Shown in pieces: positions 1-64,000 of a DNA stretch of 64,000 nt. Positions within the stretch are counted from its first letter, which is position 1. Every line of letters begins with the position of its first letter. Made by a program: the position numbers and the translations under genes. The stretch comes from Candidatus Doudnabacteria bacterium (GTDB lineage Bacteria; Patescibacteriota; Doudnabacteria; UBA920; O2-02-FULL-48-8). A model generated the notes under the pieces. That model had not been told where the DNA came from. It saw only the letters and a program-made list of their open reading frames with translations, and searched no databases. The DNA is taken from assembly GCA_016182875.1 (NCBI GenBank), contig JACPFQ010000004.1, positions 259,515-323,514 of the forward strand, given 5' to 3'.

Positions 1-1323
1 ATTAGTCCGCCTTTCAGCACTTTCAATAAATTTTTCAGGGATGACCGTCTTAAGCAATTCCTGCGTTTGGCTTTCAGGCAAATGGACCGTAGTCTCGGTT
101 TGCTGAGCTTGTCGGCGGACTAAATGCGCTTCTAAATCTTGAGTATCAAATATGGGGTCAGGCTTTAAGTTCGGCTGAGTCTCTTGAGCGTCATCAACGG
201 GTTTAAGCTCAACTTTAAATGTTGTCAGATAGGGACTCGTTTCTTGGTCGGCTCGGTGAACTGACTGCATGACCCGAATTGCCTGCCCGCTTTCTACCGG
301 CTCGGTTTTTGGGGTCTCGTCTACTGCGGCGTGAGGTTGTTCTGGCTCAGTTCGAGCTTGCTTAGTTGCTTCAGTGGGCGGTTCGGAAAAATGTTTTTCT
401 GCGCCCAAGGTCATAACCGAGACAGGCTCGGATTTCGCCATATCGGTTAAAGGCCGTGTGACCTGGTGCTGTTGCACTTTTGATTCGGTACGTATAGTTC
501 CCTGCGGCTGAGTAGCCAGGGTCTCTGTAAAATTTAAAACCATGGGTTCAGGCCTGTCGATTTCGATTACCGCGCTTTTTTCCACCACTTGCGGAATTTT
601 GTTTATTTCCTCGTCTACGAAAGGAAGTTCTGTATTGATTTGTTGCCCCTGACTGCTGGTTTTTTCACCTAACCAAGTGTCGTCGTCCATATCGTCGACA
701 GCCAACATCTCAACTTCTTGACTTACTTCTGCTTGAATGGCCTCCGTTAAGTTGAGTGTTATTGGCTGGGGTTCGGTTACGGTAACAGCCGGAATCAAGC
801 GGGATTGCTGAATTTTGCTATCAGTTTCTTCTTCCATGGAAATATCATCGTCCATATCATCGACCGGAGCAGGCTCAGTTTCTTCTATCCTGACGAAAGA
901 TTCATTTAGAATATTGTCGCCCTCCAAGTAATAGACAGTGAAGAATTCTTTGCCGAAAAGCGTTCCTTCCTGTATGGCATAGTTTCTTGTTTTTAGCTCT
1001 GCCAAAAGCCGATCATGTTCAGCCAAAGCCTCTTGATCGGTGCTATTTTTGATTGCTTCGGTTATCGAACGTTCTGTGTTGTTGGAATCAACAACGACCC
1101 AACCCCTTTCGGCATCCAGCCGATATTGGTTAAGGTCCCTGATTTCTTCCCTGGCATAGCCCTGGGCTTCTATAGTCGCCGCCAGCTGCTCCGCCACTGG
1201 TCTTCCGGAAACTGACGCCTGAATATTTATTTCGGCAGAAGCAGAGATTTCAACATGACTCTCCTGGGCCTCGAAGTCGTCGTCCTCAAATGTTTCTATA
1301 TTTATATCTGTTTCATCGTCCAT
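1..1323 (-). CDS. Acidic, low-complexity hypothetical protein, truncated by the window start
   Basis: ATG at 1323 (MDDETDINIETFEDDDFEAQ...). The frame was open at the positions spot-checked near both ends. E/D/T/V/P-rich. Lies directly downstream of the cobalamin riboswitch. Confidence 0.75.
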   Translation of the reverse strand, partial: MDDETDINIETFEDDDFEAQESHVEISASAEINIQASVSGRPVAEQLAATIEAQGYAREEIRDLNQYRLDAERGWVVVDSNNTERSITEAIKNSTDQEALAEHDRLLAELKTRNYAIQEGTLFGKEFFTVYYLEGDNILNESFVRIEETEPAPVDDMDDDISMEEETDSKIQQSRLIPAVTVTEPQPITLNLTEAIQAEVSQEVEMLAVDDMDDDTWLGEKTSSQGQQINTELPFVDEEINKIPQVVEKSAVIEIDRPEPMVLNFTETLATQPQGTIRTESKVQQHQVTRPLTDMAKSEPVSVMTLGAEKHFSEPPTEATKQARTEPEQPHAAVDETPKTEPVESGQAIRVMQSVHRADQETSPYLTTFKVELKPVDDAQETQPNLKPDPIFDTQDLEAHLVRRQAQQTETTVHLPESQTQELLKTVIPEKFIESAERRTN

Positions 1324-1330
1324 AAAAATG

Positions 1331-1354
1331 AAAAAATCACCTCTCTCAAGGTGA
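1331..1354 (-). terminator. Intrinsic terminator / attenuator of the riboswitch expression platform
   Basis: Minus strand TCACC-TTGAGAGA-GGTGA followed by a T-run. An alternative pairing CTCTCCCGAG/CTTGAGAGAG could act as an antiterminator. Confidence 0.55.
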
Positions 1355-1379
1355 AATGTAAGTTTCCTGCTCGGGAGAG

Positions 1380-1507
1380 AATGGTTACTTGGCAATCTGA
1401 CTTTGACAGTTGCGGCACAGTGCCGGAATTTCACCGGACTTCCCCTACGACGTCCCGCCTGCGGCGGGAGTCGGAGTCCCGACCTTGCGTCGGGACAAAT
1501 AACCGTT
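1380..1507 (-). ncRNA. Cobalamin (B12) riboswitch
   Basis: Minus strand reads GGGAAGTCCGGTGAAATTCCGGCACTGTGCCGCAACTGT...AAGTCAGATTGCC (B12-box elements). P1 is AACGGTTATTTG/CAAGTAACCATT. Confidence 0.88.
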
Positions 1508-1534
1508 ATTCTTTTGTTAACTTTTGCTGAAACG

Positions 1535-1563
1535 ATTCTAGCGCCGGCAAAAAATCTTGTCAA
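1535..1563 (-). promoter_or_regulatory. Sigma70 promoter for the riboswitch leader
   Basis: TTGACA-17 nt-TAGAAT on the minus strand. Confidence 0.7.
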
Positions 1564-1705
1564 CCAGGTACTAGAAATTTGACTTAATCTTTCGGCCATT
1601 TGAGCAATTTCTTAGGACTGGCCGAAAGATTACAGCGCGATATGTTTTTGATTGAGGACTCTTATCTGAAAAACATAATCGCGGGTCAAAATTTCAGTAC
1701 CTGGT
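1563..1705. repeat. MITE-like structured element, copy 1 (copy 2 at 30138-30281)
   Basis: Terminal inverted repeats ACCAGGTACTAGAAATTTGAC...GTCAAAATTTCAGTACCTGGT enclose two internal hairpins. Confidence 0.85.
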
Positions 1706-1709
1706 CAAA

Positions 1710-2888
1710 CTAAGCGCCGGGCGGCTGCATCATATCCCAGACGTACTTGGCGGCGTTTACGGTTTCTCCGTACAGGGGATTGTAGTGCAGATTTATAAAT
1801 GGGGCGCCATTGCATTCTATAATGCCCGCTTTTTGAATTTTCCATGATTTGGTGATGTCTGAGAGCATGAAATCGAATCCGAGAATCGGATCGCCCACGG
1901 CTTTTGCTGCATCAAGAATCATTTGTTTTGTTTCCGGATGGGTGTCTGGCGTGCAGTCATAGCTCGTTCCGCCGTATGCCACGCCAATTTTTTCGGAAAG
2001 CGTGACGGTTTGGTTTCGGGCTAAAACGGAATTGAGATTGTAGCCCTGCCTCACTAAATAATTCGCAGTTGCTGGATTAACTTTTATGGGCTGCATGCCC
2101 AAGGCAAGATTCGCATTATGTTTTTCTATCAATTGCGCGATAGTCCTTTTGCCGTCGCCCGTAACCTTTGGCGAGGAGCCGCCCAAAATTCCCACCAGCT
2201 GTTTGTTGATAACAGTCCCGCGAAAGACGTCTCCAAATAACTGCTCTTCAACCATGACCCAGAGGCAGAGTTTTTTGGCGATTTTGAAAGCCTCGGCAAA
2301 CTGCGCGTCATTGTAGATGAAAGTCGAAGTATGCCGGCCGCGCGAGCCCTTCCTGGGCTTGACCACGACGGGCTTGAGTAGGGTTTGAAAATACTCAGAG
2401 GCTTCCCGAAAATTTCTAAAGGACTTGCCATTTGCTACCGGAAGTCCTATAACAGCGAGCTTTTGTTTAAGAATCGATTTGTCGTCTATCCAATCAAGCA
2501 CAGCTTCATCAATCGATTCGGGCCTGGGAAGCCCGAAGAAAATTTTTTTCTTTCCCGCGATTTGAGCTTGGTATAAATCTATGGAAAGGTTGAACGGCTT
2601 GATTTCGCAAACCTCAATCCCGCGCCTTTGCGCTTCCTCGAGCAGGACCTTGGCCCGTTTATACGGAATTTTTTCTATGTTGGAATTGAAGCGAACCAGT
2701 CCCAACAGCCGCAAGCCGTAAAAAGTTGTCCACGCCAAAAGTTCGGCCAAATTGTTGATAACCTTTCTTCCGAACCAGCCGAAAAAAAGCTTTTGCCGCA
2801 GAGGGGAGAACGCTATGTCCATGGAGCCATAGAACCAGATGGAGGCGTGGTTTACCGGATTTTCGCCGCAATAGAGGCATTTAGCCAT
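1710..2888 (-). CDS. ATP-grasp ligase, cyanophycin synthetase / glutathione synthase GshAB-like
   Basis: Motifs PVVVKP..GSRG, VEEQL.G, VTGDGKRTI, GFDF, IIECN.AP. Confidence 0.8.
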   Translation of the reverse strand: MAKCLYCGENPVNHASIWFYGSMDIAFSPLRQKLFFGWFGRKVINNLAELLAWTTFYGLRLLGLVRFNSNIEKIPYKRAKVLLEEAQRRGIEVCEIKPFNLSIDLYQAQIAGKKKIFFGLPRPESIDEAVLDWIDDKSILKQKLAVIGLPVANGKSFRNFREASEYFQTLLKPVVVKPRKGSRGRHTSTFIYNDAQFAEAFKIAKKLCLWVMVEEQLFGDVFRGTVINKQLVGILGGSSPKVTGDGKRTIAQLIEKHNANLALGMQPIKVNPATANYLVRQGYNLNSVLARNQTVTLSEKIGVAYGGTSYDCTPDTHPETKQMILDAAKAVGDPILGFDFMLSDITKSWKIQKAGIIECNGAPFINLHYNPLYGETVNAAKYVWDMMQPPGA

Positions 2889-2956
2889 GAATTTCTAATT
2901 ATTCTAATTTCTAATTGACCTAAATAATGTCTAAACCCCAAGCACGAATTTCTAAA

Positions 2957-3340
2957 TTATTTAACCTTTTTGTAAATAGCATTTTTGTAAATAGCATTAA
3001 AGATCAGGTTTAATTCTTTGGCTTCAGTCCAGAGTTTATCAGCCCTTTCTGCCATTTCAGGAACCGCGACCTTGATCATCCGCAGGAAATGCTTGCATTC
3101 TCGGGACTCTTTCTTGCAAATGCCGATTTTGTGCTTAAAGTCTGCTTTGCTTTCAGCATCATCAGCTTCGCAGTAATTAGCTCCGGTTGCGGTACCGCAT
3201 CTAACTAGCTGGTTTATTAAGGGCCTGGTTATATCATTCTTAGCCATTGCGCTGCAAAAGCGTATGACTTCTTCCCCGAACTTTGCAGTTCTTTCTTCAA
3301 GGTCATACTTTCGGCTATTAGGATTTTCGTTATTAGTCAT
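2957..3340 (-). CDS. Four-helix-bundle protein (23S rRNA IVS protein family)
   Basis: DLEERT..F...QLVRCGT..GANYCEADDAESKADFKHKIGIC.KE..E family signature. Confidence 0.9.
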   Translation of the reverse strand: MTNNENPNSRKYDLEERTAKFGEEVIRFCSAMAKNDITRPLINQLVRCGTATGANYCEADDAESKADFKHKIGICKKESRECKHFLRMIKVAVPEMAERADKLWTEAKELNLIFNAIYKNAIYKKVK

Positions 3341-3571
3341 TGTTTAGAAATTAGGTTAATTAGGTCAATTAGGTTAATTTTAAAGCCCCTGCCAATTAGC
3401 AGAGGCTCGTTTTTAGTGTCCCATCATAATCTGCTAGCTAGATTAATGATTAACTAAATTATAGGAAGCGAAAACCCATCAGTCAAACCCCCTTGCCCGC
3501 AAGGCAAGCTTCGGGTATAATTGCGGGATGTAGGGCGGCCTTTTACCGGGCCATTTTGAGGAGGAGCAAGC

Positions 3572-3877
3572 ATGTCAATGAAGATTACCGACGCCCACAA
3601 TCACGTGGGTCAGCAAGTCACGGTACTCGGTGCCATCGCGGCACCCCCCAGGCCGACGAGTCCGGAGGTTCAGGAAGCTTTGGTAAGCATGAGGGACCGC
3701 ACTGGGATCATCCGAGTCGTCGCATCGAGGAAGCGCCTGGGAGATGTGGGATTCGCCGGCCTCACGAGCCTCAGGCAGGGTACGCCGCTCGTCGTCATCG
3801 GTTCGCTGAGCTTGGACGCTGAGGGGTACTACGCGCTCCAAGCGGACCGGTTCCAGGTCACCGGACCGGGCAACTGA
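3572..3877 (+). CDS. Stand-alone OB-fold protein resembling the Asn/Asp-tRNA synthetase anticodon-binding domain
   Basis: HVGQQVTVLG...MRDRTGIIRVV...L..GTPLVVIG pattern. GAGGAGG RBS and an upstream TTGCCC..TATAAT promoter. GC-rich. Confidence 0.6.
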   Translation: MSMKITDAHNHVGQQVTVLGAIAAPPRPTSPEVQEALVSMRDRTGIIRVVASRKRLGDVGFAGLTSLRQGTPLVVIGSLSLDAEGYYALQADRFQVTGPGN

Positions 3878-4058
3878 TCGAAATTTCCGGTCGATTCAAA
3901 GCCGCGAGCGCGGCGACTCTGCAAGTTCCGGCGGGACCGCCTGTGGGTCCCGCTTCTTTTTTTTGCACATGTTGACAGAGGGAACTCTTATTCCCTGCTA
4001 TGTTGATAAGTTTTTCTATATTTAGTAAAAGTTCTCGAAATTTAGTAAAAACGCCTCT

Positions 4059-4114
4059 TTGACAGGTATCTACATATGGGGCTATAGTGCTTATGTTAAT
4101 ACTAGATATTGTGT
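4059..4114 (+). promoter_or_regulatory. Promoter with tandem NrdR boxes
   Basis: TTGACA (4059) and TATAGT (4083). NrdR-box matches TATCTACATATGGGGC (4067-4082) and ATACTAGATATTGTGT (4099-4114), 32 bp apart, upstream of nrdR-nrdJ. Confidence 0.8.
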
Positions 4115-4231
4115 TTGAAGCCCAAAATAGGCTACCCTTCGACACAAAATCACAACTGGCTCATTCTGCAAACTAAATCGAGAGGCCCAAAGATGTCGGA
4201 ATCACGCCTATTTTTTATGTGCTAAAAAAGC

Positions 4232-4675
4232 ATGAAATGCCCTAATTGTGCCCATGACGACAGCAAGGTTTTGGACTCGCGTCCGATTAATGACGGGCTG
4301 GCCATAAGAAGAAGGCGCGAGTGTATTAAATGCGCCTTTCGGTTTTCGACCCATGAGGAAATGGAAATTCTGGATTTAACGGTAGTCAAGCGCGACGGGC
4401 GCAAGGAGCCTTACATGCGGGAAAAGATTGAGTCCGGCATCAGGAAAGCTTTCGAAAAAAGGCCGCTTAACCGCGACGACTTCCACGCCTTAATGTCGGC
4501 GATTGAGCAAGACATTCAAAAATTGGGCCGAGACGAGATTAGTTCCCGCGAAATCGGAAGCATTGTCATGCGGCGCATCAAATCCCGCGACCAGGTTGCT
4601 TACATCAGGTTTGCCTCGGTTTATCGCCAGTTCGCCGATGTGGACGAGTTTGTGAGAGAAGCAAAAAAGTTATAA
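4232..4675 (+). CDS. nrdR: Transcriptional repressor NrdR
   Basis: MKCP.C...DSKVLDSR...IRRRREC..C..RFST zinc ribbon, ATP cone, AYIRFASVY. Confidence 0.98.
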   Translation: MKCPNCAHDDSKVLDSRPINDGLAIRRRRECIKCAFRFSTHEEMEILDLTVVKRDGRKEPYMREKIESGIRKAFEKRPLNRDDFHALMSAIEQDIQKLGRDEISSREIGSIVMRRIKSRDQVAYIRFASVYRQFADVDEFVREAKKL

Positions 4676-4757
4676 TAATTCGAAACTACGAACCGGGATC
4701 CGAATAATACGAACCCGTTCGTAGATTCGCATAAACGTTCGTAATTTCGCATTATAT
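4676..4757. repeat. ACGAA/TTCGT palindromic element, copy 1 (copy 2 at 21077-21158)
   Basis: Imperfect ~80-nt hairpin directly after the stop codon, closely similar to the element after groES. Confidence 0.8.
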
Positions 4758-4787
4758 TTAAAAAAAGAATTAACTAAAGAAACCAAT

Positions 4788-7391
4788 ATGCAGTACTACG
4801 AAGTCATCCAAAAGCATCAGTTATTAACCGCGGAAGAAGAACAACGGGTCAACGACAGCTTTTCCCAGAATGCGCTTAAGATGATGAAGAAGCGGTACCT
4901 GCTCCGCGACGAGAAGGGCACGATTTTGGAAGATCCCGCGCAAATGCTGCATCGCATCGCGCATTCTTTGGCTGACGTCGAGCGGCAGTACGGCAAAAAC
5001 CAGTTTGAAATCGAGCAAATCGAACGCGACTTTTTCTATATTATCGCCAACAAGGAATTTACCCCAGCCGGCCGGACCATCACCAACGCCGGCGCTCCTT
5101 CGGCTGTGGTTGCCAACTGCATCGTGCTACCCATCAAAGATTCGATGGAAAGCATTTTCCAAACCCTCAAGGACGCCGCCCAGCTGCAGAAAGCCGGCTC
5201 AGGCCTTGGCTTTTCGTTTACCCATCTCCGCCCCGCAGGCTCAATCGTCAAAAAATCCCAAGGCATGGCTTCTGGCCCGGTTTCATTTCTGCAGGTTTAC
5301 AATCAGGCGTTCGGAGTGATTAAACAGCAGGGCCGGCATGGGGCCAACATGGCCATTCTCCGGGTGGATCATCCTGATATTTTGGACTTCATTCACAGCA
5401 AGAAAATCGAAGGCCACATCCGCAACTTCAACATTTCAGTAGGGATTACCGATGAATTTATGGAGGCGGTAATCAATAAACCCAACGAGCCCTGGGTCTG
5501 CAAATTTGACGGAGAACCCATGAAGCCGCGCCGGATTGAGCGGGATGAGCATGGCTTAATCAAGAAAATCGAAGAGCTCGACATTTCCGCCGTCCAGTTG
5601 ATGGATGAGATTGTGTATGGCGCCTGGCGGAACGGCGAGCCGGGCGTGGTCTTCCTCGATGTCGTCAACAAAACCAATGTCTTGCCGGAGCTGGGCGAAA
5701 TTGACGCCTGCAACCCCTGCGGCGAGCAGTTCCTGCATCATTATGATGTTTGCAACTTAGGCTCCATTAATTTGGCCGTCTTGGTCAAAAACGGCCAGGT
5801 CGACTTTGAGCGGCTGCGGTTTGTGACCCGGACCGCGACCAGGTTTTTGGACAATGTCGTGGATGTTTCCAACTTCCCGGTCAAAAGCGTGGATGAGATG
5901 GCCAAAAATTCCAGGCGAATCGGCTTGGGCGTCATGGGCTTTGCCGACATGCTTTATCAACTGCGCGTGCGCTACGATTCGGCCGAAGGATACAAGGCGG
6001 CGGAAGACGTCATGCGCTGCATTCAGGAAGAGGCGCACCGGACTTCACAGGCCTTGGCCGAAGAAAAAGGCGTGTTCCCGCTTTACAATCTTTCAATCTA
6101 CAAAAAACTGGGCATTCCCATGCGCAACACAATGTTGACGACAGTAGCACCCACCGGCTCGATTTCCATGTTCTTCGACACTTCCTCCGGATGCGAGCCC
6201 AACTTCGCTTTGGCCTACACTAAGCAGGACAAAGACCGCATGCAGTATCTCTATGTCAACCAATATTTGGAAAAGGAACTCAAGGAGCGAGGCTTGTACA
6301 CTAAGGAGTTGATGGACCAAATAATTCATGAAGGCTCGCTTGCCAATATTGAGCTTCCGGAGGATCTCAAAGAGACTTTCCGCGTCTCCATGGACATTTC
6401 CGCCGAGTCTCACATCCGGGTCCAGGCGGCATTCCAGAAATGGGTGGACAATTCCATTTCCAAGACGATTAATTTTCCTTACAGCGCCACGGAAACAGAT
6501 GTCCGCCAAGGCTACATTCTAGCCTGGCAGCTTGGGTGCAAAGGTTGCACGGTTTACCGCGACGGCTCCAGAGAATTGCAGGTTTTGAATATCAACAAAA
6601 ATTTGACTGCGGACGGCAAAACCAAAATCGCAGAGAGTGCCTCCCGACGCGACTTTCAGTCGGTCGGGACCCCGACTTCCGAAGGAACGTCGGGGCAAAC
6701 TGTTCCCCAGCCAAATCCAAATCCAACCCCTATGCCCCAGCCCCAACCCCAACCCATGCCGCCGCCGGCAACTCCCAAGATGTCTGCCTCGCCGGCAGGC
6801 GGGACAATCTCGCCGCGCAAGCGGCCGGATGTCATGCACGGCGCCACGTATAAAGTCTCCACCGCCTATGGCAATCTCTATGTCACAGTCAACGAAGACG
6901 AGTTTGGCCCGTTTGAAGTGTTTTCCCAGCTCGGCAAGGCCGGCGGATTTTTCGGGGCCCAAACCGAAGCGCTATGCCGGCTGATTTCCCTAAGCCTGCG
7001 AAGCGGCATTTCGATTCAGGAAGTCGTAGACCAGCTGAAAGGGATTAGAGGGCCGGATCCCGTTTTCCATAACGGCGAGCGGATTCTTTCTTTGCCGGAC
7101 GCCATTGCCTCGGTGCTGGAAGGCCACACTAAGCGAGGCCAGCAGGAGCTGACGTTCGAACTGCCTAAAGCGGCGCCAAAAGTTGAACAGAAAGCAGAGC
7201 AGGAACTGGTTTACGAAACCGTCACGAAAGAAGTGCAACCCAGCGGTATCCTTGGAACAACAGTAGTCACGCAAAAATTTTCCATCGCTAACTTAGGCCA
7301 CGCGCCAGCTTGTCCTGATTGTTCCAACATGCTGGTCATGAAAGAAGGTTGCATGTCCTGCGAAGCGTGCGGGTTTTCGAAATGTGGTTAG
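4788..7391 (+). CDS. nrdJ: Adenosylcobalamin-dependent ribonucleotide reductase (class II) with Pro-rich linker, TSCPD-like domain and Zn ribbon
   Basis: ANC, NPCGEQ, CNLGSINL, APTGSIS, KGCTVYRDGSR. C-terminal LISLSLRSG...QLKGI...SLPDAIA and CPDC...C..CG.SKC. Confidence 0.95.
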   Translation: MQYYEVIQKHQLLTAEEEQRVNDSFSQNALKMMKKRYLLRDEKGTILEDPAQMLHRIAHSLADVERQYGKNQFEIEQIERDFFYIIANKEFTPAGRTITNAGAPSAVVANCIVLPIKDSMESIFQTLKDAAQLQKAGSGLGFSFTHLRPAGSIVKKSQGMASGPVSFLQVYNQAFGVIKQQGRHGANMAILRVDHPDILDFIHSKKIEGHIRNFNISVGITDEFMEAVINKPNEPWVCKFDGEPMKPRRIERDEHGLIKKIEELDISAVQLMDEIVYGAWRNGEPGVVFLDVVNKTNVLPELGEIDACNPCGEQFLHHYDVCNLGSINLAVLVKNGQVDFERLRFVTRTATRFLDNVVDVSNFPVKSVDEMAKNSRRIGLGVMGFADMLYQLRVRYDSAEGYKAAEDVMRCIQEEAHRTSQALAEEKGVFPLYNLSIYKKLGIPMRNTMLTTVAPTGSISMFFDTSSGCEPNFALAYTKQDKDRMQYLYVNQYLEKELKERGLYTKELMDQIIHEGSLANIELPEDLKETFRVSMDISAESHIRVQAAFQKWVDNSISKTINFPYSATETDVRQGYILAWQLGCKGCTVYRDGSRELQVLNINKNLTADGKTKIAESASRRDFQSVGTPTSEGTSGQTVPQPNPNPTPMPQPQPQPMPPPATPKMSASPAGGTISPRKRPDVMHGATYKVSTAYGNLYVTVNEDEFGPFEVFSQLGKAGGFFGAQTEALCRLISLSLRSGISIQEVVDQLKGIRGPDPVFHNGERILSLPDAIASVLEGHTKRGQQELTFELPKAAPKVEQKAEQELVYETVTKEVQPSGILGTTVVTQKFSIANLGHAPACPDCSNMLVMKEGCMSCEACGFSKCG

Positions 7392-7533
7392 ACGCTCGGC
7401 ACCGATTGCAAAACTACCGGCCGTAAAATTCTGCTGAATTTTCGGCCTACGTGCTCGGGCCGTCGCCCTGCGCAAGTTAGTTTTGCAACAGTGCCTCGCA
7501 TCCACATTTCGAAATTGGAATAAAAAATAATGG

Positions 7534-7560
7534 AAGGCGGTGGAGTATCCGCCGCCTTTT
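7534..7560 (+). terminator. Intrinsic terminator after nrdJ
   Basis: AAGGCGGTGG-AGTA-TCCGCCGCCTTTT hairpin with T-run. Confidence 0.6.
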
Positions 7561-7596
7561 AAAAAATGTTAAGCACGGATATAGCATAAATATAGC

Positions 7597-8124
7597 ATGC
7601 AAAAGGGTCTGGTAATCATTTATATAGGCAACGGCAAAGGCAAGACCTCAGCCGCCGCTGGCTTGGCGATTCGGGCGGCGGGAACCGGCATGAAAGTTTT
7701 GTACGCGCAATTTGTGAAGGGCGATTGGCCGAGCGGCGAGCGGAAAATTTTGGAGACCTTGCCCAATGTGACGGTTAAGCTCATGGGCCGGGGATTCGTG
7801 GGCATTTTGGGCGACCGCAAGCCTATTGAGGAACATATCCGTGCCGCAAAGCTTGGACTGAAGCTTGTGTTGAAGGCTTTGAAAAGCAAAAAATATGATC
7901 TGGTCATCGCCGACGAGGCGATTTCCGCGATTGAGTCCAAGCTTTTGACAGTAGAAGATGTTTACAAATTAATTAAACAAAAGCCGCAGAACGTCCATTT
8001 ATGCCTCACCGGCCACAAGCGAATCAAAAAATTGATAGATGCGGCGGATCTGGTGACGGAAATGAAAATGATCAAGCATCCCTATTATCTGGGCATTCTT
8101 GCGCAGAGAGGGATTGATTATTAA
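7597..8124 (+). CDS. btuR: Cob(I)alamin adenosyltransferase (CobA/CobO/BtuR)
   Basis: GNGKGKTSAA.G, QFVKG, YDLVIADE, LTG, ADLVTEM...KHPY..G..AQRGIDY. Confidence 0.95.
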   Translation: MQKGLVIIYIGNGKGKTSAAAGLAIRAAGTGMKVLYAQFVKGDWPSGERKILETLPNVTVKLMGRGFVGILGDRKPIEEHIRAAKLGLKLVLKALKSKKYDLVIADEAISAIESKLLTVEDVYKLIKQKPQNVHLCLTGHKRIKKLIDAADLVTEMKMIKHPYYLGILAQRGIDY

Positions 8125-8224
8125 TTTTTCCAAAGGGCACCTTTGCCCATCGTGAAAACCAATCAGGCAAAGGTGCCCTTTGCTCGGTCGACGAGGCAAT
8201 CTAATTATACTAAGAATTATTTCT

Positions 8225-9139
8225 ATGGCCAATAAAAGCAGAGAAGTATTAACTCATACCGGAGAACCTGAAGCGCCTGATAAGATTCAAGCAATTGAAA
8301 ATGAAGTTTTAACGGATGCTGAAAAAAGAAGCCCGGAATTTTTAGCTTATTTGGGGAAGGTTGATTTTGATTTGCTGCGTAAATTATTTTTTGAAATTTT
8401 CAAAAGAATCGGTATGGATGAAACAAGTTTTAATTTTTTAGGACCAGAGAGAATTGTTGAATCTAATCATGGTACCACATACAGCGGAATTGATAATGCC
8501 ATCATTATTGCCTTAAAAAATTTAGAAGCAACAGGAAGACCAACTGAACAGGATTTTGCTCATGTATTGATCCATGAAGAAGTTCATGCAACGGCAAAAA
8601 CTATTTGCAGGGGAGAAATTGATCCAACCTGGTTAGCAGATTATTTCCCAAATAAAGTTAACTCGATTCCTGAAAATCAATTCCGAGAACTTAGGTATGG
8701 CCTTTCCCGTCTTACGCTTCCTAAAAAAAGTATTCATGGAAGGACGAGAGTATTTTATCTCTTGAATGAAGGGGTAACTGAGAAGCTGGCACGAGAAATA
8801 TTTGAAAAATACGCCAATGTTAAAGACATGGATGTAAAGGAGCATGGCAAAAAAGTGAATGATGAGAAAAACCCAGAAAATTATTATTATCCGATCCCGG
8901 TTAGATTTGTTGAAGCATTAGTTGATAGAATTGCCAAAGAAACAGGTTTAGAATCTAAAATGGTTTGGGAAAGCTTTGTGCGAGCTGCTTATACGGGAGA
9001 AGATATGGAGAATCCTGAATTGCGGCAAGCTTTCGCGGAAACCATATCAGACGATTTTCTTTCCAGGCTGTCTCGTCTTGAAATTGGTGATGAAGAACAA
9101 ATGTTGGAGCTTATAGAGGAGTTGAAAAAGAATAATTAA
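8225..9139 (+). CDS. Hypothetical zincin-like metallopeptidase
   Basis: HEEVH (HExxH) plus downstream LNEGVTE. AT-rich. The ATG at 8225 is preferred as start. Confidence 0.55.
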   Translation: MANKSREVLTHTGEPEAPDKIQAIENEVLTDAEKRSPEFLAYLGKVDFDLLRKLFFEIFKRIGMDETSFNFLGPERIVESNHGTTYSGIDNAIIIALKNLEATGRPTEQDFAHVLIHEEVHATAKTICRGEIDPTWLADYFPNKVNSIPENQFRELRYGLSRLTLPKKSIHGRTRVFYLLNEGVTEKLAREIFEKYANVKDMDVKEHGKKVNDEKNPENYYYPIPVRFVEALVDRIAKETGLESKMVWESFVRAAYTGEDMENPELRQAFAETISDDFLSRLSRLEIGDEEQMLELIEELKKNN

Positions 9140-9146
9140 CCTGTTA

Positions 9147-9683
9147 TTGATGCATATAATGGACGCTTTATTTGGAGATGCGGATTTTGAAACTAGCAAG
9201 GAAGCCACAGCACTAATTGGCAAAATTATTGCAGCTCATAATTTGCAAAACAGCCTGCTTTACGATTTGGGCAGCTGCTGGGGCGGATTTGTGTTCGGCA
9301 TTCAAACTGCCTGCCCGGGCCTGCAAATAGTCGGTGTAGATAAAAGCAGGATAAAGACCTGGCTCGCCAGGCTGCGCAGCCTTTACCACAGAAATCAAAA
9401 TTTTCCGAGGTTTTTAAAGGCGGATATTTTTGACGTCGATGTTTCAAAAATCGATTTGGCATTCGTTTATTTGCCTCGACCATTGTTGCCGGCCTTGGAA
9501 GCAAAATTACAGAAAGACTTAAAACCTGGGTCGCTCGCAATAACTTATCGCGTTAATTTTCCCACCTGGCGGCCGACCCAAATTTTCGTGACTGATCTTA
9601 AGAGACGAGAGAGGAACAATATTTTTATTTATAAAAAAATTAATAAAATTTTGACCTTTGACAAACTGGAATTTCGCAAATAA
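9147..9683 (+). CDS. Class I SAM-dependent methyltransferase
   Basis: YDLGSCWGG motif I, ADIF, LKPGS. Confidence 0.8.
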   Translation: MMHIMDALFGDADFETSKEATALIGKIIAAHNLQNSLLYDLGSCWGGFVFGIQTACPGLQIVGVDKSRIKTWLARLRSLYHRNQNFPRFLKADIFDVDVSKIDLAFVYLPRPLLPALEAKLQKDLKPGSLAITYRVNFPTWRPTQIFVTDLKRRERNNIFIYKKINKILTFDKLEFRK

Positions 9684-9709
9684 GATATTGAGGTCCTTAA
9701 ATTTAATTT

Positions 9710-10111
9710 ATGTTTAAAAATTCAGCCAAAAAGCTAGAAATATTCGTCATTATCTCAATTATTGCCATAATCGGGATTATTTATGCTTTAGCCAAACAGC
9801 CGGTGGTGGCCCCGAGAGTAAGCCAGGACCGCAACCAAACGGAGAGCATCCAGCAAGTTCCCCAAACTGCGATTCAATATCAGGGCGTAGACGGCCAAAA
9901 CGCCTTATCACTGCTTAAGGCTTATCATAATGTCGAGACAAAAGATTACGCGGGAATTGGGGAGTACGTGATCTCTATCGACGGGATTGCTCCGGACAGC
10001 AAACATTTTTGGGCGTTTTATGTGAATGAGAAACAAGCCGAGGTTGGAGCCGGGGCTTACGTCACCAAAAGCTCGGACGTAATTGAATGGAAACTGGAAG
10101 AAATTAAATAG
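9710..10111 (+). CDS. Membrane-anchored DUF4430 (transcobalamin-like) protein
   Basis: N-terminal TM helix; GEYVISIDG...FWAFYVN...AEVGA..Y.....D.IEW signature. Confidence 0.85.
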   Translation: MFKNSAKKLEIFVIISIIAIIGIIYALAKQPVVAPRVSQDRNQTESIQQVPQTAIQYQGVDGQNALSLLKAYHNVETKDYAGIGEYVISIDGIAPDSKHFWAFYVNEKQAEVGAGAYVTKSSDVIEWKLEEIK

Positions 10112-10176
10112 TTTGTAGTTGGTAGTTTGTAGTGAGTAGAAACTACAAACTACTCACTACGCACTACTCACTATCG

Positions 10177-10692
10177 ATGCTCGCGTATTTTCTAATTTTT
10201 CTCGGAGCGTTTTTGCGAATCTTACCGCATCCGGCTAACTTCGCCCCGATTGCGGCCATTGCCTTGTTTGGCAGCGCTTATCTTAATAAAAAATTGGCGC
10301 TGATTCTGCCGCTTGTGGCCATGATTATCTCCGACTACTTCATCGGATTCGATTCGCTCAGCTCGCGTTTGACTGTTTACGGCACTTTTATTTTGGTCGG
10401 GCTTTTGGGATTCTGGCTGAGGGTCAAAAGAAGCCCGGGCCGGATTGTGGCCGCTTCCCTGGCCGGCTCCCTGATTTTTTATTTAATTACCAACTTCGCT
10501 TTTTTGTACCCTGCCGGTATGTACAGCCATGATTTGAACGGCGTGATGTCATCTTACATTAACGCTCTGCCGTTCTTTAGGAATACTTTGTTAGGCGACT
10601 TGTTTTACGTCAGCTTGTTTTTTGGAATTTATGAATTAGCATCGTACTATGTCAAGAATCATTCGAGTTCACGTTCAAACCCACGCGCATGA
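10177..10692 (+). CDS. DUF6580 family ECF S-component-like transporter (BtuM-like, candidate for B12 uptake)
   Basis: PHPANFAPIAAIALF, ISD, SLIFYLITNF, ALPFFRNTLLGDL; multiple TM helices. Confidence 0.75.
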   Translation: MLAYFLIFLGAFLRILPHPANFAPIAAIALFGSAYLNKKLALILPLVAMIISDYFIGFDSLSSRLTVYGTFILVGLLGFWLRVKRSPGRIVAASLAGSLIFYLITNFAFLYPAGMYSHDLNGVMSSYINALPFFRNTLLGDLFYVSLFFGIYELASYYVKNHSSSRSNPRA

Positions 10693-10873
10693 AGATCGGA
10701 TGGAAGAAACCGGCCTGGATGAGTACAAAATTTGGACCACAGCGATTTCGGAAAAGGGTGGGGCCAACCAAGCGGTAATCGAAATCATCGCGGATTTTTT
10801 TGACATCGTGCCCAGCAGCATCCGCATTATTTCCGGCAACAAAAGCCGGCATAAGCTCATCGAAATCCTATAA
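10649..10873 (+). CDS. DUF167 / UPF0235 (YggU-like) protein
   Basis: KGGANQAVI..IA.FF......I.IISG.KSRHK.IEI. Confidence 0.85.
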   Translation: MSRIIRVHVQTHAHEDRMEETGLDEYKIWTTAISEKGGANQAVIEIIADFFDIVPSSIRIISGNKSRHKLIEIL

Positions 10874-11155
10874 CCGTTCTCCCGTTCGCTCCCGTTTTTT
10901 ATCTAAAACTGAAATGCTGGTACATGAATTGCACGGCCGCGTAATTCATGTACTGGCATCGATGGAACATAAATATTGCGATCGCAAGAATTATGTTCCT
11001 CTAGTTGCGGCAAAAAATTTGGCTATTGTAGGTACCTAAAAAAGCCATGGCTAATTTAGGTGCCTCAATGGATAAAAAATCCTGTCAGCGGTGACGTTTA
11101 GACAGTGCAAATGCAACGCTACCAATCGTCAAGCGCTTTGTGTTAAAATTACTTT

Positions 11156-12391
11156 ATGTCCGAAACTCAATTGCTAAAAGGCTTTCGCGATTATCTGCCG
11201 CAGGAGCAGATGGCGCGGAAGAAAATAATTTCCAAAATCTCGGAAGTGTTCGAGCGTTTTGGGTTTGCCCCGGTCGACACTCCGGCCTTGGAATACTACA
11301 AACTTTTGGGCGGCAAATACGGCACTGAGGGTGAAAAGCTCATGTATAAATTCAAAGACCAGGGGGGACGCATGGTGGCGCTTCGTTATGACCTCACCGT
11401 GCCTTTGAGCCGAGTGCTGCTCAATTATCCCAATCTTCCCAAGCCGTTCAAGCGCTACCAAATCGCCCCGGTTTGGCGCGCGGAGAATCCTCAGAAAGGG
11501 CGCTTCCGCGAATTTGTGCAATGCGACGCAGACATCGTCGGCTCTGATTCCTTGATTGCCGACGCGGAAGTGGTCGCGACTTTTGCCGCCGCGTTCAAGA
11601 ATTTGGAAATTGGGGAAGTTGTGGTCAAGTTCAATGACCGCAGACTGATTGATCAAGTTTTGGACAAGCTTAAGGTTTCAACGGCAAAGCGGGTGAATTT
11701 TTTGAGAATCCTCGATAAGCTTGAGAAAATCGGCAAAAAGGAAACTTTGCAGAGCTTGAAGAAGGCAGGCTTTAAGCCAGACCTTTTGACTGAATATGAA
11801 AGCCAGATGAAATCAGCCGGCCTGGACTTTGTGGAACAGTTCGAAAATTTACTGGGAAGCTTTGGAGTGGGCAATATAAAATTTGACCCTTATTTGGCGC
11901 GCGGCTTGGATTATTATACCGGTACGATTTTTGAATTCATTTTGAAAAATAAACCCGAGTTTGGTTCAATCGCGGGAGGAGGGCGCTACGATAATTTGAT
12001 TAAAGACAATAAAGGCCAAGCCCTGCCCGCAGTCGGCTGTTCCATCGGCTTAGATAGGATGCTTTCGGCCTTGGAAGAAATGGGAGTGATTGCTCCGCAG
12101 ACCGCGGCGGAAGTGATTGTGTTTAATCTGGACGCAAGCCTTACTGCCGACTATTTGAATATTGCGACCAATCTGCGCTCAGCCGGCTTGGATTGCGAAT
12201 TTTATTATAAACCGGACAAGCTTGATAAACAATTCAAATATGCGGAAGCAAAAAATATCCAGGTTGCGGTGATTTACGGCCCCAATGAAGCAAAAGCGCG
12301 GAAGGTCAACGTGAAAAATTTAACGGAAAAAAAACAAGTTTCTGTTGACCTAGATGACTTAGTCACGGAAATCAAAAGCATGCTTTGGTAG
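11156..12391 (+). CDS. hisS: Histidyl-tRNA synthetase
   Basis: LRYDLTVP, PQKGRFREF.QCD.D, LARGLDYYTG, GGGRYDNL. Confidence 0.98.
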   Translation: MSETQLLKGFRDYLPQEQMARKKIISKISEVFERFGFAPVDTPALEYYKLLGGKYGTEGEKLMYKFKDQGGRMVALRYDLTVPLSRVLLNYPNLPKPFKRYQIAPVWRAENPQKGRFREFVQCDADIVGSDSLIADAEVVATFAAAFKNLEIGEVVVKFNDRRLIDQVLDKLKVSTAKRVNFLRILDKLEKIGKKETLQSLKKAGFKPDLLTEYESQMKSAGLDFVEQFENLLGSFGVGNIKFDPYLARGLDYYTGTIFEFILKNKPEFGSIAGGGRYDNLIKDNKGQALPAVGCSIGLDRMLSALEEMGVIAPQTAAEVIVFNLDASLTADYLNIATNLRSAGLDCEFYYKPDKLDKQFKYAEAKNIQVAVIYGPNEAKARKVNVKNLTEKKQVSVDLDDLVTEIKSMLW

Positions 12392-12394
12392 CTT

Positions 12395-13942
12395 ATGCTA
12401 TCTAAATCGAAAATTTTTTTGATTCTTTGCTTGGGCTTCATCGCCGGGGTTTGGCTGGGAAAGTATGCGAATTTGGAAATCATGGCTTTGCTGGCCATGT
12501 TTTTTGTTGTCATCGCCACGTTGGGATGGCAGAGCAAACTTGCCAAGCTAGCCGGCTTCGCGGGAATCGTTTTGGTTTTGGGCATGGGTCGGATTTATTT
12601 TTCTCTGGACGAAAATAAACTTGTACCCTTCTACGGCCAGACGCTAAACGTGCAGGGTCTAATCACCGAAGAGCCGGACGTGAGAAGCGATAAGACCTAT
12701 TTGACTTTGGGCAGATTGAAAATTGAGTCAGAAGAAGTTGATTCGAAAATCCTGCTGACTGTGCCGAAGTTCCCTGAATACAAATACGGTAACGTATTAA
12801 AGCTTACCGCCAAAATCCAGGAGCCGCGAGATGCGGAAACCAAAGGCGAATTTTCATATAAAAACTATCTTTCCAAATCCGGCATTGAAGCAGTAGTTTA
12901 TTACCCGAAAATTGAAGTTTTGGCAGAAAACCAGGGCAATGTAGTCAAGGCAAGCCTGCTTGCTTTGAAGCAGAGATTCATCCGGGCCATTTCTGAAATT
13001 CTGCCCGAACCTCATAATTCCTTCTTAGCCGGGCTTTTGGTGGGGTTAAGGCGTGGCATTCCCCAAGATTTGCTGGAAAATTTCAACATCACCGGCACGA
13101 CTCACATCATCGCGCTTTCCGGCTTCAACATCACCATCATCGCCCGGGCGGTGGACGGGGTGCTTCTCAATTGGTTTCGCCGCCGAATCTCCTTCGCGCT
13201 TTCTTTGATTTGCATAGCAAGCTTTGTGATTATGACCGGCGCTTCGGCCTCGGTAGTGCGGGCGGCGATTATGGGTATTTTGGCCATGCTGGCTTTGAAC
13301 ATCGGGCGGGTCAAGGCGATTAATAATGCCATGGCTTTTACCGGGGCGGTGATGGTTGGCCTGAATCCGAAAATCTTGCATTTCGACCTTGGTTTCCAGC
13401 TTTCGTTTCTGGCTTTAATGGGTTTGGTTTATTTAGCACCCAAATTGGAGCCGTATTTTTTGCGGCTTTGGAAATGGCTCCGCGAAATTTTGGTTGCCAC
13501 TTTATCGGCGCAGATTTTCGTCATCCCGGTTTTGCTTCTTAACTTCGACCGGCTGTCGCTCGTCGCTCCGCTTACGAACGTCTTGATTCTGCTTGTGATT
13601 CCATTTGCCATGCTGTTCGGATTTTTGGGAGGCTTGGCTGGCTTGGTTTGGAAAGCTTTGGCCTTGCCGTTTGTCTGGGTTGCCTGGGCCATGCTGGAAT
13701 ACATCATCTGGATAGTTGAGTGGACCGCAAAAATTCCATTTGCGTCCATAAATTATGAAAGCTTCGCCGTCTGGATGCTGATTTTGTACTATGCTGTTTT
13801 GATTGCGTTCTTGAACAGAAGATTTTTGCAGGAGCTTTGGATTAGATTGCTTCGTCGGCCTTTCGGCCTCCTCGCAAATGCGCCTACCGTTCCCGTATCT
13901 GCGAGGAGTGAAACGACGAAGCAATCTATCCCCGAGGATTAA
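12395..13942 (+). CDS. comEC: ComEC/Rec2 competence protein (DUF4131 plus membrane domain)
   Basis: GTTHIIALSGFN, ASVVRAAIM, DLGFQLSF. Confidence 0.95.
   Translation: MLSKSKIFLILCLGFIAGVWLGKYANLEIMALLAMFFVVIATLGWQSKLAKLAGFAGIVLVLGMGRIYFSLDENKLVPFYGQTLNVQGLITEEPDVRSDKTYLTLGRLKIESEEVDSKILLTVPKFPEYKYGNVLKLTAKIQEPRDAETKGEFSYKNYLSKSGIEAVVYYPKIEVLAENQGNVVKASLLALKQRFIRAISEILPEPHNSFLAGLLVGLRRGIPQDLLENFNITGTTHIIALSGFNITIIARAVDGVLLNWFRRRISFALSLICIASFVIMTGASASVVRAAIMGILAMLALNIGRVKAINNAMAFTGAVMVGLNPKILHFDLGFQLSFLALMGLVYLAPKLEPYFLRLWKWLREILVATLSAQIFVIPVLLLNFDRLSLVAPLTNVLILLVIPFAMLFGFLGGLAGLVWKALALPFVWVAWAMLEYIIWIVEWTAKIPFASINYESFAVWMLILYYAVLIAFLNRRFLQELWIRLLRRPFGLLANAPTVPVSARSETTKQSIPED
13844..13927. repeat. 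RPE-like palindrome translated as the ComEC C-terminus (relative at 18510-18592)
   Basis: AGATTGCTTCGTCG...CTCCTCGCA...TGCGAGGAG...CGACGAAGCAATCT. Confidence 0.8.
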
Positions 13943-13945
13943 GTC

Positions 13946-14842
13946 ATGGAGGCTCAAACTAAAACCCTCATAAAAAGATTTCTTGTTCCTCTTCTCTTCG
14001 CCAATCTGGCCGTCTTTGCCGGGTACATTCAGTTCCAGCCGGATTTTTTGATGCACATCAACTTCTATGATGTCGGACAAGGCGACTCGATTTTGATTCA
14101 AACTTATTTGGGCAACCAAATTCTGATCGACGGCGGGCCGTCAGATGCCGTGCTTGGGCATCTGGGCCAAGACCTGCCGTTCTTTGACCGGACGATCGAT
14201 ATGATAATTTTGACCCATGCCCATAATGACCATGTTGCCGGCTTGATCGATGTGCTAAAGCGTTATCGGGTCAAAAAAGTTATCTTGCCGGAAGTGGCCT
14301 TTGAGTCCGGACCGTACAAAGAGTTTTTGAATTTGATTGAAGAAAAGAATGTCGAAAGAATTTTTGCCCATGCAGGCCAAAGAATTTATCTAGACAGCGG
14401 TACAGTTTTCGATGTTTACTATCCCTATGGCAAAGTTGCCGGGGTAACTTCCAGCGGCAAGTATCAGCTGGAAAGCGACGACCTGAATGACACCTCGATT
14501 GTCGGCAAATTGAGTTTTGGCAAAAATAAAATTTTGCTGACCGGTGATGCCGGCATAAACGTTGAGCAGCAGCTTCTGCTGCAGTACGACTTGGATTCTG
14601 ATTTGCTTAAGGTCGGCCACCATGGCAGCAGGCATTCCACTTCCAAAGAATTTTTGAAGGAAGTGACACCTGAATATTCGGTAATCCAAGTGGGCAAAAA
14701 TAATTATGGTCATCCGACTCAGGAAACCTTGGACAACCTGGCTGCGGCTTCTGTCCAAGTTTTCCGTAATGACCAAAATAAAACCGTCCGATTTGTTTCT
14801 GACGGCGTCAATCTTTACCCCGTTAGAAATCCGATGCGTTAA
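13946..14842 (+). CDS. ComEC-associated metallo-beta-lactamase-fold nuclease
   Basis: DVGQGD, LTHAHNDH, LKVGHHGS, YGHP. Confidence 0.93.
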   Translation: MEAQTKTLIKRFLVPLLFANLAVFAGYIQFQPDFLMHINFYDVGQGDSILIQTYLGNQILIDGGPSDAVLGHLGQDLPFFDRTIDMIILTHAHNDHVAGLIDVLKRYRVKKVILPEVAFESGPYKEFLNLIEEKNVERIFAHAGQRIYLDSGTVFDVYYPYGKVAGVTSSGKYQLESDDLNDTSIVGKLSFGKNKILLTGDAGINVEQQLLLQYDLDSDLLKVGHHGSRHSTSKEFLKEVTPEYSVIQVGKNNYGHPTQETLDNLAAASVQVFRNDQNKTVRFVSDGVNLYPVRNPMR

Positions 14843-14923
14843 CGCATCGGCAGATGTCTAAGACATCTTATTTCTAACGGAGTTTACAAAAAGTGAAATT
14901 TTTGCTAAAATGACAAAGCAATC

Positions 14924-15574
14924 ATGAATAGTAAATTTTTAGCAGTTATTGCAGTAATAGTTTTGGGAGTCGTCGCTGGTGTTTTTTATTTTAAGAATCG
15001 AAGTCAAGAGTCAGGAAACAGTAATCAGGAACCAGTCGAACAGGAACAATCAACTCAAGCTGTTACACCTCAGCCGCCACCGCAGCAGTCAAGCGTTCCC
15101 GAACAAGCCACGGCAGTGATTGAAGTCGAGGGCTACGGAACCATTAACTTGAGCCTTGATGGCAAGGCCGCACCCAAGACCGTGGCGAATTTCATCAAAC
15201 TTTCCAAAGACGGCTTTTATAACGGCCTCAAATTCCACCGTGTGGTTCCAAACTTCGTGATTCAAGGCGGCGACCCGGAAGGCACGGGGCTGGGCGGCCC
15301 TGGCTATACGGTTCCTGCCGAAATCAGCCTTAAGCACAAGAAGGGCGCGATTGCCATGGCCCGCACGGACGATTCGGTCAATCCCAGCCGCGCTTCTTCC
15401 GGCAGCCAGTTTTATATCGCTGTGCAGGATTTGACGAGTTTGGACGGGCAATACACGGTCTTCGGATACGTCACGTCCGGCATGGATGTCGTGATTCAGA
15501 TTAGCGAAGTTCCGACCGAACCCGGCGATTACCCGATTAAGGATATTGTTATTAAGAGAATTATGATAGAGTAA
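14924..15574 (+). CDS. Membrane-anchored cyclophilin-type peptidyl-prolyl isomerase
   Basis: APKTVANF, FHRVVPNFVIQGGDP, SGSQFYI, YTVFG. Confidence 0.96.
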   Translation: MNSKFLAVIAVIVLGVVAGVFYFKNRSQESGNSNQEPVEQEQSTQAVTPQPPPQQSSVPEQATAVIEVEGYGTINLSLDGKAAPKTVANFIKLSKDGFYNGLKFHRVVPNFVIQGGDPEGTGLGGPGYTVPAEISLKHKKGAIAMARTDDSVNPSRASSGSQFYIAVQDLTSLDGQYTVFGYVTSGMDVVIQISEVPTEPGDYPIKDIVIKRIMIE

Positions 15575-15588
15575 TACAAATTAGAATT

Positions 15589-15683
15589 TCCCTCCCCTTG
15601 CAGGGGAGGGACCAAGGGTGGGGTGGATAGAGGCAACCTCATCCCACCTCTCCCCCGACCCCTCTCCTGGAAGGAGAGGGGAG
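15589..15683. repeat. Empty DUF559-type palindromic element
   Basis: CCCTCCCC..GGGGAGGG-GGGTGGGG...CCCACCTCTCCCCC-CCCCTCTCC..GGAGAGGGG; near copy at 20671-20766. Confidence 0.8.
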
Positions 15684-15707
15684 ATCTAATCTGAAGTAAA
15701 CAAAGCT

Positions 15708-16301
15708 ATGACTAAGCACCCAAGAGAAGAGCGAACTTATGTCATGATCAAGCCGGACGGGGTTAAGCGCGGGTTGATTGGAGAAATTATTAAGCGCATT
15801 GAGCAGAGAGGATTGAAAGTTGTCGCGCTGGAAATGGAACATCCGACTCATAAGCAGATGGACGATCACTATCCCAAAGATCCCAAATGGATTACTAGGC
15901 TCGGCGAAAAAACACTCTCGACCTATGCCAAATTCGGTTATGACGCCATGAAAGAGCTAGGAACTGACAAAGCCGAAAAAATTGGGCCAATGGTGCGCGA
16001 ATGGTTGATTAATTATATGAGTTCAGCGCCGTTGGTAAAGATTGTCGTCGAAGGGATCCACGCCATAGACATGGTCAAAAAATTAGCAGGCAAGACTATG
16101 CCGATTGATGCTGAAATGGGCACGATCCGCGGGGATTTTTCTGCCGATTCTGCTGCCGCAGCTAATCGAGACAGACGCGCGGTGCATAATTTGGTTCATA
16201 TTTCCGAAACGCCGGAAGAAGCAGAACACGAAATCGCTCACTGGTTTACGCAGGATCAAATCCATGATTACAAGCGGGTGGAAGAAGACCTGATGATTTA
16301 G
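15708..16301 (+). CDS. ndk: Nucleoside diphosphate kinase
   Basis: ERTYVMIKPDGVKRGLIGEII, GTIRGDF, NLVH.S. Confidence 0.97.
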   Translation: MTKHPREERTYVMIKPDGVKRGLIGEIIKRIEQRGLKVVALEMEHPTHKQMDDHYPKDPKWITRLGEKTLSTYAKFGYDAMKELGTDKAEKIGPMVREWLINYMSSAPLVKIVVEGIHAIDMVKKLAGKTMPIDAEMGTIRGDFSADSAAAANRDRRAVHNLVHISETPEEAEHEIAHWFTQDQIHDYKRVEEDLMI

Positions 16302-16560
16302 GTCACGTAACACGTATCATGTAACACGTAACAGAGACAGCCTGAGGGCTGTTTTTGTTTTTCTATTTTTGTTAGAATCAGAAGCATGGGAGGCCTCATG
16401 GCTGAAAAAAGCAAGAAAACTGAGGTCTCCAAAAGGCCTCAGAATTACCGAATGCCATCGCCAGAAGAATTCCGGTGTTGGCTGGAAGATCTTCTTAGGG
16501 AAGCTGGCCTTAAGCCAGCTCAGCCGAAATCGGAGAAAGAATAACTGAGAGGAGGACGAC

Positions 16561-16941
16561 ATGTCGTACGCTGTCTGCGTTTCAATGTACGTCGTGAACA
16601 ATTTGCCGTACGGGGGTAGGTCTAGGAAACTAGTCATTGTCAGGGAAACCGAGGAAGAGGCCCAAAAGCTGGCCGAAGCATTCAAGGCGGAATCAAGGGA
16701 TCATCAGCACATAATCGACGTCGAAGTTTGCCCGGTGCGTGAGCTGAAGGGAATTGTTCCTGCTTTCGTCCGCAACTGGAAGCAGACGATAATCACAGAG
16801 GACACTGAGGAACATAGCCGTCACGCGCAGCACGTAACCGCAGCAAGGAAACGGCTAGCGGCTGAGCCAGTGACTGATTCTGCGCGCCGCGACAGCTTCC
16901 AGGACGACATCGATACAGCCTTAGGCCGTCATCAGAAGTAG
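16561..16941 (+). CDS. Hypothetical protein (GC-rich orphan)
   Basis: 126-aa ORF with a GGAGGA RBS. Confidence 0.6.
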   Translation: MSYAVCVSMYVVNNLPYGGRSRKLVIVRETEEEAQKLAEAFKAESRDHQHIIDVEVCPVRELKGIVPAFVRNWKQTIITEDTEEHSRHAQHVTAARKRLAAEPVTDSARRDSFQDDIDTALGRHQK

Positions 16942-17156
16942 CAAGGTCTTCGGCTCCGTCGAGCTCCTGCCGTAACGCGACGATTGTGCCTGCCCGCCGA
17001 AGTTTTAACGAAGGCGGGAGGGGAATCGTCTTTTATTTTTGCCCAGAATTGCTGGTATAATGGATAGAGCATTAGCCCGCAGTTCCTCCCCTCTCCTTCC
17101 AGGAGAGGAATTCTCTCCCTCATCGGCCGCCGGGGGCTGGTCGGGGGAGAGGTGGG

Positions 17157-17523
17157 ATGAGAATCAACAGGAATCTTTTGCAAAAGTCCAAGCTACAGCG
17201 CAAATCCCAGAATCCCTGGGAAGCCAAGCTTTGGTATTACCTCAGAGCTAAAAGATTCCAGAATTTTAAATTCAGAAGGCAAGTGGTTATTGGTCCTTTT
17301 ATCGTTGATTTTTATTTGCATAAGCTAAGGCTGATCATAGAACTCGACAGTGGGCAGCATAATGAGAATATAAATATACGTAAGGACCAGGGCAGGCAAA
17401 ATATTTATAGATCAAGGCTATACAGTCCTCAGATTCTGGAACAATGAGCTAGACGATAATATAGACGGCGTACTGGATACAATTTACAAAGCTTTAACCA
17501 CCTCTCTCGACCGGAATAATTAA
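17157..17523 (+). pseudogene. DUF559 (Vsr-like) endonuclease, frameshifted, inside palindromic arms
   Basis: EAKLW..LR...FRRQ..IGPFIVDF...IIELDSGQH; the ...GYTVLRFWNNE continuation is in another frame after ~17405. Confidence 0.85.
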
Positions 17524-17593
17524 CCTCAGAAGCGGTCGGTCTCTCCTGGAAGGAGAGACAACTGCTGCCTGACGCTTCAGCCAAACCAAATCC

Positions 17594-18511
17594 ATGCCAG
17601 AATTGCCAGAAGTCGAAACCATTGTTCGAGAGCTTAGACCTAAGCTTCGAAACAAAAAAATCAAAGACATCCGCGTCTTGCTGCCAAAAATGGTGGCGCT
17701 GGGGCCGGCGACTTTACCGAATCTTCGAAACACTTCTGGATTAGTGGCAGTTAAATTTGCCAAGACGTTAAAAGGTTTGAAGGTTACAAATGTTAAAAGG
17801 CGCGCGAAGCTTATCATTATCGACTTGGCGGGTAAATATTCTATTTTGGTTCATCTGAAAATGACTGGTCAACTAATTTTTTTAGATAAAAAGCATCTTA
17901 ACAAGCAGATAAGGCTTTTAAACATTCCAACTTTAAAACCTTCTAACCTCCCGGCCAAATCTACGCACGTCATTTTTGATTTCACGGACGGCTCTAGGCT
18001 TTTTTACAATGACTTTCGGCGGTTTGGGTACTTGAAGCTAGTTACTGATCAAGAACTGCCGCACGTCAGGGAATTGCAGGAATACGGTCCTGAGCCGCTT
18101 GACATAAATTTCACGACCGGTAAATTTATGTCAATTGTGAATAAACGACCGAAAGCAAAAATCAAACAATTTTTAATGGATCCAAAAAATATTGCCGGAA
18201 TCGGAAATATTTATTCCGACGAGATTTTGTATTATGCCAAGCTCAGGCCAAATCGGAGAGTGAACAGCCTGACGACGCAGGAGAAAAAAAAGTTATACTT
18301 AGGTATAGCAAAAATCTTGGGCGATGCCGTAGTGCATTACGGTTCATCGGTCGGAGACTTCGTCCGGCCTAGCGGCGATTGGGGGACCTACGGCTTTTTG
18401 CATAAAGTCTATGGCCGGGCAGGAGAAAAATGCAAAGTTTGTGGTAGTATAATAAAGAGCATTAAGTTCAACGGCAGGACGGGAAGTTTCTGTCCTGTTT
18501 GCCAGAAATAG
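17594..18511 (+). CDS. mutM: Formamidopyrimidine-DNA glycosylase
   Basis: MPELPEVET, HLKMTG, AGIGNIY.DE, C-terminal zinc finger CKVC...CPVCQ. Confidence 0.98.
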   Translation: MPELPEVETIVRELRPKLRNKKIKDIRVLLPKMVALGPATLPNLRNTSGLVAVKFAKTLKGLKVTNVKRRAKLIIIDLAGKYSILVHLKMTGQLIFLDKKHLNKQIRLLNIPTLKPSNLPAKSTHVIFDFTDGSRLFYNDFRRFGYLKLVTDQELPHVRELQEYGPEPLDINFTTGKFMSIVNKRPKAKIKQFLMDPKNIAGIGNIYSDEILYYAKLRPNRRVNSLTTQEKKKLYLGIAKILGDAVVHYGSSVGDFVRPSGDWGTYGFLHKVYGRAGEKCKVCGSIIKSIKFNGRTGSFCPVCQK

Positions 18512-18604
18512 ATCGCCGCGTCGGCCTACGGCCTCCTCGCGAATGCGCATTTGCGAGGACCCCGGACTCCGATCCGGGGGACAAAGCAATCCAACCTAAA
18601 CCCT

Positions 18605-18952
18605 ATGGAAAACGACAAGTGGGAGGGCTTGAAAGAAGAAATCAAGAGGAAGTTTAAGATTCTTGAGGAAAAAACCGAAGACGTCCTTGGCGAGACTTCG
18701 GATGGCTTGGTCAAGCAAGGAGTGGCGGAGGTTTTGATTATAAAAACCCCCATGGGCAAAATCAAGCTCGTCCGCGAAAACCGGCCCGCGGTTTTGGACA
18801 AGAAATTCATTTACTCTCACCGCGCCGGCCAAGCCGGGCGCACGGAATACACTTTTTCGGACACGGAATTCTCGCACAAGCTCCGTGCGTTTAAGTGGGA
18901 TGAAGACGAAGATGACTGGAAGGAAATAGATGCCAAAAATTTCGGAAATTAA
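18605..18952 (+). CDS. Hypothetical protein
   Basis: ATG at 18605 (MENDKWEG...); charged composition; operon-like overlap with the next gene. Confidence 0.7.
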   Translation: MENDKWEGLKEEIKRKFKILEEKTEDVLGETSDGLVKQGVAEVLIIKTPMGKIKLVRENRPAVLDKKFIYSHRAGQAGRTEYTFSDTEFSHKLRAFKWDEDEDDWKEIDAKNFGN

Positions 18953-19865
18953 GGAGCGGGTTGGGACAGACTTAGCCAACGGTGTTCTGTCCACTTTGGC
19001 TTTTTTCGGCATGTATGGTTTGCCGCTATCTTCAAAAAGGGTTTTTGAACTGCTTTATCAAACCAGAGCCAGTAAGCAGCAGGTTAATGAGGCTTTGGAA
19101 GATTTGGTGTTAAGAAGCAAAGTTGTCAAACACGATAATCTTTACGCTCTGAAATCCTGGGATGACTTGCAGTCGCTGATGCGTGACGACGAAACAAAAA
19201 AACGCTGGAAGCAGGTCGACAAGTATTTCAAACTTTTGTCCAGCATTCCATTTATCGAGCATATTTCCATAATCCATAGTTTGGCCATCGGCAATGTCAA
19301 TTCCGAATCAGATATTGATTTTTTCGTAATCACGAAGCCAAATCGGCTTTATTTCGTGCGAAGCTTGGTTATCGTTTTATTCCGAATGTTCGGGGTTTAT
19401 AGAACCAGAACTCAAATCGCCGGCAGGCTAAGTTTTGGTTACTATGTCAGCAGCAAGGCTTTGGATTTATCCGAGGTTGAGGGCAAAGACCCATTCATGG
19501 CTTTTTGGTTCGCTTCGTTCCTGCCGATTTTCGGCAAGCAAACGTATTTAAAGCTTGCGGAAAGCAACCAATGGATTTATGAGTTCCTGCCGAATTATTC
19601 GCCGCAGGCCAGGATAGAAAACATCCGAAGAGCAGAATCAACTTTGCTCAAAAAGTTTCTGGAAACCCTGCTCCAGTTGCCCGCAGTTTTGATTGAACCG
19701 TTGCTTCGTTCTATTCATATCACTCACACTTTCAACCTTCCGGAGAATCACTGGGCGACCTCGACTACCATTGCCAACCGCGACGTCTTGAAACTGCAGG
19801 CGGTCAGCCAAAGGCGGCTGATAGTTGAAAAATATGAAAATCATCGCCGTAATATTGCTTTGTAA
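18930..19865 (+). CDS. Nucleotidyltransferase-domain protein
   Basis: SLAIGN...ESDIDFFVIT (pol-beta-type DxD motif). Confidence 0.7.
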   Translation: MPKISEIKERVGTDLANGVLSTLAFFGMYGLPLSSKRVFELLYQTRASKQQVNEALEDLVLRSKVVKHDNLYALKSWDDLQSLMRDDETKKRWKQVDKYFKLLSSIPFIEHISIIHSLAIGNVNSESDIDFFVITKPNRLYFVRSLVIVLFRMFGVYRTRTQIAGRLSFGYYVSSKALDLSEVEGKDPFMAFWFASFLPIFGKQTYLKLAESNQWIYEFLPNYSPQARIENIRRAESTLLKKFLETLLQLPAVLIEPLLRSIHITHTFNLPENHWATSTTIANRDVLKLQAVSQRRLIVEKYENHRRNIAL

Positions 19866-20583
19866 AAATTGGTGGCGTATCTTTTTGAGCAAGTTGTTTG
19901 TTCGCCAAAAGCTCAATCAAATAGAATTAAGAAACAAAACACGCTTCAAGGTCAATCAAAAATTGGAAACAGCTGAATTGTCCATGCTCGCCGACATCTG
20001 GCTTCGGCATGTTTATGAACGCGATTTTTTGAAAATTGAACCGACTGACGTGGTTTTGGACATAGGCGCTAACAAAGGATATTTTACAATTTACGCTGCC
20101 AGGCAAGCACAACATGTTTACAGCATCGAGCCTGTGCCGCGGTTGGTTGAATTTATCAAGTACAATACTTCCCTCAACAATCTTTTAAATGTTTCTGTTT
20201 TTGAGCAGGCCTTGTGGGACAGAACGGGAAGAGAAAATTTTTATATCTCGTCGAACAGCGGCGGACACGGCATGCGGCCGAAACCCTCAACGATCGGCGA
20301 AATAACCGTCGAGACAACTACTTTGGAACAGTTCTGCAGGGATAATAAAATTGAGAGAATTGATTTTCTGAAGCTCGACTGTGAGGGCTCGGAATACAAC
20401 ATTATTCTTACCTTAAGCGAAGCGATGCTTGGAAGAATAGGCAAAATCGCCATGGAGTGCCATGACTTTTTGAGTTTTCATCATTCGCAGATCCGGGATT
20501 TCCTGCAGGCCAAGGGCTTCGAAGTATTGGCGAAAAAAGGCTATTTGTATGCTTATCGGAAGGACTTGCAAAGCTTGCAATGA
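19825..20583 (+). CDS. FkbM family methyltransferase
   Basis: VLDIGANKG, IEP, IDFLKLDCEGSE. Confidence 0.92.
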   Translation: MKNMKIIAVILLCKNWWRIFLSKLFVRQKLNQIELRNKTRFKVNQKLETAELSMLADIWLRHVYERDFLKIEPTDVVLDIGANKGYFTIYAARQAQHVYSIEPVPRLVEFIKYNTSLNNLLNVSVFEQALWDRTGRENFYISSNSGGHGMRPKPSTIGEITVETTTLEQFCRDNKIERIDFLKLDCEGSEYNIILTLSEAMLGRIGKIAMECHDFLSFHHSQIRDFLQAKGFEVLAKKGYLYAYRKDLQSLQ

Positions 20584-20670
20584 CCGATTATAATTACTAG
20601 TACGAAAAAACAAAATGCCTTGTGGCATTTTTTTAACCAAAGCAATTGATATTAAACGGCAGCTTAGGAT

Positions 20671-20766
20671 TTCCCTCCCCTCCCAGGGGAGGGACTAAGG
20701 GTGGGGTGGGTAAAGCAACCTTAAAGCCACCTCTCCCCCGACCCCTCTCCTGCGAGGAGAGGGGAG
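20671..20766. repeat. Empty DUF559-type palindromic element
   Basis: Same architecture and near-identical sequence as 15589-15683. Confidence 0.8.
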
Positions 20767-20788
20767 TTCTAAGCAGAAGGAGAACCAA

Positions 20789-21076
20789 ATGAATATCAAA
20801 CCATTGGGCGACAGGGTGCTTGTAAAGCCTCTGACCCAAGAAGAAGTTACCAAGTCAGGGATCGTGCTGCCTGACACTGCCGAGAAGGAAAAAAAAGAGC
20901 AGGGTGAGGTCGTGGCCATCGGCGAAGGCGAGAAAATCAAGAAGCTCAATCTCAAAATCGGCGATAAAGTTTTGTTCGGCAAATACTCAGGTGATGACGT
21001 CGAGATGGGAGAAGGTACGAATAAGGTCGAATATAAATTCCTCAAAGATGAGGATATTTTGGGCATTGTTGAGTAA
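20789..21076 (+). CDS. groES: Co-chaperonin GroES
   Basis: IKPLGDRVLV, SGIVLPDTA.KEK. Confidence 0.98.
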   Translation: MNIKPLGDRVLVKPLTQEEVTKSGIVLPDTAEKEKKEQGEVVAIGEGEKIKKLNLKIGDKVLFGKYSGDDVEMGEGTNKVEYKFLKDEDILGIVE

Positions 21077-22822
<1,746 letters not shown>

Positions 22823-22860
22823 TCCACTAATAGACACGAATATAAAACCAATAAACACTA

Positions 22861-23277
22861 ATGGCAGAACTCTTACATAAAGAGTTATCATATATAGTGC
22901 ATGGTGCGGCTATTGAAGTTCGAAAAGATTTTGGGCCAGGACACAAAGAAAAACTATATCAAACAGCATTTGCGCAGGAACTCGACCGCCGAAGTATAAA
23001 TTTCAAACAAGAGCCAGCAGTAAATATCTATTCACCTAAGGATGGACAAAAAGTCGGGTTATATTGACCCGACTTTGTTGTTGACGGTAAAATACTTGTC
23101 GAAATGAAGGCTGAAAAATTCGTTAATCGTGATGAGATCAAAAGAATCTATGATTATTTGCGAAACAGTAAATATGAATTAGCCTATTTTATAAACTTCG
23201 CTTCACCTAAGCTCTACGTCAGACGCATCATCTTTACTAATGATAGAAAGCTTTCAATGCCCAGTAAGTTCGTGTAA
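22861..23277 (+). pseudogene. GxxExxY protein with an internal nonsense codon
   Basis: GPGHKEKLY motif. In-frame TGA at 23065-23067 (GLY*PDFVV, where Arg is expected). The frame continues ILVEMKA...YLR...INF to TAA at 23277. Confidence 0.9.
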
Positions 23278-23345
23278 ATTCGTCTATTATTAGTGTTAAT
23301 TAGTGGTTTATTTGGCTAAGTTAAGCCTTTTTTGAGGCCAAAGTC

Positions 23346-23374
23346 TTGACAGCGCCGGCAAAAAGGTATATACT
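23346..23374 (+). promoter_or_regulatory. Strong sigma70 promoter at the head of the cassette-like array
   Basis: TTGACA-17 nt-TATACT. Confidence 0.75.
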
Positions 23375-23480
23375 TTTGAGTTCTTTTTAAAATCGCATAT
23401 TATGCCAATTTCGTAACAGGACCGAAGTTTGGCGTTAAAAATTATACAAAAACAGCTCCTGTATTACGAGCTGTTTTTGT

Positions 23481-23603
23481 TTCCACTATTCTGGGTACTA
23501 ACTTGATTTAGCCCGCCCGAACGTACCGTTCGGTACGGGCGGGCAGGGAAATCATTTTATTGCCCTCTTAAGCAATCAAGCCTAAGTACCCAGAATTGTG
23601 GAA
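23481..23603. repeat. Array repeat R1 (with a 32-nt palindromic insert)
   Basis: TTCCACTATTCTGGGTACT...AGTACCCAGAATTGTGGAA. Confidence 0.95.
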
Positions 23604-23656
23604 GTAACAGCAAGTTCTTTTGTTTTAGCGCTTTAAATGCGCAGCGGGAGTGTGAG

Positions 23657-24013
23657 ATGAAGAATATGCGATGTATTGCGTTGTACTTCGCCTTGGTCGC
23701 CTCGCTTGGTTTCAATGTCTACTACATGTTCAAAATGTCGGCGGGCCGCGTCGGCCAGGTCATGACAAGGGTCGGCAACATCCCGAACAACGAAGTGCAG
23801 TTCGAGCTCTTCGAAGTCAGCGCTGTCGGTCAGTCGAAGATGCTCTATGGCTGTTTGGAACTCCGCGCGGTGGAGAAGACCATGGCCTACCTCGGGACCA
23901 CGTATAGCGCGGACTATACGTACTTCACCGAACAGGGGTGGGTCACCATGCTGGTCGATCCGGTTCCGGTGACGTTCGCCGGCCTTCGATACATCAACCA
24001 GCGTATCGAGTAG
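23657..24013 (+). CDS. Cassette-like orphan protein with an N-terminal TM helix or signal peptide
   Basis: 118 aa, GC-rich, GGGAG RBS, follows R1. Confidence 0.7.
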   Translation: MKNMRCIALYFALVASLGFNVYYMFKMSAGRVGQVMTRVGNIPNNEVQFELFEVSAVGQSKMLYGCLELRAVEKTMAYLGTTYSADYTYFTEQGWVTMLVDPVPVTFAGLRYINQRIE

Positions 24014-24250
24014 TGCCAACAACCGGCGGCGCCGGAAACTGAGGGTAAGTAGGAGGAAGTTCCCAACCGCTTGGCGGCGGTCACAAATCATTTCGGATTA
24101 CTTCATTCTAAGTAATCCACCCAGAAGTGCGCCAACACTTCTCCTGTCCTGTGAGCTAGTACTCTAATACTGCGCCGTATTAGAGTGAAGCTTAGAGGAT
24201 AGGACATTAACAAACTTCTAATTTCTAATTACTAATTTCTAAAATTTTGT

Positions 24251-24336
24251 TTCCACGATTCTGGGCGTTAGTTAGAACTAAGGATGAATTCAGTAATACT
24301 GCCTTGAAAGTTAAATTGATACCCAGAATCGTGGAA
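24251..24336. repeat. Array repeat R2
   Basis: Perfect 15-bp inverted repeat TTCCACGATTCTGGG...CCCAGAATCGTGGAA with a different interior. Confidence 0.93.
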
Positions 24337-24379
24337 GTGAAAGATTGTCAGCACCTGACAAGGTGCAAAGTGAGGCAAC

Positions 24380-24613
24380 ATGAAGGGATTAAGCGCTCTC
24401 CTCGGAATCGCGATGATACTTCTGGCTCTCCGGGTTAGCTCTGTTGTTGAAGCCAACCCTGATCCATATAGGGAGATTCTCCCCGGGGTGATTGCGGTCG
24501 CCTCGATCGTCTGTCTCGTAATGGCCGCCGCCGGCCTGCTGCTGTACGCGATCTCGCCGCCGAGTAATCGGGACAACCTGCCGCGGCAGACGTCCTGTCG
24601 GTGGCACAAGTAA
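24380..24613 (+). CDS. Cassette-like small 2-TM protein
   Basis: 77 aa, two hydrophobic segments, GAGG RBS, follows R2. Confidence 0.65.
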   Translation: MKGLSALLGIAMILLALRVSSVVEANPDPYREILPGVIAVASIVCLVMAAAGLLLYAISPPSNRDNLPRQTSCRWHK

Positions 24614-24740
24614 GGCCAACGACGGCACTATGAATGGAGGACACAGAATGCATTAAGTAACTCGCGAACCATCGCGAATTGAATAGTGGGGCCAGAGCAA
24701 GCCAAACCTCTGTCCCCACATCCCGTTTCCAATATTTTGT

Positions 24741-24831
24741 TTCCACTATTCTGGGTACTAACTTGATTTAGCAGGGAAATCATTTTATTGCCCTCTTAAG
24801 CAATCAAGCCTAAGCACCCAGAATTGTGGAA
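24741..24831. repeat. Array repeat R3
   Basis: Nearly identical to R1 minus the insert. Confidence 0.95.
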
Positions 24832-24843
24832 TTGAAAGGGAGG

Positions 24844-25101
24844 ATGGACATGACGCGTGCGCAGCGCAAGAGATACGAAAGGAAGATGCAGAAGAAGGCC
24901 GAACGGGGCCTGATTGCGCCGACTCTCGTGATCGTCGGCGGGCTGGCCTTGGCGCAGGTCGGTTACTCGTTGATCTCTGAGCCGTTCAGGATCATCGAGT
25001 TCATCGGCCTCGGCATCGTCGCTCTCGCCGGAGCCGATTGGTTGAGAGTATTCGTGTACATGTATCGCAACCGGCCGACCTACGAGGATCGGCTGCTCTA
25101 G
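24844..25101 (+). CDS. Cassette-like small 2-TM protein
   Basis: GGGAGG RBS; basic N-terminus (TRAQRKRYERK) then two TM segments. Confidence 0.7.
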   Translation: MDMTRAQRKRYERKMQKKAERGLIAPTLVIVGGLALAQVGYSLISEPFRIIEFIGLGIVALAGADWLRVFVYMYRNRPTYEDRLL

Positions 25102-25109
25102 GAGGGCAG

Positions 25110-25460
25110 ATGAAGCTCAGAACCATCGGTTGGGTGCTCGCGTTTGTCGCCGCGGCCATTGTCGGCGCGATCGGCGACAACATGTACATGCAGGCGCGGC
25201 TTGAAGCCCAGCTCGGCTCATGCCCCGCCACGGTCCAGGTCCTGCAAGACGCCCTCGACAACTCGGCTGTGCTGAAAGAACAGCTGACCGAGTGGTTCGT
25301 GGCCACCGACGAACAAACCAAGCCGCTTCGGCTGACCTCCTTCACTGTCAGCCAAAAGGGCGAGGAGAAGCGCTGGGTCGGAGCCGCGGTCGAGAAGGAC
25401 CTGCTGCTCTCGCCGATCGGCAGAATCGTCGGCCGTGTCGTCGGCGAAGCCGGTCCCTAG
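25110..25460 (+). CDS. Cassette-like protein with an N-terminal TM helix
   Basis: GGAGG RBS overlaps the upstream stop; MKLRTIGWVLAFV... Confidence 0.7.
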   Translation: MKLRTIGWVLAFVAAAIVGAIGDNMYMQARLEAQLGSCPATVQVLQDALDNSAVLKEQLTEWFVATDEQTKPLRLTSFTVSQKGEEKRWVGAAVEKDLLLSPIGRIVGRVVGEAGP

Positions 25461-25640
25461 CGTTCCGTGAGGCGCGATGAGTGAGAGGTCTATTCGACTC
25501 TCCTCATCCGCTCTCTTCCTAAATTTTCGAGATTCGAAGATTTTGGAAGGGAGCAATCCCGAAACGGATTTAAATACTTTAATACATTATCGTATTAAAG
25601 TGAATAGGTTAATAGTTAACAGCCACGAGCCAAGCTCGTG

Positions 25641-25728
25641 TCCGCCATTCTGGGTACTAACTTGATTTAGCAGGGAAATCAAATTATGCCCTCAAAGCAA
25701 TCAAGCCATTGCACCCAGAGTCGTGGAA
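25641..25728. repeat. Array repeat R4
   Basis: TCCGCCATTCTGGGTACTAACTTGATTTAGCAGGG...CACCCAGAGTCGTGGAA-GTAACAGCAAG. Confidence 0.9.
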
Positions 25729-25792
25729 GTAACAGCAAGATCTTTGATAAAAAAAGTCGCCTTGGTTAGGCGACGGCTAGTATAGAATATAG

Positions 25793-26031
25793 TTAGTAAG
25801 GCAGAACAATTCCGAGTTTGTCGGCCACTTTTTTGGCCCAAGCTTCCAGGACTTCCAGGCGTTTGCGCATGATGATATGCTCTTCCTGGAAAGTTTTGAC
25901 GATTTTAGTAAGCCCGTCAGGTTTGTTAAGAGAATGTCAATCTTTGAATCAGTATGCGCTAAATCCTCTTTAGTGACAAAGACTTCTTTCTCAGCTTCGA
26001 TTAAATTTTTGATGTCCTGGGGAGTAAGCAT
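25793..26031 (-). pseudogene. Small AT-rich coiled-coil protein with an apparent 1-nt frameshift
   Basis: MLTPQDIKNLIEAEKEVFVTKEDL... continues in another frame as ...LTKIVKTFQEEHIIMRKRLEVLEAWAKKVADKLGIVLPY*. Confidence 0.55.
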
Positions 26032-26206
26032 TTATGCTGTTAATTAATATTAAAATTTGATCTATATGTTTTTGAACCTTAGTAATATCCGCTTCCAGCT
26101 TGTCGAACTTCTCGTCCAAGTATCCCAATAATGGTTTAAAATTAATCTCAGCCATAATAGTGCATTTATTCTAGTCCTTTGAAAATTTCCAGTCAATATA
26201 TTTTGT

Positions 26207-26250
26207 TTCTACGGTTCTGGGCGTTAGAATTAGCACCCAGAATTGTGGAG
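26207..26250. repeat. Array repeat R5 (minimal form)
   Basis: TTCTACGGTTCTGGGCG-TTAGAATTAG-CACCCAGAATTGTGGAG, preceded by TTTTGT. Confidence 0.85.
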
Positions 26251-26285
26251 GCAAACAAGCTTCTACTAATATGCAGGAGGACTGC

Positions 26286-26669
26286 ATGACGATAAACCAT
26301 GAGTTTAAGGTCGGCGATCGTGTCAGGTTTTCTCGAGCCGGAATTGGCGACTCGATTGACCTTTCTGAGGAAAGAGTCGCTCAACTGAGACAGAAAATCG
26401 CTCAGTTGAAAGATCAGGCAGTCGAGAAAGAACTGGCTGTAGACCAGCAGATTGAACTGGAAGCGAGCATGGATGAATTGGATTACATCCTCTTGCTCAG
26501 TTCAAACTCAATCTACTGCGTAGTCGAAAAGAGAACGCAGTGTACGATTTTCGAGAACACCAGCGGTGTCTCGAAAGAAGTTTTGGCCCAGGACATCAAG
26601 CTTGAAGATGTTTTTGTGCCAAATCTCTACGACGAGCTTTTCCCGGTTGACTGGTTCGAACTCGCTTAA
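26286..26669 (+). CDS. Cassette-like orphan protein (FKVGDRV SH3/KOW-like start plus coiled coil)
   Basis: GGAGG RBS, follows R5. Confidence 0.7.
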   Translation: MTINHEFKVGDRVRFSRAGIGDSIDLSEERVAQLRQKIAQLKDQAVEKELAVDQQIELEASMDELDYILLLSSNSIYCVVEKRTQCTIFENTSGVSKEVLAQDIKLEDVFVPNLYDELFPVDWFELA

Positions 26670-26797
26670 GTAGTCCTGTTCGGAAATCTCTCAAGGTTGG
26701 TTGGGTTAGAAGCAAGCCCCGTGTGGTGTAGCCGTCGTGCAATTACCAAGAAGTGCAGTTAGGTCCAAGGTGTAAGTTGATTAATTTCTCTTCCACC

Positions 26798-26853
26798 TTT
26801 CTATTTCCCTTCAATGGGACTGATGAGTCCGTGAAATCCGGACGAAATAGAAA
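26798..26853 (+). ncRNA. Type III hammerhead ribozyme
   Basis: TTTCTAT-T-TCCC ttcaat GGGA-CTGATGA-GTCCG tgaaatc CGGAC-GAA-ATAGAAA. The full core and three stems are present, and the loops are complementary (TTCA/TGAA). Predicted cleavage after AUU at 26805. Confidence 0.88.
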
Positions 26854-26928
26854 TTGTTTCCACGATTCTGAATACTTAATGTTGTAATACAGGAACTAAA
26901 TAGTTAACAGTCACGAGCTAAGCTCGTG

Positions 26929-27074
26929 TCCACCATTCTGGGCACTTATCTTGGTTTAGTCCCGACGCTACGGTTCCGACGCAAGGTCGGAACAGGTCGG
27001 GACAGGCAGGGAATCATATATAAATGCCCTCGAGCCTTAAGCAATCAATGCTCTAAGTACCCAGAATTGTGGAA
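26929..27074. repeat. Array repeat R6 (with insert; an extra left half-site lies at 26858-26870)
   Basis: TCCACCATTCTGGGCACTT...AAGTACCCAGAATTGTGGAA-GTAACAGCAAGTTCTTTTG. Confidence 0.92.
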
Positions 27075-27121
27075 GTAACAGCAAGTTCTTTTGAGCGCGA
27101 AATGTGCGCGTGAGGTGTGAC

Positions 27122-27439
27122 ATGCAGATTCAGGATTTTATCTTGATCGCCCTCGGGATTGCGGCGTTCCTCTCCATCACGTTGAGGGTCGCGCGAGCTC
27201 TCTGGACTCTCGGGTCCAGCGCGCGCGGTCTGCTCGGACTACTCGGGCTGGTCGTCGGTGGGTTCGTTCTTATCTGGCTCGTGACTCTCATGCCGGAATC
27301 GGTAATTCCGGTTCAGGGCAAGCGTCTCTTACAGATCGCCGGTATCCTCATGATGCTTGGCGGACTGTATCAAACAATGCAGATGAGGTTCCGGGAAGCG
27401 CATCTGCCGCCAGGTTCCAAGGAGGATGCGGCGCGGTAA
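27122..27439 (+). CDS. Cassette-like 3-TM protein
   Basis: GAGGTG RBS, three hydrophobic segments, follows R6. Confidence 0.72.
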   Translation: MQIQDFILIALGIAAFLSITLRVARALWTLGSSARGLLGLLGLVVGGFVLIWLVTLMPESVIPVQGKRLLQIAGILMMLGGLYQTMQMRFREAHLPPGSKEDAAR

Positions 27440-27660
27440 CGCGTCGTAAAAGTGCAAAGGTGGCGAGATGGTTCATACCCACGATGGGTCACTGACCGTT
27501 TTGCCTTCCTTCCCTTGGACTGCACTTATAATACTTTAACGTATTGAAGTGGAGTCCAGAGGATCGGAAGTTAAATCAGTAATAAGAAACTAGTAATAAG
27601 TAATTAGGACAAAAGATTCTAATTACTATATACTTTTTACTAATTACTAATCACTTTTGT

Positions 27661-27750
27661 TTCTAGAATGCGAGTGTAGTTGGCTTAAGTTAAGAGAGAA
27701 CATCATTTTTCAGTCTCAGAACTAACAAGCTAAATACATTCCATTGTGGA
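27661..27750. repeat. Array repeat R7 (diverged, structure conserved)
   Basis: TTTTGT-TTCTAGAATGCGAGTGTA...TACATTCCATTGTGGA; nearly the same length as R3, with an ATCATTTT loop. Confidence 0.65.
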
Positions 27751-27775
27751 CGCGAATTGAGGTGATGAGGTGACT

Positions 27776-27976
27776 ATGAAGAACCCATTGTTCAAACCCG
27801 GAGATCGGTGCACGTTCACCAACCGCAGCGGGAATAGCGCACGCAGCGGTGAAAAATGCACGGTGGTCACTGTGGTTCCGCCGGATGAGCATGATGGCGG
27901 TGTCGCCTACATCGTCGAGTTCGAAAACGGCCACAGGATATCAGTTCATGAAGAAGAGCTCATGCAGACGCATTGA
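27776..27976 (+). CDS. Cassette-like small SH3/KOW-like protein
   Basis: LFKPGDRC...GEKCTVV...YIVEFENG...VHEEEL; GAGGTG RBS. Confidence 0.7.
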   Translation: MKNPLFKPGDRCTFTNRSGNSARSGEKCTVVTVVPPDEHDGGVAYIVEFENGHRISVHEEELMQTH

Positions 27977-27984
27977 GGACTAAC

Positions 27985-28104
27985 ATGCATATCGAGATTG
28001 ATTCGTCCTGGAAGTTCCGGTTGCTCCTCGGTGGTTTGCTCCTGGCGATTTACTTCCTCTGGGAGTACGTCGCAAGCCAGCCGCACCACCTCGTCATCAA
28101 GTAG
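27985..28104 (+). CDS. 39-aa single-TM peptide
   Basis: GAGGA RBS; MHIEIDSSWKFRLLLGGLLLAIYFLWEYVASQPHHLVIK. Confidence 0.55.
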   Translation: MHIEIDSSWKFRLLLGGLLLAIYFLWEYVASQPHHLVIK

Positions 28105-28289
28105 GAGGATTCCTTCCAGCCAGGAAAGCAAGATTTTCCAATCAGCTCACCTTCACCTGGCTTATCCAGCAGGATTGACTCAAGATTAATCCTGCTCCTG
28201 CCCTTGCGCTTAAAACTATATTGAGCTTGAGGGCGGGTCAGTGGTATAATATAGTGTTAAAGCACTTTTATATAATAAAGTCTTTGAGA

Positions 28290-28329
28290 CTTTGGATACT
28301 TAGTTGGTTAAGCGGCCAGAATCGTGGAG
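28290..28329. repeat. Array repeat R8 (right half-site only)
   Basis: CCAGAATCGTGGAG at 28316-28329 just before a GGAGG RBS; the left half is degenerate. Confidence 0.6.
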
Positions 28330-28350
28330 GCTTAACCAAAGGAGGTTGCG

Positions 28351-28614
28351 ATGCCTGAGATCATCGGCTCAGCCGAAGCTGCCAGTTTGACCACCATAGG
28401 CGCGCTGCTTTTCATCCGCTTTGTGTTCGTTGGCCTCTGCCATGTCGAAGACAAAGCCCGCTCCTTCAGCCGACGGGTCTACGGACAGGAAGAAGCGTCC
28501 GAAATCCCGGCAAGCGTCACTGCTCCCGCCGGAAAGATCGTTTCTTTCCCTGCCATCGCCGCGCCCGCACCAATCTCGCGAGAGCGAGAAAAGCAGCCCC
28601 CAATTGCTGCGTAG
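28351..28614 (+). CDS. Cassette-like single-TM protein
   Basis: AAGGAGG RBS, 87 aa. Confidence 0.68.
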   Translation: MPEIIGSAEAASLTTIGALLFIRFVFVGLCHVEDKARSFSRRVYGQEEASEIPASVTAPAGKIVSFPAIAAPAPISREREKQPPIAA

Positions 28615-28743
28615 GCGCTACCAAGAAGGTGGTTCGCTTCTCTAGAGCCACCTTCCCCTCCTTATGTGTTTGACCAAAAGGTCGAATGCATAAGGAGGGA
28701 TATATTTCCGCCCTCGTGTCGTTAACCTCTTAGAGAGGAGAGT

Positions 28744-28938
28744 ATGCAGAAGAAGGCTACCGTCGGCGTGGAATCGTCCGTCGCAAGGCCTGTCGTTCGC
28801 ATCCGTTATTGGTGGGACCCGTGGTCGTTGCTTCCCCCAATGTCTGAAAAGACACACAGGCGGGTATGCAACACCCTCATGGTAATCGCCGCGGCCATTT
28901 TGTTAACATGGGTCGTCGGCGGATTCCTCTTCGAGTAA
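28744..28938 (+). CDS. Small protein with a C-terminal TM helix
   Basis: GAGGAG RBS, 64 aa. Confidence 0.6.
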   Translation: MQKKATVGVESSVARPVVRIRYWWDPWSLLPPMSEKTHRRVCNTLMVIAAAILLTWVVGGFLFE

Positions 28939-29012
28939 TCCCTTCCCCGGGCGCTTCCCAGCGCGCCCAAGTACTTATACAAAAACCAACTTTATTAGCA
29001 AGGGGGGCTCCA

Positions 29013-29204
29013 ATGGAGCACGAAGCGCCTGACCTCTTGGTCGTCTTGAGGGTCTGCGCACCGATCGGCGTCGCCTTCGGCATTTATGGCATCATCAGCA
29101 ACTTGCCAATGATGCGAGAAGTGGCGACGATCTGTTTGCTCATATCGCTTGCGGTGTGGGCAGGGCCAATCGTGCGACGCATCAAGCGGAGGGGGGTGGG
29201 CTAG
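29013..29204 (+). CDS. Small 2-TM protein
   Basis: AGGGGGG RBS; MEHEAPDLLVVL... Confidence 0.6.
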   Translation: MEHEAPDLLVVLRVCAPIGVAFGIYGIISNLPMMREVATICLLISLAVWAGPIVRRIKRRGVG

Positions 29205-29393
29205 TACGGCCATTCCTCCTCCGGAAGTTTTCTTTAGATATCTGCCGGCGAATCTGACAAATTTTCTTTGAAGATTTATCAGATCTCCTGTTCGCCGGCA
29301 GATACTTGAAGAAAACCAAGCGCCTTTGACGAGGCGCTCTTTTTATGCTAAAGTTTTCAGGCAACTATCAACTATTAACTATAACCTAATTCG

Positions 29394-29591
29394 ATGGCTG
29401 TACCAAAAAAGCATAAAACTAGATCGGGCCGCAATCAACGGCGGGCTCATGACTTTTTGATTAAGACCAACTTGGCAGTTTGCAGCAACTGCAAATACCC
29501 CGTGATGCCGCATGAGGTTTGCCAGAACTGCGGATACTACAAAGGACGGCAGGTTTTGAGGATCAAGGCAAAAACTAAGGCATCGAAATAA
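29394..29591 (+). CDS. rpmF: 50S ribosomal protein L32
   Basis: MAVPKK....R..RR.H, CxxC...H.VC.NCGYYKG. Confidence 0.97.
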   Translation: MAVPKKHKTRSGRNQRRAHDFLIKTNLAVCSNCKYPVMPHEVCQNCGYYKGRQVLRIKAKTKASK

Positions 29592-29682
29592 TTTTAAATT
29601 TCGAGTTTTGAATTTCGAGTGAATTTTAGAATTTATAATAATTCGAAATTGAATCAAAATTCAAAATTATGAATTCATAATT

Positions 29683-30138
29683 ATGGCTAATAGGCACCTT
29701 TCCAGAACAATTGCGATGCAGTCGCTGTATGAGTGGGATTTCAACGACCGAGCCAAACCGCTTTCGGACATCACGCAGTACAATGTAAAGCAGTTCGCCC
29801 CGGGCCTCGATGATCCCGCTTTTATTTTTAATTTGATTAAGGGAGTGGAAGAGCATATGGCCGACATCGACAAGATAATCCAAGAGACCGCTCCCGAATG
29901 GCCGCTCGACCAGATCACGGTCGTGGACAGAAATATTCTCCGCCTGGGCATTTATGAATTGCTGTTCGCCCATGAAGTCCCGCCCAAGGTGGCGATCAAT
30001 GAAGCGGTGGAACTCGGCAAGGCGTTTGGCGGCGAGTCATCCGGTAAGTTTATCAACGGAGTACTGGGAACTTTATATAAGAATCTTCCGCAAGCGGAGC
30101 AAGACAAAGAAAAACCGGAAGATAGCGAAAAAGTTTGA
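29683..30138 (+). CDS. nusB: Transcription antitermination factor NusB
   Basis: [33 protein letters not shown]. Confidence 0.97.
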
Positions 30139-30281
30139 CCAGGTACTAGAAATTTGACTTAATTTTTCGACCACTTAAGATTTTGGCCTGCTCCTGGTCG
30201 AAAAATTATAGCGCGATATGTTTTTGATTGAGGATTCTTTGCATGAAAAACGTATCGCGGGTCAAAATTTCAGTACCTGGT
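30138..30281. repeat. MITE-like structured element, copy 2
   Basis: Aligns with 1563-1705, with compensatory changes in the first internal stem. Confidence 0.85.
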
Positions 30282-30362
30282 TGACTGCTGTTTGCTCCCG
30301 TTATACAATAAAATAAATTAATAAGGCTTAACCGCGAGAGTTATTTCTCGCGGTTTAAATTT

Positions 30363-32525
30363 ATGAAAACAAAAATAGGTTTGATAGGTGCGATAAGTTT
30401 GGTAGGTCTGATAGGTCTGATGGGTCCAGTAAGTCGGGTTGAGGCTTCGTCCATGACTCATCTAGTCATAAATCAAATCCAAGTCGAAGGCGACGGCGGG
30501 AGCAATGACGAATTCATAGAAATTTACAACCCAACCGGTTCATCTGTTTCTCTGAACGGCTGGTCTTTGCAGTATAAATCTTCAAGCGGCAACTTTCCGC
30601 TGACTTCGGGAAAGAAAAATTTGCCGGATGCCATCGTAAACCCGGGCGGATATTTTCTTGTCGCGCACACTTCATATAATGGTTTAGTTGCGGCCGATCA
30701 TACTCACTCAAGTTTCACGTTGTCCGGCTCAAGCAGCGGCGCGACGATTTTTCTAGTCAACAGCACCAGTTTTCTTGTTTCGGGCAGTGATTCTTCGATT
30801 GTCGACAAACTTGGTTACGGCAGTTCTTCCAGCAACTCTCCGGAAGGAACCGCCGCTTCCGTACCGGCGTCAGAACAAGCGCTTATCAGGGGTACAGACA
30901 CCGACAATAACGCTTCAGATTTTACTATTGTGGCTTCCAATCCGCGAAATTCCGCCACTGATTCGCCAACTCCAAGTCCATCTCCAGCTCCAAGTCCGTC
31001 ACCGACACCAAGCCCCACCTCCACTCCCCAAGCTTATTCGGTATCAGTCAAAATTTCGGAATTTATGCCAAACCCGGAGGGCACAGATAGCGGCGAGGAG
31101 TGGGTTGAGCTTTATAACGATTCTGTTTCTTATGTTGAACTCAAAGGCTGGAAGCTGGATGATTCTTCACCGGATGGCAAGATCGGAACCTCTGCTGTTT
31201 TGCTTTCGGAATACACCATACCGCCGAAAGAATATCTAGTAATAAGTTTGGACGAAAGCGCTTTTGCTTTGAACAACAGCACTGATTCCGTGCGTCTGAT
31301 TTGGCCGGATGGGCAAGTGGCCGACGAGGTCAGCTACGAAGAAGCAAAAGAGGAAGAGTCGTACGCCAAACAGCCGGATAACATTTTTGCCTGGACCAGC
31401 AAAGTTACCAGAGGAGCGGTGAATCAATTCAGCCAGGCAACAAGTCCGTTAGGAGCGAGCAATCCCGCTGATTTTGGGATTAAAATCAATGAGATATTTC
31501 CCAATCCCGAAGGCGCTGATTCCGGCAAGGAATGGGTCGAAATAAAAAATCAGGGCGATGCCGCAGTTTCTTTGGATGGCTGGATTATCGATGATGGCAA
31601 GGTCGAGGATAAAATTGGCGCAAGCGCTTATACGATCAGTGGCGTAACGCTTAATCCTGGTCAAGTCGTGCAGATTATTCTTCCTTCTGGCTCGTTTGCC
31701 CTCAATAATAGCGGCAAAGAAACTGTAAGGATTTTCAATTCTTTTAAAACATTGATTAACAGCGTCGACTATGAGAATGCCGAGGAAGATTTGAGTTTTG
31801 GGTATAACAATGATACCTGGTCCTGGATGAAGCCAACGCCAAATCAGGCCAATATCGAAGCTTCTGAGGTTGAGCAGAAAGAAAAAGCCCAAATATTTAT
31901 TAACGAAGTTTTTCCAGAGCCCGAAAAAGGGGTTGAAGAGTTCGTGGAGCTTGTAAATTTGGGTAATGCGGCGGTGAATCTTTCCGGCTGGACTATTGCC
32001 GATAATGTTTCTGAGCATAAGCTTGCAGACCTAATAATTGAATCGGGACAACTGCTCGTCATCAGTAAAAGCCAAAGCAAGCTGTCGTTTAATAATTACG
32101 GGCAGGAAGTAGTCAGAATAAGCGACGAGCAAGGGGAAGTTATTGACGAGGTCGAATATGAAGATGCGCCAAAAAATCAGTCATATAATCTTATTGAGGG
32201 AAGTTTTGTTTGGTCGGAATTGGTGACACCAGGAAAAGCCAATCGCGTCAAGGTTCAAGAACAGCCGGAGGTGGTGCAGGCTGTTGAAGAAACCCCGGAA
32301 GAAGTTTTGGGACCGGAAATTTTGGAGTTGTCTGAAGTTGCAAACGAGGAGTTGCCGATTGCTACTATCTCTGAAGCTTCAGATTCAGGCAAAGTGGCCG
32401 GCGCTTCCGTTTCCGCTCCCAAGACCGATGTTAGCAAAAAATTCGGCGGCGGTTCTTTGTGGTTTTTGGCGGGCTTTGCCGCGGGCATATTTATTTGTTA
32501 TATTTATCTAAGGAAATTCACCTAA
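30363..32525 (+). CDS. Secreted, membrane-anchored protein with four lamin-tail domains
   Basis: Four repeats of I[NS]E..P.P....E[WF]VE..N....V.L.GW; signal peptide, PS/PT linker, C-terminal TM helix. Confidence 0.88.
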   Translation: MKTKIGLIGAISLVGLIGLMGPVSRVEASSMTHLVINQIQVEGDGGSNDEFIEIYNPTGSSVSLNGWSLQYKSSSGNFPLTSGKKNLPDAIVNPGGYFLVAHTSYNGLVAADHTHSSFTLSGSSSGATIFLVNSTSFLVSGSDSSIVDKLGYGSSSSNSPEGTAASVPASEQALIRGTDTDNNASDFTIVASNPRNSATDSPTPSPSPAPSPSPTPSPTSTPQAYSVSVKISEFMPNPEGTDSGEEWVELYNDSVSYVELKGWKLDDSSPDGKIGTSAVLLSEYTIPPKEYLVISLDESAFALNNSTDSVRLIWPDGQVADEVSYEEAKEEESYAKQPDNIFAWTSKVTRGAVNQFSQATSPLGASNPADFGIKINEIFPNPEGADSGKEWVEIKNQGDAAVSLDGWIIDDGKVEDKIGASAYTISGVTLNPGQVVQIILPSGSFALNNSGKETVRIFNSFKTLINSVDYENAEEDLSFGYNNDTWSWMKPTPNQANIEASEVEQKEKAQIFINEVFPEPEKGVEEFVELVNLGNAAVNLSGWTIADNVSEHKLADLIIESGQLLVISKSQSKLSFNNYGQEVVRISDEQGEVIDEVEYEDAPKNQSYNLIEGSFVWSELVTPGKANRVKVQEQPEVVQAVEETPEEVLGPEILELSEVANEELPIATISEASDSGKVAGASVSAPKTDVSKKFGGGSLWFLAGFAAGIFICYIYLRKFT

Positions 32526-32531
32526 ACAATT

Positions 32532-32807
32532 ATGAACAAACAAGATCTTGTCGATACTTTGGCAAATAAAATCGGCGTGGCGAAATCCGACGCGGAAAAA
32601 ATGTTGGAGGGTTTAGTGGAAGTAATCACCCAAACTCTCAAAAGCGGCCAAGAAGTCAGCATTTCCGGGTTCGGCTCATTCGTGGTCAAAGAACGCTCGG
32701 CCAGAATGGGAGTCAATCCGCAGAATCCTGAGCAGAAAATTCAAATTGCGGCTACCAGGGTCCCCAAGTTCCGCGCCGGCAAAAACCTCAAGGATGCCGT
32801 GAGATAG
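32532..32807 (+). CDS. hup: DNA-binding protein HU
   Basis: MNKQDL, GFGSF....R.AR.G.NPQ, PKFRAGK.LK. Confidence 0.97.
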   Translation: MNKQDLVDTLANKIGVAKSDAEKMLEGLVEVITQTLKSGQEVSISGFGSFVVKERSARMGVNPQNPEQKIQIAATRVPKFRAGKNLKDAVR

Positions 32808-32898
32808 CCCCGCGAAAGCGGGGATTTATTTTATCGCCTTGACCAATAGACGGGAGCTTTGCTAATATCTAGAGTTCCTTATTATTAAAGGAAAGTCT

Positions 32899-33354
32899 AT
32901 GAGCAAAGCCAAATTTGTAGTGTTTAGCCTGGCTTTCATGCTGGTGTTCGGCATGTGGGGGCATGCCTCTGCGGCCGTCGTGATTATGCCGGGGGACCTT
33001 GTCAAAACACAAAACAGTTCAGTGGTCTTCTACATGGACGATGCCAAACAAAATCTACCGCTGGATGCTTCTGGGTTTGCCATCAGATATGGAAGCGACT
33101 TCAGTAAAATAAAAATTGTGGCTGAGTCTGACATTAAACCTTACACCGGGCACAATTTTTTGAACCGGATGCTGTCGGTGCCGGAAGGAAGCCTGATAAT
33201 GTATTATCCGGACCCAACTGTGTATCTGGTCAAGAATGGCATGAAGCAGCCGTTCACCTCCTGGCAGGCGTTTACCAGCAGGGGATATAAGTCGTCTGAC
33301 ATCAAGCTTGTCGGCACGTATCACGTTTACGCCACCGGCCCAAATTTGAACTAA
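32899..33354 (+). CDS. Secreted protein with two CPR-type surface repeats
   Basis: Signal peptide; G.L[VI]......V[FY].......K.PF....F...GY repeat shared with the larger surface proteins. Confidence 0.7.
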   Translation: MSKAKFVVFSLAFMLVFGMWGHASAAVVIMPGDLVKTQNSSVVFYMDDAKQNLPLDASGFAIRYGSDFSKIKIVAESDIKPYTGHNFLNRMLSVPEGSLIMYYPDPTVYLVKNGMKQPFTSWQAFTSRGYKSSDIKLVGTYHVYATGPNLN

Positions 33355-33523
33355 GTAAAAAACCGCCGGCAACCCGGCGGTTTAAGTTTGTCTAATTTTT
33401 GGTGTAATTACGCTATTTGTTAGACACAAGGCATTCGGTACCTAAAATAGCCATGGCTAATATAGGTACCAGTCGTGTTGTTTTGCCTTCTAATCATATT
33501 ATTAATTCTCTAGCAAATTTTAC

Positions 33524-33819
33524 TGGTCGGGGTGCTGGGAATTGCCGCCTCACTTCGTGAGGCGAGCCACGCCCATCTTCGATGGGCGGGAACCCGTCTA
33601 TCCCGCACCAAAAGCTTCGCTTTGGTATGGGGCATGCCTGCTCTTCAGCCTGAAATTTTTGGTCGGGGAGCCGGGAATCGAACCCGGTCTATCTGCTCCC
33701 AAAGCAGACGTACTACCGGTATACTACTCCCCGGAAAAATTTCAGGCTGCCTACCAGGCGTATTTACCCCGTAGTGAACCGAAGGTTCTACTACGGGGCT
33801 ACCGGTATACGACACCCCG
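33524..33819 (-). pseudogene. tRNA-Pro-like gene with multiple insertions, enclosing an intact tRNA-Pro
   Basis: 5' CGGGGTGTCGTATACCGGTAG..TACG and 3' TAGAC.GGGTTC..AATTCCCAGCACCCCGACCA align to the inner tRNA; the acceptor stem CGGGGTG/CACCCCG is intact. Confidence 0.75.
33660..33733 (-). tRNA. tRNA-Pro(UGG)
   Basis: CGGGGAG...TCTGC-TTTGGGA-GCAGA...GGTTCGATTCC...CTCCCCG-ACCA cloverleaf. Confidence 0.96.
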
Positions 33820-33897
33820 CCTTCGCTAAAGCTTCGGCGGGCAAGCCCGTTAGATGTCACAAAAGCCTACGCAATATTATATGTTATACTGGCACTT

Positions 33898-34500
33898 ATG
33901 AAAAGAGTTTGGGAATTTTATAGAGACCTGCTTTGGCAGAATAGGGGAGTGCTGCGGAAGGTGATAATTTTATTTCTCGTATCAATTGCCGCGGGAGCGG
34001 TGCTTTTTTTCTATGACCAAACACTGCTTGATAAAATTGTTGCTATGTTCGAAGAAAAATTCGGAGCGGATAGAGCGCTTGACCTAAGTTTGGCCATAGA
34101 TATTTTCAGGCAAAATCTTATAGCCTCGCTTATAGCGCTAATCGGCGGAGTCATTTTGGGTATTACTCCGGTACTGCTGGTGGGCCTCAACGGACTCCTT
34201 TTGGGCTATGTAGTGACTTCGATATTTGTTTTGATGCCGGGAAGTATAATGGATAGCCTTACTTTTGCATCTAAAGGACTTCTGCCCCATGCGATATTTG
34301 AGGTTCCAGAATTTCTGATTGTTTCCGCGTTCGGTTTAGTACTCGGTACGCGCTGGCTTAAGAGAGAATCAGCTGGGAAGCGAAAACAGGTTTTGAAAGA
34401 AGATTTTATAAAGGCGTTAAAAATTGTGCCGTTAGCTATTATTTTGCTTATAGCGGCAGCCTTGGCAGAAGTTTTTGTTTCGGGAAATTTAATAAAATAA
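33898..34500 (+). CDS. SpoIIM / DUF95 family membrane protein
   Basis: IF..N, NG.LLG, LPH.IFE.P, AA..E. Confidence 0.85.
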   Translation: MKRVWEFYRDLLWQNRGVLRKVIILFLVSIAAGAVLFFYDQTLLDKIVAMFEEKFGADRALDLSLAIDIFRQNLIASLIALIGGVILGITPVLLVGLNGLLLGYVVTSIFVLMPGSIMDSLTFASKGLLPHAIFEVPEFLIVSAFGLVLGTRWLKRESAGKRKQVLKEDFIKALKIVPLAIILLIAAALAEVFVSGNLIK

Positions 34501-34562
34501 AGGTTTTGTTGATAAAATGTGAATAAGTTAATTTTATCTATCTTTGCCTATCAATAACCTTG

Positions 34563-34670
34563 TGGAGCGGGATGCGGGAATCGCCCGGTCATTCGATCCG
34601 GTCATGCGACCGGACTGCTTGACCCCGTCGAATGACGGGGCCGGGCGTCAGGTCGGATGACCTGACGAAC
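34563..34670 (-). pseudogene. 3' fragment of a tRNA-Gly with a multi-hairpin insertion in the T-loop
   Basis: Minus strand GTTCG[insert]CGATTCCCGCATCCCGCTCCA. Confidence 0.6.
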
Positions 34671-34679
34671 AGCACTTCT

Positions 34680-34753
34680 TGGAGCGAGCAGGGGGAATCG
34701 AACCCCCGGCATCAGGTTGGAAACCTGAGGTATTGCCACTATACGATACTCGC
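34680..34753 (-). tRNA. tRNA-Gly(UCC)
   Basis: GCGAGTA...TCAGG-TTTCCAA-CCTGA...GGTTCGATTCC...TGCTCGC-TCCA. Confidence 0.96.
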
Positions 34754-35107
34754 ATTAAAAGCCTAAAGCACAAGATATACTAGCAAAATACCTAGCCTTT
34801 TTCAATCCCGCACCAGATACTGGTGCGGGATTGCTTGACATTTTGGGGTTGTTTTCTTTATAATGTAGAAACGTTTGTTTGTAACTATTACAGGCAAACG
34901 TGCGTCTTAGCTTATGGAATATGGAATCTTAAAGCGGACACTGTGTCCGGTCATTCGACCGGATTGGTCGGTCTTTGTCTTAACAACTGATTTCAATTCC
35001 ATACAAATTAAAGAATGTTTATAGGTCGTCTTTCCAATATTTGATTGATTGTCTCATATGAACAATTAATCCTAATTCAGGAAAGCACTTATAAACAGGA
35101 GATAATA

Positions 35108-38100
35108 ATGCACACTAGCGAATTAACTCTCACTGCGCGAAAAGGCATTGCACTGGGTTTGGCTGTTTCCACTTTGCTGTGGGCCGCCACTCTTTGGGCA
35201 CTGCCTGCTTTTGTTTCCGCAGCACCCCACTCTGATGGTTGCTTGATCAACTCATCCGGCACCATTTATCTGGTCACTGGCGGTCAAAAGAGAGGTTTCC
35301 CGACCGCTGAAGTTTTTGCCTCACACGGCTACAGCTTCAGCCAAGTCGTGGCTGCCTCATCCGAAGACACTCAAGCCATGGGTCCGGTAATGGTTTACGC
35401 CGATGGGACATTGGTCAAGGGCCCGTCTGACCCTCTGGTCTACTTGGTAGCCAACGGTCAAAAGAGAGGCTTTGTGTCTGGCTCGGTCTTTACCGGTCTT
35501 GGCTTTAGCTTTGCCAGTATCGTGACTGCCGCCACCAACACTTTTGCCGATCTGCCAATGGGCGCCAACCTCGAGTCCGCTACCGAGCGCCACACAGCTG
35601 GCGTCTTGGCCAAGGATTCAACCGGCACTGTTTGGCAAATGACTGCCACCGGCCGAAAAGGCGTTCCTTCCATGGAAGTCTTTAACTCCTATGGCTGGTC
35701 ATGGTCCAATGTGGTTGCTGCCAACGCTGCTGACACTGCCGCTGCGAATGAAGGCGTAGTTGCCGCCCGAGCATCCTGCTCAACCGGCGCCACACCTCCT
35801 CCTCCGCCAGCAGGCACTATGTCAGTCAGCCTTGCTTCCAACAACCCTGTTGCCGGCACAGTAATTGCCGGCCAAGGTGTGGCAGATCTTGCTCACTTTA
35901 GCTTCTCAGGCTCTGGTAAAGTAACCAGCGTTGTCTTGAAGCGATTGGGTGTATCATCCGACACCACCTTGTCTGCAGTTTATCTGTATGACGGTTATGT
36001 CCGATTGACTGATTCTGCCACCGTTTCTTCTGGCACCATCACTTTCAACAACACCGCGGGACTCTTCACCGTGGCAGGTTCCAGAACAGTCACAGTGCGC
36101 TCCAACATCGCGGCCAGTACATCCGGCCAGACTGTGGGCGTGCAATTGTTCTCAGCCGCGGCTGACGTCGGCACCGTGTCAGGCTCTCCGCTTTCCGGAA
36201 ACATGCACACTGTGGCTGCCGCTCCAAGCAACTTCGCGACTGTTGACTTTAATGCCACTACCACTCCGTCCAATGCCACAATCTCACCGCAAGATGATTA
36301 CACCATGTGGCAGAACGTGGTCACGGTGGGCAATACCAAAGTCAGATTGTATGCGTTCAAACTGCGACAAGTTGGTTCAGTCGTAGCTTCAGATCTTCAG
36401 AACTTTGATCTGTTTGTTGACGGCACCAAGGTCGCCTCAGTTGCGGCTTTGGATTCCGAAGGCTATGCCAACTTCGATCTTTCAGCCGCTCCGGTCACAC
36501 TAGAAACCGGCTCTAGAACGATCAAGATGTTGGGCGACATAATTGGCGGTTCCAACCGCAACTTCGCCTTCAGCTTGCGCCAAGCGGTTGATGGCTTCTT
36601 CGTGGATAACGACTTCAACCAGGGAGTCCTTCCGACCGCTGCCAGCGCCACTTTCTCGGCGCGCGGCAACACCGATGATAACTTGCAGACGATTAGCACT
36701 GGCACCATCACCTTCACCAAGCGGGCTGATTCCCCGTCCGGCAACGTCGTGAATGCCGCCTCCAATGTTTTGCTGGCGAAATTCGACGTCAAGGCTGCGG
36801 GTGAATCCATGAAGGTGGAAACCCTTCGCGTGCGAATTGATGATGACGACGGCGACGAGATGACCCTGCGCAACGGCGCTTTGTATCTCGACGGCGCTCA
36901 GATCGGCTCCACAGCCGCCATTTCCGGCGACACCGGCACCGACCCTGACTACACCGAATACACCTTCGGCTCATCGTTCATCGTGGTCCCCGGCACCCCG
37001 CGCGTGCTCGAAGTCAAAGCAGATATCTTTGACAATGACGGCACCAACAGCGTGGCTGCCAGCGACACTTACCAGGTGGAAATCATTGGTTCGGCCAACG
37101 TCCAAAGATTGACTTCATTGGGCTACGTTTCCGCTCCTTCGACCGCAGCCGAGGCCAACACCTTGACTGTGGCCACGGGTTCGCTGACCGCTGCTCTTGA
37201 TACTTCACTCGCTAATCACACGATTGTGGCTCCTAAGTATGGCTACATGATTGGCAAGTACACGATCCAGCAAACGACCACCGAAGGCGCCAACATCACC
37301 AGCGTTGTCGTTGACTTCGACGAAAAAGCTGATGCCTTTGATGGCTCAGACGACTTAACCAACCTCTACATTAAGATGGGCTCTTACACCTCGCCCATCA
37401 AGGCGACAGTCACGGATACGGGCAATACGTTCTCAACCAATGTCGCGATTGCTGCCGGCCAGGTCATGGCTCTGGAGGTTTACGCCGATGTTGCTGCTTC
37501 CGCCACCAATGGTGACGGCACAGCCGACACGATTGAAAGCTCGGTAACCGTGGCTTCCACCACTACACAATCCAGCACCTCTGCCACTGCCGACGAAGTT
37601 GATGGCCAGACCATCACAGCCGGCGCCGGCACGTTTGCCACTGCCGTGGCTCCTGACACACCAGTCAATAGGATCACTTATGGCAACCAGGAAGTGGAAG
37701 CGGCCCGATTCAAGATCACTGCCACCAATGAGACCTACACTCTGCGCCAGTGGAACATGAAGGTTGGCGCATCGCCAATCTCATCCGCTATCGTGGAAGC
37801 CAGGCTCTACTATGGCTCGACCTTGCTCGGCTCCGCTCCATTCTCTGTCACCAGCAACACAATTGCTCAAATTACTGGGCTTGAGTCTAAGGCTGAAGCC
37901 GTGGTTGCGGCCAATACCAGCAGGACCTTCTCGGTCAAGCTGCTGCTCAACCAAATCGGCGGAAACTATGGCACTTCCCAGCAAAACGTGGCTGTCACTT
38001 CGGATGCTTTGATCATCCAGGACAGCCAGGGAGTCCAAGATTCCACCTCATCCGCAGTCACCACTGACCGCGTGGGCAATGAATTGTACGTCTATAAGGG

Positions 38101-38773
38101 CACGCCAAAAGTTGAGGTTGTCGATCTGACAAATTCGACCTTGGTCAACGGTTCGGCCCAGGACGTCTACAAATTCAAAGTCACTGGCCAGGGCGGCACG
38201 GTAGCTGTCAAACAGGTTAAGCTTTCTGTGGCTTGGTCTGATGGCGGCACTGCCGACACCCTGGAAGTGGAATCATTGAAGTTCTACAAGAACGACGTTG
38301 ATATCACGGCGAGCGTGACTATGGTTGACGAAGACGGCAATGATGTGGAAACCACCTCCGGATTGACTGAAGATGACGACACACTGGTTGTCACCTTCAC
38401 CACCGAAGATGCCGTGGCTGCCGGCGAATCCGTGACCTACCGGGTCCGCGGCACGCCGCAAGCCTTCCGCGCCACCGGCACTGACACCGTCGGCGACAGT
38501 GTGTCCTTCAATGTCCCGTCTGATGCCAGCCACAACGGCACCTCAGTCTTCTTAAATGACCAGACTGATATTAACGCCGGCCAGTCCGAAATCATGGAGT
38601 TGTTCACTTCCGCCGCCGCTTCATCTAGCGATGGCACTGCTGCCAACTTCATCTGGTCCGACAACTCGGCAACCGCACACGTTTCAACCGCCAATGCCAC
38701 CAGCACTGGCGACTGGGCGAACGGCTACAATGTCCTCAACTTGCCGCTCGACGGCGAGACTTGGACAAAATAA
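35108..38773 (+). CDS. Large S-layer-like surface protein
   Basis: ATG after an AGGAG RBS, signal peptide, three N-terminal surface repeats, Pro linker, long T/S/A/V/G-rich beta-strand region. TTGACA..TATAAT promoter at 34835-34864 with a long leader. Confidence 0.8.
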   Translation: MHTSELTLTARKGIALGLAVSTLLWAATLWALPAFVSAAPHSDGCLINSSGTIYLVTGGQKRGFPTAEVFASHGYSFSQVVAASSEDTQAMGPVMVYADGTLVKGPSDPLVYLVANGQKRGFVSGSVFTGLGFSFASIVTAATNTFADLPMGANLESATERHTAGVLAKDSTGTVWQMTATGRKGVPSMEVFNSYGWSWSNVVAANAADTAAANEGVVAARASCSTGATPPPPPAGTMSVSLASNNPVAGTVIAGQGVADLAHFSFSGSGKVTSVVLKRLGVSSDTTLSAVYLYDGYVRLTDSATVSSGTITFNNTAGLFTVAGSRTVTVRSNIAASTSGQTVGVQLFSAAADVGTVSGSPLSGNMHTVAAAPSNFATVDFNATTTPSNATISPQDDYTMWQNVVTVGNTKVRLYAFKLRQVGSVVASDLQNFDLFVDGTKVASVAALDSEGYANFDLSAAPVTLETGSRTIKMLGDIIGGSNRNFAFSLRQAVDGFFVDNDFNQGVLPTAASATFSARGNTDDNLQTISTGTITFTKRADSPSGNVVNAASNVLLAKFDVKAAGESMKVETLRVRIDDDDGDEMTLRNGALYLDGAQIGSTAAISGDTGTDPDYTEYTFGSSFIVVPGTPRVLEVKADIFDNDGTNSVAASDTYQVEIIGSANVQRLTSLGYVSAPSTAAEANTLTVATGSLTAALDTSLANHTIVAPKYGYMIGKYTIQQTTTEGANITSVVVDFDEKADAFDGSDDLTNLYIKMGSYTSPIKATVTDTGNTFSTNVAIAAGQVMALEVYADVAASATNGDGTADTIESSVTVASTTTQSSTSATADEVDGQTITAGAGTFATAVAPDTPVNRITYGNQEVEAARFKITATNETYTLRQWNMKVGASPISSAIVEARLYYGSTLLGSAPFSVTSNTIAQITGLESKAEAVVAANTSRTFSVKLLLNQIGGNYGTSQQNVAVTSDALIIQDSQGVQDSTSSAVTTDRVGNELYVYKGTPKVEVVDLTNSTLVNGSAQDVYKFKVTGQGGTVAVKQVKLSVAWSDGGTADTLEVESLKFYKNDVDITASVTMVDEDGNDVETTSGLTEDDDTLVVTFTTEDAVAAGESVTYRVRGTPQAFRATGTDTVGDSVSFNVPSDASHNGTSVFLNDQTDINAGQSEIMELFTSAAASSSDGTAANFIWSDNSATAHVSTANATSTGDWANGYNVLNLPLDGETWTK

Positions 38774-38902
38774 TCTGAATCTAGCTTGAAGAGCTAATCG
38801 GGTTATTATCCGCCTTCGCTGAAAAGCTTCGGCGGACAGGCAAAGCCCCCGCAATTTGCGGGGGCTTTGGTTTGGTATAATTTTAGGGCAGTTGGGAGTT
38901 AA

Positions 38903-39013
38903 AACCCCCTCTTAGAATAAGAGTGGGTAGGGTGAGTTAGACGTAAAGAACCCCTGCCTCTAACCCCTCTGCTCAGCCTAATTCTTAGCATCTCCCCTTG
39001 TTCCAAGGGGAGA
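38903..39013. repeat. Empty DUF559-type element adjacent to a filled sister copy
   Basis: Same arms as 39061-39453 (CCCCTCTTAGAATAAGAG...GAGTTAGA / TGCCTCTAACCCCTCT...CCCCTTGTTCCAAGGGG) but with no gene. Confidence 0.85.
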
Positions 39014-39100
39014 TGGAACTGCGGCCTTACGCTTTGCCTTAAAGAATTAACTTGCAGTTAAACCCCTCTTAGAATAAGAGGGGGTAGGGGGAGTTAGAAC

Positions 39101-39419
39101 ATGAGCTATTTGTATAATAATTTAAAGCTTAAAAACTTCAGGCGTAAACTAAGAAGCAACCAGACAGACTGTGAAGCCTTGCTCTGGTCTGTGTTGCGAA
39201 ACAAGCAATATAGGCAATTATATCTTAGATTTCTTTTGTCCTAAATTAAGATTGGGAATTGAGCTTGACGGTGGTCAGCACGCCAAGCAAAAACTCTACG
39301 ACAACCAGAGAACCAAATATCTTGAATCACAGAATATTAAAGTCCTTAGATTCTGGGATAACGAGGTGCTTGAGAATCTTGAGGGAGTTTATCAAAAGAT
39401 CTTAGATCATTGCCTCTAA
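39101..39419 (+). pseudogene. DUF559 endonuclease with an internal deletion and frameshift
   Basis: MSYLYN...RRKLRSNQTDCEALLW..LRNKQ jumps frame to IGNYILDF...IELDGGQH...VLRFWDNEV; the FRRQ segment is missing. Confidence 0.85.
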
Positions 39420-39717
39420 CCCCCTCTAACTCCCCCTTGTTCCAAGGGGGAGGATCCCAATTCTTTTCGGGCATTAGTAAATCCCCTCCAATTGCTTGAT
39501 TTCGCTGGAAGTTTTACTATATCCTTACTTAACTTATACTTAGCATTGATATAGCATTTATTTTAGTGTCATCCTGAAACAAGTTTTTGGGATCTCGCTT
39601 AGTTACTGAAAAACCCCCGCCGAAAGGCGGGGGTTTTGTTTGTTGACAGGCTGAATCATTTAATTTATCATAAGTACGAAAGTTATACTTTCTAACTAAA
39701 TTGATTTAGGGAAACTC

Positions 39718-39981
39718 ATGTCCATAGTTAAAGTCAAAAATAAATACCAGGTGACTTTGCCCGCTTATGTCCGCAAGCAAGCCGGAATCGAAATTGGGGA
39801 TATTTTGGAAGCAAAAATTGAAAACGGTAAAATTATGCTTTCACCTCAAAGCACGATTGATAAGAGATTAGCCAAGGCGCTCGAAGAGATAGAGAAGGGC
39901 CAGACTTATGGACCCTTTGATACTGCAGAAGAAATGATCACAGCTCTTCATCGCGAGGTAAAAAAACTTAAGCGAAAGTAG
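39718..39981 (+). CDS. AbrB/MazE-family antitoxin
   Basis: KYQVTLP..VR...GI..GD. Confidence 0.85.
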   Translation: MSIVKVKNKYQVTLPAYVRKQAGIEIGDILEAKIENGKIMLSPQSTIDKRLAKALEEIEKGQTYGPFDTAEEMITALHREVKKLKRK

Positions 39982-39988
39982 AGTTATA

Positions 39989-40234
39989 ATGAGGCTTGAC
40001 TTTTCGCCTAGTTTTGTGAAAGCCTACAATAAGGCTCCCACAAAAATCCAGCGAGCATTTGACAAACAATCAAAATTGCTTCTTCAAAATTTAAACTACC
40101 CTTCATTGCGCGCCAAGAAATACAGCGAGACAGAAAATATCTGGCAAGCGAGAGTTGATAAATCTTGGCGGTTTTATTTTCGCATCAAAGGCGATGTATA
40201 TTATCTACTTGATATTATTTCTCATCCTAAATAA
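39989..40234 (+). CDS. RelE/ParE-superfamily toxin
   Basis: F.K.Y...P..IQ, YPSLRAKK, WQARV...WRFYF; adjacent to the antitoxin. Confidence 0.8.
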   Translation: MRLDFSPSFVKAYNKAPTKIQRAFDKQSKLLLQNLNYPSLRAKKYSETENIWQARVDKSWRFYFRIKGDVYYLLDIISHPK

Positions 40235-40239
40235 CTTCC

Positions 40240-40929
40240 ATGAACAAAAAAGCATTATTTATAGGAATCGGAGCCGCCTTGGTTATTTTTTTTGGGTACT
40301 TAGCCTACCAGCAATGGGGGGATAAGCCGCAGTTGGTTACTTACAAGGAGCCAAGCTTAACGGCGGAAGCCAGAGCGATTTATGAGCAGCGTTTGAGCGA
40401 AGCCCAAAAAGCCGTTGCTGAGATCAATGACCAAACTCCGGCCGAAGAAAAATTCAACCGCTATATGGCTTTGGGCAGCGCCAAGTTCAGTTTAGGCTTC
40501 TATCTCGACGCCAAAAACGCTTATCAGCAGGCTTTGGAAGTCATGCCCAACAACGCCTTTGCCTGGCAGGCCCAATCCACCACCCTAACCGCCATGGGCG
40601 ACTACAAAGGAGCTTTGAACGCCATCAAGAAAGCAATTTCCTTGGACCCCAAACAAGCCGATTTCTGGAAGTGGCAAATTGATTTGGAAAAAGACCACTT
40701 CCAGGCAAACAGCGACAGGGTTGACGAGCTTTATGGAGAGGCTTTGAGCAAAACCGATAACAACATCAATATAATCACGGCTTACGCGACCTTTTTGGAG
40801 CAGACAGGCGATTTGGAAGGCGCTTTGGAGCAGTGGCAGAAAGCCTATGAAGTCAATACTGCCCAGCGAGAAGTTTATCAGGCGGAGATAGACAGGCTTC
40901 AGAGGAGGCTGGAGAAACTGCTCAAATAA
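40240..40929 (+). CDS. Membrane-anchored TPR protein
   Basis: N-terminal TM helix and TPR-like A...Y..AL...P repeats. Confidence 0.85.
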   Translation: MNKKALFIGIGAALVIFFGYLAYQQWGDKPQLVTYKEPSLTAEARAIYEQRLSEAQKAVAEINDQTPAEEKFNRYMALGSAKFSLGFYLDAKNAYQQALEVMPNNAFAWQAQSTTLTAMGDYKGALNAIKKAISLDPKQADFWKWQIDLEKDHFQANSDRVDELYGEALSKTDNNINIITAYATFLEQTGDLEGALEQWQKAYEVNTAQREVYQAEIDRLQRRLEKLLK

Positions 40930-40989
40930 TTTAAGGATCAGGCAGCAGTTTACCCCTCCTCTTTAGAGGAGGGGTAGGGGAGGAGTTCT

Positions 40990-41388
40990 ATGGTTTTGCC
41001 CAAAACAAAGCTACGCAGAGAATTAAGGCATAATTCAACTCCAGCGGAAAAAGTTTTCTGGGCTATGATTTGCGACAGAAAAGTATTAGATCTAAAATTC
41101 CGCCGTCAGCACAGCATCGGGCCTTACATAGTTGATTTCTACTGCGCGGCACTTAGGTTAATTATAGAGATTGACGGCGATACTCATGGAACTGTTGAGG
41201 GAATTAAAGCTGATAAAAAGCGAACCGCTTATTTAGAATCACTGGGCTATACTGTCCTAAGATACGCAAATTCAGATATACTAAATAACCTTGAAGGAGT
41301 ATTCCAGGATTTAACCAGCAAGCTTCAGAAACTACTGCCTAATTCCACCTCCTCACCCATCCTCTCCTCCTTGCAGGAGGAGAGGTGA
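40990..41388 (+). CDS. DUF559 (Vsr-like) endonuclease, intact, inside palindromic arms
   Basis: LRHNSTPAE..FW, FRRQHSIGPYIVDFYC, IEIDGDTH, GYTVLRY.N. Confidence 0.93.
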   Translation: MVLPKTKLRRELRHNSTPAEKVFWAMICDRKVLDLKFRRQHSIGPYIVDFYCAALRLIIEIDGDTHGTVEGIKADKKRTAYLESLGYTVLRYANSDILNNLEGVFQDLTSKLQKLLPNSTSSPILSSLQEER

Positions 41389-41438
41389 AACTGCGAGAAA
41401 CTAGGTCAATTAGAAATTGATTCTATATAACAATAACA

Positions 41439-42173
41439 ATGTATCCAAGAAACAAAAATTTAATCCTTTGGGCGGGAGTTATTTTATTGGCGGGAGTTGC
41501 TGTGGGATTAAATATCCTTAGAAATCCAGCCTTAGTCAGCAAGGAAAGCGAAACAGACCTAAGAAGCGAGACGGAAGCGGTTGGGGGCGAAGCGGTCGAG
41601 CCTGCCAAAGATAACGGTTTAGCATCGCCAGCTCCGCAGCAGCCGCAAACTCCGCTGCCTGCTCAAAATTCATCTTCCCCAGCGGACGTTAAGAGCTACA
41701 AAAACACCGAGTACGAATTCGAGTTCACTTATCCGGCCAGCTTCGGCGAAGTGGCTGAAAAAATTTATCAATGCCCGCGGGGTTTCATGACGATCGGGAC
41801 ATTTATCGGCAACCCCAACATTGATTTTGGGTTTGTCTCGTCTGATTATGAGAAATGCGCGGCAGCCGACGCACCCCTGTTTGAAATTCTGAAGTATGAC
41901 TTGTTGGACAAGAAGTTAAAGCTTTACAGCTCAAACCCGGTTTCACCGACTGTTGAGGTGACGATCGAACAAGTTATACCTACCCGAACCGCCAACATTC
42001 TGGCTTATATTATTAAAAATACTATTGAAGCAGATGGCAACGGTAGCCCCGCGGCTGTTCTCAAAAGCCCAAACCCGGCCATTGGCCCGCTTATTTTTCG
42101 AACCCATGGAATGTCCCATGGAATGTCCTATGAGGATGGAATAAAATTGCTGGAGGCGATTATACAGAATTGA
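41439..42173 (+). CDS. Membrane-anchored hypothetical protein
   Basis: N-terminal TM helix, low-complexity linker, Y.N..Y.FEF.YP motif. Confidence 0.7.
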   Translation: MYPRNKNLILWAGVILLAGVAVGLNILRNPALVSKESETDLRSETEAVGGEAVEPAKDNGLASPAPQQPQTPLPAQNSSSPADVKSYKNTEYEFEFTYPASFGEVAEKIYQCPRGFMTIGTFIGNPNIDFGFVSSDYEKCAAADAPLFEILKYDLLDKKLKLYSSNPVSPTVEVTIEQVIPTRTANILAYIIKNTIEADGNGSPAAVLKSPNPAIGPLIFRTHGMSHGMSYEDGIKLLEAIIQN

Positions 42174-42492
42174 CCCAATTAGTAATACGGTTTACGTTGT
42201 CGAAGCCCGTGACGTAAAACGTAGGACGTAATACGATACTGGCATCGATACCGTCAAACGTAATCCCGCAAGGTTGTGGATAATTAGGGTATTGTAAAAG
42301 TTGACAATTACCTAACGTTCCCGCTATTATTCACCTGTAAAAACTCACAATTAAATCCCGGATTTGAGACAAAACCTTTGGCTAAAGACGAGTAAATAGG
42401 CGCAAACCCCAAGATTTAGGGTCGATTTTTAATCTTGAGTGTTTGTTGATAAGTCTCAAAACCACAAATTATTAAGGACAATCAATCAAAAT

Positions 42493-44151
42493 ATGAAATA
42501 TTTCAAAAATTTTAGCCGGCAAAAAGCCTTGATGGTCTCAGTGCTTGCGCTGGCTTTCTTGGTGGTTGCCGGCGGAGCCTTTGCCGCTCTGACGTTTACC
42601 GCCACTACCACCTCCAGCGACGGCGCTTTAACGATTAGTTCCGCCACCACCAATGCCATAAGTTTGGATTCCGGCACCACTGGCGCTGTCAATCTTGGCA
42701 CTGGCAATAATGCCAAGACCATCAGCATCGGAACCGGCACTGCAGGCAACACCATTAACGTTGGCACGGACAACACTACTCTTGATGCTATTAACGTAGG
42801 TTCAGCCCTGGATACTGTGATCATAACCGGCACAAGCGCAGGATTATCTAAAATTGAGTTGGCGGCAACTCGCCCAACCGGCGCTACGAGCTCTTATCAA
42901 ACACTTGCTGGCGATCTTAACTACGTAGGAGCCGCGGGCGGTACTGGCACATATCACGCTGGCGTCATGGGCAACTTTTTGGGCGATACTCTGACCAACG
43001 CTAATGCCACTATCCACGCCGGCACAATCGGCAAGTACTCTGTGACCACGAGCGACGCTTTGGTTGGACCAAAAGCAGGCTTGGTTGGTGAAGCGGAAAC
43101 TAGCGTTGCCAATGCCGCAGTGATGGCAGTGCTTGGCGGTGATACTGCGACAGTTGCTCCTGGAGCGGCTTATGCTGTCCGTTATCTCAACTCTACGGCA
43201 GCTTCTAAGTTCACTTACGGTCTTGATCTCTTCTCCGCGGCTGTCGGCGGTTACAAGGCCGTTGATTACGGCACAGCCGATATCCGACTTCAAAACGGCG
43301 AGACGATTAGCAACGCCACTGACGGCGCAATCACCATCAGCGGCGCGCTTACTGGCACACCGGCAGTGCTTTCTACTACCACAGCCGGCGGAGGGAGCAA
43401 CCTTAAACTGCAATACAAGCAGATAACCAATGCCTTAACTGGCGACTATGAAGGTTTGCATGTCAGAGTTTCCACTGATGTCGGCTCAGCCGATAATGCC
43501 GTTAACGGCGCCCAAATCAAAGCCGTGGCTAATGACGTGGCTTCCCAGATTGACGTTGAAATTCTCCGCGGCGTTTACACCAGCGTGGATGCCAAAGACA
43601 ATTTGGTCACCACTGCTCGCGCGTTTGAAGCATCACTCGATGGTTTGCCCGGATCAACAATCACCGAAGCCGTAGGCATTGAATTGATGAACAACTCTTC
43701 TGGTGCCCAAACGAACTCCTATGGGCTATCCATCAACGGTGGTACAGCTTCCGGTCATAAAGCATACACAAGAGATATTCGATTGCAAAATGGCGAACTC
43801 ATTGACAACGCCACGGATGGCACGATAGCTTTCTCTGGAATAATTGCGGCAAACGGCGGTTTGGTTCAAAGGTACACGACTAATGCTAATGTTCCAAATG
43901 CGTCTGGCCAAAATGTGATTAGGCTTAACGCATTAGCAGCTGACTTTGCCACGATCGCTGGCGGTACCGCAGGCCAAATTATTACCATCATTTTCAGCGA
44001 TGCAGTGGTGGTGACTGACGACAACGCCAACGGCGCCAATGCGATAAATCTGGTAGGTAGCGCTAACCTTACATCTGCTGCTGATGATGTACTTGAGTTA
44101 GTATTTGACGGAACCAGCTGGTTTGAAGTTTCGCGCTCAGTGAACAACTAA
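42493..44151 (+). CDS. Secreted adhesin/fibre-like protein
   Basis: Signal peptide, G/T/A/N-rich, duplicated DIRLQNGE.I.NATDG.I motif. Confidence 0.75.
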   Translation: MKYFKNFSRQKALMVSVLALAFLVVAGGAFAALTFTATTTSSDGALTISSATTNAISLDSGTTGAVNLGTGNNAKTISIGTGTAGNTINVGTDNTTLDAINVGSALDTVIITGTSAGLSKIELAATRPTGATSSYQTLAGDLNYVGAAGGTGTYHAGVMGNFLGDTLTNANATIHAGTIGKYSVTTSDALVGPKAGLVGEAETSVANAAVMAVLGGDTATVAPGAAYAVRYLNSTAASKFTYGLDLFSAAVGGYKAVDYGTADIRLQNGETISNATDGAITISGALTGTPAVLSTTTAGGGSNLKLQYKQITNALTGDYEGLHVRVSTDVGSADNAVNGAQIKAVANDVASQIDVEILRGVYTSVDAKDNLVTTARAFEASLDGLPGSTITEAVGIELMNNSSGAQTNSYGLSINGGTASGHKAYTRDIRLQNGELIDNATDGTIAFSGIIAANGGLVQRYTTNANVPNASGQNVIRLNALAADFATIAGGTAGQIITIIFSDAVVVTDDNANGANAINLVGSANLTSAADDVLELVFDGTSWFEVSRSVNN

Positions 44152-44306
44152 GCTTAACCCCGCCTCGCCTTGGCTCGCTAAAGGGGTAGAGCACAAGCGT
44201 AAAGCTTTGGCTCTACCTCCCCTAACCCCTCCTATTCTAGGAGGGGAAAAAACCAAGAGGCGAGTCTAGGCAGGCAATCCTAATCATTAATCATTATGCC
44301 TAAAAT

Positions 44307-45980
44307 ATGAAACACTTATATAAGGCACTCGTGAAAGCATCGGCTTTGGGATTGGGCATAAGCTTAGCTCTGTCTAGCGTGGCGTTTGGTGCGGCTGATT
44401 TGAACTGGTCCGTAGATACGACCGTGACCATCAATTCGGTAAACTTCATCATCAGCGGCAATTCCGAAGCGACTTCCATGATTGTGGGGGCAACGACGCT
44501 TACCGTGACAGTCCCTTCCGGAAGTGAGTTTAGGCTCAGGTCCGTTGACCGCCGTCCCTTGAACAACAACCAAAGTCTGGCTCAGCAATGTTCTGTTTCG
44601 GACAACGTCCTGCCAGTGGTCGGCCCCAAAACCAGCGTAGTTATAACACCTGACACCTCAACCACCTGTACCACCAACTATCCGCCGTCAGGCGGAGGCG
44701 GTGGCGGCGGCGGTGGATCACCCAGCCCAAGCCCAACTCCTACACCGACACCGACCCCCACGCCTACCCCGACTCCTACACCAACCCCTACTCCTACTAG
44801 CACCACTGGCACTGTGAATGCCACGCCAGAAGCCGGCGGGTCCACCAGCTTCACGCCAACCGATACTGCCACTCCACAAGCCAGCGTTTCACTGCCGGCC
44901 AATTCTGTCTCTTCCACCACTACAGTGACGGTGACTAACACCACTTTGGCCAGCGAAGGCATTACCCCAGCGCCTTCAAGCGGCGGGGCCACTGCCACAG
45001 TCGGCGCTCCTTACGAAGTCACGGCCACTGCCGCTAGCGGTAGTGCGGCCAGCTTTAGCCAGCCGGTCACGCTGACTTTTACCTATACTGACGCGCAACT
45101 GCCGTCGGGTGTTTCTGAATCCGATTTGGTGGTCATGTATTTTGACTCTACTTCCAATTCTTGGGTGACCCTGCCAACCTCGGTCAATGCCAGCACCAAT
45201 ACGCTGACGACCACAGTCACGCACTTTACCGTGTTTGTGATCGCGGCCAAGCCGGGCGGCTCGGGCACAGTTGGCGCGCATGCCAATGGCACCCTGATTT
45301 TGGACGGGCAAACCGTGTACCTCATCAAGAACGGTCAAAGAATTGGCTTCCGCAATGAACAAGAATACCTCTCCCACGGCTACAAATTCAGCCAAACCGT
45401 GACAGCCTCTGCTGCAGACAAAGCTCTGCCCGCAGGCGTGATCCAAAAAGCCATGGAAGGCACACTGGTGCTGGATTCTTCTGACAACCGTACGGTATAT
45501 ATGGTTGGCACAGGTGCGACCAAGCGCGGGTTTACCACAGCTGCGGTGTTTACCGGCCTGGGCTATAATTTTGCTAATCTGCCCAAGATCAATCTTTCGG
45601 ATTATCCAGCCGGCAGTCCGATCGGGACTACCACCGAAGTCCATCCGGACGGCGCCCTGGTTTTGGAAGGCAAGACAGTCTGGTGGATTCGCGGCAATGC
45701 CCGGCAGGGATTTGAGAGCGAAGCCGTGTTCAACACCTACGGCTTCTCATTCGGCAAAGTGGTCGCGTCCAATTCCTCGGATCTGGCGCTGGCCCAAGGC
45801 GCGCTGGTCAAATTCCGCGACGGGACATTGGTCAAGGACGGAGCAGACTACTACCTGGTCTCGGACGGCAAGAAGCTGAAATTTGCTTCTTCAGCTGATC
45901 TAACTGCCAAGGGATATAAGACTTCCAACGCAATCAGCGCGTCTCTGTCCGCCTACGAATCCGGCGGCAATGTGCAATAA
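44307..45980 (+). CDS. Surface protein with a Gly/(PT)n linker and a C-terminal 4-repeat module
   Basis: Signal peptide, GGGG-(PT)n linker, THFTVF domain, C-terminal module shared with 46882-54015. Confidence 0.85.
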   Translation: MKHLYKALVKASALGLGISLALSSVAFGAADLNWSVDTTVTINSVNFIISGNSEATSMIVGATTLTVTVPSGSEFRLRSVDRRPLNNNQSLAQQCSVSDNVLPVVGPKTSVVITPDTSTTCTTNYPPSGGGGGGGGGSPSPSPTPTPTPTPTPTPTPTPTPTPTSTTGTVNATPEAGGSTSFTPTDTATPQASVSLPANSVSSTTTVTVTNTTLASEGITPAPSSGGATATVGAPYEVTATAASGSAASFSQPVTLTFTYTDAQLPSGVSESDLVVMYFDSTSNSWVTLPTSVNASTNTLTTTVTHFTVFVIAAKPGGSGTVGAHANGTLILDGQTVYLIKNGQRIGFRNEQEYLSHGYKFSQTVTASAADKALPAGVIQKAMEGTLVLDSSDNRTVYMVGTGATKRGFTTAAVFTGLGYNFANLPKINLSDYPAGSPIGTTTEVHPDGALVLEGKTVWWIRGNARQGFESEAVFNTYGFSFGKVVASNSSDLALAQGALVKFRDGTLVKDGADYYLVSDGKKLKFASSADLTAKGYKTSNAISASLSAYESGGNVQ

Positions 45981-46102
45981 GCCAGATAACACGTAACAAA
46001 ATAAAGCGGCTCTATTTGGGAGCCGCTTTATTTTGAGGTCTTGTGGATTGACATATAACTTTAAGTTATATATTATATATACTATCAATTAACCATTGAA
46101 GT

Positions 46103-46378
46103 ATGACTACGCAAGTTATCTTTAAAGTCGATAAAAACCTTAAAGCCAAAGCCATGAAAAAAGCTCAAAACGAAGGCATTGCTTTTTCCTCTATTCTTAA
46201 GCTGGCCACGCAGGCTTACGTCAAGGGGAATTTGAATGTCGAGTTGGTAACGCACCCCAGGCTTAATGCTAAAACTCGCCAAGAGCTTATCAAAGCTTCT
46301 AAAGATATCAAGGAAGGGAAGAATTTAGTTGGACCTTTTAAAACAGTTGAAGAAATGAAAAAGTATCTGATGAAGTAA
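46103..46378 (+). CDS. RelB/DinJ-like antitoxin
   Basis: RHH-like N-terminus (VIFKVDKNLK..A); GPF..VEEM C-terminus. Confidence 0.75.
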   Translation: MTTQVIFKVDKNLKAKAMKKAQNEGIAFSSILKLATQAYVKGNLNVELVTHPRLNAKTRQELIKASKDIKEGKNLVGPFKTVEEMKKYLMK

Positions 46379-46380
46379 GT

Positions 46381-46641
46381 ATGGAGCCATTTTTACACAA
46401 GAGCTTCAGAAAACAGTTTGACAAACTTCCTCCGAAAGTTCAGCAACAATTTTTCAAAAGACTTGATTTGTTTTTGAAAGATCCATTCCACCCGATATTA
46501 AATAACCATTCAGTGGACGCAGTTTATCCTAATTGGCGCAGCATAAATATTACCGGAGATTACCGTGCGCTTTATGAACTAAAAAGTGAAGATATTTTTG
46601 TGTTTATGAAGATTGGCACCCATTCAGAGCTGTATGAGTGA
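46381..46641 (+). CDS. YafQ/RelE-family mRNA interferase toxin
   Basis: F.KQF.KL, L.NH, RSINITGDYRA.Y, IGTHSELY. Confidence 0.9.
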   Translation: MEPFLHKSFRKQFDKLPPKVQQQFFKRLDLFLKDPFHPILNNHSVDAVYPNWRSINITGDYRALYELKSEDIFVFMKIGTHSELYE

Positions 46642-46881
46642 TCCACAGTTTTGACATAAATTTTATAATATACTACAGTTTAGGCACAAAAGCCTTGGGC
46701 TTTTAAGAAAGCAAAAACAATTAAATCAAAGGTGAAAAACAAAACTTTGCAGGGATTGTTAGGGTTTTTCCAAACTGGAAGTCCAACTGCCAATGTTTTA
46801 TTTGTCACCAAAAAACTGCAAGCAATGACGCGTTTGATTGGGTCGAACACAGACGCGTCTTTGTTTTAGAAAGGAACAAAC

Positions 46882-49800
46882 ATGAATACAAATATGCTTT
46901 ACGTGCGGTTTGAAAAAGTCGTTTACTGGTTTTTAATAGTGGCCATCGCCATCTGGGCATTTGGCCCGGCGGCACTCCTGCCGTTCGCGCAAGCGATCGT
47001 CACCACCACCATCACGGATCTGACCCCGCAATTCGGCGGGCAGCGGCTAAAAGCTTCCAGCAACCCGACCGCGGTGCTCAAAGTCCAGTTCGGCTCGGAC
47101 TCCAACGGCGAAACTTTGACTTCTATCAAGGTCACATTTGCCTCGGTTACCGGTTGTACCGGTTGCTGGACTTCCGGCGCGGCCACTTCTTCCGAACTTG
47201 CCGATCTGGCAGCCGCGGCTGATGGCGCAGGCGGCATCCAGCTTTGGAAAGACGCGGGTGCCGCGGGATTCCAGGGAACAGGCGTTGATACGCAAGTCGC
47301 TTTGACCGCCACCCCGCAGTACGCTTCGGCCACGACTTTTATCCTCAATCCGGCTGTTGATCCGACATTGACGACTGATGATATTTATTTCGTTGTTTTG
47401 AAAACCAAGTCTGCACCCACTAACAATAATGCTTTTACTATTGGCGTGGCCGCTGACGGCGACATTGTCACCTCGGCCAACAACCCAATCATCACGCCGG
47501 TGACCAGCCGGACGATCACAGTTGATACTGCGGCTCCGACTTTGACTGCGGCCATGAGTAATCCTTTGACTGCCGCGACCGGAGTGCCGATCAGCACCAC
47601 CCCGCACATGACTTTCTCGGAAGGCGTGGACCAAACGACTCTAATCCCTGCCAACATCACCCTAACTGCTGGCAGTGCCGTAAATGGTGCCATCCGCGCA
47701 TTTCCTGATGGATTTGATTTTATCGTTTCCAGCGCCCCTACTTATACGGCCAGCACCAGTTTTACCAAACTTAGCATTGTCTCTACCGCTTTCTTCCAAA
47801 TCGCAGGAACTAACCCCATAAGTCCGCAGGGAACTTATACCGCACCGGTGGTTGGCGACATTGTCATGACCCAGAGAGAAACTTTTCCAGCAGAGCTGGG
47901 ACTGGTCACGGATGCCACTTTGACTTCCGGCACTTTTGCCGTCAATGGGTTTGCAGGGTTTGCGCCGATGCAGATCACCAAAATAGCCACTCCTGCTGCC
48001 ACCGGCGCGGTGAGCGCTTCGACAACAGTTAATGTGGGTGACATCATAGTGGTTAATACTACTGCCAATCCTACTGATAGCCGCTACAATTGGCACATGG
48101 TCACCACAGGCGTGTCCGCAGCGGCCTTAAACGGCGGCGCATTAAGACTGGACGGCAATGGATCCGCCCCAACTTTTGCTGCCAGTTCCAGCTTCTCAAC
48201 CATCGCCCCGGCCGGCACAGCAACTGACAATGGCGCCACCAATGGCGGAAAGCTGGCAGTCGTGGTTGGCGACTTGGTATTTGTAAAAATCGGGGCAGGT
48301 TCTTATAGCTGGCATCAAGTGACTACTGCTGGCGATCTTTCCTCTGACGCCACGGAAAACACGGCGTTTATAGACGATGGCGCGGCTGATCCCGGAATTG
48401 CCGCTAGCAGTCAAATGAGCAAGATTGCAACTGCTGCCAACGGGGCGGTAACTGACACTGCAACTGTCTTTGCTTATGGAGACTTGGTGTTTGCCCAGAC
48501 CACAGCCAATGCCGCCAATAACAATGCTTATAACTTTCACATTGTGACTAATGGCGCTACCGGAGCAAACTCTACCAGCCTGCGATTCGACAACGCTCCA
48601 GGCAGCTTGGCGACTTCCACTGCCCACACCTTGACTATGACCACTGGGATTAAAGATTTAGCCGGAAACGCTTTGGCTACAAACCAAGTCATTACCTTTA
48701 CTACGGGCGGCACCGGCGGGACCAACACCACGCCGCCATTTGTCCAATCCTCCCAGCCGCAGTCCGGCAGCCAAACCCATGCCATTGGCGCGCCCATCAG
48801 GCTGACGTTTAGCGTGGACATGGCTGCAAGCGGCGGCGGGTCAATTCTTGCTGATGCCAACATAGGTTTGTTTACCGATGTCAACGGCGCTCCTGGAGTC
48901 GCTGTGACTACTACCAAAGCTTATGACTCGGCTTCCAGAACAGTCACCCTGACTCCTGCAACGCTGACTGCTGCAACCGGGTATGTGGCCAGGGTCAATA
49001 CCACTGCCACTTCCACTACGGGAACTGCTTTAAACAGTCCGAGTACGCAGCCTTATTTCTTATTCTTCAAGACCGCTTCCGGGGCCGCTGATACCGCGGC
49101 ACCAACCGTGCAAGGGGTCTCTCCGGCCACTGGCTCAACCGGGGTTAGCATGAGCACGGTCATTAGCGCGGGATTCAGCGAAGACATTGATCCTTCGACT
49201 GTCTCCACAACTACCGTGACGCTTGCCAAAACTACGCCCCTGACTGCGATTACCGGCAATGTCAGCTACAATTCGGCCAGCAGATCCGTTAACTTTACCC
49301 CTTCAACAGTGCTTGAAGCCACCACCGGCTATACCTTTACCATTGTCGGCGGAGCAAGCGGGATTAATGATTTGTCGGGCAATGATTTGGCCGCAAACTT
49401 TACTTCAACTTTCACGACCACTGGCACAGCCGACAATGTCCTGCCGAAAGTCTCATTTGCCGCGGCTGACGACTTTGGCGTAGCCATAACCTTTAACGAA
49501 ACCATGAAAACCGGCGGCGGGCCTAATGCTGCGGACAACATTGTCAACTACAGCTTGCAAAGCCCGACTGGCTCTTCCATTTCTTTAGGCGGCAAAACCG
49601 TGACTTATGATTCCGCCACCAAAACCGCGCGCATCTCAGGACTTAGTTTGCAAAACGGCAATACCTTTAAAGTTACGGTCAATGCTCCCACCCAGGATTT
49701 GGCTGGCAATGGCATGGATACTACTGGCACGCCGGCTAACAACACGGCTTTTGGCACGGTCCAAAATTCCACCACCACGGGAGGAAACTTGGGCCCTGGC

Positions 49801-52800
49801 TCAGGCACGATTAACTTTAGCCAGCAGGGCATGAACCCAACCAGGGTGACTCCCATGAACCGGGCGGCGGGAGCGACCAGCAATTACAAAGCGGAGTTTT
49901 TGGCCGCGACCTCTGTGCCTTCGGGCGGCAAGATTGTCCTGACTTTCCCAGCCGGCTTTACCGTAACCAATGCCGCGGCAGTGGCCGCAGCGAGTAGCTT
50001 CTGCAACGCTGATTTAAACGGGCCAGGCATTGGCGCTGTCACCATCGCCGGTTCTCTTGCCAACGATAACGCGGCCGGAACCATCACCATCACCACCGGC
50101 GGAGATGCCACAGGCGCCAATGCTTTCTTGTGCCTGGAGCTTTCCGGGATTGTCAACTCCACGGTTCCCAACACTGCCGGCTACACCGTTGACATCAAAA
50201 CCCGCGATACCGCGGCCAACAACCTCGCAATCTTGGAAACCAAAACTGCCTCGCCGTTCTTTTTGGGACAAACCGGTTCCCGCACACTCACTGTTAACGT
50301 CTTCAACGACAACGGCGCGGGAGTCGGCGGGGTAGCCAATGACAACATCAAAAATGGATCAGAAGCCGCGATTGCCAATGCCAAAGTCTTCTTGTTCTCG
50401 CCGTCCGTGGGAGGACAAGCAGGCACCACTGACGTCAATGGCCAAACGACATTCACCAGTTTGGCAGACGGCGAATATATGATCGGCCTTGAGCCGGCCT
50501 CGGTGGGCGGCGGCGGGTTTGCGCTTAATTCCGCGCCCCAGCCGTTTACTCTCTCAGCTTCCAGCTTAACCAAAAACTTCGGCTTGCGCGCAGCCCCCTA
50601 TACAATTTCCGGCACTGTGGCGGGACCTAACGGCACAATTGTAGATGTGTTTGCTTCCTCACCTAATGGTTTTACCAAGACCACCATAACTCTCTTGGGC
50701 TTAGGCACGCCTGTTGCCTATTCTTTGCCGGCGCAGGACTTGACCACTTACAACGTGGGCGTAGGCCCAACCATGCCGGAAGCGTCTCTGCGGCCCGGAG
50801 CCCCGCCGCCGCCGCCGCCGACAGCCACTGATAAGACCATTGCCGGCACCGTGGTTGATTCATCCGGCGGCGGAATTTCCAATGCCGGCGTGTTCTGCCG
50901 GCCTTCGGAAAGCTCTACCGGCACTTCTTCCGGCTTTGGCACGGGTGGCATGACCAACACTTCCGGCGCCTTTACGCTTAATGTTACTACCGGAGTTTAC
51001 CTTTGCGGAGTGTTCAAACCCGGCATGCCGCCGGCTCCGGAAAAGCAAATCACGGTGGGCGCTGCCGCTAATACCCCAACTAGCCTGGCCTTTATCATTG
51101 ACGTGGCGACCACGCTGACAATTTCCGGAACTATCAAAGATGACAGCGGCAACGCCATCCCGTATGCCGGAGTCAGCGGCCGCAAAGTTGTTTCCACCAC
51201 CAATACCACGCCAGTCGGCGGCGATTCCAGCAACTTTGCCGGCGGCCCGACAGACGCCAATGGCGCTTACACCCTCTATGTGACAACCGGCACCTGGGTG
51301 GTGGAAGCCTTCGCTCCCGGCTTTGGCAGATTGGGAACCAAGACAATCACGGTCGCTGCGTCAAGCTTAAGCGGCCAGGACTTTTCTGCTCAAACCTTAA
51401 GTATCGGCACGATTACCGGTTCTGCTACCAGGGATAGCAGTCCGGTGCAGGGAGTCATGGTGCGGGCAGAAAGTAGTAGCGGCGGCAATATGGGAGTGAC
51501 AGATGCTGCTGGGGCTTATACAGTTAAAGTTCCGGCCGGCACTTACACCATCACTTGTTTCTTCCCGGGAGTCGGCGAAAGCACTCCCATCACGGGAGTT
51601 GTCGTGACATCAGGAAATACCACCGCCGCGGGAGCTTGCGCGCTGGCTGCCCCGATTACTATTACCGTCAACGTCACTGACGGCACCAATCCGATTACCA
51701 ATGCCGGCGTCGAGGTGCGCGATCCTGTCACAGGACGCGGCAACTTTAGTTCGACTTCTACCACTTCAGGCGTGAACGCTGTTTATACCGTGGTCGTGCC
51801 TCCTGGCACCTACAATGTGCGCGCCGGGCATCCAGCCTACGGCAGCGTGGGCCAAACCGCCAATGTCAGCACAACGCAAACTATTACTTACAATGTCGGC
51901 AGCTCCAAACAATTATACGCGGTGACCGGCACAGTCACGGGAGACGCAGTGGCCCTAAGCGGCGCCTGGGTGTCATTAAACGGCACTCCCACCGGGGCCA
52001 CGAACACTGTTTTCTTGGGCGCCCAGACCATTGCCAATGGCACATTCACCATCAATGTCCCGCCAGGAGCTTACAGGATTAGGGCGGACAAGCCGGGTTA
52101 TAAATCGCCGGCAGAAACCGCAGTCACCGTCACTGGTGCCGCAGTGACTGCCGGAACCATTGCCTTAACCACAGCCGCTCGGACCATTGCCGGAACAGTG
52201 ACTTTGGACAGCGCTGGCATTTCCAACGCATTTGTGGATGCTACAGATGGCAATGGCGGTTATGCGGTGGCTCAAACCAATGCCTCAGGCGCTTATACCT
52301 TGAACGTTGACAACGGTACTTGGACGATTAGAGCGCACAGCCAAGGCTATGAAGGTGGTCCCTTGCCAGTGACGGTCAGCGGGGCCAATGTCACTGGCCA
52401 AACTATTACGCTTTCAGCTATTTCAGGCTTTACCATTACAGCTGAACGGCCCGAGACCGTGACCCCGACTGCCGGAGGATTTATCGGCAACACCGACATT
52501 GGCACGCACTTCCAATTGGAAATTCCGGCAAACGCGCTAGGCACTGGTTCCAATGCAGCAACCGTGACGACCAAAGTCAACACAGCCATGCCCAACCCGC
52601 CAACCGGAACGATCCTAAACAAGAATGCAGTGACGATTGATGCCGTGGATGCTTCGGGCCAGCCCATCTCAAGCTTGAATGATGAGATCACGATTACGAT
52701 TCCTTATACGCAAGCTGATTTGCCAGCCGGCACTTCCGAAGAATCATTGGTTATCGGTGTTTGGAATGACGCCACGCAAACTTATGATACGCTTTCAACG

Positions 52801-54015
52801 ACGGTTGACACGACCCTAGATACTCTAACCGCCACAGTTTCTCACTTGTCAGACTTCGCGCCGTTAGTTTCATCCGGCGGCTCTCCGCCAGCTACTCCGA
52901 CCAATCTGGCGGCCAGCAATACCGGCGATGGCGCCTCGGTCAGGCTGACTTGGACTGAAGTCTCGGGAGCTACCAGCTACAACATCTACCGCTCCACTGA
53001 CAATTCGACTTTCCCACTGCTGGCCAATACCGCCCAGACCACCGGAGCTTATAATGCCACCAGCTTAACCAACGGGACGACCTACTACTTCAAGATTAGC
53101 GCGCAGAACTCAACGGGAGATGAATCAGCCGCCACTTCTGCGGTAACAATCACTGTCGCTGCAAGCGGCGGAGGCGGTGGTGGAGGCGGCGGCGGAAGTG
53201 CTGCTCCGGTAAGCCCAACCCCGACTCCCACGCCAACACCTACTCCGATCCCAACGCCCACTCCAACACCGAGTCCGAGTCCGACTCCGACTCCCGCTCC
53301 CAGCGGAGCGCACTCAAATGGAACATTAGTCAACGACAATGGAACAATCTATCTGATTAAGAGCGGCAAACGAATCGGGTTTAGGAACGAAGCTGAGTAT
53401 AAATCTCACGGATATAATTTCGGCCAGGCAGTAGCCGCGAATGCTCAGGATAAAACCCTTCCACAAGCGGAATTTGTCCAAAAAGCTTTGGAAGGAACCT
53501 TGGTGCTTGATGCTGCTGACAACAAGACCATCTACATGATTGGCTCAAATGGCACCAAGCGCGGGTTTACGTCTGAATCGGTGTTCAAAGGCTTGGGATA
53601 TAACTTCAAAGACATTCCCAAGATCAATCTGTCGGATTATCCGCCAGGGCCCCCTGTTGCTGATTCAGCGCTTACTCACCCTGATGGCGCCTTGGTCCTG
53701 GACGGCAAAACTGTCTGGTGGATTCGAGGCAATACCCGCCAGGGCTTCGAGTCCGAAGCGGTGTTCAACACTTATGGCTTCAAGTTTTCCAACGTCACTA
53801 AAGTCAACCCAGCCGACAAGGCTTTAGTCGAAGGCCCGCTCGTCAAGTTCCGTGACGGGACCCTGGTCAAAGACGGAGCCGATTACTACCTGATTTCCGA
53901 CGGCAAGAAGCTCAAGTTTGCTTCCACTGCCGACTTGACTGCCAAGGGCTATAAATCATCTAACGCGATTAGCGGCTCATTGGGCAGTTACGAGTCAGGC
54001 GGCGGTGTGCAGTAA
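46882..54015 (+). CDS. Giant (2377 aa) surface protein with Ig-like, carboxypeptidase-regulatory-like and FN3 domains plus the C-terminal 4-repeat module
   Basis: Repeats DT.APT...P..G.TGV...FSE, D.AGN, ISG.V....G and G.YT..V; FN3 (PTNL...LTW...YNIYRS...YYFKISA). Confidence 0.88.
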
Positions 54016-54090
54016 ATAAAACAAAAAGTTCCCCCAAAAAACCCGTTTTTCAAAAAGCGGGTTTTTTGATAATCTGTTCCATATACATTG

Positions 54091-54120
54091 ACATAAAAAC
54101 ATCGGTCGCTATAATTATGT
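54091..54120 (+). repeat. 30-bp direct repeat, copy 1, overlapping a promoter
   Basis: ACATAAAAACATCGGTCGCTATAATTATGT is identical at 54672-54701; TTGACA-16 nt-TATAAT here. Confidence 0.95.
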
Positions 54121-54121
54121 C

Positions 54122-54667
54122 ATGAGAATTAAAGGCTCTGAGATTTTAAAATATGTTTTGCTGGGCATTGGATTAACCGGATTGGTGCTCGTTGCCATTA
54201 CTGCGCCTAATCTTTTTTCGGCATTAGGGCAATTTACCGGCCGCAAAGGTTACAGAAAACAGCAGATCCGGCGCGCGTTTGACTACGCCAGAAAAAGCCA
54301 GATGATAGAAATCAAAAAAACTCCAAGCGGCTACGCGGTCATGCTTACGGAAAAGGGCAAGGAAAGAATGGCTAAATTTCGTTTGGGCGAGCTTGAGCTT
54401 GCTAAACCCAAAAAGTGGGACGGCAAATGGCGCGTTGTTATTTTCGACATTCCGGAAAGGTATAAATTGAGTCGCCTGGTTTTCGCCAAGAAACTTAAAG
54501 AGCTTGGATTGGCCCAAATGCAGAAAAGCGTCTGGGTTTGGCCTTATGATCTGCAAGACGAAATAGATCTGATGAAGGAAGCTTATGAAATCAGGCCATT
54601 TGTCCGCCTGATTTTGGCTCAAAACATCGACCGGCAGACAGACTTGCTTAAATTTTTTAATTTATAG
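54122..54667 (+). CDS. PaaX-like wHTH plus Cas2-like domain protein (not part of a CRISPR locus)
   Basis: LTEKG...WDGKWRVVIFDIPE...LKELG...QKSVWV.P. Confidence 0.85.
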   Translation: MRIKGSEILKYVLLGIGLTGLVLVAITAPNLFSALGQFTGRKGYRKQQIRRAFDYARKSQMIEIKKTPSGYAVMLTEKGKERMAKFRLGELELAKPKKWDGKWRVVIFDIPERYKLSRLVFAKKLKELGLAQMQKSVWVWPYDLQDEIDLMKEAYEIRPFVRLILAQNIDRQTDLLKFFNL

Positions 54668-54671
54668 CTTA

Positions 54672-54701
54672 ACATAAAAACATCGGTCGCTATAATTATG
54701 T
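54672..54701 (+). repeat. 30-bp direct repeat, copy 2
   Basis: Identical to 54091-54120; starts 5 nt after the stop codon. Confidence 0.95.
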
Positions 54702-54818
54702 TAAATTGTCAGAGGAGCCTGCTTCTCTTATAAAGTAGGCTTTATGGTATAATAAGGACGACCTTTTGATTATTTCAGAAACAAACCTAGTGCAATTTAT
54801 TAAATTTCTACTACCCTG

Positions 54819-56567
54819 ATGGCTTTAAACGAGCAGGATTTAAAACGTGCTTTGGTTTCAAAAAAAATCCTCAGTGCAAAAAGCTGGGACGAGCAGTTAG
54901 CTGAGGCTAAAACCAAAAGACAGGATATCGGCCAGCTTCTGATCGACAAGAAGCTGGTGGAAGAAGAACAACTGGCGCAAATCACCGCTCAGTTTTTTGA
55001 TGTTGAATACGTCGACCTCAAACAGCTTGAACAGATTCCTAAAGAAGTCCTGCTTTTGGTTCCGGAGCCGATTGCCCGGCGGCATCAGGTGGTAGCGTTT
55101 GGAAAGGAAAAGGACAAGCTAAACCTGGCCATGATTGACCCCAATGACCTGGAGACCAGGGATGCCATTAAGAAAAAGACGGACTTGGTAGTTTTGCCTT
55201 TTTTGATTTCCAAAAGCTCTTTGGACTGGGGGCTCAAGCAGTACCACACCTCGCTTGAAGCTGAATTTGCCAAAATAGTTTCGCAGCCTTCGAAGGAAGG
55301 CGAACATGAACCGGAGGCGGTCACGGCCAAACTCAAGGAAATGGCTCAAGAGATCCCGGTGGTCCGCGTCGTCGATACGCTCTTGGAGTATGCGATTTTG
55401 GAGAAAGCCTCGGACATCCATATCGAGCCTCATGAGAAAGACTTAATCGTGCGATACAGAATCGACGGCGTGCTCCATGAAGTCATGACCTTGCCCAAGG
55501 TCATCCAGCCGGCGCTTGTGGCGCGGATTAAAGTTATCGCCGACTTGAAAATCGACGAACATCGACTGCCGCAGGACGGCCGCTTCAAAGTGGAAAAGGA
55601 AGATTATAAAATTTCGATTCGGGTCTCGACCATTCCCGTGTTCGACGGCGAAAAGGTCGTCATGCGCCTGCTTGATGAATCAGCCCGCGCCATGACCCTT
55701 GAAGAGCTCGGGTTTATCCATCGCAATTACGATACGATACTGCGAAACGTCAAAAAACCGCACGGCGCCCTGTTTGTCACCGGCCCTACCGGAAGCGGCA
55801 AATCGACCACGCTTTATACCATTATTTCCATGCTCAACACCAAAGGCGTCAATATTTCCACGATTGAAGAGCCGATCGAGTATCACATCCCGGGTGTCAA
55901 TCAAATGCAGGTTAATCCCAAGATCGGGTTGACTTTCGCCACTGGTTTAAGGGCGCTTTTGAGGCAGGACCCGAACATCATTATGATTGGCGAGGTCAGA
56001 GACCGAGAAACCGCGGAGGAAGCCGTGCACGCGGCTTTGACCGGACACATAGTTTTGGCCACGCTTCACACCAATAATGCTTCCGGAGCATTGCCCAGGC
56101 TTCTCGACATCGGCGTAGAACCATACTTGATTGCCTCCACCATCAACGCCGTGGTCGGGCAAAGGCTGACCAGGCAAATATGCCAGGATTGCAAAGTCGA
56201 GGTCCATATCGATGAAAAATTCGAGGAAAGTTTGCGAAAGGAATACAATCTCGAGCATTTATTGGGGGTCATGAAGCGCGAGGGTTTTATCGAAAAAAAT
56301 ATAAAAAATCTGAGGGAGGTTACTTTTTACAAAGGCCAGGGGTGCGACAAGTGCGGCCATACGGGCTACAGGACCCGCAAGGGTATTTATGAAGTTTTGG
56401 AAGTAACCGCGGAAATCCAGGACTTGATTTTGAAACACGCTCCGACTTCCCAGATCCAGGAAAAAGCCGTGGAACAGGGGATGATTTTGATGTGGGAGGA
56501 CGGATTTATCAAATGCGCGCAGGGCCAAACCACCATTGAGGAGATTTTGAGGGTGAGTAAAGAATAA
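54819..56567 (+). CDS. pilB: Type IV pilus assembly ATPase (PilB/GspE)
   Basis: ASDIHIEP, PQDGR, GPTGSGKSTT, LRQDP..IMIGEVRD, TGH.VLATLH, tetracysteine motif. Confidence 0.95.
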   Translation: MALNEQDLKRALVSKKILSAKSWDEQLAEAKTKRQDIGQLLIDKKLVEEEQLAQITAQFFDVEYVDLKQLEQIPKEVLLLVPEPIARRHQVVAFGKEKDKLNLAMIDPNDLETRDAIKKKTDLVVLPFLISKSSLDWGLKQYHTSLEAEFAKIVSQPSKEGEHEPEAVTAKLKEMAQEIPVVRVVDTLLEYAILEKASDIHIEPHEKDLIVRYRIDGVLHEVMTLPKVIQPALVARIKVIADLKIDEHRLPQDGRFKVEKEDYKISIRVSTIPVFDGEKVVMRLLDESARAMTLEELGFIHRNYDTILRNVKKPHGALFVTGPTGSGKSTTLYTIISMLNTKGVNISTIEEPIEYHIPGVNQMQVNPKIGLTFATGLRALLRQDPNIIMIGEVRDRETAEEAVHAALTGHIVLATLHTNNASGALPRLLDIGVEPYLIASTINAVVGQRLTRQICQDCKVEVHIDEKFEESLRKEYNLEHLLGVMKREGFIEKNIKNLREVTFYKGQGCDKCGHTGYRTRKGIYEVLEVTAEIQDLILKHAPTSQIQEKAVEQGMILMWEDGFIKCAQGQTTIEEILRVSKE

Positions 56568-56678
56568 TGCAAAAATCAAAGCTCAAAAATCAAAATGTAA
56601 TTAAAAATGCAAAGAGAATAATTTTTAATTTTGCTTTGTCATTTTGCATTTTGACTTTTGCATTTTGAATTTTTAAAT

Positions 56679-57893
56679 ATGCCTGAATTTTCATATATCG
56701 CAAGATCCAAAACCGGGAGCCTGGAACAGGATGTCATGACGGCCGTTTCCGAACGGGCTGTGGCCGACGCCTTGAGAGCCAAAGGATTGATGCCGACGTC
56801 CATCAAAGCTCTAAGAAAAAGCTTTGATTTGGAAATTTTAAAAGGATTTCTGACCCCGATCAGGCTGATCGAAAAAATAACCTTCATCAAAAATTTGTCC
56901 GTGATGCTTAAAGCCGGCTTGCCCGCGGCCAAAAGCCTCAAGATTTTATCAACGCAGACTACCAACCAAAAATTTGTCAAAGTCATTTCCGATTTGGCCA
57001 AAGCCGTGGAAGCCGGCACATCTTTGGCGGACGCCATGGGCAAGCACCCCGGAGTGTTTTCTCCAATTTTTGTCAGCATGGTCCGCGCTGGTGAAATCTC
57101 GGGCAATCTGGAAAAGAATCTCCTTTATTTGTCCGAACAAATGCAGCGGGACTACGACTTAATTTCCAAGGCCCGCGGCGCCTTGACTTACCCAATCGTG
57201 GTTTTAATCGCTTTGGGCATCGTCGGCTTCCTTATGTTCACCTTTGTCCTGCCCAAGCTGACCGATACTTTTAAAGACTTGAACGTTCCACTGCCGCTCA
57301 TGACCAGAGTCGTGATGGCGGTTGTGGACTTATTCGCGAAATATGGAATCTTCATCATTTTCCTCCTGATTTTATGCTTTTTTGGATTTATGTATTGGCG
57401 CAAGAGCGAAGGCGGGAAGAAAGTCATTCACATGGCGGTGTTTTATGTTCCCATTGGCAGCGGGATAGTCAAAAAAATCAACCTGGCCAGGTTTGTGCGC
57501 ACTTTTTCTTCGCTTATGAAAAGCGGCATGCCGATTGTGGAAGCGCTGGAAGTATCCTCCCATGTCGTCGGCAATATTTATTACCAAAAAGTGATTGCCG
57601 AGGCCGCGGCCAAAGTAAAAGTCGGCTCGCCGCTGGCCGCAAGCTTCAAAAAGCAGCCTAAATTGTTTCCGAATCTGGTGGTGGAAATGATGGAGGTCGG
57701 CGAGGAATCGGGCACGACGGATGAAGTCCTTTCTGAGGTTGCCGCGTTTTATGAATCCGAAGTCGACCAGACCATGAAAAATTTATCCTCGATTTTGGAA
57801 CCGGTTATTATGATGGTCATTGGAGCCGTGGTCGGGTTGCTGGCGGTGGCTCTGGTAACGCCGATTTATAACATTACGCAAAGCATAGGATGA
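56679..57893 (+). CDS. pilC: Type IV pilus platform protein (PilC/GspF)
   Basis: AGE.SGNL, ALTYP, VGEESG, LEPVIM. Confidence 0.95.
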   Translation: MPEFSYIARSKTGSLEQDVMTAVSERAVADALRAKGLMPTSIKALRKSFDLEILKGFLTPIRLIEKITFIKNLSVMLKAGLPAAKSLKILSTQTTNQKFVKVISDLAKAVEAGTSLADAMGKHPGVFSPIFVSMVRAGEISGNLEKNLLYLSEQMQRDYDLISKARGALTYPIVVLIALGIVGFLMFTFVLPKLTDTFKDLNVPLPLMTRVVMAVVDLFAKYGIFIIFLLILCFFGFMYWRKSEGGKKVIHMAVFYVPIGSGIVKKINLARFVRTFSSLMKSGMPIVEALEVSSHVVGNIYYQKVIAEAAAKVKVGSPLAASFKKQPKLFPNLVVEMMEVGEESGTTDEVLSEVAAFYESEVDQTMKNLSSILEPVIMMVIGAVVGLLAVALVTPIYNITQSIG

Positions 57894-58276
57894 AAAATAA
57901 CAGGCAAGCCGGTTTATCTTTGATGGAAGTGGTTATAAGCATGGCCATGATACTGGTTCTTTTTATTTTGTATATCGCGGCGCAAAACACGACGATTCAC
58001 ACAAGGAAACTACGCTATGAAAATTTGGCTTACCATGCGGCCAACAAAAAAATGGAAGAACTTCGGGCGACGGCTTTTAATTCACTTCCCGTCTCGGGCG
58101 CCATTTCCGACTCAATGCTTGGCCAAATTCCATCCGGGGCCGGCAGTTTTACGGTCAATGACTACGCCGGCTTCAGCGGTTTGAAGGAAGTTATCGTGAC
58201 TGTAACTTGGAATGACGGCATTAGCAAGCAGGTCGTTTTGAAAACTTTAGCTGGGAGCGGAGGAATTAATCCATGA
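57890..58276 (+). CDS. Minor pilin (PilV-like)
   Basis: Prepilin cleavage site G|LSLMEV followed by a hydrophobic helix. Confidence 0.85.
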   Translation: MKNNRQAGLSLMEVVISMAMILVLFILYIAAQNTTIHTRKLRYENLAYHAANKKMEELRATAFNSLPVSGAISDSMLGQIPSGAGSFTVNDYAGFSGLKEVIVTVTWNDGISKQVVLKTLAGSGGINP

Positions 58277-58917
58277 CGAGAATGCGGTATATGTTTAACG
58301 GCAGCGCAACGCGTATCGGTAAGCGTTTGACGTTTAGCGATCAGATTTCCCCCCTTGGAACAAGGGGGGATCAAGGGGGGTTAGACGCTGGCTTCACCCT
58401 CATCGAGGTCATAATCGTGGTCTTCATGCTCGGGATGGCCATGCTCGTGCTGACCAGCCTTTTCCTCAACCAAAACCAAGTTTACCAAAGCCAGACCGCG
58501 GAGCTTAACGTCACGGCCGATGCCCGGTTCGCCTTGGACGATATTGATTCCTCGGTTCGAGCCGCGGACGTGGTGGCGGCAAGCTATAGTTCATATACTA
58601 CAGGAACGCAAGTTTTGGTTCTGCAGATTCCTTCCATCAATGCTTCCAACCAAATCATCGCGGCGGCTTATGATTATTTCGTTTACTATCTAACCGGCAG
58701 TGATTTCTTTCGGCAAATCTTCCCCAATGCATCAAGCAGCCGGCAGGCCACAACGAAAAAAATAGCTTCCAATGTCACAGGCTTGCTTTTCAGTTACGAC
58801 AATGGCGACTCGGCTTTGGTTAAGCAAGTGACCACGGACTTAACCATCCAGCAGTCAGGCGGAAGGTACAATCGGTCAATCACAATTTCTTCCAAGTCGA
58901 GATTAAGAAATAACTAA
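58273..58917 (+). CDS. Minor pilin (PilW-like) with an extended leader
   Basis: G|FTLIEV prepilin motif. Confidence 0.85.
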   Translation: MTRMRYMFNGSATRIGKRLTFSDQISPLGTRGDQGGLDAGFTLIEVIIVVFMLGMAMLVLTSLFLNQNQVYQSQTAELNVTADARFALDDIDSSVRAADVVAASYSSYTTGTQVLVLQIPSINASNQIIAAAYDYFVYYLTGSDFFRQIFPNASSSRQATTKKIASNVTGLLFSYDNGDSALVKQVTTDLTIQQSGGRYNRSITISSKSRLRNN

Positions 58918-58921
58918 GGTC

Positions 58922-60316
58922 ATGAATCACGTATCACGTAACACGTATCAAACAGGTCAAATCATAATCATTGCCGGCGTGTTCATGCTGATTTTGATTA
59001 TCCTCATAACCGGTTTAGTTTCTTATGCCGGCGTGCAAATCAAAGGACATAGGCAAGCGCTTTCGCGCGTGCAGGGTCTAAATATCGCCGAAGCCGCAAT
59101 TGAATTGGCTGTCTGGAAGCTTAATAATCAGCAAGGTTATACCGGCGAGACAGGCACGGCCTATGGGAATGGCACGTTTAACGTCACGATTACAAATTTA
59201 AGCGGCAATCAGAAATTGGTTAAGGTCGATTCATTCGTGCCCAACGCCGCCAACCCTCAGGCAAAACGAACAGTGCAGGTTACGGTAACGCTAGGGGCAA
59301 CCAACATTTCGTTCAACTATGGAGTACAGGTCGACTCGGGTGGAATAGAAATGGAAAACAATTCGCAGGTCACGGGCAACGTTTATTCCAACGGCAATAT
59401 TATCGGCGACAATTCCGGCGTCAGGATCGCCGGCACGGCAATCGCCGCAGGCGCCACTGGCAAAATCGATGAAATCAACGACATTGACGGCGATGCTGCC
59501 GCCCATTTTTTGGAAGATGTCTCGGTTGACGGGAGCACAAATTCAGCAAGCCTGCTTCAAGCCACGGTTGGGGGGAACGCCGTTTCCGACAGCATTTCCG
59601 ACTGCACCATTGGAGGGAATGCCACCTACGATACAAAAACAAGCTGTACCATCGGCGGCACGCAGACGACGCCCAACCCCGCCAATTTCGACGACCCGGA
59701 TGTATTGTCTCTGCCTATTTCTGATGAGCAAATCCAAGATTGGAAGGATGAGGCGGAAGCCGGCGGTGTGGTAACCAGCCAGACCATCGACGGCACGGCT
59801 TCCCTCGGGCCCAAGAAAATTAACGGCAATTTGACAATCACTAACGGGGCGACGCTGACCATGACCGGAACGATTTGGGTTACCGGCAATATCAGCATCG
59901 ATAATAACGCGACAGTCGTGCTTGATCCGAGCTACGGCAGTCTAAGCGGTGTAATTGTCAATGATGGCTGGATACACTTTGACAACAACGGCCTTATCGG
60001 CGGTTCGGGAACGGCCGGGAGCTATCTCATGTTTCTCAATACCTTGGCCTGCACCGGTTCATCGGGCTCAGGGTGTACGCACCACAGCGCGGCCGTGGAC
60101 CTGCATAACAATGTTGGAGCGGCAATTGTTTATGTCAAAAGCGGTCTCGTTCATCTTCACAACGGGGTCAACGTCAAGGAACTGACGGCGTATAAGATTC
60201 ACTTGAGCAATACCGCCAGTGTAACTTATGAGTCTGGTTTGGCCAACGCCCAATTTTCTTCGGGCCCGGGCGGGGGCTGGGAAGTCTTAGATGGAACGTG
60301 GCAGCTACTTCAATAA
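58922..60316 (+). CDS. PilX-like protein with a beta-helix-like C-terminus
   Basis: G|QIIII hydrophobic helix without Glu5, .AEA.IE.A motif. Confidence 0.75.
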   Translation: MNHVSRNTYQTGQIIIIAGVFMLILIILITGLVSYAGVQIKGHRQALSRVQGLNIAEAAIELAVWKLNNQQGYTGETGTAYGNGTFNVTITNLSGNQKLVKVDSFVPNAANPQAKRTVQVTVTLGATNISFNYGVQVDSGGIEMENNSQVTGNVYSNGNIIGDNSGVRIAGTAIAAGATGKIDEINDIDGDAAAHFLEDVSVDGSTNSASLLQATVGGNAVSDSISDCTIGGNATYDTKTSCTIGGTQTTPNPANFDDPDVLSLPISDEQIQDWKDEAEAGGVVTSQTIDGTASLGPKKINGNLTITNGATLTMTGTIWVTGNISIDNNATVVLDPSYGSLSGVIVNDGWIHFDNNGLIGGSGTAGSYLMFLNTLACTGSSGSGCTHHSAAVDLHNNVGAAIVYVKSGLVHLHNGVNVKELTAYKIHLSNTASVTYESGLANAQFSSGPGGGWEVLDGTWQLLQ

Positions 60317-60397
60317 TCCACGAAAGCACACGAATATTAAACTAATAGCCACTAACTGTTCGTGTAAATTCGTCTGATATTAGTGTTAATTAGTGGT
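60314..60397. repeat. Empty GxxExxY-type palindromic element
   Basis: The two halves match the left (22820-22862) and right (23268-23307) flanks of the GxxExxY gene. Confidence 0.88.
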
Positions 60398-60410
60398 ATA
60401 ATTAAAGCGT

Positions 60411-61429
60411 ATGTTATCGCTATTTGGAAACAAAAAAATCAAAGCATTCGGGCTGGATATTTCTGACGCTTCGATTAAGCTCATGAGCCTAAAGCCCCAT
60501 GAGCAAAGCCTCATTCCTGAGGCTTTTACCAATGTTCCCCTGCCGCCGAAAATCATCAATAATCACCTGATTGCCAGTGAACAGAGGCTGGCCGAGAGCA
60601 TCAACTACGCTTTGAGCAAAGCCGGCAAGCTCGATACCAAATACGTGGTGGCTTCTTTGCCGGAGGCAAGATCATTTGTCCGCTTGTTGAACATGGCCAA
60701 AATGTCTGACTCTGAAATTGAAGGCGCCATTCCCTGGGAGTTGGAGCAGGATATTCCAATGCCGGTCGATCAGGTTTACTTGGATTGGGAAGTGGTTTCG
60801 AAGTCGGATGACAAGCTCGCGGTTTTGGTCGCGGCCACCCAGAAAGATTACGTCGATTCATTGATTGATACTTTGAAGCTCGCCCGCCTCAAACCCGTGG
60901 CGCTTGAATTGGAATCTCAGGCAGTGGCGCGCTGTCTGATAAGAAGGCAAGATGCCGCTGAGACGGTCTTGATCCTCGACATAGCCAGCGTGCAGACGAG
61001 CTTCATTAAAGCATTGCGCGAAACCTCTCAATATCGGCCGCGGAAGCGGAAAAGCTCAAAAAAGACATAGGCCTGATTTCGGAAAACAAGCGCAACGTCA
61101 GAGAGGCGATTTTGCCGATTTTAGACAGTATAGTCGACGAAATCAAAAATGTTGTCCGGTTTCACGAAGATCACAATGTCAATCACAAGCCGATCAATAA
61201 GATTATGCTTTGCGGCGGCTCGGCGAGGCTGTTGGGCATCGCTGATTATATTTCCGCCCGCATCAACTTGGGCAGCAGCAAGCCTTTAGGAAAGGTTCAA
61301 TTGGGGGACCCGTGGACTAATTTATCAATAACGAAAATGGATAAATCCGTTCCCTTAACGCCCGAATCCGCTTTAGGCTTTGCCACGGCAATCGGGTTGG
61401 CGCTGCGAGGACTGTCAGATGCCGGTTAA
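60411..61429 (+). pseudogene. pilM: Type IV pilus assembly protein PilM, split by an internal deletion or frameshift near 61007
   Basis: FGLDISD.SIK ... ILDI....TSFI, then a frame jump to SIARNLSISAAEAEKLK...LCGGSA.L.G...FATAIGLALRG. Confidence 0.85.
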
Positions 61430-61970
61430 CCTTTTACCAAAATCGGAACAAAAAGAAATCCGCTTTGAGCTGATAAGCCGCCAGCTTGTAAATTTTTGGC
61501 TGTGGCTGGTTTTAAGCCTCGTGGTCCTGCTGATATTAAGCCTGCTGGCAGTTTTTCAGCTTAAACTTATGGCGAGGCAGGTCGATGGGGAAATCGACAA
61601 GAACCGGCAGGCCTTAAGCAGTGCGAGCAATCAGGAGCTGCAAAAACAGGTCTTGCTTTTGAACAATGAAATCGGGAAAATCAATCAACTGCGTGAGAGT
61701 CATTATCAATGGTCAGAGGCGCTAATTGAACTCGGCAGCATTATTCCGGGCGACTTAGTCGTGGACATTCTGACCCTTGACCGAATCAGCGGCAAAGTCG
61801 AGATCACGGGATTTGCCGGCGACCGGGAAAGCATCATCAAGTTTTGGTCAGCCATGCATAAGTCCCAATATTTCAAAAATATCAACTTCCCGCTGTCAAA
61901 TTTGGAGCAGGCGCGCAATGCGCATTATCAATTCACGTTTTACATTAACGAAGACAAAATTACGCCATGA
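61419..61970 (+). CDS. pilN: PilN-like protein
   Basis: VNLLP motif, TM helix, coiled coil, WS..L..L. Confidence 0.85.
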   Translation: MPVNLLPKSEQKEIRFELISRQLVNFWLWLVLSLVVLLILSLLAVFQLKLMARQVDGEIDKNRQALSSASNQELQKQVLLLNNEIGKINQLRESHYQWSEALIELGSIIPGDLVVDILTLDRISGKVEITGFAGDRESIIKFWSAMHKSQYFKNINFPLSNLEQARNAHYQFTFYINEDKITP

Positions 61971-62560
61971 CCGCATCGTCAGTCAAACTTTCATTGATTT
62001 TGGCCTCCGGACTCCTGGGCTGTCTGCTCATCTTTATTTTCCTTTTGAACCCAAGCTTAAACCAGCTTACGGCATTAAGCGGGAATCTTACGCAGAAAAA
62101 ATTGGAATTGGCAACTGTGGAGCATCAGGTTGTCGCGTATCAAAATGCCCAAGCCGATCTTTCGAAAGCGGCGCAAAAAGAGCGAATCTTCAACGCTTTC
62201 CTGGTCCGTGAGGACTTGGTTGCCGCGGTAAAGCATTTAGAAGCAGCAGCCGCAGCTACTAAAACCCAGGAATCATTGAAGATTGATGAACCGGACCAGG
62301 ACCCTAAAAATAAGCCCCAGCCTGTGGTTGACGTTAAGGGTTTGGAAGAAATCCCTTATCGGGTTTTGACCTTAAACGATTATATCGGAACCATCCAGTT
62401 TTTAAGATACCTTGAGCATCTGCCCGAGTTTACCGAGGTTTCCAAAATTACTCTTTCGGCCGAGACTGTGGATTCGGAAGTTTCCAAAACCAAGATCTAT
62501 ACCGGCAAAGTTTTTGGCTCCATAGACGGCGTATTTTTTGTTAAACAGCCAAGTCCATGA
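61967..62560 (+). CDS. PilO-like protein
   Basis: TM helix, coiled coil, Y....FL..LE.LP; operon position. Confidence 0.7.
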   Translation: MTASSVKLSLILASGLLGCLLIFIFLLNPSLNQLTALSGNLTQKKLELATVEHQVVAYQNAQADLSKAAQKERIFNAFLVREDLVAAVKHLEAAAAATKTQESLKIDEPDQDPKNKPQPVVDVKGLEEIPYRVLTLNDYIGTIQFLRYLEHLPEFTEVSKITLSAETVDSEVSKTKIYTGKVFGSIDGVFFVKQPSP

Positions 62561-62817
62561 ATAACATCAGAATCCCCAAAGTTAAAATTAATTTCATCTT
62601 GACTCTGGTCCTCGCCCTGGTTTTGCTTTGGGAGCTGTATTTGGCTTACATTCATATTTTTAAGAATTTCAATCAAGAACTTCCCGAAGTGGCGTCAAGC
62701 AATATTGTCCGCGTCAATTTGGAGAATTACCGCAAGACCATCGACTTGCTGGAAGAGCAGGAAAATTTCGCCCCGGCCCCTGTTAATTTTCTTAGGTCAA
62801 ACCCCTTCCGCCCATGA
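62557..62817 (+). CDS. Small pilus-operon membrane protein
   Basis: TM helix and terminal R.NPF motif; ATGA overlaps with its neighbours. Confidence 0.65.
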   Translation: MNNIRIPKVKINFILTLVLALVLLWELYLAYIHIFKNFNQELPEVASSNIVRVNLENYRKTIDLLEEQENFAPAPVNFLRSNPFRP

Positions 62818-64000
62818 ATGATTCCAAAAGGCTCGCTTCCTTGCTGCAGGCTTATCAGAATTGGGCGATTGTCGGCGGTCAGTGGGGGGATGAAGCCAAA
62901 GGCAAAATCACCGACCTTCTGGCTCCTTTTTTTGACTATGTCGACCGCTATTCCGGCGGCTCGAACGCCGGCCACACGACTTATGTTCCGGCCGGCAAAA
63001 TCGTGGGCCACCTTATCCCAAGCGGGTTGGCTCAGGGCAAGACCTGTATAATCTCGCGCGGGGTATTTTTTGATTTATCGGCTTTTCTCACTGAGCTTTC
63101 GGAGGCAGGGAAAGTTTTAGGCAAGCTGCCGCCGATCTTTATTGATGAGGGCTGTACAGTAAGAACCCCCTGGCATAATTATCTGGAGCTTTGGTCTGAG
63201 AGGGCCAGAGGAAGCAAGTGGGCCAACACCACCAATCGGGGGATAGGCCCCATGGCCAGCATCAGAGCCGCACGCCTGGACATCAAGCTGGCCGACTTGT
63301 ATGGCGGCAAGGAAGCGCTTCTGGAAAAACTTGAACTTCTGCGCCGCATCTACTTGCCCATTTTTGAGAACATGAAGACTGCCGGCATCATTTCACGCAT
63401 AGAAACTGCTGAGGAGGTGGGCTTAGGTCTTGCTTCCGAAGCGGCACAGATAAAAGATTACGTCCTGGATACGCGCCGACTGTTGCTTGATGGCATGCGC
63501 AAGGGCCAGCGAATTCTTTTTGAAGGAGCGCAGGCCGCCCTGCTTGACGCCACTTGGGGGACTTGGCCATACACTTCCTCCGGGGATGCCATTGCCGGAG
63601 GAGTATTTACCGAAACCGGCCTGCCGCCTTCTCCGTTAGGGGTCGCGATGGTTGTGAAGATCTTGCCCACGCGCGTGGGCGAAGGGCCCATGCCTTCGGA
63701 AATTTGGAATCGCGCCGAGGCTGAGCAGTATGCCAAAGATCACGAAGAGCTGTTCAAAGCGGGCTGGGAACGTTCGGAGTTTTTATCAGCCCTGCTTTCC
63801 AAAATTAATTCAAAGCAAACCAGCCCGGCGGAAATCTCCCAATACTTTCAAGTCTTAGGCGATGAGCGGGGTTCGACCACGGGGCGCGGCAGAAGTGTGG
63901 GCTTCATCGATGTTCCAATCATTCAGTATGCGGCTGAAATAAACGGCCCGCAATTTCTAGCTCTTACCAAGCTTGATACCCTCTCCGGCCTTCGCTCGAT
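62814..64000 (+). CDS. purA: Adenylosuccinate synthetase, truncated by the window end
   Basis: GGQWGDEAKGKITD, RYSGGSNAGHT, FEGAQ..LLD...GTWPYTSS, RVGEGPMP, GSTTGR.R. Confidence 0.92.
   Translation, partial: MNDSKRLASLLQAYQNWAIVGGQWGDEAKGKITDLLAPFFDYVDRYSGGSNAGHTTYVPAGKIVGHLIPSGLAQGKTCIISRGVFFDLSAFLTELSEAGKVLGKLPPIFIDEGCTVRTPWHNYLELWSERARGSKWANTTNRGIGPMASIRAARLDIKLADLYGGKEALLEKLELLRRIYLPIFENMKTAGIISRIETAEEVGLGLASEAAQIKDYVLDTRRLLLDGMRKGQRILFEGAQAALLDATWGTWPYTSSGDAIAGGVFTETGLPPSPLGVAMVVKILPTRVGEGPMPSEIWNRAEAEQYAKDHEELFKAGWERSEFLSALLSKINSKQTSPAEISQYFQVLGDERGSTTGRGRSVGFIDVPIIQYAAEINGPQFLALTKLDTLSGLRS

Follow-up and report, generated by a model that had tools for sequence, protein, structure and literature searches.

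Phage T7 early genes carry RNase III processing hairpins, and bacterial polycistronic mRNAs contain intercistronic hairpins that stabilize them. REP elements, which are imperfect palindromes of operon intergenic regions, are able to stabilize the upstream mRNA, and RiboJ is a synthetic 5′ UTR insulator made of a ribozyme and a hairpin. Integron arrays combine a head promoter with co-oriented small orphan ORFs of strong turnover and with interposed imperfect palindromes (outer boxes conserved, centre variable). The 64-kb stretch of DNA analysed here (the window), from a tiny groundwater bacterium of Candidatus Doudnabacteria, holds between groEL and rpmF an array with the layout of an integron: a promoter, orphan ORFs, interposed copies of a hairpin (R) and gene turnover. 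The first-pass annotation had proposed integron-like gene capture and, as an alternative, an RNA-processing or stabilizing leader. The layout stands but recombination at the repeat is unsupported, and the RNA alternative fits the evidence better.

The repeat R and its fold

Positions 23481–28329 contain 14 occurrences of TTCCACnATTCTGGG and its complement, which give six full hairpins together with a diverged copy, a truncated copy and a remnant. A search of both strands of the window for TTCCACNATTCTGGG (≤ 2 mismatches) returned 15 matches, of which 14 lie within this interval; shuffled sequence gave 0.49 (sd 0.75), and none of 100 shuffles reached 15. Genome-wide (789 kb), 10 of 11 matches with ≤ 1 mismatch are inside the array. 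The array reported in the first pass is thus real.

The arms of the six full hairpins pair at 23481/23589, 24251/24322, 24741/24817, 25640/25714, 26207/26236 and 26928/27060, all copies being on the plus strand. R1 (23475..23609, 70 bits against the covariance model), R3 (24735..24837, 98.2 bits; −34.7 kcal/mol, z −5.1), R4 (25634..25734, 83.4 bits) and R6 (26922..27080, 50.3 bits, with a 56-nt insert) are of type A. R2 (24245..24342, 50.2 bits) is of type B and 90% identical to a copy in the relative G008, and R5 (26201..26256, 42.2 bits; −32.5 kcal/mol, z −9.1) is a short hairpin. The apex, described earlier as variable, is in R1 an inserted GC-rich palindrome (23512–23543) that is multi-copy in the metagenome, with contig depth 5- to 30-fold higher and many differing flanks. 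The earlier list of copies missed the left part of a truncated type C copy (26854..26927; arm TTCCACGATTCTGAA at 26858, then a small hairpin, CACGAGCTAAGCTCGTG); type C is complete in G021, G007, G009, G016 and G002. R7 (27655..27757, 27.1 bits) had been taken for a decayed copy. It is instead a separate conserved subtype, type D, 82% identical to a copy in G021 and with compensatory arm changes relative to that of G012. Decay with distance from the head promoter is unsupported. R8 is a right-arm remnant (28315) within a new small hairpin (28308..28329).

Folding bears out the proposed hairpins: each of the ten strands folded, from the window and relatives, has a z-score of −4.3 to −9.1 against shuffles. 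Seven were sense copies, and R2 and R3 each contributed an antisense strand. Both strands fold, and the antisense of R3 does so better than the sense (−42.5 versus −34.7 kcal/mol). Across the copies a helix of ∼ 20 bp is maintained by compensatory and G-U changes: 87.7% of cells are paired, compared with 76.3% in shuffles and 36–45% when slid, and 27 of 32 pairs have double changes. The outer helix has a covariation score of 0.365 versus 0.196 (reached in 0/500 shuffles), and the G002 copies differ by 3–4 compensatory arm changes. These compensatory changes show that pairing is under selection. The ‘n’ position, thought earlier to vary as a concerted pair, does not behave as one (of 55 copies 31 are pairable, 21 mismatched and 3 unscorable). 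On the groEL/ORF strand the 13 core pairs comprise 448 Watson–Crick, 53 G-U, 5 A-C and 15 other combinations, in an alignment that follows a model derived from sense-strand copies. Judged from these comparisons, R is a conserved element folded in the transcribed strand, although G-T pairs are tolerated in folded single-stranded DNA too and the strand bias is not strict evidence against a DNA hairpin on that strand.

Types A to D share the common helix. In type A the unpaired nucleotides GCAGGGAAAUCA, UUGCCCUC and AGCAAUCA are nearly invariant across genera. Of R in general, the UUUUGUU 5′ foot and a 3′ U at a mid-helix position are conserved as well. A hairpin serving only cleavage or stability needs no conserved unpaired nucleotides, so these hint at a specific binding partner. 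R could accordingly be an RNA operator for a trans-acting factor (a protein or small ligand) that jointly controls the translation or decay of all R-led cistrons, making them a small regulon instead of a set of passive processing sites, a reading in keeping also with the presence of the head copy in 17/17 near-complete family genomes. We regard it as a minor possibility: the interiors of types B, C and D differ, which leaves no single conserved pocket; the Shine–Dalgarno (SD) site is outside the R structure, 11–54 nt downstream; no candidate partner gene was identified, and R has no Rfam match.

Architecture of the groEL–rpmF interval

The head promoter, noted already in the first pass (TTGACA-17-TATACT, 23346..23374, plus strand), agrees with the consensus at 11/12 positions. 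Of 21 island loci scanned (window counted), 14 have such a promoter 5′ of an R copy, and a head promoter is found in 8/11 loci of a smaller alignment. It is followed on the plus strand by a leader (23404..23478) with a hairpin, a terminator-like hairpin (23453–23473) and a T-run. The loop of the first hairpin, CAGGAC (23417–23422), can pair with TCCTGT (23457–23462), and because of this the leader looks like an attenuator. The reverse complement of the xAGGAx loop recurs in the 5′ arm of the terminator as a 5-mer in 12/14 heads and a 6-mer in 8/14 (shuffles 2.07 and 0.30), and the sixth base covaries.

There are 11 co-oriented ORFs of 39–127 aa, in agreement with the ∼ 11 small orphans first described; searches of O1–O11 gave no Pfam match at cut-off and no PHROGs match. 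They are indeed GC-richer, at 0.55–0.64 in 10/11 (O5 is the exception, 0.47), and GC3 is ≥ 0.70 in 8/11 (genome mean 0.557, 95th percentile 0.686). All are on the plus strand. O1 (23657..24013, 118 aa, GC3 0.80) is an orphan with an N-terminal transmembrane (TM) segment; O2 (24380..24613, 77 aa, 2 TM) is likewise an orphan. O3 (83 aa, 2 TM) and O4 (116 aa, N-terminal TM) occupy 24850..25460 with an 8-nt gap. The nearest Atlas cluster of O4 is a phage DUF2570-type family (0.89), which is a lead only. O5 (26286..26669, 127 aa) is soluble, and O6 (27122..27439, 105 aa, 3 TM) is again an orphan. O7 (66 aa) and O8 (39 aa, 1 TM) lie at 27776..28104, and O9 (87 aa), O10 (64 aa) and O11 (63 aa) at 28351..29204, O10 and O11 without a preceding R. 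The proposed placement of R shortly 5′ of SD-led starts is confirmed for 7 of 8 copies, with the start codon 19–54 nt past the R end. R4 has no plus-strand ORF downstream, which speaks against an RNA-leader role.

Further elements lie between the ORFs. The 3′ UTR modules T (24047–24153, with 76–94% identity to segments of G007 and G010) and S1 (24140–24212, −37.7 kcal/mol, containing the S core) are on the plus strand, as are a hairpin with pyrimidine and purine arms (25513–25552), S2 (25567–25617) and S3 (27503..27569). S3 is a conserved 3′ UTR hairpin, 91% identical over 67 nt to that of G012 and present also in G013 and G007. An AT-richer unit on the minus strand (25756..26196) has its own promoter (26196–26168), a terminator (25774–25756) and ORFs of 54 and 84 aa that overlap. 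The unit has a G013 homologue, and its reading frame is broken compared with the 79-aa ORF of G013. The array has three internal promoter candidates, among them AGGACA-17-TATACT (27606..27634, plus strand, 9/12) and TTGAGC-18-TATAAT with a TG (28221..28250, plus strand, 10/12); not every R copy need therefore be intercistronic. A long inverted repeat with a terminator closes the array 5′ of rpmF (29227..29338, plus strand) and is kept in G021, G008 and G013. nusB is encoded just downstream.

A type III hammerhead ribozyme motif (RF00008) is present at 26798..26853 on the plus strand. Its 38 bits (E 1.3e-5) are below the gathering score of 48.5, but the catalytic core is complete with three stems, and an orthologue in G002, 3′ of the O5 homologue, is 93% identical. 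The motif occurs at one array junction only, with an R copy directly 3′ and then an SD-led ORF. This order of parts (hammerhead, hairpin, SD-led ORF) is that of RiboJ-type insulators, from which the junction differs in its low score, single occurrence and putative self-cleavage. In G057, a relative from the same order, hammerheads are found directly 5′ of SD-led ORFs, two of them 750 nt apart.

The tail of R suggests a further comparison. GUUCUUUUGA follows R1 and R6, and AUCUUUGA follows R4, 11–12 nt past the hairpin; tails are alike in G003 and G002, and the rRNA leader has AUUUCUUUGAUCC ∼ 265 nt before 16S. By what we take to be the BoxA consensus, R and its tail would resemble the rrn leader or lambda nut site, where a BoxB hairpin and then a U-rich BoxA word, here within ∼ 12 nt, load Nus factors onto RNA polymerase for processive antitermination, which would here extend along a long and structured operon; the nearby nusB would suit this. 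We consider such a role highly improbable. The tail is found in 3/8 window copies and a minority of those in relatives, R is far longer than BoxB, and GTTCTTT[TC]G is a short, common word (18 genome occurrences). The genome (94% complete) yielded no Rho RNA-binding domain, so that the usual reason for antitermination falls away.

R and gene turnover in the family

The covariance-model search proposed in the first pass detected R in 20 of the 25 family genomes, including 17/17 near-complete ones, always at a single locus no more than a few kb downstream of groEL and never scattered. Five sister families are essentially without R: 70 f3 genomes gave 3 weak matches, and 26 genomes from the other four gave none. 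Where the groEL orientation of the locus is known, all 41 copies are on the groEL strand, and 32 of 52 copies end 11–54 nt 5′ of an SD-led start codon. R and S are 80–91% identical between genera, whereas neither the spacers nor the ORFs on the two sides are related. By this comparison the interval is shown to be an operon frame that is conserved while its content varies, and the position and orientation of R have been kept since before the genera split.

Such constancy brings the idea of a functionless, locally multiplied selfish element (MITE/REP-like) close to refuted, and we give it almost no credence. The 15-nt inverted termini, the variable interior and the other palindrome inserted into R1 are MITE-like, REP and BIME elements are likewise imperfect palindromes of operon intergenic regions, and the genome has one Y1 (HUH) transposase gene. 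However, that gene has a different palindrome of its own on its flanks, and R has no cognate RAYT or transposase, lies 5′ of genes, lacks target duplications, is dispersed in none of the 20 genomes and has pairing under selection.

The small ORFs of the array are almost all lineage-specific orphans. Tblastn of O1–O11 against the loci of 14 relatives gave no match; O5 is the only one to recur in a relative (G002, 39% identity), and its family consists of these two proteins among 1.84 billion representatives. In 21 loci, 26 of 171 island ORFs belong to shared families. ORF content is nearly wholly different between genera, and family orders differ (F7-F4 versus F4-F7), so the interval comparison bears out the expected turnover and reordering. 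An RNA role for R leaves the near-total turnover unexplained. Alternatively, R would be a recombination site folded in single-stranded DNA, at which a recombinase encoded elsewhere (the family's Xer-like enzyme or another) moves ORF cassettes in and out or shuffles them. The block of short R, O5 and hammerhead is common to G002 with different neighbours, and the homology begins precisely with the 5′ foot of R; there are truncated or half copies at 26858 and 28315, and the GC3 of the ORFs is atypical. A tyrosine recombinase is present in 23/25 family genomes; the window's assembly (94% complete) gave no Phage_integrase or Resolvase match, which may be a gap.

We nevertheless judge recombination at R to be improbable. 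The search for a co-occurring recombinase, also proposed earlier, found no integron integrase (IntI), and the single tyrosine recombinase of the relatives is Xer-like (135.8 bits versus an integron-integrase cut-off of 265) and is encoded also in the five incomplete genomes that lack R. As first reported, attC-type ends (RYYYAAC...GTTRRRY) are missing (0 occurrences). Many ORFs have no adjacent R, including ones shared in different order between genomes, and members of family F4 have unrelated flanks. R and its tail are kept 5′ of different ORFs and so behave like a scaffold, not like part of a cassette. Unlike the 3′ end of an integron cassette, R is in 5′ UTRs, at the operon head in relatives with a single copy, and its locus is vertically inherited at a fixed site throughout the family. 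The G-U to A-C ratio of 53:5 indicates folding of the transcribed strand. Contigs of four DNA runs contain no cassette-skipping joints (weak evidence, from contigs only), and viral contigs have no R match.

R as a probable processing or stabilizing leader

The absence of an integron integrase and of attC-type ends, and the many shuffled ORFs without R, lead us to read R, with moderate confidence, as a cis-acting intercistronic RNA processing or stabilizing leader of a family-conserved operon. The order of parts is a σ70-type promoter, the attenuator-like leader, a type A R and further copies (A–D), with S-type hairpins in the 3′ UTRs. As with the T7 and intercistronic hairpins, related repeats of about two helical turns stand between small cistrons of one unit, a short distance 5′ of the ribosome-binding site, in a host whose genome encodes RNase III. 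R differs in being chromosomal and family-wide, with four interior subtypes and conserved unpaired nucleotides, and its cleavage is a prediction.

We propose that in the mRNA the R hairpin marks the point at which the long transcript is cut or shields the downstream message at its 5′ end. RNase III may cut within the helix; alternatively the cut could be made by another endonuclease, in the AU-rich spacer immediately before R, or the hammerhead could cleave itself. After cleavage the R hairpin would stabilize the new 5′ end and an S hairpin would protect the upstream 3′ end. Every small gene would thus obtain its own stable, translatable RNA.

The groEL–rpmF interval and its repeat

The genome under study comprises 788,893 bases in 14 contigs (47.8% GC) and is represented in four groundwater metagenome runs of one study; the window lies within its contig C9. 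The array is bordered on its 5′ side by groEL (21176-22822) and on its 3′ side by rpmF (29394-29591). Just 3′ of groEL is a broken PDDEXK_3 (GxxExxY) gene (22861-23277), split into ORFs of 68 and 57 aa, and a strong head promoter, TTGACA-17-TATACT, is found at 23346-23374. The first-pass annotation, made from the sequence alone, had described eleven small co-oriented ORFs in this interval, and this is correct: O1–O11 share one orientation, encode 39–127 aa and each have a Shine-Dalgarno (SD) site. Their GC content by codon position (GC3 > GC1 > GC2) follows the pattern of real genes, and GC3 is at least 0.70 in eight of the eleven, against a genome mean of 0.557 (SD 0.088, 95th percentile 0.686, 477 long ORFs). 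No member of the set reaches the Pfam cut-off or matches PHROGs.

The hairpin repeats (denoted R) reported between these ORFs are also borne out. TTCCACNATTCTGGG (≤ 2 mismatches) has 15 matches across the window, 14 of them within 23481-28329, compared with 0.49 expected from shuffles (15 was reached by 0 of 100); at ≤ 1 mismatch the whole genome holds 11 matches, 10 of which are inside the array. Hairpins are formed by R1 (23475-23609), R2 (24245-24342), R3 (24735-24837), R4 (25634-25734), R5 (26201-26256) and R6 (26922-27080). R7 (27655-27757) is a diverged copy and R8 (28308-28329) a right-arm remnant. To this inventory, which otherwise stands, a truncated left part of R at 26854-26905 has to be added. 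The seven sense copies, when folded, all give z-scores of −4.3 to −9.1. In seven of the eight window copies a start codon follows 19–54 nt 3′ of the R end, in agreement with the spacing first noticed; the exception is R4, which precedes a unit on the minus strand that has a promoter and a terminator of its own. The minus-strand segment 25777-26155 contains ORFs of 54 and 84 aa that overlap and jointly match a single 79-aa ORF of the relative G013; because the frame changes part-way relative to that ORF, the pair is probably a frameshifted small coiled-coil gene inside the array.

All R copies have one outer helix in common and fall into four subtypes by their interior. R1, R3, R4 and R6 belong to type A, as does the head copy in nearly every relative. 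Type B is represented by R2 and, in a short form, by R5. Type C, whose arms end in CTGAA, occurs in the window as a truncated copy; complete copies are found in G021, G007, G009, G016 and G002. Type D is R7, which had been taken for a decayed copy; it is 82% identical to a copy in G021 and, compared with G012, keeps its interior while the changes in its arms are compensatory, and therefore it is not decayed. The ‘variable apex’ ascribed to R1 is a 31-nt GC-rich palindrome (23512-23543). Its contig depth is 240–2340, compared with 15–115 for the flanks, and it has many unrelated neighbours across the four metagenome runs; it is therefore an independent, widespread small repeat inserted there.

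In an alignment of all 93 covariance-model matches to R (55 places, many matched on both strands), 87.7% of cells are paired, compared with 76.3% after shuffling and 36–45% with the partner slid; being model-fitted, this alignment favours structure, but the outer helix nevertheless aligns gap-free. Changes occur on both sides in 27 of 32 pairs, and the covariation score of 0.365 (versus 0.196) was reached by 0 of 500 shuffles. The copies in G002 carry three or four consecutive compensatory changes (ACATTGGG/CCCAATGT). At the 14 loci where groEL fixes the orientation, the best-scoring strand is that of groEL and the ORFs for all 41 copies. On this strand the 13 core pairs comprise 448 Watson-Crick, 53 G-U, 5 A-C and 15 other combinations, and the five-pair foot (UUUUGUU with AGCAA) 134 Watson-Crick, 42 G-U and 4 A-C. 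Were the site double-stranded DNA, or were the opposite strand the one that folds, A-C and G-U should be equally frequent; selection therefore acts on the helix as formed by the transcribed strand. Folding in RNA explains these counts most simply, whereas a DNA hairpin formed by the transcribed strand would, strictly speaking, also be compatible with them.

No covariance model in Rfam 15 matches R, the S hairpins or the leader described below, and the same holds for the G002 island. At E-values up to 1 the only match to R is a plant miRNA precursor, found on both strands (30 bits against 88), which we take to be a chance similarity of long hairpins.

Several roles for such a helix can be weighed. 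Like an RNase III processing hairpin, for which a helix of some 20 bp or more is expected, R has about 21–24 pairs including the foot extension and lies in a presumably transcribed spacer, and the genome encodes an RNase III (Ribonucleas_3_3, 139 bits, C9:43694). The main rival among RNA-level readings is an operator for a trans-acting factor, to which the invariant unpaired nucleotides of type A would point; we consider this possible but rather unlikely. R and its tail could also form a Nus-type BoxB-BoxA antitermination site. The words GUUCUUUUGA or AUCUUUGA, which we take to be BoxA-like from the BoxA consensus, follow R, and the rrn leader contains AUUUCUUUGAUCC; however, they accompany only three of the eight window copies, and no Rho RNA-binding domain was found in the 94%-complete assembly, so that we regard a Nus site as very improbable.

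Leader, hammerhead and S hairpins

The head promoter is conserved among relatives and is followed by an xAGGAx-loop hairpin, a terminator-like hairpin with T-run, and R. This leader (23404-23478 in the window) has counterparts at the heads of loci L012, L014, L016, L019, L021, L298, L299 and others. The reverse complement of the loop lies within the 5′ arm of the terminator at 12 of 14 heads as a 5-mer and at 8 of 14 as a 6-mer (shuffle expectation 2.07 and 0.30, respectively), and the sixth base covaries (CAGGAC/GTCCTG, CAGGAG/CTCCTG, CAGGAA/TTCCTG). The arrangement looks like an antiterminator/terminator switch, that is, an undescribed attenuator or riboswitch-like element. We rejected a leader peptide spanning the terminator and R1, since its frame, although open in the window and G021, lacks a start in both G016 and G008. 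In G002 (L287, about 4640-5000) some 370 nt without an ORF separate the island head from the first R. With its GNRA-like loops and many helices this stretch looks like a large structured RNA; it has no Rfam match at E-values up to 1.

A type III hammerhead motif (RF00008) is located at 26798-26853 and adjoins the truncated type C copy. It has the full core (CUGAUGA...GAAA), stems I–III, of which stem III is 7 bp long, and AUU as its NUH cleavage triplet; its score of 38 bits (E = 1.3e-5) is under the Rfam gathering score of 48.5. In G002, which belongs to a different genus, a homologue of O5 (39% identity) precedes an orthologous hammerhead with 93% identity and a score of 33.4 bits. The block common to both genomes extends from the 5′ foot of a short R (TTGTTTCTAC) to the last base of the hammerhead. 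On its 3′ side both have about 70 unrelated nucleotides, then a type A copy of the same sub-kind, then unrelated ORFs. Of 61 genomes from the order, 5 contain hammerhead matches at an E-value of 0.001; the 14 control genomes contain none. Judged by these occurrences, intercistronic RNA cleavage seems to be in use in the group. Locus L286 of G057 (G057:C6) carries two type III matches 750 nt apart (4920-4974 and 5671-5725), each with a small hairpin 5′ and an SD-led ORF directly 3′.

The second hairpin family, S, occupies 3′ UTRs of the array: S1 at 24140-24212, S2 at 25567-25617 and S3 at 27503-27569. In its members a covarying apex joins a 5′ arm rich in pyrimidines (CCUUCC) to a 3′ arm rich in purines (CAGAGGAUCGGAA), and counterparts exist in the relatives' loci L013, L012, L015 and L014. 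Identity across genera reaches 91%: S3 and its G012 copy agree at this level over 67 nt, whereas the groEL DNA of the two genomes is only about 73% identical. In the O6–O7 spacer S and R are conserved islands between the two genomes; the intervening sequence and both flanking ORFs are unrelated. S was considered as a new ribozyme, since it occupies the position of the hammerhead, and was rejected because it folds as a simple rod.

Distribution of R, gene turnover and recombination

Relatives were compared as public genomes, one per species. With 13 type A copies as its basis, a covariance model detects R in 20 of 25 family genomes, among them all 17 that are at least 90% complete; the five without a match are 62–82% complete. 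Across the order, R is found in 19 of 24 genomes of family f1 and, as weak matches (E about 1e-5), in 3 of 70 of f3; it is absent from all 26 genomes of the other four families. In every genome with R, all matches lie on one contig within a few kilobases. Genome-wide scatter of the repeat, which had been named as speaking against the integron-like reading, is therefore not what the model finds. The hairpin pattern has no match in viral contigs, and the bare 15-mer, a pattern too short for such large collections, gives single chance matches only in genome and viral contigs. Given the single locus and the viral null result, R is not a dispersed or phage-borne element but one that is specific to the family and bound to a single place in the chromosome. 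The gene order groES-groEL-[island]-rpmF-nusB is kept in most relatives fetched: of the first 14 loci, 11 contain groEL, and in the seven that span both genes rpmF lies 3.4–6.3 kb further on. Across relatives, 32 of 52 R copies end 11–54 nt before an SD-led ORF start.

The encoded proteins turn over. A tblastn comparison (E = 0.01) of O1–O11 with the first 14 loci from relatives gave no match, and only O5 recurs, in G002. The 21 loci examined for SD-led island ORFs yield 171 of them, of which 145 are singletons and the other 26 group into 10 families. The shared families change order (F7-F4 at one locus, F4-F7 at another), often with no R nearby, and the flanks of F4 are unrelated between loci. 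In G006, 16 ORFs follow one R, and long R-less ORF runs occur. A word-limited search of 5.8 billion proteins returned only self-matches for O1 and O5; a profile of O5 and its G002 relative found only those two among 1.84 billion representatives (HMMER), and no family could be assigned to O1 or O4 in the ESM Atlas. O3 (two TM segments) and O4 (an N-terminal TM segment and a helical part), at 24850-25460, are closely coupled. The nearest language-model cluster to O4 is a phage DUF2570-type family (0.89, 178 shared features), a lead only, and there is a faint hint of a phage-lysis-like gene pair.

The first-pass annotation had read the array as integron-like, with R as the recombination site. ORF turnover in the relatives' interval, which it had proposed to look for, is seen; together with the common R5-O5-hammerhead block, which starts at the 5′ foot of R, it argues for some cassette exchange. 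Exact breakpoints of gene gain and loss would not be visible in public genomes sampled at one per species, and the within-genus sets G014/G022/G024 and G004/G020 are too diverged to show any. The hairpin pattern recovered 12 stretches from metagenome contigs, four identical to the G013 locus and one 99.85% identical to that of G007, and close strains with different array content were not among them. Contigs of the four DNA runs break at repeats when aligned to the array and contain no informative joints; two joints of low depth (24807>27050 and 26957>27050) resemble related R copies from other organisms.

Against an integron-like site, R behaves as a scaffold and not as a cassette part. It is not present as one site 3′ of each ORF. 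A pattern search for attC ends (RYYYAAC / GTTRRRY, 40–130 nt apart) over 23301-29400 gave no match on either strand, as first reported. Neither PF00589 (Phage_integrase) nor Resolvase has a match in the 94%-complete assembly. A tyrosine recombinase is encoded by 23 of the 25 genomes in the family, the five lacking R among them, and its absence here is therefore probably an assembly gap. The relatives' single enzyme, represented by that of G021, reaches 135.8 bits on the TIGR02249 integron-integrase model, where the cut-off is 265, and scores higher on XerC, XerD and XerA models. With neither a suitable enzyme nor an end motif present, we regard an integron-like site as improbable.

That R is a MITE is hardly credible. 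It shows none of the dispersal, target-site duplications or cognate RAYT/transposase of REP/BIME elements and MITEs; its flanks, TTTTGT and GTAAC, are not target-site duplications, and the only Y1 transposase gene in the genome is flanked by its own palindrome, which differs from R. This IS200-like gene (214 aa; L278, G000:C7:23397-26630) has the perfect 17–18-nt palindrome TGCAAAGGTGCCCTTTG on either side. A retron-like reading, considered because of UAGC after the 5′ arm and a reverse transcriptase (RT) in the genome, was dismissed: the RT is 42 kb away and resembles that of a diversity-generating retroelement, with an Avd-like and a likely target gene. The RT (358 aa; L279, G000:C9:239223-242924) lies outside the window and adjoins a 106-aa four-helix-bundle (Avd-like) gene; a nearby 143-aa ORF has a Cys/Trp-rich C-terminus, and the locus looks like a diversity-generating retroelement.

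A proposed RNA framework for changing genes

Conserved and covarying, the R hairpin lies on the transcribed strand of a single, vertically inherited locus, beside other conserved RNA modules and a hammerhead. That R has an RNA-level role of some kind is, in our judgement, quite probable. Comparable elements are T7 RNase III sites, REP stabilisers and ribozyme insulators. We suggest, at roughly even confidence, a specific division of labour: R would serve as a processing and/or 5′-stabilising hairpin within the mRNA, S as a 3′ protector, and the hammerhead would cut at one junction. In the literature listings surveyed we found no description of the R element and no work on hammerheads in the candidate phyla radiation.

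The tempting claim of a new integron-like recombination system has been removed as unsupported. A more speculative proposal, possible but in our view rather unlikely, is that the interval is a recombinase-free counterpart of an integron: a vertically inherited scaffold of conserved RNA modules, where recombination within the UTR modules exchanges small, compositionally foreign ORFs. If so, the modules (promoter and attenuator, R leaders, S trailers, hammerhead) would define slots for unrelated ORFs, and new membrane or phage-like proteins could be tried out with transcription, processing and translation signals ready.

If the processing and stabilisation reading holds, the family keeps the RNA framework of this operon far more strictly than the proteins encoded in it. 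A hammerhead would take part, as would no fewer than three motif families that are unmatched in Rfam, namely R, S and the leader resembling an attenuator. These would be new structured-RNA families with good covariation, usable for experiments, and the array would be a natural case of standardised 5′ UTR insulation, including a ribozyme-plus-hairpin junction. The biology of the ultra-small bacteria of this family depends on cell-surface interactions, and the interval would be a defined hotspot for the gain and loss of small orphan proteins.

Follow-up and report, generated by a model that had tools for sequence, protein, structure and literature searches.

A tRNA-Pro gene nested between the halves of another in Candidatus Doudnabacteria, a candidate member of a family of tRNA-carrying cassettes

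Introduction

When an intact tRNA gene lies inside the body of another tRNA gene of the same specificity, which of the two makes the tRNA, and how did one come to lie inside the other? The question is raised by a locus of G000, a Candidatus Doudnabacteria genome of 789 kb in 14 contigs (94% complete) whose host, a member of the CPR lineage, is an ultra-small bacterium. The window, by which we mean the whole 64,000-nucleotide stretch of DNA that was analysed (G000:C9:259515-323514), holds this locus at 33524-33819, and all positions given here are counted from the first letter of the window. An earlier note, made from the sequence alone, had described at this place a tRNA-Pro(UGG) bracketed by a 14-bp inverted repeat and enclosed in a second tRNA body on the same strand, which was thought still able to fold around three hairpin insertions. 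It had left three readings side by side: a tRNA pseudogene in which palindromic elements accumulate, a mini-element that carries a tRNA and has tRNA genes as its targets, or a precursor processed into two tRNAs. Here we ask what the two genes are, how the nest is distributed among relatives, and which process best explains it.

Results

The nested locus and its intact tRNA

We confirmed that the nested arrangement is real. Logan per-run contigs from 4 groundwater runs of one study, which may include the sample behind the G000 assembly, tile positions 33300-34000 with zero mismatches, and contig pieces from the 4 runs cross both the outer-3'/inner and the inner/outer-5' junctions with at least 30 nt on each side. 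Additionally, the same type of nest is present in two other assemblies of different genera, G013 and G007, and five metagenome contigs carry the G013 or the G007 form. The comparison with relatives that the earlier note had proposed thus recovered the nest again, and the misassembly that it had asked to exclude by reads is in practice ruled out by the junction-bridging contigs together with these two genomes.

The inner gene (33660-33733, minus strand) is an intact tRNA-Pro(UGG) with an encoded CCA, called by ARAGORN and by the Rfam tRNA model (62.8 bits), both in agreement with the earlier note. It forms a canonical cloverleaf and has C1-G72, A73, G35, G36 and G37, which are the identity elements of bacterial tRNA-Pro. 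ARAGORN and Rfam found no other tRNA in 33524-33819, and Rfam, at its gathering threshold or by E-value, returned nothing else from the nest; for annotation, the inner gene alone counts as a tRNA here. Genes for Pro GGG, CGG and UGG all exist in G000, so that the check proposed in the earlier note, whether the genome otherwise lacks Pro(GGG/CGG), has a negative answer.

The interrupted gene

The outer gene is dispersed in pieces on the same, minus strand. Its 5' half (33799-33819, 21 nt) comprises the 5' strand of the acceptor stem, the 5' strand of the D-stem and the D-loop, and is followed at 33754-33762 by the 3' strand of the D-stem, G26 and the 5' strand of the anticodon stem (TACG plus CCTGG), this assignment being made partly by reading the sequence. 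Beyond the inner tRNA, the variable loop and the 5' strand of the T-stem lie at 33590-33600, where one nucleotide present in G013 and in functional orthologues is deleted, and the 3' end (33524-33543, 20 nt) holds the remaining T-loop, the 3' strands of the T-stem and acceptor stem, A73 and CCA. Both ends (33799-33819 and 33524-33543) are identical to the ends of the tRNA-Pro(CGG) of G000 and also to those of the uninterrupted tRNA-Pro(UGG) of sister genera. The outer allele, with its acceptor stem CGGGGTG/CACCCCG, is in fact the normal tRNA-Pro(UGG) of the family: it is uninterrupted in G002, G010, G024, G015 and G011, and the uninterrupted genes of G009, G008, G021 and G022 lie 1-3 nt from it. 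These matches to uninterrupted tRNA-Pro genes uphold the claim of a second tRNA body. Its 5' half, moreover, adjoins a leader hairpin (33816-33842, minus strand) and promoter context that are found at the uninterrupted gene of G010, and the leader of G007 is the same.

Can this second body still fold? In G000, G013 and G007 alike the outer gene is without its anticodon loop, and joining the outer halves yields no 7-nt anticodon loop in any of the three. In G000 the 1-nt deletion, which is absent from G013 and G007, leaves 3 pairs in the T-stem, and the minimum-free-energy fold forms the outer acceptor stem and no T arm. With neither an anticodon loop nor a T arm, a full cloverleaf is therefore impossible in G000, and the proposal of an outer cloverleaf that could still fold does not hold there. 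Because its anticodon is missing and its T arm broken, the outer gene of G000 is a relic and provides no second tRNA. The predicted folds of the G013 and G007 units are a cloverleaf within a cloverleaf, and the outer halves of both are letter-perfect, which is odd for an old pseudogene and needs a recent insertion, gene conversion from tRNA-Pro(CGG), which has the same ends, or some constraint.

On the tRNA strand a single promoter-like site was found (TTTTCA, 17 nt, TATAAT; 33876-33904, minus strand), about 56 nt upstream of the outer 5' end, with none between that end and the inner tRNA. A terminator-like hairpin with a T run (33357-33383, minus strand), located downstream of the outer 3' end, is the predicted end of a unit that would hold the whole composite.

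We also considered two known kinds of interruption. A spliced tRNA intron (BHB or group I) was rejected on account of the lost outer anticodon, of a search for the archaeal-type splicing endonuclease PF01974, which was not found in the 94%-complete G000 (the control was positive in 4 archaea), and of the Rfam intron families, none of which matched 33300-34000 at E values up to 10. An integrase-type island with attL and attR was likewise rejected: the insert, of ~120 nt, contains no ORF, and both halves of the gene, 5' as well as 3', are displaced.

The inner allele

Between the inner allele and the outer one there are 7 differing positions, which include two compensatory pairs in the stems. 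With up to 3 mismatches tolerated, the inner allele was found in 9 of 146 Doudnabacteria genomes from four families (4 in f1, 3 in f3 and 1 each in f4 and f6), and over 71 nt it is identical in 8 of these 9 carriers. In six of the carriers (G000, G013, G007, G052, G093 and G069) it lies inside a resident tRNA-Pro(UGG) whose sequence type is different, the nest of G069 being visible on its 3' side alone because the contig ends; in G023, G037 and G034 it is un-nested.

The distribution of the nest within family f1 was compared with a tree of GroEL, so that the phylogenetic argument is that of one protein whose key node is moderately supported. On this tree G000 and G013 are sisters (100/99), and G007 falls in another clade (83/94) among genomes with clean sites. 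Among the 13 f1 genomes in which the tRNA-Pro(UGG) locus was read, 3 have full nests and 8 are clean, the other two showing a 5' half with a GIY-YIG gene and a 3' remnant, respectively; filled and clean sites are patchy on the tree. Between G000 and G013 the nest is 97.8% identical over 232 nt, against ~72% for the flanking coding DNA. Taken together, the spread of the inner allele, the identity of nest and flanks and the GroEL tree indicate that the inner gene and its flanks behave as incoming, horizontally moving DNA, and the outer gene as the disrupted resident target. On this comparative evidence, the inner tRNA appears to be a foreign, horizontally acquired replacement allele.

Arms and hairpin repeats

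The inverted repeat around the inner tRNA, put at 14 bp in the earlier note, is 15 perfect pairs long (33735-33749 with 33646-33660; its last base is also A76 of the inner CCA), and it can be extended to 25-nt arms with 84% complementarity. Pairing of the 35-nt flanks has a duplex energy of -32.3 kcal/mol, compared with -12.6 +/- 3.2 for shuffles. On the minus strand, a 4-nt linker and the left 15-nt arm occupy 33735-33753, and the right 15-nt arm is followed by AAGAG and then by CAGGC, the 3' strand of the outer anticodon stem (33636-33660). These arms have no other copy in G000, and among 41 relatives they occur in G013 only; this particular copy is therefore not seen moving as such. They may be the ends of an element, or may insulate the inner fold from the near-identical outer halves.

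The three hairpin insertions that had been noticed in the outer body were all located, close to where they had been placed. After the D-loop (...TAG), a 32-nt hairpin followed by TAAA is inserted at 33763-33798 (minus strand) and is common to G013; five other outer tRNA halves have, at or near this place, comparably built hairpins (CCCCG...CGGGG), mostly followed by TAAA as well. A second hairpin, with stems of 9 and 5 bp, a GAA loop and a bulged T, separates the outer anticodon stem from the variable loop (33601-33632, minus strand). In the outer T-loop (TTC^AATT), a 46-nt double hairpin with two 8-bp stems and GAA loops lies at 33544-33589 (minus strand); the ~135-nt T-loop element had no match in Rfam.

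These hairpins of 20-46 nt belong to dispersed families common to many Doudnabacteria genomes. Copies of the D-loop and T-loop hairpins at 84-100% identity occur in many relatives, and the leader hairpin at 33816-33842 is likewise a dispersed repeat, with 12 copies in G000 (up to 4 mismatches) and many in relatives; it also lies upstream of the uninterrupted orthologue in G010. Hairpins with GAA/TTC loops make up 66 of 481 triloop hairpins. The same sequences also serve as arms around cargo tRNAs: CCCGCACC.../...GGTGCGGG, which is a closed hairpin at 33601-33632, forms the arms in G007, G052, G013:C4 and the tRNA-Leu(CAA) nest of G000, and CCCCGTAGT.../...ACTACGGGG, closed at 33767-33798, forms those of G013:C8. 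A homologue of the palindrome downstream is present in G001, a genome of the same genus (82% complete), with no tRNA within 1.5 kb.

The T-loop double hairpin is present in G000 and absent from its sister G013 and from G007. Its absence from G013 marks the T-loop hairpins as later arrivals, and hairpin repeats thus went on inserting after the tRNA was nested. To this extent the idea of a pseudogene serving as a sink for palindromic elements is borne out: the outer gene has no anticodon, its hairpins are of dispersed families, and those of the T-loop came later.

Nests at other tRNA genes

Reading the tRNA-Pro loci of relatives, we found further nests at Pro CGG genes (G013:C4 and G010:C10), one of them with a double layer (G006:C17), at a Pro GGG gene (G013:C8) and at a Pro UGG gene (G038:C39). 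At G038:C25 three successive 5' halves precede an intact Pro CGG gene, and G008 retains a Pro CGG 5' half only. Nests also occur at Gln, Arg, Leu and Val tRNA genes, among them the tRNA-Leu(CAA) gene of G000 itself. Layering reaches three or four deep, and in such multi-layer nests the outer layers are more degenerate than the inner. Most nests were parsed by eye from the sequence, and a search with 20-nt tRNA halves (up to 4 mismatches) missed the 5' half of the tRNA-Leu nest of G000, which was seen later by eye; the counts of nests are therefore lower bounds.

The inner gene usually lies between complementary arms, whose sequences vary among nests while the pairing is retained. Flank pairing is at least 3 SD above shuffle stability in 7 of 12 nests and in 0 of 17 clean tRNA-Pro loci, an eighth of the 12 nests standing at 2.9 SD. 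A right-end motif, TGAAG(AG), links the arm to the 3' strand of the outer anticodon stem across isoacceptors and families, and reads ...GGCTGAAGAG-CAGG in the nest of G000.

GIY-YIG genes in and beside nests

In some nests a small GIY-YIG gene occupies the same position. Ahead of each of two complete tRNA-Pro genes of G024, UGG and CGG, stands an outer 5' half and then an intact GIY-YIG ORF, the two ORFs being 79 and 84 aa long (Pfam 2e-14 and 3e-16). The UGG junction, after ...CTGCTT, coincides with that of the armed cassettes in G052 and G093. A GIY-YIG ORF also lies inside nests of G018, G097 and G009, and armed nests directly adjoin GIY-YIG genes in G078 and G009. Homologues were found in 113 of 146 genomes, in multiple copies and up to 13 per genome. 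Among the best 20 homologue loci, 6 have tRNA genes within about 600 nt, compared with a rough expectation of one or two that assumes ~40 tRNA genes per 0.9 Mb; all 6 carry half-tRNA remnants or full nests, at Gln (twice), Pro, Arg, Leu and Val genes.

G000 has one close GIY-YIG homologue, 83 nt downstream of tRNA-Pro(GGG), and another GIY-YIG ORF on C10, between direct repeats of ~110 nt and beside a hairpin-laden tRNA-like fragment. At 33524-33819 there is no endonuclease ORF or recognisable remnant of one, the three overlapping ORFs there being without a Pfam family. Nests with hairpin arms and nests with a GIY-YIG gene could belong to two distinct kinds of element with a common target.

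Discussion

The reading that we favour, to which we give a probability of about 0.6, is that a resident tRNA-Pro(UGG) was split at its anticodon by an arm-bracketed foreign tRNA-Pro(UGG), the incoming segment being likely a member, without the nuclease, of a family of selfish cassettes by which tRNA genes are overwritten. This is close to the tRNA-carrying mini-element of the earlier note, which fares best among its three readings: the inner allele is patchy over four families and usually nested, and nests recur at many tRNA genes. A wider claim, which we put forward tentatively and at somewhat less than even odds, is that Doudnabacteria, and probably other CPR bacteria, host selfish cassettes carrying a spare tRNA of the same isoacceptor type as the resident gene, with or without a GIY-YIG protein of ~80 aa, which insert at the resident anticodon and so produce Russian-doll stacks of dead tRNA halves and mobile tRNA alleles, the abundant 30-nt hairpins being the empty ends of the cassette.

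The course of events that we propose is as follows. The segment would be a member of a cassette family whose full members encode a GIY-YIG nuclease, and by analogy with known homing systems the family would spread by homing: the nuclease would cleave intact cognate tRNA genes close to their anticodon, and the cut gene would acquire the cassette when it is repaired with a filled allele as template. The spare tRNA that is carried would keep the host viable, making insertion into an essential single-copy gene harmless, and as the new inner gene would again be a target, invasions could repeat and give layered nests. The copy in G000 would have lost its nuclease gene or never have had one. The old promoter would now drive transcription of the whole composite into a single precursor, out of which the inner tRNA would be freed by RNase P and 3' processing or trimming, and the dead outer halves would afterwards have been colonised by the dispersed hairpin repeats.

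Part of the same evidence can be read without the nuclease. The nest could have been made, though we consider this unlikely, by a hairpin-ended, transposon-like element that has no need of a GIY-YIG nuclease. In that case the arms would act as its terminal repeats, processed by some other enzyme or by a mechanism that recognises DNA structure, the solo 30-nt hairpins would be its cargo-less, MITE-like form, and the nuclease genes would occupy the same hot spots independently. Cargo-flanking arms and solo hairpins are indeed of the same sequence families and have the left linker CTTG in common, one arm family carries either Pro or Leu cargo, and most armed nests have no internal nuclease ORF. 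However, no transposase is associated with them, and the cargo always has the isoacceptor type of the interrupted gene, for which a sequence-blind transposon would need strong selection. The GIY-YIG cassette of G024 sits, moreover, at the exact junction of the armed cassettes of G052 and G093, and the armed nests of G078 and G009 lie directly beside GIY-YIG genes.

Local rearrangement without any mobile element, in which a duplicated tRNA-Pro was misplaced by repair errors and hairpins colonised the site neutrally, seems to us quite improbable. It would suit G006:C17 and G024:C27, where the inner and outer copies are the same allele, and hairpins do insert on their own, as the T-loop insertion confined to G000 illustrates. 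In G000, by contrast, the two copies differ at 7 positions, two compensatory stem pairs among them; the identical inner allele is found in other families, the junction and the TGAAG end motif recur across families and isoacceptors, and the distribution on the GroEL tree is patchy.

It is very improbable that the composite is a functional RNA, in which the outer shell would scaffold or stabilise the inner tRNA or the halves would form a split second tRNA. One promoter and one terminator frame the entire unit, the folds of G013 and G007 are a cloverleaf within a cloverleaf with perfectly conserved outer halves, and the non-tRNA parts are 98% identical between G000 and G013, all of which speaks for a functional shell. 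Against it, the outer anticodon loop is missing in all three nests, the G000 copy has a broken T arm, the layers of multi-layer nests are increasingly decayed towards the outside, a plain gene suffices in nine related genomes, all Pro anticodons are supplied elsewhere, and no splicing endonuclease was found in G000, which is 94% complete. A precursor processed into two tRNAs, as had been suggested, is not supported, on the same grounds: the outer gene has no anticodon stem-loop, the Pro set is complete, and a splicing endonuclease of the archaeal type was not found in G000. Finally, an assembly artefact joining reads from the tRNA-Pro genes of two organisms, conceivable in that tRNA sequences are common to community members and unitigs break inside them, is effectively eliminated by the coverage of every junction in pieces from 4 runs, with zero mismatches and at least 30 nt on both sides, and by the same architecture in the independent G013 and G007 assemblies and five metagenome contigs.

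The cassette that we favour has one of its two nearest parallels in fungal mitochondria. The elements called mORFs, which occur in atp6 of Allomyces and in atp6, atp9, cox2 and nad3 of Glomus, consist of a GIY-YIG or LAGLIDADG ORF that enters an essential gene and brings along a foreign copy of the segment which it displaces, and the native end persists downstream as a dead duplicate that differs from the foreign replacement (PMC3630166). The Doudnabacteria nests follow the same logic of a replacement copy and a dead native part. Their target is, however, a tRNA gene, and a whole gene is supplied instead of an end; as a consequence, the old gene surrounds the insert and is left as a dead half on either side of it, unlike in the mORFs. 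The Doudnabacteria nests further differ from the mORFs in being multi-layered and in having inverted arms and hairpin repeats, and the G000 copy in having no endonuclease ORF.

Phage T4 offers the other. SegB is a free-standing GIY-YIG homing endonuclease of the T4 tRNA gene cluster, and the 27 bp that it recognises take in the conserved T-psi-C stem-loop motif of tRNA genes (PMC2330249). SegB is located between tRNA genes and splits none of them, and T4 is not known to have nested half-genes. SegB has extra DNA-binding parts, whereas the Doudnabacteria proteins, at 79-84 aa, have little beyond the catalytic domain.

Islands and prophages with a tyrosine integrase also carry a copy of the displaced part of a tRNA gene, which stays intact with a partial duplicate at the other end of the element. 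Such integrative elements duplicate the 3' part only, span kilobases and encode an integrase; the G000 insert, by contrast, is ~120 nt, displaces both halves and has no integrase. Archaeal tRNA genes with introns and split or permuted genes resemble the nest in being interrupted at or near the anticodon loop and in their complementary flanks. Intron-bearing, split or permuted archaeal genes nevertheless give a functional tRNA after splicing at bulge-helix-bulge motifs, whereas the outer gene of G000 has lost its anticodon and the splicing endonuclease was not found in the genome. As small dispersed palindromes with near-identical copies at unrelated loci, the hairpins of G000 are like REP, MITE or Correia-type repeats; to our knowledge, placement in the loops of dead tRNA halves and use as cargo arms have not been described for those families.

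A full-text word search, with subscription journals largely outside it, returned no published account of one tRNA gene lying within another, or of bacterial tRNA genes split by GIY-YIG cassettes. The recurrent cassette family of which the G000 nest would be a member is thus apparently undescribed so far.

If this reading is true, the nests would add to the ways in which a homing-type element can reside in an essential gene, and this one would need no intron or intein, because the element brings a complete spare copy of a small gene. Odd half-tRNAs, undetected or 'missing' tRNAs and the clutter of hairpins in CPR genome annotations would find an explanation, and tRNA alleles would become horizontally mobile. 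The very common small GIY-YIG proteins, whose role is unassigned, would in turn gain a testable role and a target.

Additional nested tRNA genes

A second nest in the Candidatus Doudnabacteria genome under study (G000) lies outside the window, at C1:53930-54270, and involves tRNA-Leu(CAA). Here the intact gene, bracketed by inverted-repeat arms of the CCGCACC/GGTGCGG family, has on its 5' side the outer 5' half with a hairpin and on its 3' side the outer 3' part, whose anticodon region contains a hairpin; a ~135-nt element and then another 3' remnant come next. The deepest nests among those seen were found in 2 related genomes. In L040 (G038:C25), one intact tRNA-Pro(CGG) gene is preceded by 3 successive 5' halves representing different alleles, and L044 (G006:C17) is a double nest with a separate covarying leader-trailer pairing for each layer.

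Repeats and tRNA remnants

The ~135-nt element is GC-rich and conserved, and in G000 it occurs outside the window, 3' of tRNA-Pro(CGG), Leu(UAG), Leu(CAA) and Gln(CUG) (C9:82636-82770, C9:47198-47332, C1:53795-53930 and C7:19058-19199); an example from the related genome G010 lies at L007:1342-1479. It starts with the reverse complement of the T-loop and T-stem of the preceding tRNA, and its terminal part repeats the 3' end of the same tRNA, beginning at the T-loop, with 0-4 mismatches. RNAalifold predicted a three-way structure with compensatory changes in 15 of 39 pairs, and an Rfam search with the element returned no match.

Within the window, a diverged copy of the tRNA-Gly 3' end (4 mismatches in 20; 34563-34582, minus strand), preceded by three GC-rich hairpins, lies ~97 nt downstream of tRNA-Gly(UCC) (34680-34753), and therefore the tRNA gene adjoining the nest also has a remnant. 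Between the nest and the terminator we observed a 34-nt palindrome, GGTACC...GGTACC (33437-33470), which is a dispersed repeat with 5 loci in G000 at ≤5 mismatches and further copies in the relatives G013 and G001. Paired hairpins of the CCCCCTCTTAGAATAAGAGGGGG type, with a G-rich mirror motif behind them, are numerous throughout G000 (for example C10:5360/5427, C8:42833/42903 and C9:298429-298954).

GIY-YIG genes and the tRNA gene set

The closest G000 homologue of the tRNA-Pro-associated GIY-YIG protein, a small nuclease encoded in some nests of relatives, has 79 aa and is encoded at C1:49891-50124 (minus strand) by a gene that begins 83 nt downstream of tRNA-Pro(GGG); no tRNA remnants were found beside it. 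At C10:24550-25100, two ~110-nt direct repeats flank a GIY-YIG ORF and take in two hairpins as well as the last part of the ORF upstream. After them lies a tRNA-like 3' portion that scored 24.9 bits against the Rfam tRNA model, below the cut-off, and whose anticodon arm resembles that of Arg(GCG).

Across the whole G000 assembly, which is 94% complete, ARAGORN called 34 tRNA genes and did not detect a tmRNA gene; several expected isoacceptors were absent from this set, including Asn, His, Tyr and Arg-ACG/GCG. Some of these missing isoacceptors may be encoded by nested or hairpin-laden genes that lie beyond the reach of the tRNA finders.
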